From Candidatus Scatocola faecipullorum (GTDB taxonomy: Bacteria; Pseudomonadota; Alphaproteobacteria; RF32; CAG-239), in the NCBI GenBank assembly GCA_018714685.1, contig DVNC01000029.1, forward strand, positions 3,764-67,763: a DNA stretch of 64,000 nucleotides, in the 5' to 3' direction. Position 1 is the first letter of the stretch; every line of letters starts with the position of its first letter. The notes below the pieces were generated by a model, which made no database searches, had not been told where the DNA came from, and saw only the letters and a list, made by a program, of their open reading frames with translations. The position numbers were made by a program, and so were the translations under genes. Shown here piece after piece: positions 1 through 64,000 of the stretch.

Positions 1-48
1 GCCTTAAAGGCGCGGATTTTTTTGCCAAATCCCTTAAAACAGGTAAAG

Positions 49-196
49 GGCGGTCGGGATGTTTGAAATGATGCCACTAAGAGAAGCACTGCATCAGGCA
101 TAACCTGATACCCACCCCGACCATAAGAGTCGAAATGTAATATAGCAGTTTGTCGGTTAACAAACCACTAAGACGACGTTAATGCAGGCACCGTGT
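49..196. repeat. Structured intergenic repeat, family A, copy 1 (148 bp)
   Basis: Same length and roughly three-quarters identical to 720..867. Shared hairpins are ATCAGG-N5-CCTGAT and GTTTG-N8-CAAAC (148..165), with outer GGTCGGG...CCCGACC pairing. Confidence 0.6.
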
Positions 197-351
197 TTAT
201 GCAACATTAACGCCATCCTCTTAGTGATTAAGGAAACATTTCAAAATTTCCCAATTCATTATGAATTACAGCCTTATTTCTTTAACGGAAATAAGTCTCA
301 AATGTCATACGACATTCGGGTATAAAAAATCACCTTTAATTTTGGTAAAGG

Positions 352-436
352 TGAGGGGCTCAAAAGACCAAACATACATGGCCGGACTTATTCGACCTCC
401 TATAAAAGGAAGCACTTATATTCGTCGCACCCCTCA
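352..436. repeat. Structured intergenic repeat, family B, copy 1 (85 bp)
   Basis: Homologous to 623..708. Shares the core GGACTTATTCG...CTTATATTCGTC and is closed by the stem TGAGGGG/CCCCTCA. Confidence 0.55.
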
Positions 437-622
437 AAAGAGAGGTTTAACAGCCGTCCTGATATAGGAGGCTATAGGTAAATGTATGTTTTTATGAGCT
501 TTTGAGTCTCCGCAAGCAGATACCACCCCGCTTGCAGAAATCATAATAACGTAAATTAGAATTTTTGCAACTGCAAAAATCTAATCACATAAATTTTTTA
601 TCAAACCGCTAAAAACAAAAGG

Positions 623-708
623 CGGAGGGGGCTCAAAACACAGATAGCCATGTCGGACTTATTCGGCTCCCCATGAAAGGAAACGCTTATATTCGTCCCA
701 CCCCTCCG
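623..708. repeat. Structured intergenic repeat, family B, copy 2 (86 bp)
   Basis: Homologous to 352..436. The closing stem CGGAGGGG/CCCCTCCG differs from copy 1 by a compensatory pair change (T-A to G-C). Confidence 0.55.
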
Positions 709-719
709 AAAATTTCTTA

Positions 720-867
720 GGCGGTCGGGACGCTAGGAAAAATGCTCACTAAGAAACACTAGTATCAGGCAAAACCTGACACTCATCCCGACCGTAAGAG
801 GTGAAATACAATATAACAGTTTGTCGGTTAACAAACCGCTAAAAAGACGTTAACGCCGGCACCGTGT
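720..867. repeat. Structured intergenic repeat, family A, copy 2 (148 bp)
   Basis: Direct-orientation copy of 49..196. The GTTTGTCGGTTAACAAAC hairpin at 819..836 is identical. Confidence 0.6.
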
Positions 868-890
868 GCCGGGGCAGGGGCTTTCAGCCC

Positions 891-922
891 ATAAAAAAGC
901 CGCCTCACCAGGTGAAGCGGCT
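891..922 (-). terminator. Rho-independent terminator of gyrB
   Basis: Hairpin AGCCGCCTCACC/GGTGAAGCGGCT. On the minus strand it is followed by a U-run (complement of ATAAAAAA) just 3' of the gyrB stop. Confidence 0.7.
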
Positions 923-944
923 TCGTTTGTCAGATATTCCTGAA

Positions 945-3425
<2,481 letters not shown>

Positions 3426-3586
3426 TCATAGCGCAAAAACTTGCAATCACCAAGCAATAAATTAAAGATATCAACGTTTGGCGCCCTTTTTGCACAGATT
3501 TTTTGCCCGTTTTCCGGCGTTTTAGTTATAGACAAAATTTTCATGATATGATAGATTAAGCCTTAGAAGAGTTTAAGGAAGTAATC

Positions 3587-5497
3587 ATGAGCGATTTTGA
3601 AGAATTATACCGCGTTTTTATCAAAACCCAGCCCGCCAAATCTGCCGTTCAGGAGGTTAAACGCCTGCACCCCGATCTCAGTGCCCGGCAGGCTGCCGCC
3701 GCCGCTCAAAATCTGGCCGAACTCGCTTACAATCTCGATATGGACGCTTATTTTAATCCCGAAATCAGGGAAGGCAGCGTCAGCCGCAACTGGAACAACC
3801 AGTTCCGCGCCCTTAACCGTTTGCAGCCCGAACAGCTGGAAGCGCTTGTCGCTTATTCGGAAATCTATGCCGACAAGGTGATGCCCTGTGCCGCCAATGA
3901 AACTGAAGATGCCATGCTGCGGGCGGTTTTTGCCATGTCGGCCCGGGCAATGGTGCTTTATGCTCCTGACCGCCTGCGGGACAAAAAACTGCACTTTCTG
4001 ATGGCTTCCGCCGCGCAAAAAATTGCCGATAACGGCAACAGGCTGACCCGCGGCGAAAAATATTCTCTGGCCATGTCGGTATTCACCAATCTCTACCAGG
4101 ACAATCCCGCCGCTTTTTTTAACCGTCTGGGCATGATCGGCAAAGCCGTTGACGGTTTGACAGACCGGAAAAACCTCGGCAAAGTCTGCGAAGAAATCGA
4201 CAATATCTATCAAAACGAAGGCGACATTACTCCGGTAATGGCCAGAGGATTTGAAAAATATGTTATTCCCGTTGTTAACGAAATTCCCGATTTTTCCACC
4301 CTTTCCGCCGAGCATGACTGTTCTTACGGCGAATACGGGCTGATCGGCTACACCAACAAGGTTCTTACTTCGCAGTGGACCCCGCGCAGTCTCAACGAAG
4401 CTATCGGCATTTTGAAAGAGGTTCCCACGCCCGATATGGTCAAAAGGGAGACCATCCGCACCAAGGCCATTCAGCTTGAAGAAGCCGAGTTTAGCGGCCT
4501 GCGCGACTTTCTGCACAGCGAGACCATCGGCGTCAGCGAGCTGGTCGGGCACATGCTGGAATATTACCATGCTTCCAAAGGCGGGAACAATAATGCCGCC
4601 CAAATCGCCGCCGACAAAATTAAGAGCGATTTGCGCAGCTGCCAGTCCGAAGATTTTGCCTCCGGTTATCTTGATATATCCCGTTATGAGCGCGTTATTG
4701 ACCGGGACAGCGGGCTGACCGCCATTGAAGCTTTGCAGATTGTGGCCGACAATGTTCGGAAAAACAACGCCAAACCGCCTTTGGTCAATGATCCCGAGCT
4801 TGACGGGCTGTCTCAGCGTTTTTTGCTCGAGGGCTATACCGACACCGCCGCCTTTGGCCGTTTTATGGAAGTGCTGAACAACAAAATCATTCAAAACATT
4901 GAAACGCAGAAAATCGGAATTTCGCCGCAGATGGTCGATTTAATGTTCTGGTGCGACAAAAAATGCACCAATCTGCTGAAAGACCGCGATTTCGAACACC
5001 AGTGCGGTGACCATAAATCGCCCTGGTTCAAACAGGTGGCGCTGTTTGCCGAGCTCACCAATTCCGCCGAAACCGGCTTTAATCGCAAGGGCTTTGACGC
5101 TTATTTCAAACATGTTCAGGCGCAGGATTATTTCTTTGATGCCAACAATATTTTGATCAAACGTCAGCGCAACAACATTTTTAAGCTGTTTCAGGCTTCC
5201 AAACAGGCTTGCCGTCAGGTCGGCGAAAATCTGCGCCGCCGCTTGGAACGCAGCGGGCGCGGCAGCGATGAAATCGATTTCGAAATCGAAAAACTGAACG
5301 GAATTTACGATCAGCGCAACCGCCGTATGATTTCCGGCAATCTGGTGGGCGAAATCTTCAAACTGAATGATTTCAAAAAGCCCTCCACCCGTCTCGGCGA
5401 ACGCTATGCCGAAGAAATGAAGCGCAAAGTTCAGCTTGAGCGCCCGGTCGAAAAAACGCTGCTGAAAATATTCAAAACCAAAAGCCGGAGGGATTGA
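3587..5497 (+). CDS. Hypothetical 636-aa protein with no recognisable domain
   Basis: Long ORF with RBS AAGGAAG upstream of the ATG. Its TGA stop (5495..5497) lies 2 nt before the next gene's ATG, and the downstream RBS GGAGG sits inside its 3' end. Confidence 0.7.
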   Translation: MSDFEELYRVFIKTQPAKSAVQEVKRLHPDLSARQAAAAAQNLAELAYNLDMDAYFNPEIREGSVSRNWNNQFRALNRLQPEQLEALVAYSEIYADKVMPCAANETEDAMLRAVFAMSARAMVLYAPDRLRDKKLHFLMASAAQKIADNGNRLTRGEKYSLAMSVFTNLYQDNPAAFFNRLGMIGKAVDGLTDRKNLGKVCEEIDNIYQNEGDITPVMARGFEKYVIPVVNEIPDFSTLSAEHDCSYGEYGLIGYTNKVLTSQWTPRSLNEAIGILKEVPTPDMVKRETIRTKAIQLEEAEFSGLRDFLHSETIGVSELVGHMLEYYHASKGGNNNAAQIAADKIKSDLRSCQSEDFASGYLDISRYERVIDRDSGLTAIEALQIVADNVRKNNAKPPLVNDPELDGLSQRFLLEGYTDTAAFGRFMEVLNNKIIQNIETQKIGISPQMVDLMFWCDKKCTNLLKDRDFEHQCGDHKSPWFKQVALFAELTNSAETGFNRKGFDAYFKHVQAQDYFFDANNILIKRQRNNIFKLFQASKQACRQVGENLRRRLERSGRGSDEIDFEIEKLNGIYDQRNRRMISGNLVGEIFKLNDFKKPSTRLGERYAEEMKRKVQLERPVEKTLLKIFKTKSRRD

Positions 5498-5499
5498 CG

Positions 5500-6819
5500 A
5501 TGAAAAAACTGATAATCGAAGCTCCGTCCGGTCTTGACCCCAAATATAAACTTTGGGCGAGGGAAGCCGCAGGGGAAATGCTTTCGCTGTTTCCCGAATA
5601 CAAGTCCTCTTTTCAAATAGAGTTTGACGAGCTTTGCCGCCATGGGCAGACTGAAATTGATCAGGCCGCCTTTGACAGGCTGCCCGATGATGAATTTAAA
5701 CGGAAATTTGTCCGGCTTTCCAACGGCAAATATCTGGTTCCTTATGCATCGGAGGCATGGTATTTGGCGCAGTCTTCCGCCGAAAACCGGGCTAACGGCA
5801 TTGATGCCGCCGATATGGAAAAATACGGCAAGCTTAAAGCCGAGGGAATGCTGCACCGCAAATCGCAGGATATCGTTGTTTCTCTGCTTGGAAGCGATAT
5901 TCAGCCGGCTTTCTACGGCTACGGCATTGATGGGCTGAATGCCGTCATTTCAACGCCAAACTGTAATGACAAAGAATTTTTTATCACCATTTTTATGCAC
6001 GAATTCGGCCATATTCTCAACGCTACCCATGAACGGCGTCCCCATACCAAAGACGACCCGGCTTTGGGTGTGCACTGCACCAATGACAAATGCATTATGG
6101 GCGAAAGCAATTATCATGACCTCACCCGGGAAAGGCTGGAACGCAAACGGAAAAACCGTCCGCCTTTCTGTGACGAATGTATTGCCGCCATGCGGGAAAA
6201 ACTGGAAAATATCCCCGGTCTGACCAAAGCCGTTGCCGTTTCCCATGCCAATGCCCTGCCGGTTCTGCCCCATAATGACGATAACTGGAAAAACGGCTGG
6301 CGCACGCATTACCGAGCCGTTGCTGCCCGTGATAAATTTACTTATCATGAAGATGTCAAAAATCCTAATTTTGTTGCCGAAATAACCCGGAATGACGGTT
6401 CCAAACTGAACATTGAAGCCAATAACGAATATAATCTGTCTCTGGGGGCGCAGACAGCCGACGGCAAAGACGATATTCCCGCGATTAAAGATTTTGCCGA
6501 TGTTGTTGCCAAAGCGGCGGCGGATAACAGCGTGATTGAATTTGCTTCCATCCGGGATGACGAATTTAAAGCCCGTCTGCTGATTGCCTGCCTTGAAGCT
6601 TCGCCGCGGATGAAAACCAACAAGGCGCCGAATATAACTCCTGCTTTTTTGAAAAATATTGACCCCAAAACCAAAGCCCGCCTGCAAAAAGCTCTGACCG
6701 GAAATCGGCAGCACGGCAACGGAAACACGCCGCAACCCCGGCCAAACCGTCCGCCGCACCGTCCCGGTTCGGGAAACCGGCGTTATACGTCGGGTCGTCA
6801 GTCCGGCGGCAGATCTTAA
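5500..6819 (+). CDS. Archaemetzincin-like (peptidase M54-like) zinc metalloprotease with a long C-terminal extension
   Basis: Contains HEFGHILNATH ... GVHCTNDKCIM ... FCDEC, which resembles the archaemetzincin signature HExxHxxGxxxCxxxxCxM...CxxC. ATG at 5500 has GGAGG 8 nt upstream; the ORF track starts at the in-frame TTG at 5494. The tail is Pro/Arg/Gly-rich. Confidence 0.6.
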   Translation: MKKLIIEAPSGLDPKYKLWAREAAGEMLSLFPEYKSSFQIEFDELCRHGQTEIDQAAFDRLPDDEFKRKFVRLSNGKYLVPYASEAWYLAQSSAENRANGIDAADMEKYGKLKAEGMLHRKSQDIVVSLLGSDIQPAFYGYGIDGLNAVISTPNCNDKEFFITIFMHEFGHILNATHERRPHTKDDPALGVHCTNDKCIMGESNYHDLTRERLERKRKNRPPFCDECIAAMREKLENIPGLTKAVAVSHANALPVLPHNDDNWKNGWRTHYRAVAARDKFTYHEDVKNPNFVAEITRNDGSKLNIEANNEYNLSLGAQTADGKDDIPAIKDFADVVAKAAADNSVIEFASIRDDEFKARLLIACLEASPRMKTNKAPNITPAFLKNIDPKTKARLQKALTGNRQHGNGNTPQPRPNRPPHRPGSGNRRYTSGRQSGGRS

Positions 6820-7445
6820 AATTTGAGTTTATAACCGCCGTCTTCGGTCAAAATCAGCTGGGCTTCGGGATTGTCGTGTTCCACTTTCTGCCGCAGGCGG
6901 TAGATGTGCGTTTCAATCGTATGGGTTGTTACTTCGGCGTTATAGTCCCAAACGTCTTGCAGCAAATCGTTTTTGGAAACGATTTTATCTTTTGACTTAT
7001 ACAGGTATTTAATGACCGCCACTTCTTTTTCCGTCAGCTTGATTAATTCGTTATTGCGCCGGTTCAGGATTTCCTTTGCCGCCGGGTGCAGCTCGTAATT
7101 ATTGAAAGCAAGGTAAGCGTCGCTGCTGTTTTCAAAAACATTGATGCAGGAACGCAGTTTGTTCAAAAAGTCGTTCAGGCTGAACGGTTTGCTGATGACC
7201 GCTTCTCTCTCGGCATTGCCGTCATTTTCTTTTTCCGCCTTTTCCAGCAGGATAATCGGCGCTTTCAGATGATTTTGCCTCAGGCCGGCAACCTTTTCGC
7301 TTTTGTCGTCCAAAACATAAACGTCAACCGGTTCTGCTTCCTTTTCATCAAAATAAACCGTAAATTCCGGTGCGTAAAGTTTAATTTGCCCGGCCAAATC
7401 CTCGGCAAAGCTCTGATTGTCGGAAAGAAGTAAAACATTGGGCAT
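6816..7445 (-). CDS. OmpR/PhoB-family response regulator with an atypical receiver domain
   Basis: The C-terminus is a winged-helix (LTEKEVAVIKYLYK...IETHIYRLRQK). The receiver retains VLDD and the KPF lysine, but the N-terminal acidic pair reads SDN. Confidence 0.65.
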   Translation of the reverse strand: MPNVLLLSDNQSFAEDLAGQIKLYAPEFTVYFDEKEAEPVDVYVLDDKSEKVAGLRQNHLKAPIILLEKAEKENDGNAEREAVISKPFSLNDFLNKLRSCINVFENSSDAYLAFNNYELHPAAKEILNRRNNELIKLTEKEVAVIKYLYKSKDKIVSKNDLLQDVWDYNAEVTTHTIETHIYRLRQKVEHDNPEAQLILTEDGGYKLKF

Positions 7446-7457
7446 AAACCGCTCCTT

Positions 7458-8582
7458 TTAGAAATGCAGGCCGATACCGGTAACCACCGTATAGCCCTTG
7501 TTGTTGTCGCTGACGGCTTTGGTTGCGCCGCGGAAATTGACTTGGGCGCCAATCAGGTATAAATCAACGTATTTGTTCAGCTGATATTGGTTTGACAGCA
7601 TAATGATGTCATCCTGATTGTCGGTATTTTCCGCTTCGCTGTGCAAATAAGAGAGCGCCGCCTGATACGGACCGATTTCATACCCCAGCCCGATGTCCCA
7701 GGCCTGTCCTTCGCGGTAATTGTCAAACCAGTCCGGCAGCCGCGGATTGTCTGATTGTCCGGTAACCGCAAAATCGCCGCCGTCAACATAAGTCTTGCGG
7801 TAACTGGCTCCCAAAGTCCAGCCGCCTTTGTAAAAACTGATGCCGGCCGTAAAGTCTTTGTCGTCCTGGTTAAAGATACCGTAGCCCAAGGCGGCCGACA
7901 TATCGGCAAAACCTAAATCCTGCTCAGTATAAAGAGAGAAAACATAAGCGGAATCGTCTGCATATCTGGCAAATTTATTAACTAATCCCCGGCGGTCGTA
8001 ACTGTCCGGCGCATAAGAAAAACCGAACATGGTACCGTAAATTTCCGGCGTTATGTATGAGATTTTCGGTGCCACGCCGTCAGTGTTCATCGAGGTTGAA
8101 TTTAATGTCCGGTAAGCGGTGGCGTGTTTGGTTTTAACCCAGTTGGGATTCGCCATGAAATTGACAATGTCGGAATCGTTTAATCCGATGGCGCCGGCTC
8201 GCGGAGCCCCGACCTGAAACTGATAGGCGGTATTATAAGTCTCGCCCAGCATAATCCGCCCGTAAGGACTGTCGATAATGCCGTAAATCTCCTGTCCCCA
8301 GTCGCCGTTGTTAAAATTATCCTGCCTTTTGTTGATGCCGGCATTCAAATCGGCGTATAATCCGGCGCGGTAATCGGCGTTAAATTCCTTTTCCAGTCCC
8401 AGGTTAAGCGAAAACAGATTAATCCAGTGGTCACTGTGGTCGTTATGCTTGTAACGCCCGGCCGGCACGTTATATCCGTATAGGGAGTCAATTCTTCCGC
8501 TGTAAATAAACTCAACTTCCGATGCCTGCGCCAAAGCCGGAAAAAAACAAGCCAGAGAAAATAAAAGCGTTTTTAATTTCAT
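7458..8582 (-). CDS. Outer-membrane porin
   Basis: Signal peptide MKLKTLLFSLACFFPALAQA, alternating aromatic/polar beta-strand pattern and C-terminal ...GIGLHF. ATG at 8582 is preferred over the upstream TTG at 8591. Confidence 0.6.
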   Translation of the reverse strand: MKLKTLLFSLACFFPALAQASEVEFIYSGRIDSLYGYNVPAGRYKHNDHSDHWINLFSLNLGLEKEFNADYRAGLYADLNAGINKRQDNFNNGDWGQEIYGIIDSPYGRIMLGETYNTAYQFQVGAPRAGAIGLNDSDIVNFMANPNWVKTKHATAYRTLNSTSMNTDGVAPKISYITPEIYGTMFGFSYAPDSYDRRGLVNKFARYADDSAYVFSLYTEQDLGFADMSAALGYGIFNQDDKDFTAGISFYKGGWTLGASYRKTYVDGGDFAVTGQSDNPRLPDWFDNYREGQAWDIGLGYEIGPYQAALSYLHSEAENTDNQDDIIMLSNQYQLNKYVDLYLIGAQVNFRGATKAVSDNNKGYTVVTGIGLHF

Positions 8583-8594
8583 GGGCCTCAAACC

Positions 8595-9407
8595 TTATTT
8601 TTTCATTTCCATAATAACCGGAACATGGTCGGACGGGCGTTCTTCTGCCCGCATATAAGTGCAGATTTTAACCGCCGTAACCCGCTCGGCAATATTCGGA
8701 CTGACCCAGATATGATCCAACCGCCGCCCTTTGTTGTTTGTTTGCCAGTTGGGATTGCGGTAGCTCCACCAGGAGTAGACTTTTTCCGGCTCGGGATAAA
8801 ACCGCCGCGTAACGTCTACCAGGTCAAGCGCCTGCCGCAGCCGGGTCAGCCGTTCAACTTCTACCGGCGTATGCGAAACAATTTTCAGCATCTGCTTGTG
8901 ACTCCACACGTCATTTTCGAGCGGAGCAACGTTAAAGTCGCCGCAGACAATCATTTTACGCCGGCCGTAGTCGTCTTTATGCAGTTCCCAGTATTCGGCA
9001 ATATCGTCCATAAAAGTCAGCTTATGTGCGAATGACAGGTTGGCAATCGGATCGGGAATATCTCCGCCGGCCGGAATATAAATATTGTTGATTTCCAAAT
9101 CGTCAAGAACCCGGGCCGCAATATGTCGTGCATCATGCTTGCCGACCCAGTCTTTTTGCTCGACGGCGCTCAGATTTGTCCGTGACAAAATTGCCACGCC
9201 GTTATAACCGGGCATGCTGTATAAGGCAATGTGCGGATAGCCGAGCGCCTCAATTTCCGCAAAGGGAAAATCTTCTTTTTTGGCTTTCACTTCCTGCAGG
9301 CAGATAATGTCTGGCTGTTCCGTTTCCGCCAGCTTTTTCAGCAGATCCAGCCGGATGCGGATGGAATTGACATTCCAGGTTGCCAGTTTAAACGTCGTCT
9401 TGTCCAT
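8595..9407 (-). CDS. xthA: Exodeoxyribonuclease III
   Basis: 270 aa with WNVNS, CLQE, GDFNVAP and SDHVP motifs of the ExoIII/AP endonuclease family. Confidence 0.9.
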   Translation of the reverse strand: MDKTTFKLATWNVNSIRIRLDLLKKLAETEQPDIICLQEVKAKKEDFPFAEIEALGYPHIALYSMPGYNGVAILSRTNLSAVEQKDWVGKHDARHIAARVLDDLEINNIYIPAGGDIPDPIANLSFAHKLTFMDDIAEYWELHKDDYGRRKMIVCGDFNVAPLENDVWSHKQMLKIVSHTPVEVERLTRLRQALDLVDVTRRFYPEPEKVYSWWSYRNPNWQTNNKGRRLDHIWVSPNIAERVTAVKICTYMRAEERPSDHVPVIMEMKK

Positions 9408-9410
9408 CGT

Positions 9411-10031
9411 TTAACGGCGCCCTTTATTGTAGTTTTTCGGTCCGGATTTGTTTTTCTTGAATTTAAATAATGAATTGTCCAAATCAAGATCCTTCTGCGC
9501 GTTATACAGCGAAACGGTCACTTCCACGCTTTGCGGGTCAACAATGCTCCACTGTTTCAGCTCAAAGGGATTGTTGTTAAAAGTCAGCGTAATCGGGCCG
9601 ATGTCGTTGTCTTTGTATTGAATGGTGGCGGTGGTAATGCCGGCGTCCTGATAATAATTGGTCACTTTGAATTTTTTTCCGTCAAGTTTAACGTCATTGG
9701 CCAAAATCAAACTGGCCGGAATATCATCGTAATCAATGTTGGTAACCTGATCCAGCTCTTTATCGTGATAAATGATGTAATCGCCGTCGCCGACAATCAA
9801 AACATCGGTCGGAGCATTGTATTCCATGCGTATTTTGTTGGGTTTGGCAATATAGAGCATTCCTTCCGCCGTATTGCCGTTGCTGGCCGTCTGCACGAAA
9901 GAAGCCTGCATGGTTTTAATGTTGTTCAGGTAATCTTCAATTTGTTTCAGGTTCTCTTTCTGTTGAGCCTGAGCCGGGGTCAGAACCGTCCAAAACAAGG
10001 CAAAACAAATTGTCCAAACTGATTTTTTCAT
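9411..10031 (-). CDS. lolA: Outer-membrane lipoprotein carrier protein LolA
   Basis: Has a signal peptide. The F.Q....G..EG.LYI.KP.K.R.EY..P pattern is typical of LolA. Confidence 0.75.
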   Translation of the reverse strand: MKKSVWTICFALFWTVLTPAQAQQKENLKQIEDYLNNIKTMQASFVQTASNGNTAEGMLYIAKPNKIRMEYNAPTDVLIVGDGDYIIYHDKELDQVTNIDYDDIPASLILANDVKLDGKKFKVTNYYQDAGITTATIQYKDNDIGPITLTFNNNPFELKQWSIVDPQSVEVTVSLYNAQKDLDLDNSLFKFKKNKSGPKNYNKGRR

Positions 10032-10092
10032 TTTATCACCTTTGCAAAAGAATTAACTCAAAATAATATAGTCCATAATTTCAAATAGTCTA

Positions 10093-10131
10093 ATAAAAAA
10101 AATCCCCCTTCCGATAAAAACCGCAAGAGGG
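10093..10131 (-). terminator. Terminator after micro-ORF 1
   Basis: On the minus strand, CCCTCTT-N13-AAGGGGG (one G-U pair) is followed by T8. Confidence 0.6.
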
Positions 10132-10161
10132 ATCTATCCATGCTATGAAGAGACTGTCAGC

Positions 10162-10275
10162 TTATTTGCTGCTTTCTTTCTTTTCGGAAGCAGATTTTGA
10201 AGAACGGGAAGAACTTGAAGAGTTAGAACTTCCGGAAGCAGATTTTGACATTTTGCTATTGTTACCACAAGCCAT
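10162..10275 (-). CDS. Ser/Lys-rich micro-protein (37 aa): MACGNNSKMSKSASGSSNSSSSSRSSKSASEKKESSK
   Basis: Not in the ORF track because it is under 60 aa. AAGGAG RBS lies 7 nt upstream of the ATG and it has its own terminator. Confidence 0.5.
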   Translation of the reverse strand: MACGNNSKMSKSASGSSNSSSSSRSSKSASEKKESSK

Positions 10276-10335
10276 GATATTTCTCCTTAAATAAAAAAAT
10301 GAAAGTTGATTGTTTTCAATAATTAAATAAAACGG

Positions 10336-10542
10336 CTAGAAAGACTTAGAGTTGGAAGATTGACCGCACGGACAACCGCCGGAAAAAGAAACTTCGTCAA
10401 TTTCCAATTCTTCTTCTTCGTCCGCATTGTCGGTCGGCGAAGAATAGGATTTAGAACTCATTTCTGAGGATTTCTGATGAGACGTCGAAGAATCCTGAAA
10501 GCCGGAAGCTTTCTTTTCTTCGGTTTCATTGGTGTTATCCAT
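10336..10542 (-). CDS. Acidic Ser-rich small protein (68 aa) with a C-terminal GGCPCG motif
   Basis: AAGGAG RBS 7 nt upstream of the ATG, the same RBS context as the two flanking micro-ORFs. Confidence 0.55.
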   Translation of the reverse strand: MDNTNETEEKKASGFQDSSTSHQKSSEMSSKSYSSPTDNADEEEELEIDEVSFSGGCPCGQSSNSKSF

Positions 10543-10664
10543 AATATATCTCCTTGTTTTATTAAATTAGCGCGGGGTTTCCCCTGCTGCACAGAAGGAG
10601 TTAATCTTTATCTGCCGTCAAAACAAGGTTTATAGACTGTTTGCTAGGCATTTGGGCTTTGCCG

Positions 10665-10699
10665 GAACAAAAAACGCCCCGGTCTGAAACCGGGGCGTT
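10665..10699 (-). terminator. Terminator after micro-ORF 3
   Basis: 11-bp stem AACGCCCCGGT/ACCGGGGCGTT followed on the minus strand by TTTTTTGT. Confidence 0.75.
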
Positions 10700-10721
10700 C
10701 AACCTTTAAAACGGGTTTGTT

Positions 10722-10832
10722 TTATTTGCTGCATTTTTTGCCGGAACTGCTCTTGCAGCTCTCTTTGGCGGATGTGGCCGTCGTTTCGGCAGAGGAATTG
10801 TTCGTGGTGTTTTTCTTAGATTTGTGAGACAT
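10722..10832 (-). CDS. Ser/Lys-rich micro-protein (36 aa): MSHKSKKNTTNNSSAETTATSAKESCKSSSGKKCSK
   Basis: The internal ATG of the 62-aa track ORF has AGGAG 7 nt upstream. Followed by a strong terminator. Confidence 0.5.
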   Translation of the reverse strand: MSHKSKKNTTNNSSAETTATSAKESCKSSSGKKCSK

Positions 10833-10929
10833 TGTTGTTCTCCTGTAAAAAACTGTGCTTATGACCATAAGCACCTGATTCTTATTTAGGGTGTATTTTT
10901 TTGAAAACAAGAGATTTTACAAAAATATT

Positions 10930-11850
10930 TCAGCCGTTTCTGGCTCGGAAAATACCGTTTTCATAACCTTGGATTTCACGGTTTTCTTCAGCCAGTTCCA
11001 AACGTTTGAGAGCTAAAGCGACATATTCTTTTTCTCTCTCGATGCCCACATAATGCCGCCCCAGTTTTTTGGCGGTAACCGCGGTTGTTCCCGACCCTAC
11101 AAACGGGTCAAAGACCAAATCGCCCGGGTTGCTGGACGCCAAAATAAGCTTGGCGATAAGCTTTTCCGGTTTCTGGGTCGGATGAGGGGTGTTTTCCGGC
11201 ATCGACCAGAAAGGAATGGAAATGTCGGTCCAAATGTTTGACGGGGCAGTCAGGCGGTAACGCTCGTCATCGTTCTGCACCCAGTCTTTCGGCAGGCCGG
11301 ACTTGTCGCGGTAAGGGGCAATAACCCGCCGCTGAACTTTAACCGCCTCCAGATTGAAAGTGTAATCTTTGCTTTTGGTAAAAAACCAAATGTCTTCCAA
11401 ACAGTTTTTCCAGTTGTTGGAAGCGCCGCGCCCTTTTTCCCGCTCCCAGGAAATGCGGTTTTGCAGCAGAAAATATTTACCGGCAATTTCGGGAATGGCA
11501 ATGGAAGTTTTCCAGTCGGCACAGATATAAATGCTGGCATTGTCTTTCAACAGCCGCACCGTTTTGCTCAGCCATTCGTCGAACCATTGCTGATAGGCGC
11601 TGTTTTCTCTCTCTTTAAATGTTGATTTGCCAAAGTTTTTGGTCAGATTGTACGGCGGATCGACAATCATCAAATCCACCGATTTTTCCGGCAGAAAATC
11701 AATGGCTTTCAACGCATCTTGCCAGATAATCCGGTCTTGAATTTCGCTTAATTCGGCATTTGTTTTGAGCTTAACCGCCTGCGCCGCATAACTGTTGGTC
11801 TGCGTCGTATTTAATTCCAAGGTTTTGTTGCGGGGAGCTTTCGCCTTCAT
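10930..11850 (-). CDS. ccrM: N6-adenine DNA methyltransferase, CcrM-like (beta class, GANTC-type family)
   Basis: DPPYN catalytic motif (MIVDPPYNL) precedes the AdoMet motif DPFVGSGTT, which is the beta-class order. Sequence specificity is inferred from family membership only. Confidence 0.8.
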   Translation of the reverse strand: MKAKAPRNKTLELNTTQTNSYAAQAVKLKTNAELSEIQDRIIWQDALKAIDFLPEKSVDLMIVDPPYNLTKNFGKSTFKERENSAYQQWFDEWLSKTVRLLKDNASIYICADWKTSIAIPEIAGKYFLLQNRISWEREKGRGASNNWKNCLEDIWFFTKSKDYTFNLEAVKVQRRVIAPYRDKSGLPKDWVQNDDERYRLTAPSNIWTDISIPFWSMPENTPHPTQKPEKLIAKLILASSNPGDLVFDPFVGSGTTAVTAKKLGRHYVGIEREKEYVALALKRLELAEENREIQGYENGIFRARNG

Positions 11851-11856
11851 CAGAAC

Positions 11857-12135
11857 TTAATCTTCGCCGAATTTGCTGTTGACCAATAATGTCAGGGCAT
11901 CCATCGCTTCTTTGGCCTGAGGGCCTTTGCAGGTTACCTGGATTGTCGTTCCCTTGGCTGCGGCCAGCATCATCAGCCCCATAATCGAACAGCCGCTGAC
12001 GGTTTGTCCGATACGCTCGACGCTCACTTCGGCATTCAGGTCCTCAATCGCTTTGACAAAAGCTGCTGCTGCCCGGGCATGTAGTCCCTTGCGGTTTTGA
12101 ATTTCCAATGTTGCGGAATAGGATTCGTCACTCAT
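11857..12135 (-). CDS. ptsH: HPr-family phosphocarrier protein (NPr-like)
   Basis: 92 aa with the active-site His context KGLHARAA and the Ser46 context GCSIMGLM. Confidence 0.85.
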   Translation of the reverse strand: MSDESYSATLEIQNRKGLHARAAAAFVKAIEDLNAEVSVERIGQTVSGCSIMGLMMLAAAKGTTIQVTCKGPQAKEAMDALTLLVNSKFGED

Positions 12136-12143
12136 TTTTAACC

Positions 12144-12542
12144 TCAGGCCCCCAATAATTGCGAAGCAATGTTGATGTATTTCTTTCCGGCCTCCTGAGC
12201 GCCTTCGACGGCTTCTTTCAGGCTTTTGTCTTTGCGCAGTGAAGCCAGTTTGATTAACATCGGCAGATTAATTCCGGCAATAATCTCCACCGGGGCTCTG
12301 TCCATAATGGAAATTGCCAAATTGGAAGGCGTTCCTCCGAACATGTCGGTTAAAACGATTGTACCGTTGCCGCTGTTGACTTCGCCGGCTTTTTTCAAAA
12401 TTTCTTCCCGGCGCATTTCCATATCATCTTCCGGGCCGATGCAGACGGCTTCAACCTGTTCCTGCTTGCCGACCACATGCTGCATGGCCGAAATAAATTC
12501 CAGCGCCAGATTTCCGTGTGTCACTAAAACTAAACCGATCAT
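12144..12542 (-). CDS. PTS EIIA component, mannose/fructose family
   Basis: N-terminus MIGLVLVTHGNLA carries the phospho-His, and the protein has the length typical of an EIIA-Man fold. Confidence 0.8.
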   Translation of the reverse strand: MIGLVLVTHGNLALEFISAMQHVVGKQEQVEAVCIGPEDDMEMRREEILKKAGEVNSGNGTIVLTDMFGGTPSNLAISIMDRAPVEIIAGINLPMLIKLASLRKDKSLKEAVEGAQEAGKKYINIASQLLGA

Positions 12543-12551
12543 CTTTTTTCC

Positions 12552-12974
12552 TTAGTTGTTTTTGTCCCCGCAGGACCAGATTTTTACCGCGCCGAAAGAG
12601 TTAATCACGTCTTCGCGGCTCTTGGCTCTGACCAATTCGTCAGCCCGGGTCTGCTTGCCTTTGAAAACGATTTCTTCTACATTTTCGACCGGCACGCCGT
12701 AAGTCCGTTCAACCATTTTGCCCTGCAGCTCGACAATCATGACAAACTCGGCTTCGGCCAACGGGCCTTTGGTTTCATCGTCAATATTGTCCAGCTTGAC
12801 GGCCAGCCGTCCGTCCCGCTTCAGCAGAGCGGTCTTTTTACCGTCAAATTCCAGCACCGGATTAACCGGAGCGCCTTCGCGCGCGTCAATAAAAATTGCC
12901 AGTTCGCCGAACTTGTTTTCGATGATCTCATAAAAGTCCTGCTTCTCAATCAAAGTATAATATTGATTTTCCAT
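12552..12974 (-). CDS. Hypothetical 140-aa protein in the position usually held by hprK
   Basis: Lies 9 nt upstream of the EIIA gene. There is weak resemblance of DGKKTALLKRDGRLAVKLD to the HprK P-loop region GKSE.AL.LI.RGH.LVADD, but no intact Walker A. Confidence 0.5.
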   Translation of the reverse strand: MENQYYTLIEKQDFYEIIENKFGELAIFIDAREGAPVNPVLEFDGKKTALLKRDGRLAVKLDNIDDETKGPLAEAEFVMIVELQGKMVERTYGVPVENVEEIVFKGKQTRADELVRAKSREDVINSFGAVKIWSCGDKNN

Positions 12975-13178
12975 TTTCTTTAAGTCCTGTCAAGAAATGC
13001 CGGGCGCCAAAGCCCCTCCGGCGGTTAAAGCCCATATTGCAAACATATTATTACAATAACCCGAAACTGTCAATTTTGAGTTAATGAAGCAAAAAATTCT
13101 TAACTGCTTTAAAGATTAAGACAGCTGTTCTGAATGGCGGGTGTAAAAAAAATAAAATATAAAGCTTGCCGCTCTTTA

Positions 13179-14399
13179 TTATCTCTCGCTGACGGTATTG
13201 TTTTTAACTTCCCAGAATTGCGCTTCGCCGGACAGCGAACGAAACAGCTCCGGGTCGGTCGACGTAATCCAGGCCTGAACTTTTAAATCGCGGATTTTTG
13301 TCAGTAAGGCTTCGCGCTTGATGTCATCCAAATGCGCAACCACTTCGTCCAGCAGCAATATCGGCGCAAAACCTTTATCCAGCGTCTGGCATTTTGTCTG
13401 CGCGAGAATAATGCTGATAAGCAGAGATTTTTGTTCACCGGTTGAACAGAGTTCGGCCGGCATTCTTTTTTTCTTGTAATAGACTTTGAAGTCTGTACGG
13501 TTGACTCCGTCAACATTGTCATTATACAGCACATTGCGCCGCTGGCTTTTTAATTTGGCGGCATAAGCCTCTTCCACGTCCAGCGCCGGCATATTATCAA
13601 GCATTTTTTCAACCGTGCCGTCCAGCTCCAGCTTAACATTAGGGAAGACGTCATCCGGCTCATGGTCAATAAAAGTGTTCAGTTTGGCAATTTGTTCACG
13701 TCGCGCCGCGGCAATGGCTACGCCCAAACCGGCCATTTCCTCTTCCAGTGACGTCAGCCAAAAATTATCGGTTTGTCCGCTTTTCAGCAGTTGATACCAT
13801 TGTTTGTAAAGATGTTCAAAATTTGATGTCCGTTTGGCGTGTTCCACGTCAAACGCATAAACCAATCGGTCCAGAAAACTGCGCCGCGGCTGCGAACCGC
13901 CGCGAAACAGCCGGTCCATTTGCGGCGTCAGCCAGATAGCCGAGATATAACGGCCCAAATCACCTTGCGAATTTGTTTTAATTCCGTCTATTTTAACGAT
14001 TCGCCGGTCAAAGCTGCGGCTTTCTTCTTCATCGTCGCGAACCGATTTTTCCACTGCCGTTCCGATATCAATTTCGTCATCATTATTGCAGACGGTTGCC
14101 GAAACCGCCCAGCTGGTATTGCTTATTTCGGTCGGGGCATATTCGCAATCCACCAGACACGGCGTAATGCGCCGGATGTCTGACAATCTGGCGCTGCGCA
14201 GCCCGCGTCCCGGCGTCAGAAAAGAAATTGCTTCCAGAATATTGGTTTTGCCGGAACCGTTTTCGCCGGTAATCACAATCGGTGCCAGTTCGGCATTTAA
14301 CCGCAAATGCGCATAGTTCCTGAAATCAGTTAAAGTCAGGCGGGTTACGCCTGACTTTATACCGTTGTTTATGCTTAATATTTCAGCTGTGTTGTCCAC
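13179..14399 (-). CDS. recF: DNA replication and repair protein RecF
   Basis: Walker A GENGSGKTNILEAI, SMC-like signature STGEQK and Walker B LLLDEV. GTG start. Confidence 0.92.
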   Translation of the reverse strand: MDNTAEILSINNGIKSGVTRLTLTDFRNYAHLRLNAELAPIVITGENGSGKTNILEAISFLTPGRGLRSARLSDIRRITPCLVDCEYAPTEISNTSWAVSATVCNNDDEIDIGTAVEKSVRDDEEESRSFDRRIVKIDGIKTNSQGDLGRYISAIWLTPQMDRLFRGGSQPRRSFLDRLVYAFDVEHAKRTSNFEHLYKQWYQLLKSGQTDNFWLTSLEEEMAGLGVAIAAARREQIAKLNTFIDHEPDDVFPNVKLELDGTVEKMLDNMPALDVEEAYAAKLKSQRRNVLYNDNVDGVNRTDFKVYYKKKRMPAELCSTGEQKSLLISIILAQTKCQTLDKGFAPILLLDEVVAHLDDIKREALLTKIRDLKVQAWITSTDPELFRSLSGEAQFWEVKNNTVSER

Positions 14400-14400
14400 G

Positions 14401-15519
14401 CTATACTCTCATCGGCATCAGAACGTAAATCGCGCTGGAGTCCGACGTATCATGAATCACCGAAGGTGAAGAACCGTCGGCAAAGCTGATACGGACACTG
14501 TCGCCTTTGACTTCGGCAAGAATATCCAGCAGATAACGGAAGTTATAGCCGATTTCCAGCGCTTCGCTGTCATACTTGGCTTCGACTTCTTCTTGTGCGC
14601 TGCCCAAATCCGGGCTGGAAGTGGTGATTGTTACATGGTTCTTTGCCGTCAGCATTTTGATTGCCCGGGTTCTCTCGGCAACGACGGAAACACGGTCAAC
14701 CGCGGAAGCCAGGTCTTTAACGCCCAATTCCAAAACCTTGTCGTTATCCGTCGGAATAACCCGCTCATAATCAGGATAAGTTCCGTCAATCAGTTTGGAT
14801 GTTAAAGTAATGTCTTCCATTGTGAAACGGATTTTGTTTTCAGACATGGCAATTGTAATCTCGCCTGCGCCGGTATCATCCAGCAGCTTGCGAATTTCAC
14901 CGACGGTCTTGCGCGGAATAATCACGCCGACCATATTCTCGGCACCTTTCGGAAGCGGAGATTCAACGCAGGCCAAACGGTGGCCGTCGGTTGCAACCAC
15001 GCGCAGAACTTTGGCTTCGCCTTCGTTCTTGGCATGCATATAAACGCCGTTCAGATAGTAACGGGTTTCTTCTGTTGAAACGGCAAACTTCGTCCGGTCA
15101 ATAACGTCTTTCAATTCTTCTTTTGCCATAACGAAATTAGTCGGCAGTTTATCGCCGGAAATGACCGGAAAATCTTCAACGCCGATGCAGGAAAGGGAGA
15201 ATTTTGACTTGCCGGAAGCAATTGTCAGCTGACCTTTGTCATCGGGAAACGTCAGCTCAACGTCGGAACCGTCGGACAATTTGCGGACGATGTCATACAG
15301 CATATGAGCCGGCGCCGTCGTCGCACCGGTTTCAATCGTCTTGGCATCGACGATTTCGGTTATTTCGGTATCCATATCCGTCGCTTTAAAACTGATGCCG
15401 TCTTCCATTGCTTCGATTCGCACATTGGACAGAACCGGAATGGTATTGCGTTTTTCCACGATGCTCTGGACGTGGCTTAAAGATTTCAGCAGATTTGCGC
15501 GTTCAATTGTAAATTTCAT
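14401..15519 (-). CDS. dnaN: DNA polymerase III beta sliding clamp
   Basis: MKFTIERANLLKSL... is a typical DnaN N-terminus. I moved the start from 15591 to the ATG at 15519, giving 372 aa. Confidence 0.93.
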   Translation of the reverse strand: MKFTIERANLLKSLSHVQSIVEKRNTIPVLSNVRIEAMEDGISFKATDMDTEITEIVDAKTIETGATTAPAHMLYDIVRKLSDGSDVELTFPDDKGQLTIASGKSKFSLSCIGVEDFPVISGDKLPTNFVMAKEELKDVIDRTKFAVSTEETRYYLNGVYMHAKNEGEAKVLRVVATDGHRLACVESPLPKGAENMVGVIIPRKTVGEIRKLLDDTGAGEITIAMSENKIRFTMEDITLTSKLIDGTYPDYERVIPTDNDKVLELGVKDLASAVDRVSVVAERTRAIKMLTAKNHVTITTSSPDLGSAQEEVEAKYDSEALEIGYNFRYLLDILAEVKGDSVRISFADGSSPSVIHDTSDSSAIYVLMPMRV

Positions 15520-15684
15520 TTTCTTCACCAAAATTTTAGTTTTAATTACCGCAATTTTAGCACATTGCTTTAAAAGCATAAATAATTTCACCGCTTATCA
15601 ACAGCTTTTTACGGCCGATTCGCCAAGCCTTTTGGAATCGGAACTTTGAGCTGGGAAAGGTGTGGATGTTTCGCTTTCAAACGA

Positions 15685-15715
15685 CAAAACCCTGCCGGTC
15701 AGGCAGGGTTTTTTT
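15685..15715 (-). terminator. Hairpin terminator between dnaA and dnaN (bidirectional shape)
   Basis: CCCTGCC-GGTCA-GGCAGGG is flanked by an A-run and a T-run. Confidence 0.5.
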
Positions 15716-15729
15716 GTTGTTGTCGAAAA

Positions 15730-17181
15730 TCAGCTTTCCAGCGTGCGTCTCAATGCGTCAACGTTTTCGGCCAGAGAAGCATCTTCCAAAATCAGTTCTT
15801 CAACCTTGCGAACAGCATGCATAACCGTCGTGTGGTCACGGTCAAATTTGCGTCCGATTTCCGGCAGCGAACGTGAAGTCAGCTGTTTGGCCAGATACAT
15901 CGCAATCTGGCGGGGGCGGGCAACGGTGCGGGCCCGGCGGGAAGACTGCATTTCCTTAACCGAAATATTGAAATGTTCGGCAACTTTTTTCTGAATTTCA
16001 TCAATGGTCGTACGCTTGTCATACGAACGCAGCATGTCTTTCAGAACGTCCTGAGTCATGTCCAGTGTGATTTCCTTGTCGGACAGCAGCTGCGAATGGG
16101 CAATAACGCGACGCAGAGCGCCTTCCAGTTCGCGGATGTTGGAAGTAATTTTCTGTGCCAGAAATTCAGCCACTTTCTGCGGCAGCTCAATACCCAGCTG
16201 ACGCGCTTTGTTTTCCAAAATGCCGATTCTCAGGTCAAAGTCGGTCGGATGAATATCCGCAACCAAACCGCAGCCCAAACGGGATTTCAAACGGGTCTCA
16301 ATGCCTTCCAGATCTGCCGGAGATTTGTCCGCGGAGATGATAATCTGGCGTCCTTCTTCAATCAGGGAATTGAATGTGTAGAAAAACTCTTCCTGCGTGG
16401 TGTCTTTGCCGCCCATGAACTGAACGTCGTCAACCATCAGAACGTCAACCGAACGGAACTGTTCCTTGAAAGCTGTCGTGTCTTTGTAACGCAGAGCGCG
16501 AACAAACTTATACATAAACTTTTCGGCAGAAAGATAAACAATGTTGCGGGTCGGATCCTGCTGCTTAATGTGCCAGGCAATTGCATGCATCAGGTGCGTC
16601 TTGCCCAAACCGACGCCGGAATATAAAAAGAGGGGGTTAAAAGAAACGTTGCGGGATTCGGCAACCTTGCGGGCGGCGGCATAGGCAAACTCGTTGGTCT
16701 TGCCGACGACAAAATTATCAAAAGTATATTGCGGATTCAGGGGAACCGACAGCGACTGCTGGGAGTCGTTTCCGGCCTGAAAATCATTGCTGTTGGCCAG
16801 AACGGAGTTAATGCCGCTTTGATAGATATTGGACGGTGACGGGCTGGAGGAAATTTTCTTCAGCAAAGAACGGCAGGAGGGGTTATACAGTCCTTTGGCT
16901 TCGTCCTGAACCGCCTGAACCACGAAATTAACGCTTTTGATTTCGGGATTCTTCTTCTCCCAGATTTTGTGGATTCGGTCGGAATAGTGGGTAATAACCC
17001 AGTTGCGCATAAAACGGGTCGGCACGCAGATATTCATGACACCGTCATTAAAGGAACCCGGAGTCAGCGGTTTAAGCCAGCTGTCAAAGGCGGTGTCCCC
17101 TACTTCAGTTTTCAATTGGCTGCAAATCTGTCCCCATTGATCTTGAACAGAATTGTTGATTGTTGTTGCTTCTTCAGCCAT
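15730..17181 (-). CDS. dnaA: Chromosomal replication initiator DnaA
   Basis: AAA+ core (GVGLGKTHLMHA, VDVLMVDDVQF) and C-terminal DNA-binding domain (DHTTVMHAVRKV). Confidence 0.97.
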   Translation of the reverse strand: MAEEATTINNSVQDQWGQICSQLKTEVGDTAFDSWLKPLTPGSFNDGVMNICVPTRFMRNWVITHYSDRIHKIWEKKNPEIKSVNFVVQAVQDEAKGLYNPSCRSLLKKISSSPSPSNIYQSGINSVLANSNDFQAGNDSQQSLSVPLNPQYTFDNFVVGKTNEFAYAAARKVAESRNVSFNPLFLYSGVGLGKTHLMHAIAWHIKQQDPTRNIVYLSAEKFMYKFVRALRYKDTTAFKEQFRSVDVLMVDDVQFMGGKDTTQEEFFYTFNSLIEEGRQIIISADKSPADLEGIETRLKSRLGCGLVADIHPTDFDLRIGILENKARQLGIELPQKVAEFLAQKITSNIRELEGALRRVIAHSQLLSDKEITLDMTQDVLKDMLRSYDKRTTIDEIQKKVAEHFNISVKEMQSSRRARTVARPRQIAMYLAKQLTSRSLPEIGRKFDRDHTTVMHAVRKVEELILEDASLAENVDALRRTLES

Positions 17182-17854
17182 TTTATCTCCCCATCTAAAA
17201 ATTATGTTTCAAACTAATAAATCTCGCTCTTTCCCGGTTTAACTTTCCCCAAAGTTTTTACTGCCCGGGTTCGAACAAAATTAAATTTTAATTTTCTGTC
17301 AGCTTTCGCGGAGCATTTGCCTGACAAGTTTTTTGTTTCGGCTTCTGCCTGTTGAAATCTGCCTTCCTGCCTTTATCAAACTTCGCCCGTCTGCTTTTCG
17401 GGGTGCTTTGGTTTTTGCCCTTAAATATCTCTGACGATACTTTCGGCAAATTTCGCCGCGGCATCCGCATTCCGAAAAACTGTCCCGCTCTTGCCTCCGG
17501 GGTTCCTCTTTGTCATTAAGGCGCCTTTTCCGCAAGTCCCGGTTCGGTTTTTCTGCCGGTGGGTTTTCTCTCCGTCATGCCAATTTTCCGAAGAGGAAGT
17601 TTAATAATATTCGGAAGATTCGAAAATCAAAATTTGCGAGGTACTTCTCTAAAGTGATTTGGATACTATCGCCCCGAAAAAATAATTACAACAGAACATT
17701 TCAAGAACATTGCAATTAAATTTCTTGACAGCGCTTTTTTGCAGAGTCGCCCAGATTCTGTCATTTTGCGCATAAAAAAACACAAACCAAAATCTCCTTT
17801 AAGCTTGAAAGGATAAGTCGGTTTGTGTTTAAAAATGTCACTGAAAAGTGAAAA

Positions 17855-18115
17855 TTACAAAGCTTTAATTTTTTTGGAAAGACGGGAAACCGTACGAGAA
17901 GCATTGTGTTTTTCAACGACACCCTTCTGGGCGGCTCTCATCAATTCGGATTCAGCAACAGCAAAAGCGGCCTGGGCAGCTTCTTTATTGTTTTCCATAA
18001 CCGCAGCGATGACTTTCTTTACAAAAGTGCGGACGCGGCTTCTGCGTGCACCGTTGATAACGGCTCTTTTGTTGTTTCTTTTAATTCTGGTCTTTGCCGA
18101 TTTATGATTGGCCAT
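17855..18115 (-). CDS. rpsT: 30S ribosomal protein S20
   Basis: MANHKSAKTRIKRNNKR...; 86 aa and basic. Confidence 0.93.
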   Translation of the reverse strand: MANHKSAKTRIKRNNKRAVINGARRSRVRTFVKKVIAAVMENNKEAAQAAFAVAESELMRAAQKGVVEKHNASRTVSRLSKKIKAL

Positions 18116-18242
18116 TTCTTTTAATCCTGTATTTAAATAGTTAAACGATATTTAATTCTGATATGCTTTATAAACTCTATGCAGGGCTTAAGTCAATACT
18201 TAATTTGCACAAACTTACCCGTTTTTAAGCTTTTTTAAGCCG

Positions 18243-19004
18243 TTAGGAATGCTTCCTGATGAAATCGGCCAGCGATTCCCGAAAATCTTCGCTGTTCAGG
18301 CACATCCGGCTGCTCTGATTCTCAAGGGCGATTCCTGTCGCCAGCGGCGTGTTGGCGGCTGCCTGTTTAATGGCCTGTTTGGCGGTGCTGACCGCCAAAT
18401 CCGATTGTTCGGCGATTTTGGCGGCGACTTTGTAGCATTCGTCGTATAAATCCGTCAGAGGAATAATCCGGCTGACGAGTCCCGTCCGTTCGGCCTCTTC
18501 CGCGTTGATTGCCCGTCCGCTGAGAATCACTTCCATTGCTTTGGCCTTTCCTATTGCTTTGGTCAGCAGCTGAGTGGCACCGAAACAGGGAATGGAGGCC
18601 AGGCTCAGTTCCGGCTGGCCGAATTTGGCGTTGTCCGCGGCCAGAATGATGTCGCAGTTCAGCGCGATTTCGCACCCGATTCCCAATGCAAAACCGGCGA
18701 CGGCGGCAATCAGCGGTTTGCGCGTGGCGGCAAAAGTTTCCATATATTTGTGCATTTTCAGCAGTTCGGTATCCCTGCTGTTGACTTTTTCGATCAGGTC
18801 TCTGACGTCAATTCCGGCGGCGAAGGCTTTGTCGCTGCCGCGGATGATAATCGCCCTGACCCACGGGTCTTCGTCAAAAGCTTTGGTTTGGCTGGTCAGT
18901 TCCCGCAGCATTTCTTCGCTGACGGCATTAAGCGCTTTCGGACGGTTCAGGGTAATAATGCCGACTTTTCCTTTAATCTCGCTGACAACGGTATTTAATT
19001 CCAT
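18243..19004 (-). CDS. Enoyl-CoA hydratase/isomerase family protein
   Basis: Crotonase-fold motifs GSDKAFAAGIDV and GFALGIGCEIALNCD. Confidence 0.85.
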   Translation of the reverse strand: MELNTVVSEIKGKVGIITLNRPKALNAVSEEMLRELTSQTKAFDEDPWVRAIIIRGSDKAFAAGIDVRDLIEKVNSRDTELLKMHKYMETFAATRKPLIAAVAGFALGIGCEIALNCDIILAADNAKFGQPELSLASIPCFGATQLLTKAIGKAKAMEVILSGRAINAEEAERTGLVSRIIPLTDLYDECYKVAAKIAEQSDLAVSTAKQAIKQAAANTPLATGIALENQSSRMCLNSEDFRESLADFIRKHS

Positions 19005-19012
19005 AACAACCT

Positions 19013-19390
19013 CTACATCTTGCTTTTAACGGTAATTCTGACTTCCAGCGGGCGTGCTATTTCCTGAACGATTTCAAGCATTTCCGCCTCGCGGTAAAAA
19101 ATAAGCGTATTGTCGCGCCGGCCCTGATAAGTCCAGCCCAGCTGCGGCAAAGTGTTGACATAAAACTTTTCCACGGCCTTAAAGCCGACCCTTGTGCTGG
19201 TCAGATAAGCTTCGACAAAGCGCGATTCTTCATTGCCGAAACTGATGGTGTCTTTCTGAATCTGAGTCATGCCGTCCATCAGAGGAACGTCTTCAAATCC
19301 CTCAATAAATGTAGTGGCCCGTGCCGTTGCGGCAATGCCGGAAAAGAGAACCCCTAAAATGATTGCATATTTATAAATGTTTTTTGTCAT
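19013..19390 (-). CDS. Secreted hypothetical protein (125 aa)
   Basis: Has an N-terminal signal peptide (...FSGIAATARA). Tightly packed between mutM and the hydratase gene. Confidence 0.6.
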   Translation of the reverse strand: MTKNIYKYAIILGVLFSGIAATARATTFIEGFEDVPLMDGMTQIQKDTISFGNEESRFVEAYLTSTRVGFKAVEKFYVNTLPQLGWTYQGRRDNTLIFYREAEMLEIVQEIARPLEVRITVKSKM

Positions 19391-19396
19391 GGCTTT

Positions 19397-20236
19397 TCAC
19401 TTTTGTTTGGTGGGACAGTAAAAGGTTGAACGTCCGCCCTGAACGATTTTCCTGATTCCCCCGGTGCGGGCCGGAGAGCAGGTGCAGCCCGGGCAGGGCT
19501 GTCCGGTTTTGTTGTAAACGCAGTGCTGGTTCTGAAAATAACCGAGACTGCCGTCCGGCTTGCGGTAATCGCGCAGTGTCGAACCGCCGGCCTTGATTGC
19601 TTTTTCCAAAACTTCGCGTACCGCTTTCAGCAGTTTGCCGCATTCCGTCCGGCTGAGGCTGCCGGCCTCTCGTGTCGGCAGAATGGAGGCGCCGAACAAA
19701 GCTTCGGAGGCATATATATTGCCGATTCCGCAGATAATCTCCTGATCCAGCAGGGCAATTTTGATGGCCGTTTTTTTGTTTTTCAGCTTCTCGTACAGAT
19801 ATTCTGCCGTCAGCCGTTGGTCAAAAGGGTCGATTCCCGTGTGTTTGAAAGCGGGAAATTCGGCCAGCTTGTCAGAAATGCAGTAAGTCATCATGCCGAA
19901 CCGTCGGGCATCGTTATAAATAAGAACGCCGCCGCTCGTTTCAATCACCACATGGTCATGCTTGTCGAGTTTGTCGGGCAGACTGTCGCTGATTTTGACT
20001 CTACCGCTCATACCCAAATGCCAGACGATGCTCAAGCCGTTATCCAGCGAAATGACAATATATTTGGCGATTCGCCGGTAACCTGTAATGCGGGCGCCGG
20101 TAATTTTCGCCGCAAAATCTTCCGGAATAATTTCGCGAAAGCGATTGTTGTTTACGCTGACTCTGGTTATATTGGAGTCACCGATTCCTTTTTGGATGGC
20201 GGACTTAATCGTTTCGACTTCAGGTAATTCAGGCAT
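19397..20236 (-). CDS. mutM: Formamidopyrimidine-DNA glycosylase
   Basis: The start was moved to give the obligatory MPELPEVE N-terminus. H2TH region is present. The C-terminal zinc finger reads CPGC...YCPTK, with the last Cys replaced by Lys. Confidence 0.9.
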   Translation of the reverse strand: MPELPEVETIKSAIQKGIGDSNITRVSVNNNRFREIIPEDFAAKITGARITGYRRIAKYIVISLDNGLSIVWHLGMSGRVKISDSLPDKLDKHDHVVIETSGGVLIYNDARRFGMMTYCISDKLAEFPAFKHTGIDPFDQRLTAEYLYEKLKNKKTAIKIALLDQEIICGIGNIYASEALFGASILPTREAGSLSRTECGKLLKAVREVLEKAIKAGGSTLRDYRKPDGSLGYFQNQHCVYNKTGQPCPGCTCSPARTGGIRKIVQGGRSTFYCPTKQK

Positions 20237-20297
20237 TGCGTCCTCAAACAGATATTGCCGCCGCACGGTTGCGGCCGCTTTTGCGAAAGTATTATAA

Positions 20298-21395
20298 ATG
20301 ATAAATGAATTTTTACAATTCTTAAAAAAGCAAAAGTTAGCAAATCACTTTGCCCGTCATGATTTGCTGTTTTTGCTGCGCCCGCTGCAGACGTTCCGGG
20401 CCAATTTGCCGCTGGCCTCCCTCCTGCGCCGACCTTCCGCTCGCCCGCCGGTTCGGCGCGTGATTGATTATTTGCAGAAAAATCCGCAGTCGATGGCTGC
20501 GGTGCTGGCAGTCAGACTGGCGCTCAACTATAAAACCTGTCCGCCCCGCCTGCCGGAAAGAATTCTGCGCGGAGGAGAGATTTTCAAAACGGCACTGACA
20601 GCCAAAGACCGGCGCAGCCGGGAAAAACTGCTGGCCGAACTGGCTGCCCGTGACTGGCCGGATTTTGATTTCGGCGATCTGCAGAAAAATTTGGATTTAA
20701 ATCTTGATATGCGCCTGCTGGCTGCGGAACTTGAACGTTTGTCGGGTGCTGCCGCCGAATATCCCGGTTGCCTGAAATTCGCCGTCAACTGGCCCGAAAC
20801 CTCGCAGGAAAGGCTGGTTTTGGATTTTTCGGCACCGACAGAATATACAATGTGTCTGAAAGAAAAGGCCCAGCAAAACCTGGCGGAAATTTTCTTCCGT
20901 CTTTTCTATTGGAAATCGCTGCTGGTGCTTGATTGGCCGGCAATCGCCTGTGATGCGGAAGGAAAGGTGGCCTGGCTTGATTTTTCGTTGTTGAAAGATG
21001 TCGATTCGTCTTTGCGGGCTCGGGCGCTTGATTATCTGCACCGACGCAGCAAACCCCGGACCCCGGCGGAACATGACCTGAAACGGGCATTGGATTTGCT
21101 GACGGTTTATTGTCCGCAGGTTGATTTGACGGCCATGGCCGAAGAAATCAGCTGTTGCCCGCTGCCGGAATTTACCACGGATGATCTTCGCCGCGGCGCA
21201 CAGACGCTGAAACGTCTGCAACAGCTGGGAATGTCTGCCGGTCATATCGATTCGCCGGTGGAAACTTCGCCGCAGGAAATTGCCTATTTGCTGGATTCCA
21301 AACGCCGTTTGCGCGAGTCTTCGTTCAGAAAAGCCTCTTTCTATTACTGGGGGCCGCTTCTGTTGGCAGCTTATGCTCTTTATTATTATTTCTGA
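20298..21395 (+). CDS. Hypothetical membrane-anchored protein, possibly a degenerate UbiB/ABC1 kinase-like relic
   Basis: Sits at the syntenic position where ubiE-ubiB lies divergent from mutM in alphaproteobacteria. AIACDAEGKVAWLDFSLL is reminiscent of HADxHPGN...DFG. Has a C-terminal hydrophobic tail. Confidence 0.55.
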   Translation: MINEFLQFLKKQKLANHFARHDLLFLLRPLQTFRANLPLASLLRRPSARPPVRRVIDYLQKNPQSMAAVLAVRLALNYKTCPPRLPERILRGGEIFKTALTAKDRRSREKLLAELAARDWPDFDFGDLQKNLDLNLDMRLLAAELERLSGAAAEYPGCLKFAVNWPETSQERLVLDFSAPTEYTMCLKEKAQQNLAEIFFRLFYWKSLLVLDWPAIACDAEGKVAWLDFSLLKDVDSSLRARALDYLHRRSKPRTPAEHDLKRALDLLTVYCPQVDLTAMAEEISCCPLPEFTTDDLRRGAQTLKRLQQLGMSAGHIDSPVETSPQEIAYLLDSKRRLRESSFRKASFYYWGPLLLAAYALYYYF

Positions 21396-21697
21396 GAATC
21401 ATGGGGGAGTTTTTCTATCCGCAGCAAAATCTGGCTGATGCGGGAATTTGAAACCGGCAAACCGTTCTGTCGGGCTTTTTCTGCCGCATCACGGTAATAC
21501 ATCAGCATAAACAGCCGCGTCAGATAAGTCAGGCCGAGTTTGCGGTCGGGAATATTTTCCAGCAGCCCGATAAGCGTGTTCCGATTGGTTTTTTCGGTGC
21601 GGCAGATGTCATCCAGGGCATTCCATTCCTCTTGGCAGAGGCGCATGCTGGTTCGCCTTTGGTTGATAATAATAATGCGTTTGAGTAATTTGGTCAT
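21386..21697 (-). CDS. Ribbon-helix-helix (RHH_4-like) domain protein
   Basis: RRTSMRLCQEEWNALDDIC...LTRLFMLMYY matches the SxxLExxFWxxL...yy pattern I recall for the alphaproteobacterial RHH_4 family. Confidence 0.6.
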   Translation of the reverse strand: MTKLLKRIIIINQRRTSMRLCQEEWNALDDICRTEKTNRNTLIGLLENIPDRKLGLTYLTRLFMLMYYRDAAEKARQNGLPVSNSRISQILLRIEKLPHDSQK

Positions 21698-21824
21698 TTT
21701 TTGCTCAGTCTATTCTTTCAAAATAGATTTTAAGAGGTTGCCATTAAAATCACATTGCGCTAATAATAAAGCGACAAAACTTAATATACAATTAAAGAGA
21801 GCAAATAAAATAAACTGACAACAA

Positions 21825-22370
21825 ATGAAAAAGATAAAACGCCCGCGTAAATATTTTGCGCCCCAGAATGAAGGTACGGAGCGCAAATGCGATCATCCCG
21901 GCTGTGAAAAGGCGGGCGAATACCGTGCGCCCAAAGACCGTAAATTAAAAGATTATTATTGGTTTTGTCTGGAGCATGTTCAGGAATATAACGCGCAGTG
22001 GAATTATTATGCCGGCGAAATTCCCGAAGAGGACGAAGGCCCGAAAGCCCGTATGCATTTTAAAGGCTTCCGTTCCAAAGTACGCTATAAGCACGGCTAC
22101 AGTTTTAAGGATGATTTCGGCTTCTTTGGCGAATATGCAACGGATTACAGCGCCATCGACGATGAAATTATGTATAATGCGGAAGAACGCAAATGCCTTG
22201 AAATCATGGAGCTTAAAATATCCGAAGTCAGCTTGGAGAGCCTGAAGCGCCAATATAAAAAACTGGCAAAAAAATATCACCCGGATACCAATCAGGGCGA
22301 CAAAGACGCCGAAGAAAAATTCAAACAGCTCACGAATGCATACAGTCTGCTGTTGGCCAAACTTTCCTGA
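21825..22370 (+). CDS. J-domain protein with an N-terminal Cys/His cluster
   Basis: C-terminal J domain with [11 protein letters not shown]. The N-terminus has CDHPGC...FCLEH. Confidence 0.75.
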
Positions 22371-22372
22371 TT

Positions 22373-23368
22373 TTAAAATCCTTCTTCTTTGTAAGGACGG
22401 TTCATCAGCTCTTCCATGGCCGCTTTGAGCGGAAAGTTTTCAAACAGGACTTTGTTGACCATTTCGCAAATCGGCATTTCAACCCCCAGCTTGCGTGCCA
22501 GTTTCAACACGGCTTTGGCGGTGTGCAGGCCTTCGACGGTCCGGGTGTTTTCCGCAATTACTTTTTGCGCTTCTCCGCAGGTGCCGACGGCATAACCGAA
22601 ACTGAAATTGCGCGATTGAGAACAATTGGCCGTTAAAACCAAATCACCCAGTCCGCTCATGCCCATCATTGTGGTCGGCAGGCCGCCCAAAGCTTTGGAC
22701 AACCGGCCCATTTCATTCAGTCCCCGGGTAATCAGTGCGGCCCGGGCACCGTCGCCGAAAGCGGCCCCTTCAATCACGCCCGAGGCAATTGCAATTACGT
22801 TTTTAACGCTCCCGCCGATTTGCGGAGAAATCATATCTGCTGTCGTATAGGGACGAAAATAAGGCGTTGCCAGCAGTTCGGTCAATTTGGCCGCGATTCC
22901 CGGTCTGTCGCAGGCAATCGTGACGCAGGCCAGTTTCTGCCGGGCAATATCAATGGCAAAACCCGGCCCCGATAACACGGCAATCACTGCCGCAGGCACT
23001 TCTTCCCGCGCAACTTCCGACAGCATTTTGCCGCTGTTTTCCTCGATTCCTTTGGCACAGAGGACAATAACGCCGTTTTCTTTGACAAACGGTTTCATCG
23101 CCTGAAGCACGCTTCTGGTCGATTGGGCCGAAGTCGTCAGTAAAACCGTATCGGTAAAATCAAAAACGTCCGACAGGGAAGATGTTGCCCGAATGGCATC
23201 GGGCAAAGGGATATTCGGCAGATATTTGGAATTAAGATGTCTCAGGTTAATATCATCGGAAATTTCCTGATTTCGAGCCCAGCAAAGAACGCTGCAGCCG
23301 GCGCGCGCCGCCGTCAGGGCCAATGCCGTTCCGAAAATTCCTGTTCCGATGATACCGATTCTTTTCAT
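22373..23368 (-). CDS. gpsA: NAD(P)H-dependent glycerol-3-phosphate dehydrogenase
   Basis: I trimmed the start to MKRIGIIGTGIFGTALA (Rossmann GxGxxG), giving 331 aa. The 73-codon upstream extension in the ORF track is unsupported. Confidence 0.9.
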   Translation of the reverse strand: MKRIGIIGTGIFGTALALTAARAGCSVLCWARNQEISDDINLRHLNSKYLPNIPLPDAIRATSSLSDVFDFTDTVLLTTSAQSTRSVLQAMKPFVKENGVIVLCAKGIEENSGKMLSEVAREEVPAAVIAVLSGPGFAIDIARQKLACVTIACDRPGIAAKLTELLATPYFRPYTTADMISPQIGGSVKNVIAIASGVIEGAAFGDGARAALITRGLNEMGRLSKALGGLPTTMMGMSGLGDLVLTANCSQSRNFSFGYAVGTCGEAQKVIAENTRTVEGLHTAKAVLKLARKLGVEMPICEMVNKVLFENFPLKAAMEELMNRPYKEEGF

Positions 23369-23504
23369 CTCTTTCCCCCGTTGCCGCTGTTGTCTCCTGA
23401 CGTTGATTTTATACGCCGCCGGCTTAAATACAAGCAAATATTTTATATGAAATATAAAACCGCCGCGGTTGGGCGGCGGTTTTATGCTTAAAGCAAAACG
23501 AAAT

Positions 23505-25961
23505 TTATTTGCCCAGACAGCCGTGGGTCTCTCTGGCATAACGAACATAACATTTGTAATAATGTTCCAACCCTTTCTGAACCGCATAATTGACGGTTCC
23601 TTTGGGATATTCGCCGTTCTTGTTCGGCTTGCCCGCCGGCATGCCGGTCAGAATTTCAATACCGTCGTCAACCGTATCGACCGCCCAGATATGAAACTGT
23701 CCTTCCTCAACGGCCTGCAGAACGTCTTCCCGCAGCATCAGAGAGCTGACATTGGTTCGCGGAATAATAACGCCTTGGTCCCCGGTCAGGCCGCGATGTT
23801 TGCACACGTCAAAGAAACCTTCGATTTTTTCATTGGCGCCGCCGATCGGCTGAATCTCGCCAAACTGGTTAATCGAACCGGTTACGGCAATATTCTGCTT
23901 AATCGGAATATTGGAAATGGCCGACAACAGGCAGTAATATTCGGTTGAGGAAGCGCTGTCGCCGTCAACGCCGCCGTAAGACTGTTCAAAAACAATCGAA
24001 GCCGACAAAGACAACGGCGATTCTTTGGCAAACCGGTTGGCAATCAGAGACGATAAAATTAACACGCCTTTGGTATGAATCGGACCGCTCATCTGAATTT
24101 CCCGCTCAATGTCGATGAATTCGCCTTTGCCCATCCGTACCTGGGTAGTAATGCGCGAGGGCTTGCCGAAAGAATTGCGCGAAAAGTTATAAACGACCAG
24201 GCCGTTAATCTGACCGACTTTGGCACCTTCCACGTCAATCAGAATAGTTCCTTTGTCAATCTGTTCCAGCATGGCCTGCTTAATGCGGTCACTGCGGTAA
24301 ATTTGTTCGGAAATAGCCTGCTCAATGTGATTTTTGCCGATCTGATTGGCTTTTGATTTGCGGGCCCAGAAATCGGCCTCCCGCAGCAAATCGCCGATGG
24401 ATGCGATATGCGCGGTCAGCTTTTCGGAATCTTCGGCCAGCCGCGAAGAATATTCAATAACTTTGGCGACGGCCTGTTTGTTGAGTGAACGGATTTTTTT
24501 CTTTTTGGAAAGTGAACCGATTAATTTGGCATATTCAACCTCGTTTTCAAAGGTTCTGTCCATCAGCACGCCGAAGTCGGCTTCAACTTTGAAATAATCG
24601 CAGAAATCCGGGTCACGCTCTGTCAGCATTTCATAAAGTTCTTCGTCGCCGGTCAGAATAACCTTGATGTCCAGCGGAATAGGGCAGGGATCGAGCGAAA
24701 TCGTGGTAAAGCAGGTTTCGTCGCTCGGGGTTTCAATTTTTACCGTTTTGGAGGCCAAAGCGCGTTTCAGAGAATCCCAGGAATAAGGCTGCAACAGAAG
24801 CTTACGGGCATCCATTAACAGAAAGCCGCCGTTGGCGCGATGCAGGGCGCCGGCCTTAATCAGAGTAAAGTCGGTGACCAAAGCGCCGTATTGTTGGATT
24901 CGTTCCACGCGGCCGACCAGATTGGCCTGGGTCGGGTGGTCAAGCAGAACGATCGGCGCACCGGCATCTTTTTCGTTTTTGACAATTACATTGACTTTCA
25001 GTTTGGAGAACTTGTCGTCTTCAGACTTGTTCATCCGATTCAGCAAAGCCGACAACGGATCGCCTTCTTCGGAAGCGGCCGGCTGTTCGGAAGCGGGCAG
25101 AAAATCGTCAATATTGTCGATAATGTGTTTTTGAATGTTTTTAAGAAATTCAACCGCTCCTTTATGGCTTTTGTGCTTATGGCGCAAAGCGTCGATCGGA
25201 TTTTTTACCGCCGCTTTAATGAACTTCTCACGCAGCTGCTGGGATTCTTTGCGCTGTTTGTCTTCCCAGCTCGGCAGATCCTGCGCGGTGTTTTCGATTT
25301 CCTCCTGCATATAGTTAAGGTCTTCAATCAGCGACTTCTTTTCTTCTTCGGGAAGTTCGTCGAAAGCGTCCGGACTCAAAACTTCGCCGTTCTTAACCGG
25401 GGCAACCACAAGGCCGACCGGCATATGCAGCAGAGAAACGCTTTTGCCTTTGGCCTTTTTCTGCAACAGGCGGATATATTCTTCTTTTTTCTGCTTGTAT
25501 TTTTCCTTAATAATGGTTTCGGCCGCTTTATATTCATCGCTGTCAAGGATGGCGTTGATTGAAGTGCTCAGTTCTTCAATCAGTTTGTCGATGTCTTTGG
25601 CAAATTCGCTCGCTTCTCCGGCAGGAAAATTAATTGCAATCGGTTTATAGGGTTCTTCAAAATTGTAAACATAAGCCCAGTCGTCCGGAGTTGGGCGGCT
25701 TTTGGCCTCTTTTTCGAGAATACGCTTGACCAGACTTGTCTTTCCGGTGCCTTCCGGCCCCAGACAGAACAGATTATATCCTTTAGACTTGATGTTAATG
25801 CCCAGCTCTACGGCGCTGATAGCACGATCCTGTCCGAGAGCCGACAGGCGTTCTTCAAGGTCTGCGGTACTGGTAAAGTCAAATTTTTTAGGGTCGCATA
25901 CCCGGTAAAGCTCTTCTCTTTTTAATTTGGAGATTGTCATCTTGAAAAAATCCCTATACAT
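23505..25961 (-). CDS. Lon-related ATP-dependent protease (AAA+ plus Lon proteolytic domain)
   Basis: Walker A GPEGTGKTS. The C-terminal Lon domain has the Ser context DGDSASS and the Lys context GGANEKIEGF. An alternative start exists at 25940. Confidence 0.8.
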   Translation of the reverse strand: MYRDFFKMTISKLKREELYRVCDPKKFDFTSTADLEERLSALGQDRAISAVELGINIKSKGYNLFCLGPEGTGKTSLVKRILEKEAKSRPTPDDWAYVYNFEEPYKPIAINFPAGEASEFAKDIDKLIEELSTSINAILDSDEYKAAETIIKEKYKQKKEEYIRLLQKKAKGKSVSLLHMPVGLVVAPVKNGEVLSPDAFDELPEEEKKSLIEDLNYMQEEIENTAQDLPSWEDKQRKESQQLREKFIKAAVKNPIDALRHKHKSHKGAVEFLKNIQKHIIDNIDDFLPASEQPAASEEGDPLSALLNRMNKSEDDKFSKLKVNVIVKNEKDAGAPIVLLDHPTQANLVGRVERIQQYGALVTDFTLIKAGALHRANGGFLLMDARKLLLQPYSWDSLKRALASKTVKIETPSDETCFTTISLDPCPIPLDIKVILTGDEELYEMLTERDPDFCDYFKVEADFGVLMDRTFENEVEYAKLIGSLSKKKKIRSLNKQAVAKVIEYSSRLAEDSEKLTAHIASIGDLLREADFWARKSKANQIGKNHIEQAISEQIYRSDRIKQAMLEQIDKGTILIDVEGAKVGQINGLVVYNFSRNSFGKPSRITTQVRMGKGEFIDIEREIQMSGPIHTKGVLILSSLIANRFAKESPLSLSASIVFEQSYGGVDGDSASSTEYYCLLSAISNIPIKQNIAVTGSINQFGEIQPIGGANEKIEGFFDVCKHRGLTGDQGVIIPRTNVSSLMLREDVLQAVEEGQFHIWAVDTVDDGIEILTGMPAGKPNKNGEYPKGTVNYAVQKGLEHYYKCYVRYARETHGCLGK

Positions 25962-26023
25962 GTAAATTTATGATGCTATGGTTGAATATAATAATGAAAA
26001 AACTAATTTAGCGTAAAGATTTT

Positions 26024-27511
26024 ATGATTAAGCTCGAATATGTCGTATTTTTTTTGCTCTTTGCCGGTTCTGGTGCTTACGTCTGGCATTTTTTCCGCCG
26101 TCTCAGGCGTGACCATTTTTCCAAGCTTGTCGAACGGGCGTTTCTGCGCCGGCAGGCTTCCGGCGGTGAAAATGCTTTTTTCTGCGAGCCGTTGCTGCGA
26201 CGCATTGTTGTTTTGCTGCTTCGCGATGGAAAAAAAGCCCTCCGTCCGCTGCTTGCTCTGACGCTTGGCCGTCACACGCCGGCCGAAAAATATCTGCGTT
26301 CCCGCGGCCGTGAGCTGGAGGCATTGCTGCTTCGGGCGCATGTTTCGCCGCAACGGGCACTGCCGGGGTTAAAAAAATATGTAAGAAAAAATCCGCAAAA
26401 CCGGTTTGCCCTGGCCGCATTGGCTGAATTATGCTTTGTTGCCGGCGATGCCGGACATGGCCAGGCCGCTCTGGATAATATCAGTTTGAAACGCGCTCCG
26501 CGTTATGTGCTGGGAATTTACTGGTATTATCAAACCTCGTTTTATCTTCGCGAAGGGGATATGCTGGCCGCATCGCAGGCCTGTGTAAGGGCTGAAAAAT
26601 ATTTTCTCCGCGAAAAGGCTTTTTATGCCGCGGCCCGCTGCCGTTTGCTGATGGGAACCGTTTACCGTGTCTGTTTTGTGGAAGATGTGGCTTCTTTTAT
26701 GTTTCGCGGGGCGCTTAAAATCTTTGAGCAGCTGCATTGTCCGCAAGGCCGGGCGGCAGCTTTCGGCAACCTCGGCATGCTCAACGCGTTGACGGAACAT
26801 TTTGGCGAGGCGCAGGGATATTTTGAACAGGCCCGGGAATTATATGACGGTATAAATGCCGTCCGCGGTCGGGCGGAAATAGATAACCAGCTTGGCCTTC
26901 TGGAAATCTTGCGCCGGAATTTTTCCCGTGCGGAAAAATATCTTCAAACTGCCGCTCAAGGACATGAACAGGCAGATTCTCTGCCCGGATTGGCTCTGAA
27001 TGCCGAACTGTTCAGCTACTTGGAAGCCGCCCGAAACCGCCATGTCCTTTCCCGCCGCTATGCCGAAAAAGCCGAAGAACTTTACCGGCGGATAGGCAAT
27101 GAATCAGCCCGTCTCGAAAGCCTGTATCTTCAGGCAGAGGCCTGGTATGCCGGTAAAAAAGATAAAAAAGCCGAAACGGTTCTGCGCCGGATAATTCAAG
27201 AAGCCGGCGGTCATTCGACCAGTTTTCACATAGCCAATGCTTACAGCCTGCTGGGTTTGGTTTTTATGCGTCGGGGTGAACTGCAGCGGGCTAAAGGGCT
27301 GTTTCAGCAGTCGCTGGAGCAGGAACAGAAAAACGATCGCTGGAGCGGACAGGCCTGCGACTATGCCAATATCGGTTTGCTGGAACTGCGCTGCGGCCGA
27401 AAGGAACAGGCCAAAACCCATTTGAATGCCGCGCTTGAACTGGCCTTAAATCTGGACAATCGGGAAATGGCCGATTTTCTGAAACGGGAATTGGAAAAAC
27501 TAAAAGCTTAA
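26024..27511 (+). CDS. Membrane-anchored TPR-repeat protein
   Basis: N-terminal TM helix, followed by repeated A..Y..AL......A TPR-like units. Confidence 0.65.
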   Translation: MIKLEYVVFFLLFAGSGAYVWHFFRRLRRDHFSKLVERAFLRRQASGGENAFFCEPLLRRIVVLLLRDGKKALRPLLALTLGRHTPAEKYLRSRGRELEALLLRAHVSPQRALPGLKKYVRKNPQNRFALAALAELCFVAGDAGHGQAALDNISLKRAPRYVLGIYWYYQTSFYLREGDMLAASQACVRAEKYFLREKAFYAAARCRLLMGTVYRVCFVEDVASFMFRGALKIFEQLHCPQGRAAAFGNLGMLNALTEHFGEAQGYFEQARELYDGINAVRGRAEIDNQLGLLEILRRNFSRAEKYLQTAAQGHEQADSLPGLALNAELFSYLEAARNRHVLSRRYAEKAEELYRRIGNESARLESLYLQAEAWYAGKKDKKAETVLRRIIQEAGGHSTSFHIANAYSLLGLVFMRRGELQRAKGLFQQSLEQEQKNDRWSGQACDYANIGLLELRCGRKEQAKTHLNAALELALNLDNREMADFLKRELEKLKA

Positions 27512-28414
27512 TTCAACCAGCAGCGGATGCCGGGCATTGCCGTCTTTGTTCAGCAAAGAAACGTCTTTGACGCCGAAGTTCTTATAAGCCAAAACATTCA
27601 GGCTCGGCACTCCGAAAGGGTTAAACCAACAGGAACCGTTGCTCAGGATAACGCGGTTTTTGACTTCCAGACTGGTTTTGTTCAAAAACTTTTTGAAAGT
27701 ATCGGACCAGGCCGGAATGCCGAACTCTCCGATAATGATAACCGGATTGTCCTGAGCGGTAACAAATTCGGCCAGATTGTGATAAACCGTTTTTTCATCC
27801 CGATGTGACAGGCCTGACAGATCAATGTTAATCAAGACCAAAGGCTGCTCTTCGGCAATAAAACTCATGTAAGAAGCCGTAAAACGCGGGGACAGGCGAA
27901 GCTTGCCCGATTTAAGCGGCATGTGGCGGCTGACCATAAAACTGTTTTTCCAGTCGTTGTCTTCGTTAAACAGATAATATCCGGGATAATTGCTCAAATC
28001 AAACCCCGGCAGCCGGGAACGGTTGACCGCAATAACGTCAGCGCGTTCCGCCCGGGCCTGCTGTAATAAGGCTTCGCCGTTTCGGGTGTGGTTTTGATAA
28101 AGGATGACTAAACGCTGCTGCCCGTCGTTTTCGATGTTTTTAAATAAATTGGCGCTGGAGGCAATCGACATGTAGTTGACCACAATCAGCAGGCAGGCAA
28201 ACAGGGCTTGAATAAAAAACCGGTTGGCCAGCGCATAGAAAAAGACGAACAGCAGATATATATATATCTGAAACTGCCATTGGTTGATAAAAGCGCTGAA
28301 CCCCGAACTGCGGTCAAACAAAGCCAGAAAAGAGGTAATGCTGATGATGCCGAGCGAGGTGTTAAGCAGGAAATTTATTCTTGCATGCTTTTTTTTCTGA
28401 CTGAGGTAACCCAT
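27500..28414 (-). CDS. Membrane protein with a YafD-like endonuclease/exonuclease/phosphatase fold and substituted catalytic motifs
   Basis: Three N-terminal TM segments. IIGEFGIPAWS stands where EEP enzymes have GDFN..PWS, and ARHPLLVELSF where they have SDHxP. Confidence 0.5.
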   Translation of the reverse strand: MGYLSQKKKHARINFLLNTSLGIISITSFLALFDRSSGFSAFINQWQFQIYIYLLFVFFYALANRFFIQALFACLLIVVNYMSIASSANLFKNIENDGQQRLVILYQNHTRNGEALLQQARAERADVIAVNRSRLPGFDLSNYPGYYLFNEDNDWKNSFMVSRHMPLKSGKLRLSPRFTASYMSFIAEEQPLVLINIDLSGLSHRDEKTVYHNLAEFVTAQDNPVIIIGEFGIPAWSDTFKKFLNKTSLEVKNRVILSNGSCWFNPFGVPSLNVLAYKNFGVKDVSLLNKDGNARHPLLVELSF

Positions 28415-28535
28415 TATTAAACTATTTCTGCTAAAGATTTTTTAATTGTTTTTTGGCAAATATCAAACGATAATAGCCTTTAGATTGACACATTCTAACA
28501 TTAAAATCTAATTTGTAAATGGTGCCGTTGAAAAT

Positions 28536-29903
28536 ATGTATGAACAGATAATAACTATGCTCTCCGCAACGGATTATATGAGTATTGTCGCCAATGACAT
28601 TAATGCCCTGGCCGGAATGTTTGAGCGTTATCTGTCCGGCGCCGACAATCTTCGGATTGTCTCTATCATACTGATGCTGCTGGCTTTTATCCTTTTCTTA
28701 TTTTTGATTATCATCTTATATGTCAAATCGATTATTTCTTTTTTGAAAAGCGAGAACAAAAAGACTCCCGCGCCCTATGAAACCGTTTCCGAAGAAGATG
28801 AAGCAGCTGCCGCGCTTGACGATGAACTTGAACTGGAGCGCGAATTGGAAAGGGAGCTTGAACGCGAGCTTGAGCTTTCCCGCGCCGCCAAATTCCGCAG
28901 CGATGCCGAAGAGCAAAAACAGCGGGAACAGGAACAGCAGGAAAAAGAAAAAATGCCGCCCGAACCCCGGGTCGCAGCTGCGAAAGAAAACAATAAAAAC
29001 AACATGCTTGATCTGGACTGGAAAAAGGGCAAGCGCCCTGAGGTCGATGCTGCCGTTCCGCCGATAGATCCCGCCGCTCTGCAATACAAACAAAGCCGCA
29101 AGTCTCTTGAAGATTTAATCGGACTGATTATTGATATGATCGGCCGCGGCGTCGATGAACTTAAAATTGCCCAAACCATCATGTTCCGCAATCAGGGAGA
29201 AAATTCGGAAGAAGATATTATCCAGACGGTTGAAGCCATAAAGGAATTTGTCGCGCTCTGTGTCAGCGGCAAATTTAAAGGGCTTTCCGCGGAAAAAAAT
29301 CTGCCGGCCGAAGATGAAGCGCTTTTTCATTTGGCAAAAGGCGATGCCTCGCTGGCGCTGGCTTTGCTGGAAGCGCTGATGGATAAAAACATTGAGTATT
29401 CGGCAGCTTTGCCCGTCGGCGACAAAAGAGACGCCCTTTTTGCCGAAACCTCTGGCTATGCCTCTGTTTTCGGAACTCTGGCCGCCATGTCCGATCCGCA
29501 TCTGGCAACCGGTTCTTTTGAATTGGCGGTGGAGTTGTCTCCGCAGAATGTTAATGCCTGGAGTCGGCTGGCCGATATGTATCACCTTCTGGAATCTCAT
29601 CAAAAAGCCATGTGGGCTTATCAGCAGGTTTTGGAGATGGCAGACGAAGAATTGAGCCCGCAGCAGATTGCCAATGCCAATAAAATCCTCTCACAATATT
29701 ACTATGCGCAGGGAAACAGCCTGCAGGCCGCCAAACTTTATAATCAAAGCAAGCAGTTTTATGATTCGATCGGCATTAACCGCCGCTTGGATAAAAAAGA
29801 AATCGAAATCATCGAAATTATCGAATCCCGCCAGCAAAATGATCTGGAAACGACGATTGCCCGCCTGCTTTCCGGCAACTCAACGCGAAACGGATATGCC
29901 TGA
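28536..29903 (+). CDS. Membrane-anchored coiled-coil/TPR-like protein
   Basis: One TM helix, the acidic repeat ELELERELERELERELELS, and C-terminal TPR-like helices. Confidence 0.6.
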   Translation: MYEQIITMLSATDYMSIVANDINALAGMFERYLSGADNLRIVSIILMLLAFILFLFLIIILYVKSIISFLKSENKKTPAPYETVSEEDEAAAALDDELELERELERELERELELSRAAKFRSDAEEQKQREQEQQEKEKMPPEPRVAAAKENNKNNMLDLDWKKGKRPEVDAAVPPIDPAALQYKQSRKSLEDLIGLIIDMIGRGVDELKIAQTIMFRNQGENSEEDIIQTVEAIKEFVALCVSGKFKGLSAEKNLPAEDEALFHLAKGDASLALALLEALMDKNIEYSAALPVGDKRDALFAETSGYASVFGTLAAMSDPHLATGSFELAVELSPQNVNAWSRLADMYHLLESHQKAMWAYQQVLEMADEELSPQQIANANKILSQYYYAQGNSLQAAKLYNQSKQFYDSIGINRRLDKKEIEIIEIIESRQQNDLETTIARLLSGNSTRNGYA

Positions 29904-29907
29904 TTTT

Positions 29908-29941
29908 AACAAAGCCCCGGATTTCCGGGGCTTTGTTTTAG
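29908..29941. terminator. Bidirectional terminator between convergent genes
   Basis: AAAGCCCCGG-ATTTC-CGGGGCTTT is flanked by A/T runs. Confidence 0.75.
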
Positions 29942-29942
29942 A

Positions 29943-30779
29943 TCAGCTTCTTTGCTGCGGGTGCTTTTCTCCCAGCAGGTGCAGCGAAAGATTTCTTTTC
30001 GGAGCGGCGCTCTTGCCGTTAAGAACTTTCTGTTTTGCCGCTTTTTTCTTAATTGCCTTTTGTTGCTTCGGGTCTTTGCGGCCGGTTTTCTCCAGCAGAA
30101 TTTTTGCCACTTTCTTTTCGTCGGCAGCCTGCGCCACCTGTTGCAGGTTCAGCCCTTCGACAGCTTTGATACCGCTGACTTTGCGAATGTTGTTGATACC
30201 GCGCAGAACCTGAATATAGCGCCCCTCGGTAAATTGGCCGTTTTTAATTTTTAACCCTTTGGCCAAATCCTGCTTAATGATGTTTTCCATGCCTTGGGCA
30301 TCCAGTGTCGGGTTAAGCATATTCCGATTGACCGTTTCCTTTTGCAGTCCTTTCAGTCCGGCTTCCTGTGCCGTTTTGTTGGCCATTGCCAAAGCCTCCA
30401 GCTTGCCGGCGTCATTTTGCATTTTAATCTGATGCAGTGTCTGCTGCTGTTTGAAAATTCTTTTTTCGTCTTCATTCAGGGCATTAAACAGAGAATTGGC
30501 TTCCTGCAGACTTTGCGAAGGAACGAAAACGGAATCGTTTTCATCCTCTTCGTCTTCGTCAAAGACATCTTTTATTTTTTTGCGGATTTTCTTTAAACCG
30601 GCGGGAAGGTCTGCCGGTGTCAGCGGATTGCTTTTCTGAAGGCCGTTTTTCTTTTTGGCGTCATAAAGAACCGCCTCTTTGGTGTTTACCTTCAGAGAAA
30701 GTTTCTCGCTGCTGCCAAACCCTGGTTTCTTCCATTCAATATTAGGATTAGAAGAATTGTCTTCCATTTTCTGCTCCAT
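29943..30779 (-). CDS. Hypothetical 278-aa protein with a Lys-rich C-terminus
   Basis: ATG-initiated ORF with non-shadow composition. No recognised domain. Confidence 0.55.
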   Translation of the reverse strand: MEQKMEDNSSNPNIEWKKPGFGSSEKLSLKVNTKEAVLYDAKKKNGLQKSNPLTPADLPAGLKKIRKKIKDVFDEDEEDENDSVFVPSQSLQEANSLFNALNEDEKRIFKQQQTLHQIKMQNDAGKLEALAMANKTAQEAGLKGLQKETVNRNMLNPTLDAQGMENIIKQDLAKGLKIKNGQFTEGRYIQVLRGINNIRKVSGIKAVEGLNLQQVAQAADEKKVAKILLEKTGRKDPKQQKAIKKKAAKQKVLNGKSAAPKRNLSLHLLGEKHPQQRS

Positions 30780-30908
30780 AATAAATATCGTGTTTCTAAC
30801 GAACTCTTACACTGTGCCATAAAATCGCCGTTTTGTCAATTATTGTCGGTAATTTTACGGAAAATCAGGGATTTTCTAGCGATTTATGATTTTGTCTAGT
30901 AAATGTAA

Positions 30909-32600
30909 TTATCGGTTGTCGGCTGTTTTTTGGCAGGTGACCATAATTGAACCGTCTGATAACAGCGATGATAAAACTTCGACCGACGAATTGTCGCTGC
31001 GAACCAGGCGAAAGGTCTTGGTCGTTGCATTCATCAAATGAGTAATGATGTCGTTTTTCAGCGCCTGCCAGTCTTCGACATTGCCGAAATATCGCTGATG
31101 GGCATCCCATAATTCGGCGATACTGGGCTCTTTTTGCAAAAAGATCTCCGGTAACGACCAAAGTTTCAGATAAGCCTGATTATAAAATTTTAAACGCCCG
31201 TTAGAACCAAAGATAACCACTCCGTCAAACAAATTGTCTAACACTTCCTGCTGCACGGCTAACAAAGAGTTATAAGCCCGCCGAGTGGCCAAACGGTCGG
31301 AAACATCCTCAAAGGCAAAAATCAGCCCGCCCATCGGATGCGGAGCGCGCACCCGGCGGATGGTATTGCCGTTCGGCAGGTGCAACAAGTCTTCTTTAGG
31401 TTCGATAATTGTTGAAAAGTCTTTTTGTTCGTCTGCCTTATACAGCCTGAAATCGGGAACTTCGGGCAGCATTCTCTTTTCTCGGATAACGTCGAGAAAA
31501 GCGGCATAGCTGGGCTGGCTCTCCAGCCATATATCTTCCAGTCCCCAGAACGAGGCGAAAGATTTGTTGTAAAAAGCCAGTTTAAAATTATTGTTAAAAA
31601 CGGCAAATGCCGTCCCCAGCGTCCCGAGAATTTCCAAATGGGCGTCTTGATGCAGCTTAAAGTTTCTTTTCAGTTCATCCAATTCGGTCACGTCTATCAA
31701 TGCGCCGGCCAGACAAATTTTATCCAAACTCTGTTCGGCGTGAAAAGGCGCTTCGATAGCCTCATAACTCCGTCTTTCGCCGTCTTTAATCACTCGGACG
31801 GTTTGTTTCCTTGTCCGGTTGGCGGCCTGTGCCTGCAATGCCAGATTGCCGGAAACGCTTTCATTGTTGACGCTCATAATTTCAGCCTGTTTGGCAATAA
31901 TGTCTTCTTTACTGCTTTCCCGGGTAAATTCCTGATATTTTTTGTTAACCAGCACCAGCCGCAATTTTTCGTCCCTCAGCCAGACGGGATAGGCAAGATT
32001 GTCAATCAGGTCCTCCAGCTGCCGGATTTTATCAAAAGCCTGCTTTTTCTCTTCTTCCAGATAGTCAATTTTATTGGTTTCGCGGCTCACGTCCCGAAAC
32101 CAAATCATGTCGCAGTAAACGTTGCCGTCCTGACCGTTAATGCGTGAACCTGACAAATTCAAATGCCGGTTGCTGTTTTTTAATACAAATTCATCTTCAA
32201 AAGATATGCCGTCTTCTTTCAGACAAGCGACATATTTTCTGATTTTTCCGGCGTCCTCGCGGGTAAAACGATTAAGAATATCCTCAAAGACGGATGCCGT
32301 TCCTCCCGGAAGATTCATCAGAACGGCTAAACGGCGCGAGCAGCGTTCTTTAACCGTTTTACAGGGGTCATTGACTTTCTCGTCGGGATAAATAAAAGCA
32401 AAATAACCGTCTTTGGACGCATAGAGTGTTTCGGCATAACGTTCGCGATCCCGGTTCAGAAAATAATTTTTTTGCCGCAGTTTCAAAATGTTAATTCCCT
32501 GCGCTCCCATCAAAATCAGCAGCACGGCCAAACCCAGCCCCAGTGTGTACCAGAGTTCGGGGGCGGCATAAAACATGTCAATCAGCAGAGCTTCGTTCAT
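30909..32600 (-). CDS. Membrane-anchored multi-PAS sensor protein without a transmitter domain
   Basis: N-terminal TM region, then repeated PAS-like units of the kind found in alphaproteobacterial sensor kinases. No H-box or HATPase motifs before the stop. Confidence 0.6.
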   Translation of the reverse strand: MNEALLIDMFYAAPELWYTLGLGLAVLLILMGAQGINILKLRQKNYFLNRDRERYAETLYASKDGYFAFIYPDEKVNDPCKTVKERCSRRLAVLMNLPGGTASVFEDILNRFTREDAGKIRKYVACLKEDGISFEDEFVLKNSNRHLNLSGSRINGQDGNVYCDMIWFRDVSRETNKIDYLEEEKKQAFDKIRQLEDLIDNLAYPVWLRDEKLRLVLVNKKYQEFTRESSKEDIIAKQAEIMSVNNESVSGNLALQAQAANRTRKQTVRVIKDGERRSYEAIEAPFHAEQSLDKICLAGALIDVTELDELKRNFKLHQDAHLEILGTLGTAFAVFNNNFKLAFYNKSFASFWGLEDIWLESQPSYAAFLDVIREKRMLPEVPDFRLYKADEQKDFSTIIEPKEDLLHLPNGNTIRRVRAPHPMGGLIFAFEDVSDRLATRRAYNSLLAVQQEVLDNLFDGVVIFGSNGRLKFYNQAYLKLWSLPEIFLQKEPSIAELWDAHQRYFGNVEDWQALKNDIITHLMNATTKTFRLVRSDNSSVEVLSSLLSDGSIMVTCQKTADNR

Positions 32601-32717
32601 TTTTCACGCGATTTAACCATAAAATTATTGTATCTGCTCTGAATCTATAATATAAAACAAAATAATAAAACCCTAAAAACGGTTAATTGAACAAAAAACT
32701 GACAGGCAAAACCTAAG

Positions 32718-33380
32718 ATGTACACGATAGCTTTTGACACGACCGCCGCCAGCTGCTCGGTCGCTTTAATGAAAGATGACAAACTGCTCGACAGCTTTGT
32801 TGAAGAAATGGATTTCGGCCAGGCGGAAGTCCTGATTCCTGCCATTCGGGACTTGTTGGCCAAACACAATCTGGAGGTTCGTGATTTGGGATTAATGGTT
32901 GTCTGCGTCGGGCCGGGTTCTTTCACCGGTGTCCGTTCCAGCATTTCTGCCGCCCGCGCCTTTGGCTTGGCCTGCCCGCAAATGGTTGTCGGCGGCGTTT
33001 CGTCTTTTGATGCCTATGCTTATGCTTTGTCGTGGAATCCTGAGGAAATAGCTCCGGTTAATGCGGTTATTATCGAAACCAAACGCGAAGATTTTTACTA
33101 TCAGTTGTTTGATGAGCACTTAAATAAAATCAGTGATCCCTCTGCCGCCGTGCGTGATGACATCATAGCCGCTTTGCGTGATAAAAAAGTGACTTTTGTT
33201 GGTGACGGTGTCGAGCGTTTTCTTGCTTCGCCGACCGGTTTAAGCATCCACGCAATAGTAATGAAACCGCATCTGGATGTTGAAGACCTGGCGCGTTGCG
33301 GCCTGCGCAAGTTCAATCGTAAAACGACCGATTATCCTAAACCGCTTTATCTCCGGGCGCCGGACGTTTGCGTTAAATAA
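32718..33380 (+). CDS. tsaB: tRNA t6A37 biosynthesis protein TsaB
   Basis: IAFDTTAASCSVAL... and GPGSFTGVR motifs. Confidence 0.85.
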   Translation: MYTIAFDTTAASCSVALMKDDKLLDSFVEEMDFGQAEVLIPAIRDLLAKHNLEVRDLGLMVVCVGPGSFTGVRSSISAARAFGLACPQMVVGGVSSFDAYAYALSWNPEEIAPVNAVIIETKREDFYYQLFDEHLNKISDPSAAVRDDIIAALRDKKVTFVGDGVERFLASPTGLSIHAIVMKPHLDVEDLARCGLRKFNRKTTDYPKPLYLRAPDVCVK

Positions 33381-33382
33381 CT

Positions 33383-33964
33383 CTAATCGCCGCTGTAACG
33401 GCTTTGAAAACGTTTCCATACCGGCAGCGTTGCTTCCGCATGGCGTTCCAGCATTACCCGTTCCTCTTTGCGCCGTCGTCGCTCAAGTTCTTCCTTTGCT
33501 TCTTGGCTGACCCGGGCCGCAATTGCCGAAGAGGGGTCAAGTTTGGCATAGTGCTCAACATCAGTCAGATACATCTGCAAAGAGGAGTCTTTGCCTTGAG
33601 CTTTCATTTGAGCAAAAACCTGCAAAACTTTGTCTGTCAGCAGGGCTTTCAAATCTGTTGCGGAATTTTTGAGAACCTCTGCCGCAATGGTAAAACGCGG
33701 GCCTGAATCCAGATCATCCAAATACATTGAACCGCCGATTTGCCGCATATCCTTAACTTCGGGATGTTCCATCTGCAAACTCCAAAACATATTCTGATGC
33801 AGACCTTTTTCCGCTTTGTGAATTGCCGCATAAATTTCGTTTTTTTCCTGCGATATGCCGCAAACAACCCGGTATAAGCTTGTCATTTTCCCTCTTATCT
33901 TAAACATTCCTCCATGCCAGCATAACTTATCGGGAATATCTTGTCTATTAAATAAAACACTCAC
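33383..33964 (-). CDS. Hypothetical protein (193 aa from GTG, or 167 aa from the ATG at 33886)
   Basis: The ORF has a better RBS (GAGGG) ahead of the internal ATG. No recognised domain. Confidence 0.5.
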   Translation of the reverse strand: MSVLFNRQDIPDKLCWHGGMFKIRGKMTSLYRVVCGISQEKNEIYAAIHKAEKGLHQNMFWSLQMEHPEVKDMRQIGGSMYLDDLDSGPRFTIAAEVLKNSATDLKALLTDKVLQVFAQMKAQGKDSSLQMYLTDVEHYAKLDPSSAIAARVSQEAKEELERRRRKEERVMLERHAEATLPVWKRFQSRYSGD

Positions 33965-33989
33965 TTTTACCTCTCAGAAGTATTTAAAA

Positions 33990-34022
33990 ACAAAAAACCA
34001 CCCGATTAAGGGTGGTTTTTTT
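33990..34022 (-). terminator. dnaK terminator
   Basis: CCACCC-GATTAA-GGGTGG with T-runs on both strands. Confidence 0.75.
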
Positions 34023-34038
34023 GCAGTTAAACTAAGGA

Positions 34039-35952
34039 TTATTTAACTTCTTCAAAATCAGCATCAACGACTTTCTCATCGCCGTTGCCGGACTGAGCCT
34101 GACCTGCATCGGCACCGGCTTCCGTTCCGGCAGCGCCGGTTCCGGCCTCCGGCTGCTTATACATGGCTTCGCCCAGTTTCAGGGAAGCCTGCATTAAGCT
34201 TTCGGTCTTTTCTTTGATAACCGACAAATCGTCAGCTTCAATCGCGGTCTTCAGAGCTTTGATTTCATCTTCAATCTTCGTTTTGTCAGCCGCAGAAATC
34301 TTGTCACCGTGTTCTTTTAATGTTTTTTCGGTGGCGTGAACCAAACCTTCGGCCTGATTCTTGGCTTCGACCAGCTCTTTTTTCTGCTTATCGGCTTGAG
34401 CGTTGGCCTCGGCATCTTTAACCATCTTTTCGATATCGGCGTCAGACAAACCGCCGCTGGCCTGAATACGGATGGCCTGTTCTTTGTTGGTGGCTTTGTC
34501 TTTGGCGGAAACGTTTACGATACCGTTGGCATCAATGTCAAACGTAACTTCAATCTGCGGCATGCCGCGCGGTGCCGGTGGAATACCGACCAAATCAAAC
34601 TGGCCGAGCAGTTTGTTGTCGGCAGCCATTTCGCGCTCGCCTTGGAAGACGCGAATGGTAACCGCGGTCTGACCGTCTTCCGCCGTAGAGAAGACCTGCG
34701 ATTTGCGGGTCGGAATGGTGGTGTTGCGGTCAATCAAGCGGGTGAACACGCCGCCCAGAGTTTCAATACCCAAAGACAACGGGGTAACGTCCAGCAGCAG
34801 AACGTCTTTGACATCACCCATCAATACGCCGCCCTGAATAGCCGCGCCGACGGCAACAACCTCATCCGGGTTAACGCCTTTATGCGGCTCTTTGCCGAAG
34901 ATTTCCTTAACTTTTTCCTGAACTTTCGGCATACGAGTCATACCGCCGACCAGAATAACTTCGCTGATTTCGTTGGCTTTCAGTCCGGCATCGGCCAAAG
35001 CTTTCTGGCAGGGGGCAACCGTGCGGTCAATCAGGTCTTCAACCAAAGATTCTAATTTTGCGCGGGTCAGTTTGATGTTCAGGTGTTTTGGCCCGGTTGC
35101 GTCTGCGGTAATGAACGGCAGGTTGATTTCGGTCTGGGTGGTTGAAGAAAGTTCAATCTTGGCTTTTTCGGCAGCTTCTTTCAGACGTTGCAAAGCCAGG
35201 CGGTCATTTTTCAAATCAATGCCGGATTCTTTCTTGAATTCGTCTGTCAGATAGCTGACCAGGCGCTGGTCAAAGTCTTCACCGCCGAGGAAAGTATCGC
35301 CGTTGGTAGATTTAACTTCAAACACGCCGTCGCCGATTTCCAAAATGGAAATATCGAACGTACCGCCGCCCAGGTCATAAACGGCAATTGTTCCGTTGGC
35401 TTTTTTATCCATGCCGTAAGCCAAAGCTGCCGCCGTCGGTTCGTTGATGATACGCAGAACATCAAGACCGGCAATTTTACCGGCGTCTTTGGTGGCCTGC
35501 CGCTGAGAGTCGTTAAAGTAAGCCGGAACGGTAATAACAGCTTTTTCAATCTTTTCGCCTAAATAACTTTCGGCATATTCCTTGATTTTCTGCAGAACGA
35601 TTGCGGAAATCTGTGACGGAGCATATTTCTGGCCTTTGACTTCAACCCAGGCATCGCCGTTGTCGCCTTCAACGATTTTAAACGGAACAAGCTTCTTGTC
35701 TTTTTCGACTTCGGGAGAATTAAACCGGCGGCCGATCAAACGCTTAATTGCAAACAGGGTGTTTTCCGGGTTGGTAACAGCCTGACGTTTTGCCGGAAAG
35801 CCGACCAAACGTTCGGTATCGGTAAACGCGACCATGGACGGCGTGGTGCGGGCGCCTTCAGAGTTTTCAAGAACCTTGGCTTCGCCGCCTTCCATCACTG
35901 CAAAGCAGGAGTTGGTCGTACCTAAGTCAATACCAATTACTTTATTGCTCAT
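34039..35952 (-). CDS. dnaK: Molecular chaperone DnaK (Hsp70)
   Basis: [17 protein letters not shown] and the rest of the Hsp70 signature. The ATG at 35952 has better RBS spacing than the one at 35961. Confidence 0.97.
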
Positions 35953-36007
35953 ATTTTTCATCCTTATTGTTGTATAAAAAACTTTCTCAAAATCTTTCTA
36001 ACAACTT

Positions 36008-36036
36008 ATATAGGAAGCCGTCTTCACATAAGCAAG
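36008..36036 (-). promoter_or_regulatory. Putative RpoH (sigma-32)-type heat-shock promoter of dnaK
   Basis: The minus strand reads CTTG-N18-CCTATAT. This matches the alphaproteobacterial sigma-32 consensus CTTG-N17-18-CYTATNT, which I am recalling from memory. Confidence 0.35.
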
Positions 36037-36082
36037 ACTTGAAATAACTTTTTTGAAAAATTTTTACCCTCGGAAAAAGAGC

Positions 36083-37582
36083 TTAATAATTGCTCTGCCG
36101 TCCGGAAATTTCGTAGCCGGTATAACCGTCCACTACCGAGTTGGCAAAAGCAAAATCGGTTGAGTTGCAGGAATGAATGCGGTAAAGGGTTTCACCCTGT
36201 TCCACCGGATCGCCCACTTTTTTGAGCAAATCCAGCCCGGCCCCCGGATATTGCCCGGCCCCAGCCCAAACGCCGATTTTGTTGATGCGGGAATTGTCAA
36301 TTGCTTCCACCACGCCGCTTACGTTGGAGATGATGTCCCGGGTCAGATGTCCGAGCTGCGGCTGCGGAGCTTTTCCTTGAGCATGAATAATCCGGTTCAT
36401 CACTTCCAGCGCGCGGCCGGAAGTCAGAATCTCTTTGGCAACGTGATATCCTTGTCCGCCGCGCAGTTTAGGGTCAAATTCCAGCAGGCGCCCGGCCAGA
36501 AAAAGAGATTTTTCCAGCAAATCCTGCGGCGCATCTTCTTTGTTGCGCAGAACTTTCATTACGTCCCGCGCTTCCAGCACCGCCCCGACGCCGTTGCCGA
36601 TCGGCTCGCTGCCGTCGGTAATCACCACGTCAATTTCCATTGACAGCATATCGCCCACATATTCAATCAGTTTCCGCAGGCGCATGGCTTCATTGGTGCT
36701 CTTAATGCGTGATTTCGGGCCGACCGGAATGTCAATCAGCAGGTGGGTCACACCGGCTGCCAGCTTGATTGCCAAAATCGAGGAAGCGATATGCTCCTGC
36801 TGAATCAGGCCGATTTGCCGCTCAACCGAAGAAATCAGCTTGCTGGCTTCGGCGATGTTCAATCCGTCGTAACAGGCGATTGCCGCCCGGTTTTCTTTCA
36901 CCAGGCTGCGAAAAGTCCGGTCGTCCAGATCAACGTTGGCCAGCACGCTCATCGTGTCGGCCACGCCGGCACAGGAGGTCAGCGAACGGGCGGATGTTTT
37001 GGGCATCGGCAGACCGTAAGCGCCGACAATCGCCGTAATGATAATATCGGTTTTGTTGCCGGGAACTCCGCCCAGACAATGGTGGTCAACCACAATTCCC
37101 TCATTGTCCCAGTGAAAGACGTTGTCGCCGACCAGAGCTTCCGTCAGAGCCAAAACTTCCGGCGCACTCATGAATGAGCCGCTGGCTACCAGAAAAGAAG
37201 CAATATCCATATTGGAATAGCGCCGTGCGGTAATATCGTTGATGATTGAACTGTATTCGCCGGAGCTTAAAATATTGCCGGCAATTTTACGTTTGACCGA
37301 GGCCAGGCTCGGCGGCGGAGTTGACAGCGAAATGGAGATATTGGCACCCTCCGGCAGGTTGATTTGTTCAAAAGCCTCGTTATTCAGGGCAATCTCGGTC
37401 GGTTTGACCAGCTTGGCGTCGTCAACCACCTGCAAAAAGGCATAAACGGTTTTAACCCCTCCGTGAATTTCTATTTTTGTCAGGGCATTGATGTCATCCA
37501 CTTTGTAAGCGACACAGTCTTTGTGCAGATAAGCCAGATTTTCATTAAAAGAACTGACCGGAAGATGTTTTAAGCTCAGCAT
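36083..37582 (-). CDS. Thymidine phosphorylase family protein (about 500-aa type)
   Basis: Pyrimidine-nucleoside phosphorylase core HCLGGVPGNKTD...PKTSARSLTSCAGVADTM. Confidence 0.8.
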   Translation of the reverse strand: MLSLKHLPVSSFNENLAYLHKDCVAYKVDDINALTKIEIHGGVKTVYAFLQVVDDAKLVKPTEIALNNEAFEQINLPEGANISISLSTPPPSLASVKRKIAGNILSSGEYSSIINDITARRYSNMDIASFLVASGSFMSAPEVLALTEALVGDNVFHWDNEGIVVDHHCLGGVPGNKTDIIITAIVGAYGLPMPKTSARSLTSCAGVADTMSVLANVDLDDRTFRSLVKENRAAIACYDGLNIAEASKLISSVERQIGLIQQEHIASSILAIKLAAGVTHLLIDIPVGPKSRIKSTNEAMRLRKLIEYVGDMLSMEIDVVITDGSEPIGNGVGAVLEARDVMKVLRNKEDAPQDLLEKSLFLAGRLLEFDPKLRGGQGYHVAKEILTSGRALEVMNRIIHAQGKAPQPQLGHLTRDIISNVSGVVEAIDNSRINKIGVWAGAGQYPGAGLDLLKKVGDPVEQGETLYRIHSCNSTDFAFANSVVDGYTGYEISGRQSNY

Positions 37583-37654
37583 GCCATACCCTTTATTAAA
37601 AAACAGATTATTTTTTTAATATAAGGCCATTGTAGTTTATGTTTGGTTAAAACG

Positions 37655-37690
37655 CAAAAAAAACCGGAGACAGAACCTCCGGTTTTTTCT
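37655..37690 (-). terminator. Terminator of the 936-aa gene
   Basis: ACCGGAG-N7-CTCCGGT followed on the minus strand by T8. Confidence 0.75.
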
Positions 37691-40501
37691 TTATTTGTTG
37701 TGTCCGCCTTTAAAGCGTCCGATTATTTTTGAGAAAATGCCTTTAACCGGTTTTTTGCCGGGCTTGTTTTCGTAGTTCGGCCCGAATTCGACTGCCAGGG
37801 CATCTTTGGATGCTTCCGGATTGACACCGTCGATAACCGGTTCATAAATGCCGTTGCCGAGACGCTCGTCAAGAGATGTCGTCGGCGAAACCTGACCTTG
37901 CTGCGGCGGTACGGTCCGACCCGGTGTTTTGTCTTGCGGCGGCAAATCGGTTCCGCCCGGAACTTTACCCTGAGAAGGAAGTTTATCCTGCGGCGGAACA
38001 ATTACTTTGTTCACCGTTGCCCAGAAATGGCCGCGGGCGCCGACGCGTTCGTTCAGTTTCAGCATCTGCGCCTGATACTGTTCGTCATAAGGAATAGCCG
38101 GAACAAACACGCCCGGTTCGGCAGGAATGGTCACTTCTTTGGTTTCCCAATGGCCGCTGCCGGCTTTTTCGTCAATAATGACGCCGTGCGGTTTGCCGGT
38201 ATCGTAAGAATAAAGCTCTTCCGGTTTAATCCCGACGTCAACCAGGGCATGCCCCTGCGGGCTGGAGGCAAATTGCAGATTATGCAGCAGGCGGCCGTCG
38301 GTGGCGTTCATCGGCTCGCCGGCCAGAACTTTGTCCAGCAGCTGCTGCGGATTAACCGAATAGTTGCCGTCCTTGCAGGTAAAGGCCTCGCCTACCGTGC
38401 GTCCCGAACCGTCATTGAGCGGATGATCCGGATTGGCATATTCACGGGTGAAAGAAGCCAGTTTTTTCAGCATAACTTCTTCGCTGCCTTCTTCCCAGCC
38501 CTGTTTGGTCATTTGCTCTCGGATAGAACGGGTTGCCGCTTCATGCTCTTCTTCGCTGTACCAGGCACGGTTTTCGTAATTGTCCGGATTGTTGTAATCG
38601 GCAACGGTATGTCCTTTGCCGACATATTCAAAATGGCGGCTGGGCGTTTCGTTGAATTTTTCGGCACTTTGAATGTCTTTCTCGCTGTAACTGAAAGATT
38701 TATGCGCTTCCTTATCCTGTACCCATTCGCCGGTTTCAATAGTGCGGCCGAACTGGTTATCCAGCCAAGAACCGAACCCGGTCGCCTGCAAAGCGTGGCT
38801 GGTAATCGAGGCGGCGGCGTAAGTCGTAACCGCGGTTACCGAAGCGGCCGCGGCGGCTTTCCCGGCCGCTTTCCAGAATTTGTCGCCTTCCTTGCGCTTT
38901 TCCATAAAGGTTTTCACGGCGGTGCGTCCGGCATTCAGTCCCATCGCCGCTTTGCCCAGCCAAGGCATGCCCAAAGCAGTTCCGGTTGCGGAAATGGCGG
39001 TAATGGCAACGTCGATGCCGTGTTTCTTCATAAAGCCCATAAAGCCGAATTTTTCACCCCGGGCTTTAGCCTCTTTGCTGGCTTTTCTGTAACTTTTGAT
39101 CAGGCGGACTGCCGCATAGCCGGCACAAACGCCGGCCATCACCATGGCGCCGTAAGGCTGAACATGGGTCAGCGTCATACCCAGCGCCGCCATCGGTGCC
39201 GAGCGCAAACAGTTGTTGCGCATAACTTTGGTTAATTTTTTCGTCTGGGAATAGGCCGGGTCAAAACGCTCGATACAGGCCTTATCAAATTTTTTCACCC
39301 GTTTATACATCTGTCCCAAAACCGGAGCGGTATTGCCGATTTTCTTAGCCAAACGATCCATATAGCCCATTGAGCTGTTGGTATATTCGGCGTTATAGCC
39401 GATAAAACCGCTGTTGGAAACCTGATATTTCTGACCGTTCAGCAGTCCGGTTAACGCAGCCTGTGCCTGAGCCTGATTTTGCGCCATGGCAAATTCGCTG
39501 CCCATAACCAAGGCGCCGATGCGCGTGGCGGCCACTTTGGCAACTTCGGCGCTGACCATGTCTTCGGTGATGTCGGCTTTGCTGCCCGCCAAATTACGGG
39601 CGGCTTCGGCTTTGATTGTTTCAACCAGCAGAGCCTGCTGGGCTTTTTGGTCTTTTTCCGGTTTGCCGTCGGCATCCATAAATTCCAAATTGCCCAATAC
39701 GGTGGCGATATTGGGGTCTAACGGCAGTTTATCCGCCATTTTTGATGCTTTTTTGTAATTCAGCTCGACTTTGGCTAAATCTGCCGGTGTTAAGTCTTTC
39801 AGGCCGTGAGCCTCGTCATAAATGGCGATCTGCGGTTCCAGAATATCTCTGCGGATTCCGGCGGTAAGAGGTGTCGGCTGGCCGTTGGGTGCCTTTTTAT
39901 CGGCATAATCAAGCATGAGATTGACACCGTCATAAACGTCGGCAATGTTGGTCTGGTCTATAACGATTTTGCCTGAAGCTATTTCATTGATGGTCAGAGC
40001 AATTTCTTCATTGACCATATTAAATTGAGAAGTCAGAGCCTGCTTGGTAGCGGCATTATCGGTCTGGCTGATAAGTTCTTCCAGTTTTTGTGCCGTGGCA
40101 ACCAGTTTTTTGGGCGGAAAGTTTTCCAAAAGCTGTTTTTTGGCCTGATTGCTGAGCGTGAGAAACTGGCTGTTTTCTTCGGGAGTAAAGCTGTCTAAAA
40201 TCGTATCTATGGTGTCCCGGCGTTTCTGCGGCGGCATTTTTGCCAGATTGGCCGGTGCTTTGTTCATGGCCGTCAAAACGTTCATGTTGATATTGTCAAG
40301 CGTCAGCTGCCATTCGTCGGAATTGCGTCCGCGGTTAAGCTGATTTAAGCGTTCAACGCGTGCCTGTTTAAAAAAGTTTTCTTCAAATTCTTTCTTTTCT
40401 GCCGGGGTCATTGCCGCATATCTCTGAGCAACCTCCTGATTGTCTTCCAGATATTTGGCAAATATTTCCATGTTCTTGGATGTTTTGTTCTCAGCCATCA
40501 T
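37691..40501 (-). CDS. Large hypothetical protein (936 aa) with a central hydrophobic cluster and a Pro-rich C-terminal region
   Basis: RBS GGGAGA. Several hydrophobic Ala/Gly-rich segments lie in the central third. PPQDK repeats occur near the C-terminus. No recognised catalytic motif. Confidence 0.7.
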   Translation of the reverse strand: MMAENKTSKNMEIFAKYLEDNQEVAQRYAAMTPAEKKEFEENFFKQARVERLNQLNRGRNSDEWQLTLDNINMNVLTAMNKAPANLAKMPPQKRRDTIDTILDSFTPEENSQFLTLSNQAKKQLLENFPPKKLVATAQKLEELISQTDNAATKQALTSQFNMVNEEIALTINEIASGKIVIDQTNIADVYDGVNLMLDYADKKAPNGQPTPLTAGIRRDILEPQIAIYDEAHGLKDLTPADLAKVELNYKKASKMADKLPLDPNIATVLGNLEFMDADGKPEKDQKAQQALLVETIKAEAARNLAGSKADITEDMVSAEVAKVAATRIGALVMGSEFAMAQNQAQAQAALTGLLNGQKYQVSNSGFIGYNAEYTNSSMGYMDRLAKKIGNTAPVLGQMYKRVKKFDKACIERFDPAYSQTKKLTKVMRNNCLRSAPMAALGMTLTHVQPYGAMVMAGVCAGYAAVRLIKSYRKASKEAKARGEKFGFMGFMKKHGIDVAITAISATGTALGMPWLGKAAMGLNAGRTAVKTFMEKRKEGDKFWKAAGKAAAAASVTAVTTYAAASITSHALQATGFGSWLDNQFGRTIETGEWVQDKEAHKSFSYSEKDIQSAEKFNETPSRHFEYVGKGHTVADYNNPDNYENRAWYSEEEHEAATRSIREQMTKQGWEEGSEEVMLKKLASFTREYANPDHPLNDGSGRTVGEAFTCKDGNYSVNPQQLLDKVLAGEPMNATDGRLLHNLQFASSPQGHALVDVGIKPEELYSYDTGKPHGVIIDEKAGSGHWETKEVTIPAEPGVFVPAIPYDEQYQAQMLKLNERVGARGHFWATVNKVIVPPQDKLPSQGKVPGGTDLPPQDKTPGRTVPPQQGQVSPTTSLDERLGNGIYEPVIDGVNPEASKDALAVEFGPNYENKPGKKPVKGIFSKIIGRFKGGHNK

Positions 40502-40709
40502 TTTTCTCCCGAAAGGTTATTTTATAAAAAAATAACACATTTTTTGTCTCTTTGCAATATAATTTTGTCTAAAACGGGTGAAACATATTGTAATTGTAGG
40601 GAAAAATGTTTAATTTTTATTTACTGGCTTGTCAAAGGCTTGCTTTTTCTTTATAAAGCCTCTAAATAAGTAAAAAACATTACGTTCACAAAAAAACGGC
40701 AGAAGAAAA

Positions 40710-41864
40710 ATGACCGAAAAAGACTATTACGAATTACTGGAAGTCAGCCGTGACGCCAACGGCGATGAAATTAAAAAATCATATCGCCGCCTGGCCATGA
40801 AATATCATCCTGACCGGAACCCGGGCAATAAGGAAGCTGAAGCCAAATTCAAGGAAATTAATGAAGCTTATGATGTTTTGAAAGACGAGCAGAAACGTGC
40901 GGCTTATGACCGGTACGGGCATCAGGCTTTTGCCTCCGGCATGGGCGGCGGCAATCCGTTCGGCGGCTTTGAGTTTAATTTCGGCAGCGGCGGTTTCTCC
41001 GATATTTTCTCTGATATTTTTTCCGAATTTATGGGCGGCGGTCAGCAGCGCGGCAGCAGTGGGTCTTATGCCCGGCACGGGGCGGATGTCCGCTATAATC
41101 TGGAAATCACGCTGGAAGAAGCTTTCAGCGGCGTCGAAAAAGAGATTTCCATCCCTTCGTCGGTTGTTTGCGAAGACTGCCGCGGTTTCGGTACGGCAGA
41201 CGGCAAAGAACCGCCGGTATGCCCGACTTGCCACGGCCATGGCAAAGTGCAGATGCGCCAGGGCGGCTTTTTTATTGTTGAACAGACCTGCCCGAATTGC
41301 AAAGGCCGCGGTCGGATAGTTAAAGACAAATGCAAAAAATGCGGCGGCGAGGGTGTCCTGCATAAAGAAAAGGTTTTGAAAGTCAAAATTCCCGCCGGCG
41401 TGGAAAGTGATACCCGGATGCGAATTGCCGGGGAAGGAGAGCCGGGACTTCATGGCGGACAAAACGGCGATTTGTATGTCTTTATTACCGTAAAACCGCA
41501 TAAACTCTACAGCCGCGAAGGAGCCAATCTTTATACCCGGGTTCCGGTTTCTATGGCTTGTGCCGCCCTGGGCGGAAAAATAGAGATTCCGAGTATCGAC
41601 GGTGAAAAAATCGAACTTGAAATCAAAGCCGGTACCCAGTCTGACCAGCAGATTAAAATTCAGGACGAAGGAATGACAATCCTGCGCTCCAAACGCCGCG
41701 GCGATTTGTTTGTCAAATTCCGGGTTGAGACGCCGGTTAATCTGTCAGCCCGCCAAAAGGAACTGCTGGAAGAATTCCGCGCCATCAGCAAAGACGATAG
41801 CTGCCAGCCGGAATCCAAAGGTTTTCTTGACCGGATTAAAGACCTGTTTAAATCCGTCGCCTGA
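40710..41864 (+). CDS. dnaJ: Molecular chaperone DnaJ
   Basis: J domain with HPD, a G/F-rich linker and four CxxCxGxG zinc-finger repeats. Confidence 0.96.
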
Positions 41865-41872
41865 TTTTTAAT

Positions 41873-41948
41873 CCTCAAACCCCGGCAATCCGGGGTTGAG
41901 ATATTTAATAAACAAAAAAACCGCCCTTTCGGACGGTTTTTTTTAGCA
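41873..41948. terminator. Two hairpins between convergent dnaJ and tsf
   Basis: CTCAAACCCCGG-CAAT-CCGGGGTTGAG, and AACCG...CGGTT flanked by A8/T8. Confidence 0.65.
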
Positions 41949-41958
41949 ATTGCAAAGA

Positions 41959-42885
41959 TTATTTGCTCAGCTGAGCAGCAACCTCGGCGGCAAAATCTTC
42001 TTCTTTTTTCTGCAGGCCTTCACCCAAACGGAAGCAGACAAATTCTTTCAGTTTGATGTCTGTGCCAAGCTCTTTGGCGGCTTCGGCAATAACGTCTTTA
42101 ACTTTCTTGTCCGGATCCATAATATAAGCCTGTTCTTCCAGAACAACTTCGTCATAATATTTTTTAACGCGGCCTTCAACCATTTTTTCAATGATGTTTG
42201 CCGGTTTGCCGGAAGCTTTGGCCTGTTCGGCAAAGATTGATTTTTCATGTTCAACCGCTGCCGGATCAACACTGGCAATATCCAGAAATTGCGGAGCGGA
42301 AGCGGCAACATGCATGGCAATATGTTTGCCCAGTTCGGCCAGTTTGGTTTTGTCGCCGGTTGATTCCAACGCAACCAGAACACCGATTTTGCCGACATTC
42401 GGACGAGCCGCATTGTGAATATAAGATGCAACGACGCCGTCTTTGACTTCAATCATTTTAGCGCGGCGCAGATTCATATTTTCACCGATTTTGGCAATCA
42501 TGTCGGTCAGACGTTCTTCAAAAGACTTGTGAACTTTCGGGCACTGGAAAGTTTTCATGTCGCAGACTTCGCCTTTATACATCAAAGCAACCTGAGCGGC
42601 ATCTTCAACATATTCCTGAAAGATTTCGTTTTTGGCAACAAAGTCGGTTTCGGAGTTTACTTCGACAACCGCGCCCTTGTTTCCGTCAACCGCAACGGCA
42701 ACCAAGCCTTCGGCAGCGATACGGCTGGCTTTTTTAGCTGCGCTGGCCAAACCTTTTTTGCGCAGCCAGTCAATGGCCTGTTCCATATCCCCGTTAGTTT
42801 CGGTCAGGGCTTTTTTGCAGTCCAGCATGCCGGCACTTGTTGTTTCTCTCAGTTCTTTGACCATAGCGGCAGTAATATTTGTCAT
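41959..42885 (-). CDS. tsf: Elongation factor Ts
   Basis: ITAAMVKELRE.T.AGMLDCKKAL N-terminal UBA-like domain. Confidence 0.95.
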   Translation of the reverse strand: MTNITAAMVKELRETTSAGMLDCKKALTETNGDMEQAIDWLRKKGLASAAKKASRIAAEGLVAVAVDGNKGAVVEVNSETDFVAKNEIFQEYVEDAAQVALMYKGEVCDMKTFQCPKVHKSFEERLTDMIAKIGENMNLRRAKMIEVKDGVVASYIHNAARPNVGKIGVLVALESTGDKTKLAELGKHIAMHVAASAPQFLDIASVDPAAVEHEKSIFAEQAKASGKPANIIEKMVEGRVKKYYDEVVLEEQAYIMDPDKKVKDVIAEAAKELGTDIKLKEFVCFRLGEGLQKKEEDFAAEVAAQLSK

Positions 42886-42982
42886 TTAATTTTTCCTCTT
42901 GTGAAATTTTTAAACCAATGCGGCGATATCTTTACGAATAAAGTACCGCCGCGAAAGTTTGCTTGAAGCTAAGCTAAAAAAA

Positions 42983-43786
42983 TTATTCGGCTACGGCTTC
43001 AACTTCCTCTTTAGCTTTTTTGGCAGTTCTTTTTTTAGCCGGTTTGGCTTCAATATTTTCAACAGCTTCTTCGACTTTAACGCCCTGAGCTGCAATTTCA
43101 GCCTGCATACCGTCCAAAACGGCGGAAGACACTAACTCGCAGTAGAATTGAATAGCGCGGATAGCGTCATCGTTGCCCGGAACCGGGAAGTCAACTTCAT
43201 TGGGGTTAGCGTTGGTATCGCAGATGCCGATAACCGGGATACCCAGTTTTTTGGCTTCTTTGATGGCCAGGTCTTCTTTCGGCGTATCAATAACGAACAG
43301 CATATCCGGCTGGCCGCCCATGTTCATGATGCCGCCCAGTTCCTTATTTAATTTTTCCTGTTCTTTTTTGATGTTCTGCATTTCTTTTTTGGTGTAACCG
43401 TCAAATGCGTTTTTCTCAAACATCTCATTCAGTTTAACGAGACGGGAAATTGATTTGTAAACGGTTTTCCAGTTAGTCAGCATACCGCCTAACCAACGGT
43501 GATTTACATAATACTGGCCGCAGCGTTCGGCATTTTCCTTGATCAGGTCCTGAGCTTGTCTTTTGGTGCCGACAAACAGAATTTTACCGCCCTGGGCAGC
43601 AACTTCGCGCGCTGCATTCAAAGCAGTGTACAGCATCGGATAAGTTTTCTGCAGGTCGATAATGTGAATGTTGTCTTTTTTGCCGTAAATATACGGAGCC
43701 ATGCTCGGATTCCAACGACGGGCGTGGTGACCGAAGTGAACGCCGGCTTCTACCATCTGGCGCAGTGTAAATGTAGGAAGAGTCAT
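42983..43786 (-). CDS. rpsB: 30S ribosomal protein S2
   Basis: GVHFGHHARRWNPSM motif, upstream of tsf as usual. Confidence 0.95.
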   Translation of the reverse strand: MTLPTFTLRQMVEAGVHFGHHARRWNPSMAPYIYGKKDNIHIIDLQKTYPMLYTALNAAREVAAQGGKILFVGTKRQAQDLIKENAERCGQYYVNHRWLGGMLTNWKTVYKSISRLVKLNEMFEKNAFDGYTKKEMQNIKKEQEKLNKELGGIMNMGGQPDMLFVIDTPKEDLAIKEAKKLGIPVIGICDTNANPNEVDFPVPGNDDAIRAIQFYCELVSSAVLDGMQAEIAAQGVKVEEAVENIEAKPAKKRTAKKAKEEVEAVAE

Positions 43787-44116
43787 ATTTTATATCCTTT
43801 TTCCGGTTAAACCTCCGCAGACTTATCGGTCTTCAAACTTAAAGACACCGGAGCGAAAAATCAGGCGATTCCCCGCCATGTCTGCGTGTGTGTTATTGTT
43901 AAAACATTGGAATTACCATTAATTCCATGCTTCTTTTAATCCCTGTTTCCCTAATTTGCAAGCATTTTTTTTCATTTTGGCCGCATTCGTCGGCTTTGCT
44001 TTCGGGCTGTGGAATTTCAGTCATGATGATTTTTTGTGACAGATTCGCTTTTAAGGCTTGTAAATCTTGATGTTTTAGCTTATTTTACAGCATAAATTTT
44101 AGCTAAAAGGTAAGAA

Positions 44117-46105
44117 ATGTCAGATTTATTTGAAAGCACAGCACCGAAACAGGAAACTTATTCGGCACAGGACATTCAGGTCTTGGAAGGGCTTGAGGCC
44201 GTTCGTGCCCGCCCCGGTATGTATATTGGCGGAACGGATGCTCAGGCACTTCACCATCTTGTTGCCGAAATTCTGGATAACTCCATGGATGAAGCCGTTG
44301 CCGGCTATGCCAACCGTATCGAAGTTAAGATGAATGCCGATTATTCCGTCACCATCACCGATAACGGCCGCGGTATCCCGGTTGACCCGCATCCGAAGTA
44401 TCCCGACATGTCGGCGCTGGAAGTCATTCTGACCATGTTGCACTCCGGCGGCAAGTTCGGCGGCGGTGCTTACAAGGTTTCCGGCGGTTTGCACGGTGTC
44501 GGCCTGTCGGTCGTCAATGCTCTGTCTTCCTCTCTGGTGGTTGAAATCGCCCGCGATAAAAAGCTTTATCGCCAAACTTATGCCAAGGGCAAACCGACTT
44601 CTGCTTTGGAGTTGGTCGGCAATGCGCCCAACCGTCGCGGCACTTCGATTACTTTTCTGCCTGATCCGGAGATTTTCGGTTCCAATTCTCAGCTGAACCC
44701 TAACCGGGTTTACCGCATGGCCCGTTCCAAAGCTTTTCTGTTTAAGGGTATTTTTATTAATTGGAAATGTGCGCCGGAAGTGTTAAGCGAAGGCGAGCAA
44801 ACGCCGCTGGAAGCCGAATTGCACTATCCCAACGGTCTGCTTGATTTCTTAAATTATCAGCTTGGTGCCCGTGCGACCGTCAATCGTATGCCTTTTTCCG
44901 GCGATGCCGATTTGGCCAATGACGAAGGACGGGTCGAATGGTCGATTACCTGGCCGGAAGATGAAAACGGCTTTTGTTATTCTTACTGCAACACGGTTAT
45001 CACCCCTGAAGGCGGCACCCATGAGATGGGGTTCCGGGCGGCCTTGATTCGCAGTCTGAAAGAATACGGCGAAATGGCCAATGTCAAAAAAGCCGCTTCC
45101 GTTACTGCCGAAGATCTGTTGAGCGACGCCTGCATTATGCTCTCGGTCTTTATCCGCGATCCGCAGTTTCAAGGGCAGACGAAAGATAAGCTGACCTCCG
45201 TCAAGGCGATTCGTTTGGTCGAACAGGCAGTCAAAGATTCTTTTGACCACTGGCTGAGCTCCGATAAGGAAAATGCGACCGCATTGCTGGAATATGTGAT
45301 TGAACGCGCCGAAAGCCGCAAAAAGAAGAAAGAAGAAAAAATTCAAAACCGTAAAACCCCGACCAAAAAACTGCGTCTCCCCGGCAAGCTGGCCGACTGT
45401 TCGCAGGCTTCGGCGGAGAATACGGAAATCTTTATCGTCGAAGGCGATTCTGCCGGCGGCTCGGCCAAACAGGGGCGCGACCGTTTTACGCAGGCGATTC
45501 TCCCGCTGCGAGGCAAAATTTTGAACGTTGCCAGCGCTTCGCTGGATAAAATCACCCAGAACCAGGAAATCAAAGATATGATTGAAGCTCTGGGCTGCGG
45601 GATTAAAGATAATTATAAGGAAGAAAATCTCCGTTACGAAAAGATCATCATTATGACCGATGCGGATGTTGACGGTGCGCATATCGCTTCTCTGCTGATG
45701 ACCTTTTTCTATCAGCAGATGCCGAAACTGATTGAAAACGGACATCTTTATATCGCTACTCCGCCGCTTTACAAAATCGTTGTCGGCAATAAAAACTTTT
45801 ATGCGATTGACGATGAAGACAAAGACCGGATTCTCAAACGGGAAGTCAAAGGCAATACCCGTCCGGATATCAGCCGTTTCAAAGGATTGGGTGAAATGAG
45901 CGCGCTTCAGCTGAAGGAAACCACCATGGACAAGAATAAACGCACCCTTCTGCGCGTGGTTATTCCGACCCCGAATACCGAGGAGGGCAAAGAAGAGTGT
46001 TTTGAAACCCGCCGCCAGGTCGAGCGTTTGATGGGTAAAAACCCTGAAACCCGCTTTAAATTCATTATCGAACGCGCCAAGTTCGTTGATGATTTGGATA
46101 TTTAA
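44117..46105 (+). CDS. parE: DNA topoisomerase IV subunit B
   Basis: GHKL plus Toprim, 662 aa. It lacks the GyrB C-terminal insert, which distinguishes it from the gyrB at 945..3386. Confidence 0.9.
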   Translation: MSDLFESTAPKQETYSAQDIQVLEGLEAVRARPGMYIGGTDAQALHHLVAEILDNSMDEAVAGYANRIEVKMNADYSVTITDNGRGIPVDPHPKYPDMSALEVILTMLHSGGKFGGGAYKVSGGLHGVGLSVVNALSSSLVVEIARDKKLYRQTYAKGKPTSALELVGNAPNRRGTSITFLPDPEIFGSNSQLNPNRVYRMARSKAFLFKGIFINWKCAPEVLSEGEQTPLEAELHYPNGLLDFLNYQLGARATVNRMPFSGDADLANDEGRVEWSITWPEDENGFCYSYCNTVITPEGGTHEMGFRAALIRSLKEYGEMANVKKAASVTAEDLLSDACIMLSVFIRDPQFQGQTKDKLTSVKAIRLVEQAVKDSFDHWLSSDKENATALLEYVIERAESRKKKKEEKIQNRKTPTKKLRLPGKLADCSQASAENTEIFIVEGDSAGGSAKQGRDRFTQAILPLRGKILNVASASLDKITQNQEIKDMIEALGCGIKDNYKEENLRYEKIIIMTDADVDGAHIASLLMTFFYQQMPKLIENGHLYIATPPLYKIVVGNKNFYAIDDEDKDRILKREVKGNTRPDISRFKGLGEMSALQLKETTMDKNKRTLLRVVIPTPNTEEGKEECFETRRQVERLMGKNPETRFKFIIERAKFVDDLDI

Positions 46106-46110
46106 GCGCA

Positions 46111-46135
46111 CCGCCTCTTCGGAGGCGGTTTTTTT
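46111..46135 (+). terminator. parE terminator
   Basis: CCGCCTC-TTCG-GAGGCGG followed by T7. Confidence 0.85.
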
Positions 46136-46210
46136 ATCCGTGGCAAGGAAAAATTAACCGCTTTGCCGCTATTAATAAACCGCTTACAACTTTATTGGAA
46201 ACGGATTTTT

Positions 46211-46678
46211 ATGATACGTCGCCTGATTCCCTCGGATATCCCGGCTGTTTTGGAACTGTGGCTCCGCAGCACCAAACAGGCGCATCCGTTTATTGCTCCC
46301 GGCTATTGGGACGAAAATACCGGTTTGGTGAAAGATATGCTGACTCGGCAGGCGGAAACTTATGTCTTTGCTGACAAGCACCGGATTAAAGGTTTTGTCA
46401 GTCTGCTGCCGGAAAATTTTATCGGAGCCTTGTTTGTTGATGAAAAATTTCGCTCCCGCCGTATCGGTACCAAATTGCTGAACTATATTCTCCGCCGGCG
46501 TTCTGCAGCTTCGCTGCATGTTTATGCCGCCAATCGGCCGGCCGTTGATTTTTACCGCCGAAACGGTTTTAAAATCATTATGGAACAAACCGATATTTCC
46601 TCCGGTCAGCCGGAATTGCTGATGGCGCGAGCCTGCGGTTCCTTCCGGGGCATCAGCCGCCGTCCGGGAGAATCCTGA
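46211..46678 (+). CDS. GNAT-family N-acetyltransferase
   Basis: MIRRLIPSDIP... with the acetyl-CoA motif RSRRIGTKLL. I moved the start from the TTG at 46163 to the ATG at 46211. Confidence 0.75.
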   Translation: MIRRLIPSDIPAVLELWLRSTKQAHPFIAPGYWDENTGLVKDMLTRQAETYVFADKHRIKGFVSLLPENFIGALFVDEKFRSRRIGTKLLNYILRRRSAASLHVYAANRPAVDFYRRNGFKIIMEQTDISSGQPELLMARACGSFRGISRRPGES

Positions 46679-46766
46679 TTTTGCTTGATTTGTTTGGTAA
46701 TGATGATTAAATAATCCTCAATGAGCGATTATTAACCTGATTATTAACTTTTAAAACCCGAGTATT

Positions 46767-46886
46767 ATGTTTTTGATAGCAGGGTTAGTTGTCGGCGGTT
46801 TCGCTTGGGGCATGTGCAAGCTTTGCGGTGTTGAAGGTCCCCACGATCCGGCAAACGACATCTATGACAACCCGTTCCAGCCGTAG
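46767..46886 (+). CDS. Possible 39-aa membrane micro-protein (MFLIAGLVVGGFAWGMCKLCG...)
   Basis: A hydrophobic helix followed by CxxC. No clear RBS. Followed by the terminator at 46954..46996. Confidence 0.3.
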   Translation: MFLIAGLVVGGFAWGMCKLCGVEGPHDPANDIYDNPFQP

Positions 46887-46953
46887 TTTGAGATTGCCGA
46901 ACTTTGTTTCCGCAGTCTGTTCTCAAGGCTTTTGCCTTTGCGTATTTTAAGTT

Positions 46954-46996
46954 AAAACCGTCGCCCGATTATCCCGGCCGACGGTTTTCTTTTTAT
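46954..46996 (+). terminator. Rho-independent terminator
   Basis: 10-bp stem AAAACCGTCG/CGACGGTTTT followed by CTTTTTA. Confidence 0.6.
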
Positions 46997-47002
46997 CCCC
47001 CC

Positions 47003-47031
47003 TTGTCAAAAAGCAAAATCAATAATATACT
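47003..47031 (+). promoter_or_regulatory. Sigma-70-like promoter of the peptide-GNAT cassette
   Basis: TTGTCA-N17-TATACT, about 50 nt upstream of the peptide ATG. Confidence 0.45.
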
Positions 47032-47083
47032 GAATAATGTACAAAGTATTTTGTGCATTCGGATTAACAACTATGGAGTATTT

Positions 47084-47239
47084 ATGTGTACTGCAACGCC
47101 GGTTATCGCGTCAGGTAACAGTAATGAAGGAGACCGATGTACGTCCTCTTCGTCAAAATATAATTATTCAAAATGTTTAACCACTGATTCTTCTTATACA
47201 GTTTTTTGTGAGGGCTTATCAGTTCTGAAGGAGGTGTAA
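47084..47239 (+). CDS. Cys/Ser/Thr-rich 51-aa peptide (MCTATPVIASGNSNEGDRCTSSSSKYNYSKCLTTDSSYTVFCEGLSVLKEV)
   Basis: GGAG RBS 5 nt upstream of the ATG. The stop lies 2 nt before the GNAT ATG, and the GNAT RBS GGAGG is embedded in its last codons. The longer TTG-initiated track ORF from 46904 runs through the terminator and promoter, so I rejected it. Confidence 0.5.
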   Translation: MCTATPVIASGNSNEGDRCTSSSSKYNYSKCLTTDSSYTVFCEGLSVLKEV

Positions 47240-47241
47240 TT

Positions 47242-47769
47242 ATGCTTTCCTTTAGAAACAAACTGGTAAAAACCGATCCTGAGGTCATTCGTCAAATCGC
47301 CGCTTCGACCGGCTTCTTTGACCGGCAGGATGTTCAAATCAACGTTGAAATTGCCGAAAATTTGCTTAATCAGAAAGATTCTGAGCATAAGTTTTTATTT
47401 GCCGATTATATGGATAAAACCGTTGCCTATGTTTGCTACGGTGAGGTTCCCGATGCCAAAGAAGGAACTTATGAAATTTATTGGCTCTCAACCTTAAATG
47501 AATACCGCGGTCTGGGTATAGGACGCAATTTGATTAATAAATTGATTACCAAACTGCGTAAAAAAGGCGCTAAAAAGATTTATGTCAAAACCGACAGTAA
47601 AGATCAATATGCGCCAACCCGCAGATTCTATAACAAATGCGGGTTCAAATTGCAGGCCGTGCTCCCCGGTTATTATGATGACAATGATAACTGCTGCATC
47701 TATGCGCTTGATTTAACCGAAAAAGATGCTCTGGGGCTCTTCCCTGACGAATATGTCGCCGCGGAATGA
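47242..47769 (+). CDS. GNAT-family N-acetyltransferase
   Basis: Motif A YRGLGIGRNLINKL and a C-terminal FYNKCGF. Confidence 0.8.
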   Translation: MLSFRNKLVKTDPEVIRQIAASTGFFDRQDVQINVEIAENLLNQKDSEHKFLFADYMDKTVAYVCYGEVPDAKEGTYEIYWLSTLNEYRGLGIGRNLINKLITKLRKKGAKKIYVKTDSKDQYAPTRRFYNKCGFKLQAVLPGYYDDNDNCCIYALDLTEKDALGLFPDEYVAAE

Positions 47770-47783
47770 ATGAAATAAAAATC

Positions 47784-47811
47784 GGCGGGAGTAAAATCCC
47801 GCCATTTTTTT
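47784..47811 (+). terminator. Terminator of the peptide-GNAT cassette
   Basis: GGCGGGA-GTAAAA-TCCCGCC followed by ATTTTTTTT. Confidence 0.8.
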
Positions 47812-47812
47812 G

Positions 47813-47843
47813 TTGACTTAGAGTAAGCTCTAAATGTTACACT
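47813..47843 (+). promoter_or_regulatory. MerR-type promoter/operator with a 19-bp spacer
   Basis: TTGACT-N19-TACACT. The perfect inverted repeat TTAGAG-TAAG-CTCTAA (47818..47833) lies inside the spacer. A MerR-family gene is in the downstream operon. Confidence 0.6.
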
Positions 47844-47866
47844 GTAAATAATAACAAGGAGGGCTT

Positions 47867-48361
47867 ATGAAAGAAGCAAAAACATTTTACTATCGCTTTG
47901 ATAAAATCAACGCCTGGTTTGTTTTTAATGCGGCGCTGCTGATTACCATGCTTTATGTCAGCATTAAATGCTATTGTCTGCTCTTTTGGTGGCAGACGCA
48001 GGTTTTATGGGGCGTAACCGTTTTTTCCTGGCTGGTTTGGAGTTATAAATATCTTTTGCCGCAAAGACTGGCCGTTGTTGATGATAAAACCATCACGATT
48101 GACCATTGCCGTCCGTTGGCCTGGAAAGACATTAAAAATGCCGAAGAAAAGATTGTCCGTTGCGGCTTCCGCCGTCTGAGGATAATTGTTCTTCACCCCA
48201 AAAAAGGCATAAATTACCGCTATAATTTTTTGCAGCGGCATAACGGAGACTTTACGCCGTTTTCGATTCCTCTCTATGAAATTGTCAGTCCCGAAGATGC
48301 GGCTGAATTAACGGAGATAATCGCCGAAAAAGTCAAATTAACCCGATTGCCGCAGGCTTAG
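47867..48361 (+). CDS. Membrane protein (164 aa, two N-terminal TM helices)
   Basis: RBS AAGGAGGG. Lies 14 nt upstream of the MerR-family gene. Confidence 0.65.
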   Translation: MKEAKTFYYRFDKINAWFVFNAALLITMLYVSIKCYCLLFWWQTQVLWGVTVFSWLVWSYKYLLPQRLAVVDDKTITIDHCRPLAWKDIKNAEEKIVRCGFRRLRIIVLHPKKGINYRYNFLQRHNGDFTPFSIPLYEIVSPEDAAELTEIIAEKVKLTRLPQA

Positions 48362-48375
48362 AAAAGGAGAGATAA

Positions 48376-48804
48376 ATGGGATACTCGATTGGCCAGGTCG
48401 CCAAAAAAACCGGTTTGGGCGTCCATACGCTGCGTTACTATGAAAAAGAAGGACTGCTGCCGTTTGTCCGTAAAAGCGGTTCCGGCCTGCGGATTTATTC
48501 CGACAGTGACATCGGCTGGCTGGGAATGATTGAGTGCCTGAAAGGAACCGGAATGACCCTGAAAGGCATTAAACAATATATCGACTGGTATATTGAAGGC
48601 GATTCGACTTTGGAACAGCGCTTGGAAATGTTTAAACGTCAAAAAGTAAAACTGGAAGAACAACTGGCGGAATTGCAAAAGAATATGGCTAAAATTGATT
48701 ATAAAATCAGCCTTTATACGGAAGCCGTCAAAGTCGGAAGTCTGGATAAGGTGTCTGCCGCACCGCAGTTCAGCAAATTGCGGGAAAGCCTGTTTGGCAA
48801 TTAA
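48376..48804 (+). CDS. MerR-family transcriptional regulator, AdhR/NmlR-like
   Basis: HTH IGQVAKKTGLGVHTLRYYEKEGLL. The conserved Cys context MIECLKGTGM and the EGD.T.E.R segment are recalled from B. subtilis AdhR. Confidence 0.8.
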   Translation: MGYSIGQVAKKTGLGVHTLRYYEKEGLLPFVRKSGSGLRIYSDSDIGWLGMIECLKGTGMTLKGIKQYIDWYIEGDSTLEQRLEMFKRQKVKLEEQLAELQKNMAKIDYKISLYTEAVKVGSLDKVSAAPQFSKLRESLFGN

Positions 48805-48820
48805 AGATTCGTCAAGTCAA

Positions 48821-48848
48821 AGGCTTGCCTCAAAGCAGGCCTTTTTAT
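48821..48848 (+). terminator. Terminator of the MerR operon
   Basis: AGGCTTGC-CTCAAA-GCAGGCCT followed by TTTTAT. Confidence 0.65.
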
Positions 48849-48919
48849 ATGGCGTTGTCTAAACAAATGGAGCGGTTGCTTTGCTCTTTTTTCGGGCGAT
48901 TCCCTGTGTCAGAGTTTGT

Positions 48920-48972
48920 CCATAAAAAAACCGCCTGATGGCGGGTTTGAAACTGGCGGAACTGAGGGGAAT
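48920..48972 (-). repeat. Degenerate duplicate of the tRNA-Ala 3' end plus its terminator
   Basis: CCATAAAAAAACCG plus a hairpin plus TGGCGGAACTGAGGGGAAT, compared with 49120..49173 (CCATAAAAAAACCG plus a hairpin plus TGGTGGAGCTGAGGGGAAT). The hairpin is retained with different stem bases (CCGCC/GGCGG versus CCGTC/GACGG). Confidence 0.65.
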
Positions 48973-49119
48973 TCGGGAGTTCGGTTTGTAACATTCGCTC
49001 TCATTGCTGTCGCTTGTTTGCTCATTAACAAACGCTTACCGCTCGCAACGAAAACACCGCTGCTCTGGTGTTTTCTATCGGCTCGCACCCTCTCGGGTTC
49101 AGTGCCAAAATAAGTTTAG
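48973..49119 (-). other. Mini-insert between tRNA-Ala(GGC) and its duplicated 3' end
   Basis: Both termini are homologous to the tRNA-Arg insert at 50853..50951: AACTTAT... next to the tRNA, and GACAGCAATGAGAGCGAA versus GACGGCAAGAGAGCGAA next to the duplicate. Has internal hairpins AAAACACC/GGTGTTTT and GTTTG-N8-CAAAC. Confidence 0.5.
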
Positions 49120-49154
49120 CCATAAAAAAACCGTCCTCAAAGACGGCTTTTTTA

Positions 49155-49230
<76 letters not shown>

Positions 49231-49351
49231 ATAAAAATATCTGTTCCTCTCGGAACAAGCTGAATATAGATAATCAAAAAACGATTGTCAAATCTTTTTT
49301 TTCATAAAATAAATAAAAAAGCCGATTTAACATCGGCTTTTTCAAAAACGT

Positions 49352-50488
49352 CTATTTAACGAAAATCTGAACTTCGGGAGAAGTTGCATCCGCACTGCTG
49401 CGGGAAGAAAGAGTAATTCTCTCGGCATTAACCCCCATATTTACGATTTCCTGAAAAATTGTCGTTGCGCTGTTCTGGGCATTTGTCCGGGCAGATGCTC
49501 CGCCGCTGATCGGCGTAACGGCCACAACTTCAAACACAACATTGGGTTTCTTTGATTTGGCCGCATTAACGGCTCTGCGTAAACCGTCTTTATAATTAAC
49601 GTTGCTTTTGTTGAATTTGGCAACGAACAGCGGCTTGCCGGCAACGGCCCCGCTCAGGCTTCCGTTGGCCGGAGCATAACCCATTGCTGCGGGTTTGTTG
49701 CCGAGATTCAGAACCGGAACCGAAGATCCCAGAGGAACATTGCTGACACCGTAGTTGCCGCGTTTGATTGCCGAATCTAACTGAACAATGTTGCTGTTGG
49801 CCGTTTCGTTATACTGAATCTGACGGACAACATCGCTGTTGACTTCATTAAGCAGGCTGCCGATTAAAATAGCCGTCTGGTTGGTTTCGTTTTGCAGAAT
49901 TCTTAACTGGCGGTGGTCTTCGTCAACCGCGCCGGAAATGGCAAAAGTAGCCCGAATGGAATCTAACAGGTTATTAACGACAGAAGCATCAGAGGTAACA
50001 CGGGCGGAAAGCTGCTGTAAAGCATTGCTGTTGACCGTCATCAACTGAACATTGTTTTGTGCGCTCTGCAACATGGCATACATCTGCGGGTTGCCCGGCG
50101 TGGTGCCGACTTGCAGCTTGGCTTCAATTGCTCCGATGGTTTTATGGTATTGGCTGGCATTGCTGATAACGGAAGCTCTGATTTTCTGCAATTCGGAATT
50201 ATTGGTGCGAATGGCATTTTGCAGCTGGCTCAGTTCATTCCGGAAAGCGATAACTTTCTGCCCGACAAAAGTGCCGGTATCTCCGCCTTCGGAAACTTCA
50301 AGCGGTTCAAAATTGCTGGAACCGAGCATCGGCAGATCAGCGCTTTCGGGAGCATTTTTGTCAGCATTATACGCTTCCTGAGAGCTGGAACCGACCAGAG
50401 ACGGAAACAGAGCATCCGAACTGAATGCACAGCCGCCCAAAATTAATGAGCCGGAAATTAACGACAAAGTAAGAACTGTTTTTTTCAT
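49352..50488 (-). CDS. Lipoprotein (378 aa), hypothetical
   Basis: Signal peptide with lipobox LILGGC and a Q/N/S-rich helical middle region. Confidence 0.7.
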   Translation of the reverse strand: MKKTVLTLSLISGSLILGGCAFSSDALFPSLVGSSSQEAYNADKNAPESADLPMLGSSNFEPLEVSEGGDTGTFVGQKVIAFRNELSQLQNAIRTNNSELQKIRASVISNASQYHKTIGAIEAKLQVGTTPGNPQMYAMLQSAQNNVQLMTVNSNALQQLSARVTSDASVVNNLLDSIRATFAISGAVDEDHRQLRILQNETNQTAILIGSLLNEVNSDVVRQIQYNETANSNIVQLDSAIKRGNYGVSNVPLGSSVPVLNLGNKPAAMGYAPANGSLSGAVAGKPLFVAKFNKSNVNYKDGLRRAVNAAKSKKPNVVFEVVAVTPISGGASARTNAQNSATTIFQEIVNMGVNAERITLSSRSSADATSPEVQIFVK

Positions 50489-50727
50489 CTGTCAAAATAC
50501 CTTATATGAAACCTGTGTTATAACATATTCGTTTTTGACACTAATATCTCGTTTTGTAAAGAAGATTCACAAAAAAAATGCGAAAAATTAGAGCCTAAAG
50601 CACAATATATTCTTCAAATTAAGAACAGCATAAGTAAAATAGATTAAAATTCTTTTAAATTGAATGAATTTTTTGCTTGCAAAATTTTTTGAATCGGGTT
50701 ATTAAGTCTTCTGTTAAGTGAAACGAT

Positions 50728-50804
50728 GCACTCGTAGCTCAATTGGATAGAGCATCTGACTACGGATCAGAAGGTTGTGAGTTCGAACCCCGCCGAGTGC
50801 GCCA
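50728..50804 (+). tRNA. tRNA-Arg (anticodon ACG)
   Basis: 77-nt cloverleaf with anticodon loop CUACGGA and encoded CCA. One A:C mismatch in the T stem (52:62). Confidence 0.85.
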
Positions 50805-50852
50805 TATAAAATCCCTCCCTTGCGGAGGGTTTTTTTATGGCTTGCATTAGGC
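50786..50852 (+). repeat. Direct repeat copy 1: last 19 nt of tRNA-Arg plus terminator
   Basis: 67/67 identical to 50952..51018. Includes the terminator CCCTCC-CTTGC-GGAGGG followed by T7. Confidence 0.9.
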
Positions 50853-50951
50853 CGGTGAGAACTCACAACTTAATAAAAGAGTTGAGTTCGAGACTGAGGC
50901 GGCTGCGCAGGAAGCCGCCGAAGGACGGCAAGAGAGCGAAGCGAACGCGCC
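50853..50951 (+). other. Mini-insert between tRNA-Arg and its duplicated 3' end
   Basis: 99 bp. Contains the hairpins GTGAG-AA-CTCAC and GGCGGC-N9-GCCGCC and a partial T-arm-like copy GTTGAGTTCGAGAC. Its termini are homologous to the tRNA-Ala insert. Confidence 0.5.
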
Positions 50952-51018
50952 AACCCCGCCGAGTGCGCCATATAAAATCCCTCCCTTGCGGAGGGTTTTT
51001 TTATGGCTTGCATTAGGC
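50952..51018 (+). repeat. Direct repeat copy 2: tRNA-Arg 3' end plus terminator
   Basis: Exact 67-bp copy, 166 bp downstream of copy 1. Confidence 0.9.
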
Positions 51019-51236
51019 GGCTGTACAGGAAGCCAAAATCAGCGGCAGGGAAGATTAAGCACAGTTTTATATTTTTTTCTGCCGCCGCCTTTACAATAAA
51101 AACAAATATGCTAATGATAATAACAGAAAAAGTATTATTCTGGATGTTATTGGATTTGCATCACTTCAGCATTGGCTGTCAGGATAATACGACAGTGTTA
51201 ATTAATTTAGTTTTTTACATTTAAACTTTTTGCCTT

Positions 51237-51398
51237 ATGAAAAGAAATGTAGTGTTAGGAATTATCGGCGGAACAGTTTTGGTTGCCGGTGCAGTTGTGG
51301 CTTACATTAAGCGAGACGCAATCAGAGAAGCGAAAAACGATATTATCGCTGATGTGAAAAGACTTTTAAAAAAGGAAAAACCGGAAATTGCTGAATAA
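51237..51398 (+). CDS. Possible 53-aa single-TM protein (MKRNVVLGIIGGTVLVAGAVVAYIKRD...)
   Basis: ATG ORF not in the track, with a TM helix and a charged tail. Followed by the hairpin ACTCCC...GGGAGT and TTTT. Preferred over the antisense track ORF 51302..51508. Confidence 0.4.
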   Translation: MKRNVVLGIIGGTVLVAGAVVAYIKRDAIREAKNDIIADVKRLLKKEKPEIAE

Positions 51399-51597
51399 GC
51401 AAACGGCTTCCTCAGACAAAGAACTCCCTTGAAACGTAACGGTTTCTCGGGAGTTTTTGTTTCAAAAGCAATCACAACAGCCTTTGCCGGTAACTTTGCT
51501 TGTGGCAAAATACGGCAGAGCAGTATTTCCTCCCGGCCTGTGCCCTTCCGGGGTTAATTGGGTCATAAAAAAACCGTCCTCAAAGACGGCTTTTTTA

Positions 51598-51673
51598 TGG
51601 TGGAGCTGAAGGGGATCGAACCCTCGACCTATTGATTGCGAACCAATCGCTCTCCCAACTGAGCTACAGCCCC
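51598..51673 (-). tRNA. tRNA-Ala (anticodon CGC)
   Basis: 76-nt cloverleaf with G3:U70, anticodon loop UUCGCAA and encoded CCA. It is followed by the same terminator sequence as tRNA-Ala(GGC). Confidence 0.9.
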
Positions 51674-51723
51674 ATTATGCTGCTTGGTTTATCGAATTGA
51701 GAAATAATTGTCAATCTTTTTCT

Positions 51724-51915
51724 TTAGTGCAGCCTTATTTGAGTATTGCTGCAATTTTCATTTGAAACCGTTCCCATAAAAGCATTCATATGCAGCTGAC
51801 ATTTTTCAATAATCAGACCATTATTACCGTCAGAAGATATGGACGTCACAAAGGGACCGGCATTAGTGCAGGCACTAATTATCATAATTAGGGCAAAGAG
51901 CAAAAATTTTTTCAT
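51724..51915 (-). CDS. Small lipoprotein (63 aa)
   Basis: MKKFLLFALIMIISAC lipobox. The mature part contains three further Cys. Confidence 0.55.
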   Translation of the reverse strand: MKKFLLFALIMIISACTNAGPFVTSISSDGNNGLIIEKCQLHMNAFMGTVSNENCSNTQIRLH

Positions 51916-52018
51916 AAACATAATCCTCAAAATTTCTATTAACGCCTAACAACTATATTCCGAAAAAAGATAAAGTAAATTTAATTTCACAATCTATTCG
52001 CCCAAAAAACGGATTCTT

Positions 52019-52903
52019 TTAAATTTCCGGTTTGGGCAGCCCCTGAGGCGGATAAAGCTTGAACTTATCAAAATCTGTCAGATAAACACAGCTTCCCGAG
52101 GCAATAAAAGGCTGCAAAGTCCGATTGGTAATTTCGGAATCTCCGCTGTTCCAATCCAGATTGTCGTCAAATTTCACCATACTCTTTTCCAGACTGTCAA
52201 CATAACGCGTGACTTCTTCTTTGGTAAATAAACAGTCTATCGTCGTGACGCTGCCTTCCTGGGGAAGATTTTTCAGGCTTTCGGGAACTCCCTCGGGATA
52301 AATCTTGTTCAAGGCGACCGGTTTGTTTTTAATCATATAAACATAATGGCACCTGTCGCCGTCGGGACCCTCAACTTTCATAATGTTGTCCATATTGGAG
52401 AAATTCAGTGTTTTTTCATAAGGCGTGCAGGTTTTCAGATTATTTCGCAGTTCCTGAGTGTAATCAACATTAATGACTTTCATCTGGCAGGCCTCGGAAA
52501 TGATTTTATTGGCCGCTGCCAGGCTTTCATTTTTGTTTTCGCTTTCATCGGGAGAAGATTTTTCTTTTTTCAAAAAGTCCTGCAAGGCGTCAACATAGGC
52601 CTTAAGTTTTTCCTGGTCGAAAGTGCAGCGGTTTACAAAATGTCCGACTTGTGAAGATGAAATAAATTCGCATTGGCATTTATCGCCGGACCAGCCCTGA
52701 ATTTGATATTCATAATCGAATTTCATCCCTGTTTCGTCACAGCTGCTCTGTTCCGTAAACGGTGTGCAGTCTTGCAAATTCTTGATAAATCGGTCGGAAA
52801 AATGAAACATGTCAACCTGGCCGGCCAGGTCAAGATTAATGGTGTCGGCTTGTGCCGGAGAAATACAAGCAACAGCCAGAAGAACGGGTAAATATTTTTT
52901 CAT
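52019..52903 (-). CDS. Secreted Cys-patterned protein, paralogue 1 (294 aa), internally duplicated
   Basis: Has a signal peptide. Roughly half of its residues are identical to the 53035..53886 product. Two modules share NL[QK]xCTP[FY]...GxxGD[KR]C...C.F..E....YVD[AS]L. Confidence 0.7.
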   Translation of the reverse strand: MKKYLPVLLAVACISPAQADTINLDLAGQVDMFHFSDRFIKNLQDCTPFTEQSSCDETGMKFDYEYQIQGWSGDKCQCEFISSSQVGHFVNRCTFDQEKLKAYVDALQDFLKKEKSSPDESENKNESLAAANKIISEACQMKVINVDYTQELRNNLKTCTPYEKTLNFSNMDNIMKVEGPDGDRCHYVYMIKNKPVALNKIYPEGVPESLKNLPQEGSVTTIDCLFTKEEVTRYVDSLEKSMVKFDDNLDWNSGDSEITNRTLQPFIASGSCVYLTDFDKFKLYPPQGLPKPEI

Positions 52904-53034
52904 AGGCCTTCTCCTTTGTTGCAGTATATTTTAACATTATGAATAAAAAGTTTCAATTCTTATTCGTCAGACGTTGTGGAGGAGACTGAAGGTAAAAAGC
53001 TTATTGCTTGATTTTAAAGTATTATTTGCCAAAT

Positions 53035-53886
53035 CTATTCTAATTTAAAATTACCGAAATTGCCGCTGACTTTGCAAACGCCTTTTTCGGTAAATTCCTG
53101 CAGTTTCCGGGCGGCCGCCTCGGCGTCTCCGCTGTTCCAGTCCAGATTGTTGTCAAACGTTATGACTGATTGCTCCAAACTTTTAATATAATCTGCTCTG
53201 TCTGTCTCGGACAACCGGCAATCAAAAACCATGGTGCTGCCGGTCTGCGGCAGATCTTTCATAAATTCGGGTACGCCGTCCGGATAGATTTTGCTTAAGT
53301 CAACCGGTTTGTTTTTCACCGTATAGGCGTAGTGGCAGTTTCCGTTTTCCGGTCCGTAGATTTTCATAATATTGTCCGAATTGGAAAAATTCAGAGTCTT
53401 TTCATACGGCGTACAGCTTTGCAGATTTTTTCTCAAATCCGCGGTATAGTCGGTTTGGCTGCTCATTTGGCAGACGTTCGGATCAAAAATAATGCCCATT
53501 GCCGTCAGATAATCCATATCGGCCATATCTTCAATCGTATGCTTGTCTTTTTGATTGTAGCGAATAAGCGCGTCAGTATAGTCTTTCAGATTTTGCGGGC
53601 TGAAAGCACATTCGTTTACAAAATTTCCGATTTGTGAAGAAGAGGAAAAAGTACAGCGGCATTTGCCGTCAACCGGACCTTGGATTTTATATTCATAGTT
53701 AAAGGAATGCCCTTCGGCGCCGGCATTTTTATGCTCAATAAACGGTGTGCAGCTCTGCATCTTGCTGATAAATTCGTCCGACAGGCGAATCATGTCGATT
53801 TGCCCGGTCAGATCTTGGTTAAAATCCATGGCATTGACTTTTCCGGCTGCAAGCAAACCGCAAATGGCATAAAAAAATTTTTTCAT
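53035..53886 (-). CDS. Secreted Cys-patterned protein, paralogue 2 (283 aa), internally duplicated
   Basis: Has a signal peptide. Shares long identical stretches with paralogue 1, for example CTPYEKTLNFSN.DNIMK and FD.NLDWNSGD. Confidence 0.7.
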   Translation of the reverse strand: MKKFFYAICGLLAAGKVNAMDFNQDLTGQIDMIRLSDEFISKMQSCTPFIEHKNAGAEGHSFNYEYKIQGPVDGKCRCTFSSSSQIGNFVNECAFSPQNLKDYTDALIRYNQKDKHTIEDMADMDYLTAMGIIFDPNVCQMSSQTDYTADLRKNLQSCTPYEKTLNFSNSDNIMKIYGPENGNCHYAYTVKNKPVDLSKIYPDGVPEFMKDLPQTGSTMVFDCRLSETDRADYIKSLEQSVITFDNNLDWNSGDAEAAARKLQEFTEKGVCKVSGNFGNFKLE

Positions 53887-53902
53887 TCGTTTTCCTTCTC
53901 TT

Positions 53903-53939
53903 CAATATAAAATACGGAGAAAGTTTTCTTTCTCCGTAT
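53903..53939 (-). terminator. Terminator/attenuator between the ATPase gene and paralogue 2
   Basis: Perfect 12-bp stem ATACGGAGAAAG/CTTTCTCCGTAT followed on the minus strand by TTTTATATT. Confidence 0.75.
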
Positions 53940-53957
53940 CAAAATGATGAGTATTGC

Positions 53958-55214
53958 CTAAAACAGCGATAATCCTCTTTCAATTTTAACACGCTGCTGC
54001 TCGAGCAGAGTACCCATGTTCAGTTTTCCGCTGCGCAGCATTCCGCGAACCTGACAGGCTGCATTTGTATCCGGATTGGCGAACAGATAAGTGACTTTCG
54101 CTTTTTTCGGCGCCCCTTCCAAAATCTGGTGAATACAGCCGAGAAAACCGTTAGCCACCAATTCATAAGCCATGTCTTCGCTGATGCCGCTGGAGGCCGC
54201 ATATTTAACCAGAGCGTTAATGGCATCGGATACGTTGTTGGCGTGAATGGTTGACAAAACCAAGTGGCCGGAAGTTGCCGCGCGCAAAGCTTCACTTGCT
54301 ACGTCAGGTGAACGAATCTCGCCCAGATAAATATAACGCGGTTTCGAGCGCAGAGCTGATTTAATACCTTCTTCCCATTTGCCGTCCGGCGGAGTTGTCT
54401 GTTTGCAGAGGCCTAATTCCGCTTCCGGGGTGATATATACGCCGTCCAGCGGCATTTCAATCGGGTCTTCAATCGTAAAGGCATAGCCGCCTTTTTTCTG
54501 TAAATATTCTTTTAACAGAGCGGAAACCGTTGTACTTTTACCGGAACCGGTTGCACCGGCCAGCAGAATCAAGCCGCTGCCGCCGGCAATGGAGAGCAAA
54601 TGTTCGTAAACGCGGTAAGGCAGCCCCAAATCTTTCAGATTCGGAACCGTAGTCGGCATTTTGCGGGCACAATAGTTGACGCCTTCCAGTGCAATGGTTC
54701 GTTCAACACGATAGTTGCGTCCCTTGTAGTTCAGCAGATAACTGCGGTTTTCACCGTCATAAGCACCTTCAAGCTGAACAAAAAACTCGTCAAAATCATC
54801 AAAAGTAACAATTTTTAAGCCGCAGTTGGTGCGACCGCTCCAAATATAACATCTTTTGTCGGGAGTGACATAAACGTCTGAAAACTTGACCTCATTAATC
54901 AGTCCGGAACTGACTTTGCAGGACAAATCGACATCCGGATTGATCTTTGCCCCGTGAGACGCCTGAATAACGGTCGGGCCGGCAGCTTGCGGTTTGTTCT
55001 GTGCCGGAGTGGCGGAGGCAGGAGCTTCCTGACCGGGGGCCGCCGGCGAAGCGGCTGCCGGGGCATGCATCTGCACCGGAGCTTTGATGGATAATTTTTT
55101 CAATAGCTCTTCACTCGAATGCTCCCGGATTCGCGGAGATACATTCGGGGTTTCTGCTGCGGGGCGCTCAGCTCCTCCTGGCGCGTTTGGTGTGCTTTTG
55201 TCAAACAGGTTCAT
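53958..55214 (-). CDS. PilT/GspE-superfamily secretion ATPase, divergent, with a Pro/Ala-rich N-terminus
   Basis: Walker A GATGSGKSTT, Walker B/Asp box YIYLGEIR and His box VLSTIHAN. I moved the start to the ATG at 55214, which has AGGAGG 7 nt upstream. The longer track ORF would overlap the divergent DMT gene. Confidence 0.8.
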   Translation of the reverse strand: MNLFDKSTPNAPGGAERPAAETPNVSPRIREHSSEELLKKLSIKAPVQMHAPAAASPAAPGQEAPASATPAQNKPQAAGPTVIQASHGAKINPDVDLSCKVSSGLINEVKFSDVYVTPDKRCYIWSGRTNCGLKIVTFDDFDEFFVQLEGAYDGENRSYLLNYKGRNYRVERTIALEGVNYCARKMPTTVPNLKDLGLPYRVYEHLLSIAGGSGLILLAGATGSGKSTTVSALLKEYLQKKGGYAFTIEDPIEMPLDGVYITPEAELGLCKQTTPPDGKWEEGIKSALRSKPRYIYLGEIRSPDVASEALRAATSGHLVLSTIHANNVSDAINALVKYAASSGISEDMAYELVANGFLGCIHQILEGAPKKAKVTYLFANPDTNAACQVRGMLRSGKLNMGTLLEQQRVKIERGLSLF

Positions 55215-55418
55215 AATCAAGCCTCCTAAATCTCTCAACAACACTTTATTATACGATATTTTTCTTGAAGATTTATTAATTTTTTTTGACAATTCCTGTT
55301 CAAACAACAGGGAAAAAGCATAAAGCCCGAATTTATACGAAGTAAAAATACCTTGAAATTCGGCCGCGGCATTCGTATTATCCGAAACAGGACAATAATT
55401 TTTTTCAGGGGATAGAGA

Positions 55419-55760
55419 ATGAGACCGTTTTACCCGATTATTTTGCTTGTCTTTTCGAACATTTTTATGACTTTTGCCTGGTATGGACATCTCAAGTATA
55501 AGTCAACGGCTCTGTGGATTGTTATTCTGGTCAGTTGGGGAATTGCCTTTTTTGAATATTGCCTGCAAGTTCCCGCCAACCGTATCGGTCACGACTATTA
55601 CAGTGCTCCCCAGTTGAAAATCATGCAGGAAATTATCACTCTTGTCATTTTCGCGTTTTTTTCGGCTTTTTACCTTAAAGAAGGGCTGAAATGGAATGAA
55701 ATTGTCGGCTTTTTGTTTATTTTGTTAGCGGCCTTTTTTGTTTTTAAAAAATGGGATTGA
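55419..55760 (+). CDS. Small DMT-superfamily membrane protein (DUF486-like)
   Basis: 113 aa with four TM segments. The N-terminus ...VFSNIFMTFAWYGHLKYK is characteristic of this family. Confidence 0.75.
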   Translation: MRPFYPIILLVFSNIFMTFAWYGHLKYKSTALWIVILVSWGIAFFEYCLQVPANRIGHDYYSAPQLKIMQEIITLVIFAFFSAFYLKEGLKWNEIVGFLFILLAAFFVFKKWD

Positions 55761-55835
55761 CCCGGTTTCTTCTGTAAAATTTTGTATCCGCCGCAGATAC
55801 GACAAAACCCCGCGCTGGGCAGGGTTTTGTATAAA

Positions 55836-55926
55836 TGGCGGATAGACAGGGATTCGAACCCTGGATACCCTTTAGGGGTATACACGATTTCCAATCGTGC
55901 GCCTTCGACCACTCGGCCATCTATCC
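55836..55926 (-). tRNA. tRNA-Ser (anticodon GGA)
   Basis: 91 nt with a long variable arm (TATACCCCTAAAGGGTATC), anticodon loop UUGGAAA and encoded CCA. Confidence 0.9.
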
Positions 55927-56027
55927 GTCGGCGTTACTATTCATAATAATAAATCTTATATTTGACAAGTCTTTTTTTCGCTTAAAGTCAAAATATTTAA
56001 GCGAACCGGCAAAAACGGCGGATTTGT

Positions 56028-56642
56028 TTATTCTTTCGGCCAGCCGACAGCCTGAGAAACAACAATCCACTGATTTTCGTTCAGCTTCAGCTCTTTTTCG
56101 AGATCCGCTTTTTCAAAATAACCGCGGACGACATTGTTCAGACCTTTGTCTGCACAATACAGACCCACGTTTTGATAAGCCGAACCGGCATGCATGGCGC
56201 CGTTGGTTGCCACATCGCTGGTTGAAACATAAACCAGGTCAAGTGCAGCGTCCTTGGCATAATCCTGCGTACCCAGAAGCGGGCGTAAATCTTTGTCGGA
56301 GACTTGAATCAGCTTATGTCCCCGGGCATCATATTGCCAAACGCCGTCGAATTTGAGCACATAAACCGTCAAATCCTGGCCGTTGAGGGCGGTCGGGATG
56401 GTTCGTTTGCCGTCCTGGCGATTGACACCAACCGCTGCCCACAGCATATCAGCCAAAGTTTGGTCATTAACGGCCCGTCGGCCGAATTCGCGTACCGACT
56501 TTCGCTCCTGCAGGCTTTGCATAAGCGTTTTGCCGCCAACCATATCCGGTTTCGGCAGAGACTGAGTGACAAGTTCAGCTCTGGCGCCCGAAACTGCTAG
56601 AACGGACACGACTGCGGCAGCCATTAATGTTTTTATATACAT
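56028..56642 (-). CDS. Nitroreductase-family protein with a signal peptide
   Basis: I moved the start to MYIKTLMAAAVVSVLAVSGARA. Has the RKSVREF nitroreductase N-terminal motif. Confidence 0.75.
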   Translation of the reverse strand: MYIKTLMAAAVVSVLAVSGARAELVTQSLPKPDMVGGKTLMQSLQERKSVREFGRRAVNDQTLADMLWAAVGVNRQDGKRTIPTALNGQDLTVYVLKFDGVWQYDARGHKLIQVSDKDLRPLLGTQDYAKDAALDLVYVSTSDVATNGAMHAGSAYQNVGLYCADKGLNNVVRGYFEKADLEKELKLNENQWIVVSQAVGWPKE

Positions 56643-56815
56643 GTATATCTCCTTTGTTTTGTGGGGTTTTAATAATCTTTTGCGTAATATCTTAATCATA
56701 AAAATCTAAAAATAAACATTGGTAATACGGGGATGGGGAGACAATAATATCTTATTTAATATCAGGCTGCGTCATTCTGTCGCTGCCGTTTATGTTTCCG
56801 ATTTGCTTCTGCGCC

Positions 56816-59800
56816 TCAGAAAACATAGTTAAGCCCTGCGGTAACCGCCAAATCCTGATAATCGCTGCCCGCCGTTGCGCGAACGGTCGAATACATGCTG
56901 AAGAATTTACTGAGATCAGCACTTCCACCAATTTCCAGCCGTGCATACGCGCCGTCGTCAATTTCGGGAGATTTGTCAAGGAAGTTGGTTATGGTGACTT
57001 CATCGCCGGAGACCGAATTAAACAGAAGGCTCGGTCTGATATAGGCCTTGGCATAGCCGCTATCCAGATTCCAGGTGTTTTCGAATTTAACGCCTAAATC
57101 CGCCTCCAGAAGAGTCAGGGTATCAAATTCCGCCGTTTTGCCGTAAATGTCTTTCGCATCGTCATAGCTGAGCGAACGGAAGCTGATAACGGCACTGGGC
57201 TCAATGTTGAAACTGTAATTCATGTTATAAACGTAACCTGCGGCAATACTGGCGCCGAATTCGGTTGCGTCGCTGTCGGAGCTGACATTGTCTTTGGTTT
57301 TGATGTCTGCTTCCTGTATGCCGCCGTAAACCATGGCCAGCGCCCAGGCATCCTGCCAGTTATGGCGGTAATAAACGCCGCCGCTGTAGCTGTCAATGTC
57401 AATTTCGCTGCCGTAGCGGGCAAAGAATTTATCTGCCTTGCCGTCAAATTTATAATTACCCTGACGGTAGGAGACAAAAACGCCTGCTTTATTGTTGTTA
57501 TTGTTATAAAGGTCAATTCCGGCTTCCCCGCCTACAATGTCGGCTTCATAGTTGACGCCGCTGTCATTGGTAATGGTGTGATAAATCGGCATGGCCCAGA
57601 AATTGTAGTTATTGTAGTAGTTTTCAATACCTTTGCTGTAATAGCGGTATTGCGGCGAATGCATCAGCCGGTTGTCCACCAGATTGTTGTTGCGGAGATT
57701 AATTTTGTTGATAACGTTATAAACCATGCTTCGCGTCTGTTCCAAACCGGCACTTTGCAGACCCATATAGGCCAGTGTTTCGGAATAAACGCCGATTTTG
57801 CCGCCGACATTTACCATGTCCATATACCAGTTATGCCCTTCATTGGACGTATCCCACAAATACGGGCTGGTATTGACACGCCAGATTGTGAAATGAGCGC
57901 CTGTGGCCGAATTGTCGTTCGGAGCTTCGAGGAAAAGGATTTTTTCCGTCGGTTTGGCTGCCGAGGTAATGTTGACATTCAGCTCGCTGGTGCCGGAAAC
58001 ATCGCCGTTGACAACCAGTTTGTCGGTTGTTCCGTTTAACGTATCGACTTTCAGCGTAATGCTGGAATTCGCCTGTCCGGTGTAATTGCCGGAAATGGTT
58101 GTCGTATTGTCTTTGTCGTCAGCCAGGTTTCCGGCGCTGACCAAATTCAAGTCGCCGGCATTGACGAGAGAACCGGTGATGGCAATATTTTCAACTTCGG
58201 AGGTATCCAGAGTTGACCCGTTGCCGATTTGAATGGTTTTATCGTCGCTGCCCAAATTCAGGTCGCCGGCCAGGCTGACGTCTGCCGTCCCGTCTTTGCC
58301 GCCGATATTAACGATTTCCCAGCCTTTGACCGCGGTAGAACCGTTGTCGCCGTTAGATGAAATATGATAAGAGCCGTCGGCAAAGGTCAGGCTCTTGCCC
58401 GCCGTGGTGGCATTAAGAGAATTGCCGAATTTGGCGTTGACACCTTCGGTCACGGTCAGTGAATTGATAGCTGCATCACTGAATATTTTGCCGTAATCAT
58501 AGCTGCCGCCCAAAGTTGCGTTGCCTGAAACCGTTACGGCGCCGGAGAGTGAAGCTCCGTTGTCAATGGCCGTTTCGGCTTTGCCTTTGATTTCCAAATT
58601 CTCAAGCTTGGCCCCGTTTTCCGCCGTAAGTACACCGCCGTTCATAACGGTATTGTTTGCCGTTGATCCGTTTTTAAGCAGAACCGTACCGCTGCCGTTG
58701 ATGCTGGTATTGCTGACGCTGGCTCCGTTATTAACCTCTAAACCTTTTGCCGCGGTTGAACCGGAGGAATTAACAATCGTATCGGCGGCCGTTCCGCTGA
58801 CGGTCATTGAGCTGGTGCCGTTCAACGTTGTTCCGACAGCCGAAGCCCCGGCGGCAATGGTAATATTGGAAGAATCATTGGCAACCGTATTATTGATGGA
58901 GCCGCCGTTCTGAACATTGACCGTACCTTTGTGTTGCAAAACCGTATCTGCCAGTTTTCCGCCGCTCATAACATCCAGCTGGCTGCTGCCGCCTACGATA
59001 ATGCCGGTGCCCGCACCGTTACTGAATAAGGTGTCATAATGTTTACCGTATAAGTCGGCATTTTGAACATTGTTGTTGGTGGTTAAGTGATAAGAACCGG
59101 TATCGGTTACCGTCAGGCCGGTAATGGCCTCTTGGGCCTGTGAAGCCTCCAGCATGCCGTTTCCGCTGACGGTTGTATTCAGGGCTGTTGCATTGTCTTT
59201 GACTTCAAGCGTTCCGTCCAGAACCGCGGTTTCGGAGACCATAGATGTTCCCGAAGCGATAATTTTTCCGCCCTTGGTAATCGTTGAAGACGCGGCGCTG
59301 CCGGAATCTTTGACATTCATCGTACCGCCGTCAACCGTAGTCGAATAAGCGTTGCCTCCGTCGTTAATGTTGGCTGTGCCGCCGGTGTTAACGGTGCTGG
59401 AGTTCGCTTCGCCGCCTTTGTTAACGTTCATAATGCCGCCTTCGTTGACTTCGGTCATGTTAGCGATACCACCGGTTTCCACATTAAGGGTGCCGCCGTT
59501 GTTAATCACCGTGTTATTGACGGTTGAAGATGTCGGAGTGGTTTCACTGCCGCCGGAATCTCCGGTATCTCCGCTGCCGTCTCCGCCGGTGTTCCCTTCG
59601 CCGCTGTCACTGCCGTCGTCGCCGCTGACGCTTCCGTCTCCGGTTATCCCCGCGTCAGGGTCACTGCCGCCATCTGCCGTCGTGCCGTCATCGGGATTTT
59701 CTTCTTCCGGCTGGTCAAATCGAACCTCAACCGTACCGCCCTCAATCACGGTTCCGTTGGCCGTACCGCCGTCTCTGATCAGCATATAACCTCCGGTATT

Positions 59801-60325
59801 GACGGTTGCATCATCCGAAACGCCGTTTCCGTAAACTTCAAAACCTTTATATGAATTGGAATCAATTGTTGCACCGCCGGAGTTGACAACCGCTTCTGAG
59901 ACATAACCGCCGGACAGCAGGGCGCCGGAATCAATGGTAACCCCCTCGGCCGTACCGGTTTCGGCCACATTCATCAATCCGCCGTTAATGGTTGTTTCAA
60001 TGGCCGAACCGCCTTCGTTTATCTGAACGGAGCCGCCGGAGTTAACGGTAGTTTTTTGGGCAATGCCGCCGTCGTTAACTGTCATTTTTCCGGTGTCGCC
60101 GATTGTGTTTTCTTTGGCAACGCCTTCAGCATTGACTGTCATTTCGCCATTGTTGTCAATCGTCTGATTGTCACAGCTGCCGCCGGGACAGGTAATGTTG
60201 ACCGGATCCGTATCGGGATCGGCTGCCCGTGCTTCCGTCATCGGCAAAGCGGCTGCTGCCAGATAGAAAAAGGATGAGATGAAAAGAAATTTTTTGGTCA
60301 TGACTTTTCCGGCCTTTGTAATCAT
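56816..60325 (-). CDS. Autotransporter (type Va) with a beta-helical passenger and a C-terminal beta-barrel
   Basis: Has a signal peptide and dozens of GG.A..T.I..GG..V-type passenger repeats. A Gly/Asp/Ser-rich low-complexity insert is present. The C-terminal barrel ends ...GLNYVF. RBS GGAAGG precedes the ATG at 60325. Confidence 0.85.
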   Translation of the reverse strand: MITKAGKVMTKKFLFISSFFYLAAAALPMTEARAADPDTDPVNITCPGGSCDNQTIDNNGEMTVNAEGVAKENTIGDTGKMTVNDGGIAQKTTVNSGGSVQINEGGSAIETTINGGLMNVAETGTAEGVTIDSGALLSGGYVSEAVVNSGGATIDSNSYKGFEVYGNGVSDDATVNTGGYMLIRDGGTANGTVIEGGTVEVRFDQPEEENPDDGTTADGGSDPDAGITGDGSVSGDDGSDSGEGNTGGDGSGDTGDSGGSETTPTSSTVNNTVINNGGTLNVETGGIANMTEVNEGGIMNVNKGGEANSSTVNTGGTANINDGGNAYSTTVDGGTMNVKDSGSAASSTITKGGKIIASGTSMVSETAVLDGTLEVKDNATALNTTVSGNGMLEASQAQEAITGLTVTDTGSYHLTTNNNVQNADLYGKHYDTLFSNGAGTGIIVGGSSQLDVMSGGKLADTVLQHKGTVNVQNGGSINNTVANDSSNITIAAGASAVGTTLNGTSSMTVSGTAADTIVNSSGSTAAKGLEVNNGASVSNTSINGSGTVLLKNGSTANNTVMNGGVLTAENGAKLENLEIKGKAETAIDNGASLSGAVTVSGNATLGGSYDYGKIFSDAAINSLTVTEGVNAKFGNSLNATTAGKSLTFADGSYHISSNGDNGSTAVKGWEIVNIGGKDGTADVSLAGDLNLGSDDKTIQIGNGSTLDTSEVENIAITGSLVNAGDLNLVSAGNLADDKDNTTTISGNYTGQANSSITLKVDTLNGTTDKLVVNGDVSGTSELNVNITSAAKPTEKILFLEAPNDNSATGAHFTIWRVNTSPYLWDTSNEGHNWYMDMVNVGGKIGVYSETLAYMGLQSAGLEQTRSMVYNVINKINLRNNNLVDNRLMHSPQYRYYSKGIENYYNNYNFWAMPIYHTITNDSGVNYEADIVGGEAGIDLYNNNNNKAGVFVSYRQGNYKFDGKADKFFARYGSEIDIDSYSGGVYYRHNWQDAWALAMVYGGIQEADIKTKDNVSSDSDATEFGASIAAGYVYNMNYSFNIEPSAVISFRSLSYDDAKDIYGKTAEFDTLTLLEADLGVKFENTWNLDSGYAKAYIRPSLLFNSVSGDEVTITNFLDKSPEIDDGAYARLEIGGSADLSKFFSMYSTVRATAGSDYQDLAVTAGLNYVF

Positions 60326-60374
60326 TTTTGCCTTCCTTCTGGAAAGCAGCGTTCATGATAAATCGATTTGTCCC

Positions 60375-60545
60375 GATTCTATCTTTTGAATTATTAACAA
60401 AATATTATGACGATTCGCCGGAGAGATTCTTCGATTCGCGCAAACCGTTGCTGGGATTCGGATTGAGTCAGGCAAAAAATATTTTTTCGATTCGCCGGAA
60501 TAAAAGGTTAATTTTTTTCCGAATCGCACAGACTTCGTCCGAATC
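60375..60545. promoter_or_regulatory. GANTC (CcrM-type) site cluster in the autotransporter upstream region
   Basis: Nine GANTC sites start at 60375, 60412, 60425, 60433, 60455, 60465, 60489, 60521 and 60541. CGATTCG occurs at 60411, 60432 and 60488, and its reverse complement CGAATCG at 60520 and 60540. Confidence 0.7.
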
Positions 60546-60557
60546 GCATTTTCGGCA

Positions 60558-60588
60558 TAAAAAAAGGACCCTTGCAAAAGGATCCTTT
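60558..60588 (-). terminator. rpsA terminator
   Basis: The hairpin AAGGATCC/GGGTCCTT has a G-U pair only on the minus-strand RNA and is followed by T7. Confidence 0.75.
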
Positions 60589-60630
60589 TTTGAGATTATT
60601 TAATCTCGGCTTAAAAACGGCATAACCGTA

Positions 60631-62313
60631 TTAAGCGTTTTTCTTCAGAGCTTCGCCCAAAGCATCACCGAGGGTTGAACCGGTAGATGTGTTGGAGTAT
60701 TCTTCCAAAGCTTTCTTTTCTTCTTCAATTTCCAAAGCTTTAACCGACAAGCCGAGCTTGTTGTTTTTCTTGTCAACTGAAGTTACTTTAGCTTCCAGAA
60801 CATCGCCTTCTTTGAAGTTGTCGGGGTTCTGATTGGCTTTTTCTTTGGACAGGTCGGCTTTTTTGATCATCGCGGCAACGCCGTTGACTTCAACGTTAAC
60901 GCCTTTGTCTTCGGTGCTGACGACGGTTGCTTTAACAACATCGCCTTTTTTGATGCCGTCCAGAGCGGTAGCCAGCGTATTTTCAGACAACTGTTTGATA
61001 CCCAGGCTGATGCGTTCTTTTTCAACATCAACGTCGATGATTTTGGCCTGAATGTCCTGACCTTTGACATAGTCTTTAACGGCTTCTTCACCGGATTTGT
61101 CCCAAGAAATGTCGGACAGGTGAATCATACCGTCGATTTCGTCAGACAAACCGACGAACAGACCGAATTCGGTAATGTTCTTGATTTTGCCTTCGATAAC
61201 CGAGCCGACCGGATGTTCTTCAACATAGGCAGCCCAAGGATTAGGCATGCACTGTTTGATGCCGAGGCTGATACGTCTCTTCTCCGGATCAACTTCCAGA
61301 ACTTTGACTTCAACTTCCTGAGAAGTGGAGACAATTTTGCCCGGGTGAACGTTCTTGCGGGTCCAGCTCATTTCGGAAACGTGAACCAGTCCTTCAATAC
61401 CGTCTTCGAGTTCGACGAATGCGCCGTAATCGGTGATGTTGGTAACTTTACCCTTGTAGGTTTCACCGACTTTGAACTTGTCGGCAACAGCCTGCCACGG
61501 GTCATTCTCGAGCTGTTTCATGCCCAGAGAAATACGCTGGTTGTCTTCATTGAACTTAATAACCTGAACTTTAACGGTCTGACCGACGGACAGAACTTCG
61601 CTCGGGTGATTAATGCGTTTCCAAGAAATGTCGGTAACGTGCAGCAAGCCGTCAACACCGCCCAAATCAATGAATGCGCCGTAATCGGTGATGTTTTTGA
61701 CAACACCCTCGAGGATTGAACCTTCTTTCAGGGTGTCAATCAGTTCGGCACGGGCTTCGGCGCGGGTTTCTTCCAGAACAACGCGGCGGGAAACAACGAT
61801 GTTGCCTCTGACCTTGTCCATTTTCAAAATCTGGAACGGCTGAGAAATGCCCATCAGCGGGGTAATGTCGCGGATCGGACGAATATCGATCTGAGAACCC
61901 GGCAGGAAAGCAATCGCACCGTTGAGGTCAACGGTGAAACCGCCTTTAACGCGGCCGAAGATAACGCCGTTGACTCTTTCGCCGGCATTGAGGGATTTCT
62001 CCAGATCCTGCCAGACTTCTTCACGGCGTGCTTTTTCGCGGGACAGAACAATCTGTCCGTCTTTGTCTTCGTAACGGTCAACATAAACTTCAACTTTGTC
62101 GCCGGCTTTGAGTTCGGCGTTTTGGCCGAATTCGCGCAACGGGATGCGGCCTTCGGATTTGAGCCCGACATCAACGATGGCAAAATCGGGAGTTACGCGG
62201 ACAATCGTACCTTTAACCACGGAACCGGTGATGCCGTTGTCGCCGAACTGTTCGTTCAGCAGGGCTTCAAAGTTTTCGTTGGTTTCGGGAATTTGGAATT
62301 CTGTATTTGTCAT
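60631..62313 (-). CDS. rpsA: 30S ribosomal protein S1
   Basis: 560 aa with six S1 repeats (G..V.G.V..I..FGAFV). Confidence 0.96.
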   Translation of the reverse strand: MTNTEFQIPETNENFEALLNEQFGDNGITGSVVKGTIVRVTPDFAIVDVGLKSEGRIPLREFGQNAELKAGDKVEVYVDRYEDKDGQIVLSREKARREEVWQDLEKSLNAGERVNGVIFGRVKGGFTVDLNGAIAFLPGSQIDIRPIRDITPLMGISQPFQILKMDKVRGNIVVSRRVVLEETRAEARAELIDTLKEGSILEGVVKNITDYGAFIDLGGVDGLLHVTDISWKRINHPSEVLSVGQTVKVQVIKFNEDNQRISLGMKQLENDPWQAVADKFKVGETYKGKVTNITDYGAFVELEDGIEGLVHVSEMSWTRKNVHPGKIVSTSQEVEVKVLEVDPEKRRISLGIKQCMPNPWAAYVEEHPVGSVIEGKIKNITEFGLFVGLSDEIDGMIHLSDISWDKSGEEAVKDYVKGQDIQAKIIDVDVEKERISLGIKQLSENTLATALDGIKKGDVVKATVVSTEDKGVNVEVNGVAAMIKKADLSKEKANQNPDNFKEGDVLEAKVTSVDKKNNKLGLSVKALEIEEEKKALEEYSNTSTGSTLGDALGEALKKNA

Positions 62314-62462
62314 AAATTAAGTTATTTCAAAAAAATGCCTGATTTCCAAGAGGAAACGGACTTGTGCGGGGTTGAATATTCCGATAGACGCAGCGCACCC
62401 TGCCGTCTAAAGCTAGGTTCTTTATACAGTTAAATATTAAATTTTCAAGTATTTTCTTGCGC

Positions 62463-63134
62463 TTAAAGCGTTTTTTTCAGCTTGGCTTCGATAATTTCTT
62501 CGGCTTTAACGGCCACTTCTGCAATATTGAGAGCCGAGGTATCGAAAATCACCGCATCATTGGCAGGTTTCATCGGTGCGGCAGCCCGGTTGGCATCGCG
62601 GGCGTCGCGGGCTTCCATATCTTCCAGAACTTTGGCAAAAGAAATGTCGCTGCCTTTGGCCTTTAATTCATCAAACCGCCGTTTGGCGCGGATTTCCGTT
62701 GATGCGGTAATAAAAAATTTGACGTCGGCCTGCGGACAAACTACTGTTCCGGTGTCTCTGCCGTCATAAACGGCGCCGTTCGCCGGGGTTCCGTCGGCAA
62801 ATACCGGAGTCAGGGCAAAATCCTGCTGCATCTTAAGCAGAGCGGCCCGGACTTTGGGATGTGCAGAGACGACGGAAGCGGCAACCCCGCCTTCGGAACT
62901 GCGGAATTCGGGGTCTTTGGAGAGTTCAATCATTTTGGGAAAAGTCAGTTCGCGGGCGATTGCTTCCGCAGCGTTTTCATCATGGCGGTCAAGTCCTTTC
63001 CGGCGCATCTCCAGCCCGACGGCGCGATAAACCATTCCGGTGTCAAAATAAGCCAAATGGTATTTGTCTGCCAGAATGGCGGCAAGTGTTCCCTTTCCGG
63101 CGGCGGCCGGCCCGTCTATTGTAATAATCATCAT
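62463..63134 (-). CDS. cmk: Cytidylate kinase
   Basis: IITIDGPAAAGKGT P-loop. Sits upstream of rpsA, the common arrangement. Confidence 0.93.
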   Translation of the reverse strand: MMIITIDGPAAAGKGTLAAILADKYHLAYFDTGMVYRAVGLEMRRKGLDRHDENAAEAIARELTFPKMIELSKDPEFRSSEGGVAASVVSAHPKVRAALLKMQQDFALTPVFADGTPANGAVYDGRDTGTVVCPQADVKFFITASTEIRAKRRFDELKAKGSDISFAKVLEDMEARDARDANRAAAPMKPANDAVIFDTSALNIAEVAVKAEEIIEAKLKKTL

Positions 63135-63256
63135 CCCTGTCCGAATAAACTATTTGCAAAATTTTATCTATTCATTAACATATCTATTATAAATTGATAA
63201 GAGGTAAATAAGATTATACAGAATTTTTAATTTTACATAATATTTAGGAGGCTGCC

Positions 63257-63925
63257 ATGCAAAACAAACAACTTTGGGCTCTTATAGTGGGAATGGGGCT
63301 TGTCTCCGGCGGAGCATTGGCACAGCAGCCGCCCCGCCAGGAATCTCCCGAGGTGACGGCCGCAGAGATGGAAGCGATGAAAGAGGCCGCGGCAGCCGGC
63401 GGAACCGGCTCGGTTGACGGTTTCGGCGAAACCTACGGCGAACAGGTTGAACGCGAACAGGATGCAATAGAAGCAGCCGCCGCAGCGGCCAAAGCCGAAA
63501 GCAACACCATTCTGGCACCGATGCCTCAGGACAGCACAGTTGACTACGGCAGCATTGCCGACGCCATTTTCTCTTCCGGCGGCACCCGGGCTGATCAAAA
63601 AGGCAAAGCCGGCGTCAAAGAAGCCCCGAAAGTCTATGAAGACATCATTATGACGCTGGTTGAGCCGACTTCCAAAACCGTGCTCGGCATGGGGCATACC
63701 ATTGACATCAAACTGCGCGCCGGTTCCAATTTAAAATGGAATTTTGATAAAGAATATAAGTCTTTGGAATTTATTTCCGAACGTACGGAGGACGGTTTCG
63801 TTCACGCGGTGTTCAAAGCCAAAGAACCCGGCCGCGAAACGGTTTATTTTGATTGTCTTGATGTCGGCGATCCCTTGAATGTCAAGGTTTTGGAAACCAA
63901 ATTAATTTCAGTAAAGGTAGAATAA
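63257..63925 (+). CDS. Secreted hypothetical protein (222 aa)
   Basis: Has a signal peptide (...GGALAQQ) and an Ala/Glu-rich linker followed by a globular C-terminal half. Confidence 0.6.
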   Translation: MQNKQLWALIVGMGLVSGGALAQQPPRQESPEVTAAEMEAMKEAAAAGGTGSVDGFGETYGEQVEREQDAIEAAAAAAKAESNTILAPMPQDSTVDYGSIADAIFSSGGTRADQKGKAGVKEAPKVYEDIIMTLVEPTSKTVLGMGHTIDIKLRAGSNLKWNFDKEYKSLEFISERTEDGFVHAVFKAKEPGRETVYFDCLDVGDPLNVKVLETKLISVKVE

Positions 63926-63928
63926 TAG

Positions 63929-64000
63929 TTGGCGGCGCGGGTACGTTTATATATTGAAACGCCGCTGTACGGCGGACGGGAACTGGATTTGGACGAGAGC
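63929..64000 (+). CDS. rsmE: Probable 5' end of the 16S rRNA methyltransferase RsmE gene (partial, runs off the window)
   Basis: TTG-initiated frame AARVRLYIETPLYGGRELDLDES resembles the RsmE N-terminal pattern R.PR.Y....L..G..v.L.......... Only 24 codons are visible. Confidence 0.35.
   Translation, partial: MAARVRLYIETPLYGGRELDLDES

Follow-up and report, generated by a model that had tools for sequence, protein, structure and literature searches.

Between the rpsA terminator and the start of an AIDA/Ag43-type autotransporter adhesin gene, Candidatus Scatocola faecipullorum carries an ordered row of GANTC sites, which we interpret with moderate confidence as a methylation-sensitive control region of the adhesin, of either an on/off or a cell-cycle-linked kind, in which protein binding would be coupled to GANTC methylation. 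The region was analyzed within a 64,000-nucleotide stretch of contig DVNC01000029.1, referred to here as the window.

GANTC density upstream of the adhesin gene

Nine GANTC pentamers fall within 171 bp of the window (starts at 60375, 60412, 60425, 60433, 60455, 60465, 60489, 60521, and 60541), where the window's own rate predicts approximately 0.4. The motif is depleted in the window overall (153 occurrences versus 226 +/- 13.5 in dinucleotide shuffles), and the second-densest 171-bp windows hold four sites each. The Poisson probability of finding at least nine is 6e-10, or 2e-7 once corrected for the number of windows, and 20,000 dinucleotide-preserving shuffles of the 256-bp intergenic region gave a mean of 2.05 GANTC and a maximum of 8, never reaching 9. 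By the Poisson and shuffling tests, the cluster is non-random and chance is excluded. The GC content of the array region is 40%, compared with 47.8% for the window.

Five of the sites share one 7-mer, found as CGATTCG at 60411, 60432, and 60488 and as CGAATCG at 60520 and 60540. Longer repeats are also present: GATTCGCCGGA occurs twice (60412 and 60489), as does TCCGAATCGCA (60518 and 60538, an offset of 20 bp). The first-pass annotation had reported nine pentamers in 171 bp, the five copies of the 7-mer, a repeated 12-mer, and a repeated 11-mer 20 bp apart, and each of these observations was reproduced. Its claim of enrichment likewise holds under permutation, and comparable clusters are not common in this lineage, the array being the sole cluster with at least six GANTC per 200 bp across 1.38 Mb of clade DNA. 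The three GANTC sites that it counted upstream of dnaA were confirmed as well (17182..17822).

The gene downstream of the array (56816..60325, minus strand) encodes an AIDA-I/Ag43-type autotransporter adhesin of 1,169 residues. Pfam recognizes a C-terminal β-barrel (PF03797, E=1.8e-25) and an AIDA-type repeat passenger (PF16168, E=1e-22), which together place the protein in the type Va (AIDA-I/Ag43-like) class. The NCBIfam matches, TIGR01414 and TIGR04415, correspond to an autotransporter barrel and a heptosylation-target repeat, while the NCBIfam AIDA-I and Ag43 models themselves match weakly, at 48.8-70 bits (cut-offs 1200). Translation is assigned to an ATG at 60325 preceded by GGAAGG, with an alternative ATG at 60301. 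Upstream lie rpsA (60631..62313, minus strand, identified with Pfam) and cmk (62463..63134, minus strand), and the array is bordered upstream by the rpsA intrinsic terminator (60551..60591, hairpin 60560..60591, minus strand), in which a T run follows a 14-bp stem. Lying, as originally annotated, between this hairpin and the gene start at 60325, the array is in the promoter or upstream region of the autotransporter gene.

Conservation and layout of the array

Among the rpsA loci of 80 related species, the cluster was found only in L011 and L013, which are the only two with an autotransporter gene after rpsA; these hold 8 GANTC in 400 bp, compared with 0-4 at the other 78 rpsA loci. A homologue set of 12 autotransporter loci was composed of the window, L011, L013, and nine more retrieved via the protein database. 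The array is present at 11 of the 12, with 6-11 upstream GANTC over a range of protein identity from 100% to 30%, and in several genomic contexts. Homologues of 66, 60, 58, and 38% identity located after rpsA have 7, 8, 7, and 11 upstream GANTC, respectively, a 40% homologue after a NUDIX gene has 9, two 30% homologues after recF have 7 and 6, and a 31% homologue beside gyrB has 7. The single exception among the 12 loci is a 30% homologue after dnaK, which has 0 upstream GANTC. The array belongs to the autotransporter and not to rpsA. A LuxR-type response regulator encoded 3 kb beyond rpsA was considered as a linked regulator and rejected, as the two are not linked where the array lies in other genomic contexts.

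Outside the locus, neither the 11-mer nor close CGAWTCG pairs were found in 1.4 Mb, save for two unrelated pairs in L067. A metagenome scan with the autotransporter alignment returned near-identical copies only. Identical RpsA is found in human gut metagenomes, the closest related genomes are MAGs from human and ruminant guts, and more than 6,000 indexed blocks of the assembly collection contain the rpsA gene of this species.

Site centers were measured from an invariant TTTGTTAA block, which served as the positional anchor (60394..60401, minus strand, 10 of 10 loci). In eight orthologues the centers are found at -142, -122, -90, -66, -56, -34, (-13), and +24, constant to 1-3 bp, and the 30% paralogues retain sites at -66, -56, -33, and -11. 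Identity is 99% in the GANTC core columns versus 68% in other intergenic columns (P=3e-11), and 89% of the core columns are invariant versus 27% of the remaining intergenic columns. The spacers vary in sequence between orthologues but hardly in length.

The individual elements, all on the minus strand except for two palindromes to which no strand is assigned, are arranged on the sense strand in an order that begins with the terminator, followed by TGCGATTCGGA, N9, a second TGCGATTCGGA, AAAATTAAC, and GCGAATCGAAAAAA(T)ATTTTTT. The two TGCGATTCGGA copies contain S1 (60538..60548, GANTC 60541..60545, center -142) and, 20 bp downstream, S2 (60518..60528, GANTC 60521..60525, center -122). The S1 11-mer is identical in seven of eight orthologous loci, including those of 38-40% protein identity, with L099 carrying AGCGATTCGGA, and the S1-S2 spacing of 20-21 bp is kept in all eight orthologues. 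A conserved AAAAATTAAC block (60507..60516, seven of eight orthologues) separates S2 from S3, which reads GCGAATCGAA (60486..60495, GANTC 60489..60493, center -90) and contains an CGAATCGAAAAA stretch invariant in 8/8 orthologues. Between S3 and S4 is positioned an A/T palindrome, AAAAAATATTTTTT (60474..60487), conserved in the alignment, which may be a bend or a site for an architectural protein.

The middle part of the array consists of GACTCAA, N2, CGAATC, a spacer of ~15 nt, GCGAATCG, and a variable site. S4 (TGACTCA, 60464..60470, GANTC 60465..60469, center -66) is the sole site with C/G at the central position and without C...G flanks, and GACTCAA is present in 9 of the 10 aligned loci. 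S5 (CGAATCC, 60454..60460, GANTC 60455..60459, center -56) is 10 bp from S4, and all 10 aligned loci share its CGAATC without change, as they do the entire GCGAATCG of S6 (60432..60438, GANTC 60433..60437, center -34). An extra GANTC within AGAATCT (60424..60430, GANTC 60425..60429) is found in this species only and is placed outside the conserved core because it is absent from L011 and L013. S7 (CGAATCG, 60411..60417, GANTC 60412..60416, center -13) is partly conserved: it is present in the window, L011, L013, and L099 and lost from L096 and L097, with L098 and L100 carrying GGAATCG at +11 instead.

The 3' part is composed of the TTTGTTAA anchor, N13, TAGAATCG, ~45 nt, the Shine-Dalgarno sequence, and the ATG. 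The anchor block may be a -35-like or a regulator element. S8 is TAGAATCG (60374..60382, GANTC 60375..60379, center +24, 9 of 10 loci), and its GAATC overlaps a -10-like TAGAAT, a putative -10 element. The gap of 13 bp from TTGTTA to TAGAAT makes the pair too close for a standard sigma-70 promoter, and a sigma-70 consensus promoter and terminator scan of the region gave no match. A second palindrome, AAATCGATTT (60357..60372), lies between S8 and the ribosome-binding site and is conserved in close orthologues only. CtrA boxes (TTAA-N7-TTAA) were rejected as components of the region, where reading the sequence by eye found single TTAA or TTAAC half-sites only.

Most sites take the form of a 7-bp palindrome, CGAWTCG, and in S1 and S2 this form is extended to 11 bp. 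Spacings between successive sites, calculated from their positions, are 20, 32, 24, 10, 22, and 21 bp, near whole helical turns, which would leave the sites facing roughly the same side of the helix. The invariant S4 matches the other sites in its GANTC core alone, which points to GANTC as the common denominator, and lineage-specific extra sites are again GANTC (e.g., TGAGTCT, GGAATCG, and TGATTCG in L098, L100, and L102). Conservation over 11-bp blocks such as TGCGATTCGGA points to a dedicated sequence-specific binding protein. The comparative evidence indicates that the array is functional, and its pattern is the footprint expected of a multi-site nucleoprotein complex assembled on the DNA.

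Probable GANTC methylation and the candidate methyltransferase

The observed/expected ratio of GANTC under a third-order Markov model is 0.72-0.74 clade-wide, and GANTC, GGNCC, and CCNGG are the three most depleted of 16 palindromes of the same type. The ratio is 0.70 in coding sequence and 0.88-0.91 in intergenic sequence, the stronger depletion in coding DNA having the same direction as that described for CcrM-bearing Alphaproteobacteria (PMC3973325). The depletion and the intergenic bias reported for the CcrM-bearing orders are both stronger than those in this clade (PMC3973325).

A second type of evidence comes from a same-species assembly, ERZ28759960 contig_12759 (1.94 Mb), whose Flye-style name and frameshifted genes are long-read-style, the platform being presumed. 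Over 34.6 kb this contig has 54 private differences from the other strains, nine of which fall in GANTC versus 0.68 expected (P=2.5e-8), mostly as G>A at the first G or as an added A behind it. Ten further private differences are in GGNCC (P=9e-12) and seven in CCNGG (P=6e-5), with no enrichment at the other 13 palindromes and none when private differences were pooled over other assemblies of the same strains. In a second assembly, L112 (1.95 Mb), 2 of the 21 private differences lie in GANTC, which supports the signature weakly. Two of the nine GANTC differences in contig_12759 are inside the array, an inserted A at S4 and AAATC at S8. Nanopore assemblies are known to contain systematic consensus errors at modified motifs. 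Because the error hot spots coincide with the three depleted motifs, GANTC is likely to be modified, and we conclude that GANTC is probably methylated in this organism.

The window encodes an orphan β-class N6-adenine DNA methyltransferase with a DPPY motif (10930..11850, minus strand, 306 residues; Pfam N6_N4_Mtase, E=1.5e-49). No nuclease was found beside it in the neighborhood, and the gene follows EIIA-HPr in further strains as well as in other clade species. The first-pass annotation had assigned this protein to the CcrM family. The β-class N6-adenine fold and DPPY motif agree with that assignment, and the enzyme resembles CcrM further in being an orphan with a clade-conserved gene position. 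The family assignment itself is only partly right. The match to the NCBIfam CcrM model NF050803 is 125 bits in two separate stretches, far below the cut-off of 830, and the CcrM C-terminal domain (PMC3973325) is lacking, with the protein ending 22 residues past the catalytic domain and its alignment to 6pbd stopping at residue 258 of 366. The best-scoring model is PRK11524 (YhdJ type), at 166 bits with a cut-off of 292, and among solved structures M.BceJIV and M.MboIIA are placed above CcrM, the enzyme being roughly equally close to all three. Judged from these comparisons, the enzyme is not a CcrM orthologue. Of the motifs GANTC, GGNCC, and CCNGG, GANTC alone has an adenine at a defined position, which makes the orphan adenine methylase a reasonable candidate for methylating GANTC.

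Proposed control of the adhesin by the array

In the model that we favor, 60374..60548 would serve the AIDA/Ag43-type autotransporter adhesin as both core promoter and upstream control region, organized as a fixed-geometry row of seven conserved putative protein-binding sites and one or two variable ones, each built around a presumptively methylated GANTC. A sequence-specific DNA-binding protein would occupy the row, whose sites are roughly in phase; binding of the protein would affect, and be affected by, N6-adenine methylation of these GANTC motifs, with either the bound protein shielding the sites from the methylase or methylation blocking or promoting binding. The suggestion of the first-pass annotation that the array holds sites for a GANTC-overlapping regulator is incorporated in this model. 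Transcription of the adhesin would then be set by the methylation state of the array, giving cell-cycle-linked or phase-variable expression. Methylation state is reset at each replication and could therefore be used as a cell-cycle signal or to establish inherited ON/OFF lineages. As in known phase switches, several presumed target motifs of the methylase are found within the putative control region of a gene for a surface structure, here the autotransporter. No sequence variation hinting at switching was found among strains of the species, and an epigenetic switch would show none either. Slipped-strand or repeat-number phase variation was rejected, since homopolymer length and repeat number are constant in 15 same-species copies.

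The architecture of the array is closest to that of the Dam/OxyR switches and of the MucR-shielded GANTC promoters, though no comparably ordered GANTC array was described in the literature searched. In Salmonella, opvAB is preceded by 4 GATC and 4 OxyR half-sites positioned on one helix face from -172 to -43, and in E. coli the gene of the autotransporter Ag43, agn43, is under the control of Dam methylation and OxyR (PMC4856963). The array shares with opvAB and gtr of Salmonella and with agn43 the placement of methylase motifs in or beside regulator sites (putative ones in the array), the fixed spacing on about one helix face, and the position upstream of or across the promoter of a surface gene; it differs in its motif (GANTC instead of GATC), in its host (an alpha- rather than a gammaproteobacterium), in having 7-9 sites versus 3-4, and in sites that are unlike those of OxyR. 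MucR shields GANTCs from CcrM, including multiple GANTCs in the Caulobacter CCNA_00169 promoter (PMC5172544), and in Brucella a shielded GANTC adjoins the gene of the autotransporter BAB2_1107 (bioRxiv 10.1101/2024.03.01.583015). These MucR-shielded, hypomethylated promoters of Caulobacter, Sinorhizobium, and Brucella have in common with the array the location of GANTC in alphaproteobacterial promoters of envelope or surface genes, but MucR binds AT-rich DNA without a GANTC-centered consensus, whereas the array has 7-11 bp of conserved flanking sequence and rigid spacing.

A possible alternative, which we consider unlikely yet deserving of real weight, is that a dedicated regulator (e.g., a response regulator) reads CGAWTCG or TGCGATTCGGA, the GANTC within it being incidental and methylation having no regulatory role. 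The extent of the conserved blocks is consistent with such an array of transcription-factor sites, since conservation spans 7-11 bp and each site's own flanks are kept across species, as are the A or T at the center of every conserved site but one and a fixed spacing typical of cooperative transcription-factor assemblies; a CcrM orthologue was also not found in the window. Against it stand the invariant S4, which has only GANTC in common with the other sites, the recurrence of GANTC in the lineage-specific extra sites of L098, L100, and L102, and the selection against GANTC elsewhere in the genome. Moreover, if GANTC is methylated, a protein that reads it in the major groove cannot ignore the m6A.

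We regard as improbable a canonical CcrM/GcrA promoter, in which sigma-70-tethered GcrA reads methylated YGAKTCK and activates the adhesin in S phase. The first-pass annotation had noted that CGATTCG fits YGAKTCK, which it named correctly as the GcrA-linked motif (PMC4647560). The motif fits 6/9 sites versus 25-29% of background GANTC, although at only modest significance (P about 0.02). CGATTCG falls within YGAKTCK, the published consensus being TGATTCG (PMC4647560), both systems being alphaproteobacterial, and the two commonest intergenic NGANTCN heptamers of the clade, AGAATCG and CGAATCG, both fit YGAKTCK as well. As a proxy for GcrA, the enrichment of YGAKTCK among intergenic GANTCs was not significant (29% versus 25%, P=0.12). 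CcrM and GcrA occur widely among Alphaproteobacteria (PMC3973325, PMC3667746), and one site of the array overlaps the -10-like TAGAAT. What does not fit is the single-box architecture of such promoters. GcrA boxes are positioned at -20 +/- 1, -30 +/- 2, or +5..+30, and there is usually one, rarely two, within -32..+30, because a fixed-length linker tethers GcrA to sigma-70 (PMC9976885). The array instead has 7-9 sites over ~170 bp and in both orientations; its seven sites span 166 bp, so most would be outside the range of GcrA wherever transcription starts, distant boxes being thought to lie beyond the reach of the linker (PMC9976885). A GcrA monomer also binds ~7 bp, yet in S1 and S2 the conserved stretch is 11 bp. 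Only the promoter-proximal sites, at most, could be GcrA boxes. A tblastn search with approximate GcrA, MucR, and CtrA fragments gave no GcrA or MucR match within ~3% of the genome, too little to weigh.

Finally, readings without regulation at the DNA level (an RNA leader or small RNA, a small ORF, a dispersed repeat or mobile remnant, an invertible promoter, or chance, the last excluded by the tests above) are highly improbable: although spurious ORFs (60328..60603, plus strand, and 60353..60577, minus strand) overlap the region, and S1/S2 form inverted repeats with S5 and a 37-nt internal direct repeat is present, an RNA element was rejected on Rfam matches that are only weak and terminator-like and a folding z-score of -1.1, 1-bp spacer indels between orthologues break any reading frame, the 11-mer and 7-mer pairs are absent elsewhere to the extent described above, and an invertible segment was rejected because the orientation is identical in 15 of 15 same-species copies.

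Returning to methylation-coupled control of the adhesin, a more specific form of the model can be put forward tentatively, as rather doubtful in its entirety. The array would be a GANTC epigenetic ON/OFF operator for the adhesin, operated by a non-CcrM orphan β-class adenine methyltransferase together with a CGAWTCG-binding protein, and common to the autotransporter family in uncultured gut Alphaproteobacteria of humans and ruminants. Only for Dam (GATC) in enterobacteria has the epigenetic control of surface proteins by arrays of methylation motifs been worked out well, and in Alphaproteobacteria GANTC methylation is known mostly for its part in cell-cycle signaling, hypomethylated sites being scattered. 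If the array is an ON/OFF operator, it would be the alphaproteobacterial counterpart of the Dam/OxyR control of Ag43. The sequence of the array offers a precise bait with which to seek the regulator. If correct, the favored reading would bring a new motif, a new clade, and possibly a new methylase into the methylation-based control of surface proteins, in the setting of an adhesin family of highly prevalent, uncultured gut bacteria.

Internal structure of the array and other site clusters

The GANTC array upstream of the AIDA/Ag43-type autotransporter gene (56816..60325, minus strand) contains an internal 37-nt direct repeat, the copies of which (60386..60422 and 60463..60499 in the window) are 76% identical and lie 77 bp apart. 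This repeat pairs the segment running from GANTC site S7 to TTTGTTAA, the invariant block of the array, with the segment running from S3 to S4, and the sequence relationship between them suggests that duplication enlarged the array. A 10-bp palindrome, AAATCGATTT (60357..60372), lies downstream of the −10-like TAGAAT and ahead of the ribosome-binding site; its conservation is limited to the closer orthologues, and it may constitute a separate operator.

The 5′ portion of fpg/mutM (19397..20266, minus strand) holds the window's second GANTC cluster by density, which has 5 sites within 190 bp (19997..20187). Beyond the array, the sole close pairs of the common site heptamer CGAWTCG in the 1.4 Mb searched were two in the compared locus L067 (4154..4183 and 5384..5413), each with a spacing of 29 bp, which are probably part of a repeated sequence in that MAG.

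Gene neighbourhoods of the autotransporter and the methyltransferase

In related species (L101 3001..7152; L124 3001..6318; L102 3001..7431), paralogues of the autotransporter that carry this GANTC array too are housed in the dnaA-dnaN-recF-gyrB neighbourhood, either immediately after recF or adjoining gyrB. In the window, about 43 kb separate the autotransporter copy from dnaA (15730..17181). For loci near the presumed replication origin, the hemimethylated period would be longer. Across several of the clade's species, the orphan DPPY methyltransferase (window 10930..11850; L101 10098..10152; L124 9261..9318) always comes after EIIA(Man)-HPr and lies downstream of dnaA-dnaN-recF, a core-genome position that is unusual for a restriction-modification gene.

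Downstream of the nitroreductase gene in one strain, a resolvase/recombinase gene (L003 12563..13683) replaces the DMT_6 and T2SSE genes found in other strains and is a strain-specific insertion near the autotransporter locus. A 386-residue ORF with no Pfam matches between dnaK and the next gene (L114 3273..4433) is a strain-variable gene, present in some strains (L114, L116) and missing from others (L114 compared with L115).

Possible motif methylation and assembly differences

In a comparison with the other strains, taken together with window-wide motif statistics, the differences private to contig_12759 of ERZ28759960 (L001, L114), a same-species contig from a long-read-style assembly, are clustered in GGNCC, CCNGG and GANTC, which are also the three palindromes of their type most strongly depleted in the clade. 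Together, the concentration of differences and the depletion of the same motifs suggest a species methylome with three motifs, GGNCC, CCNGG and GANTC, and that assembly errors could provide an inexpensive route to inferring methylated motifs.
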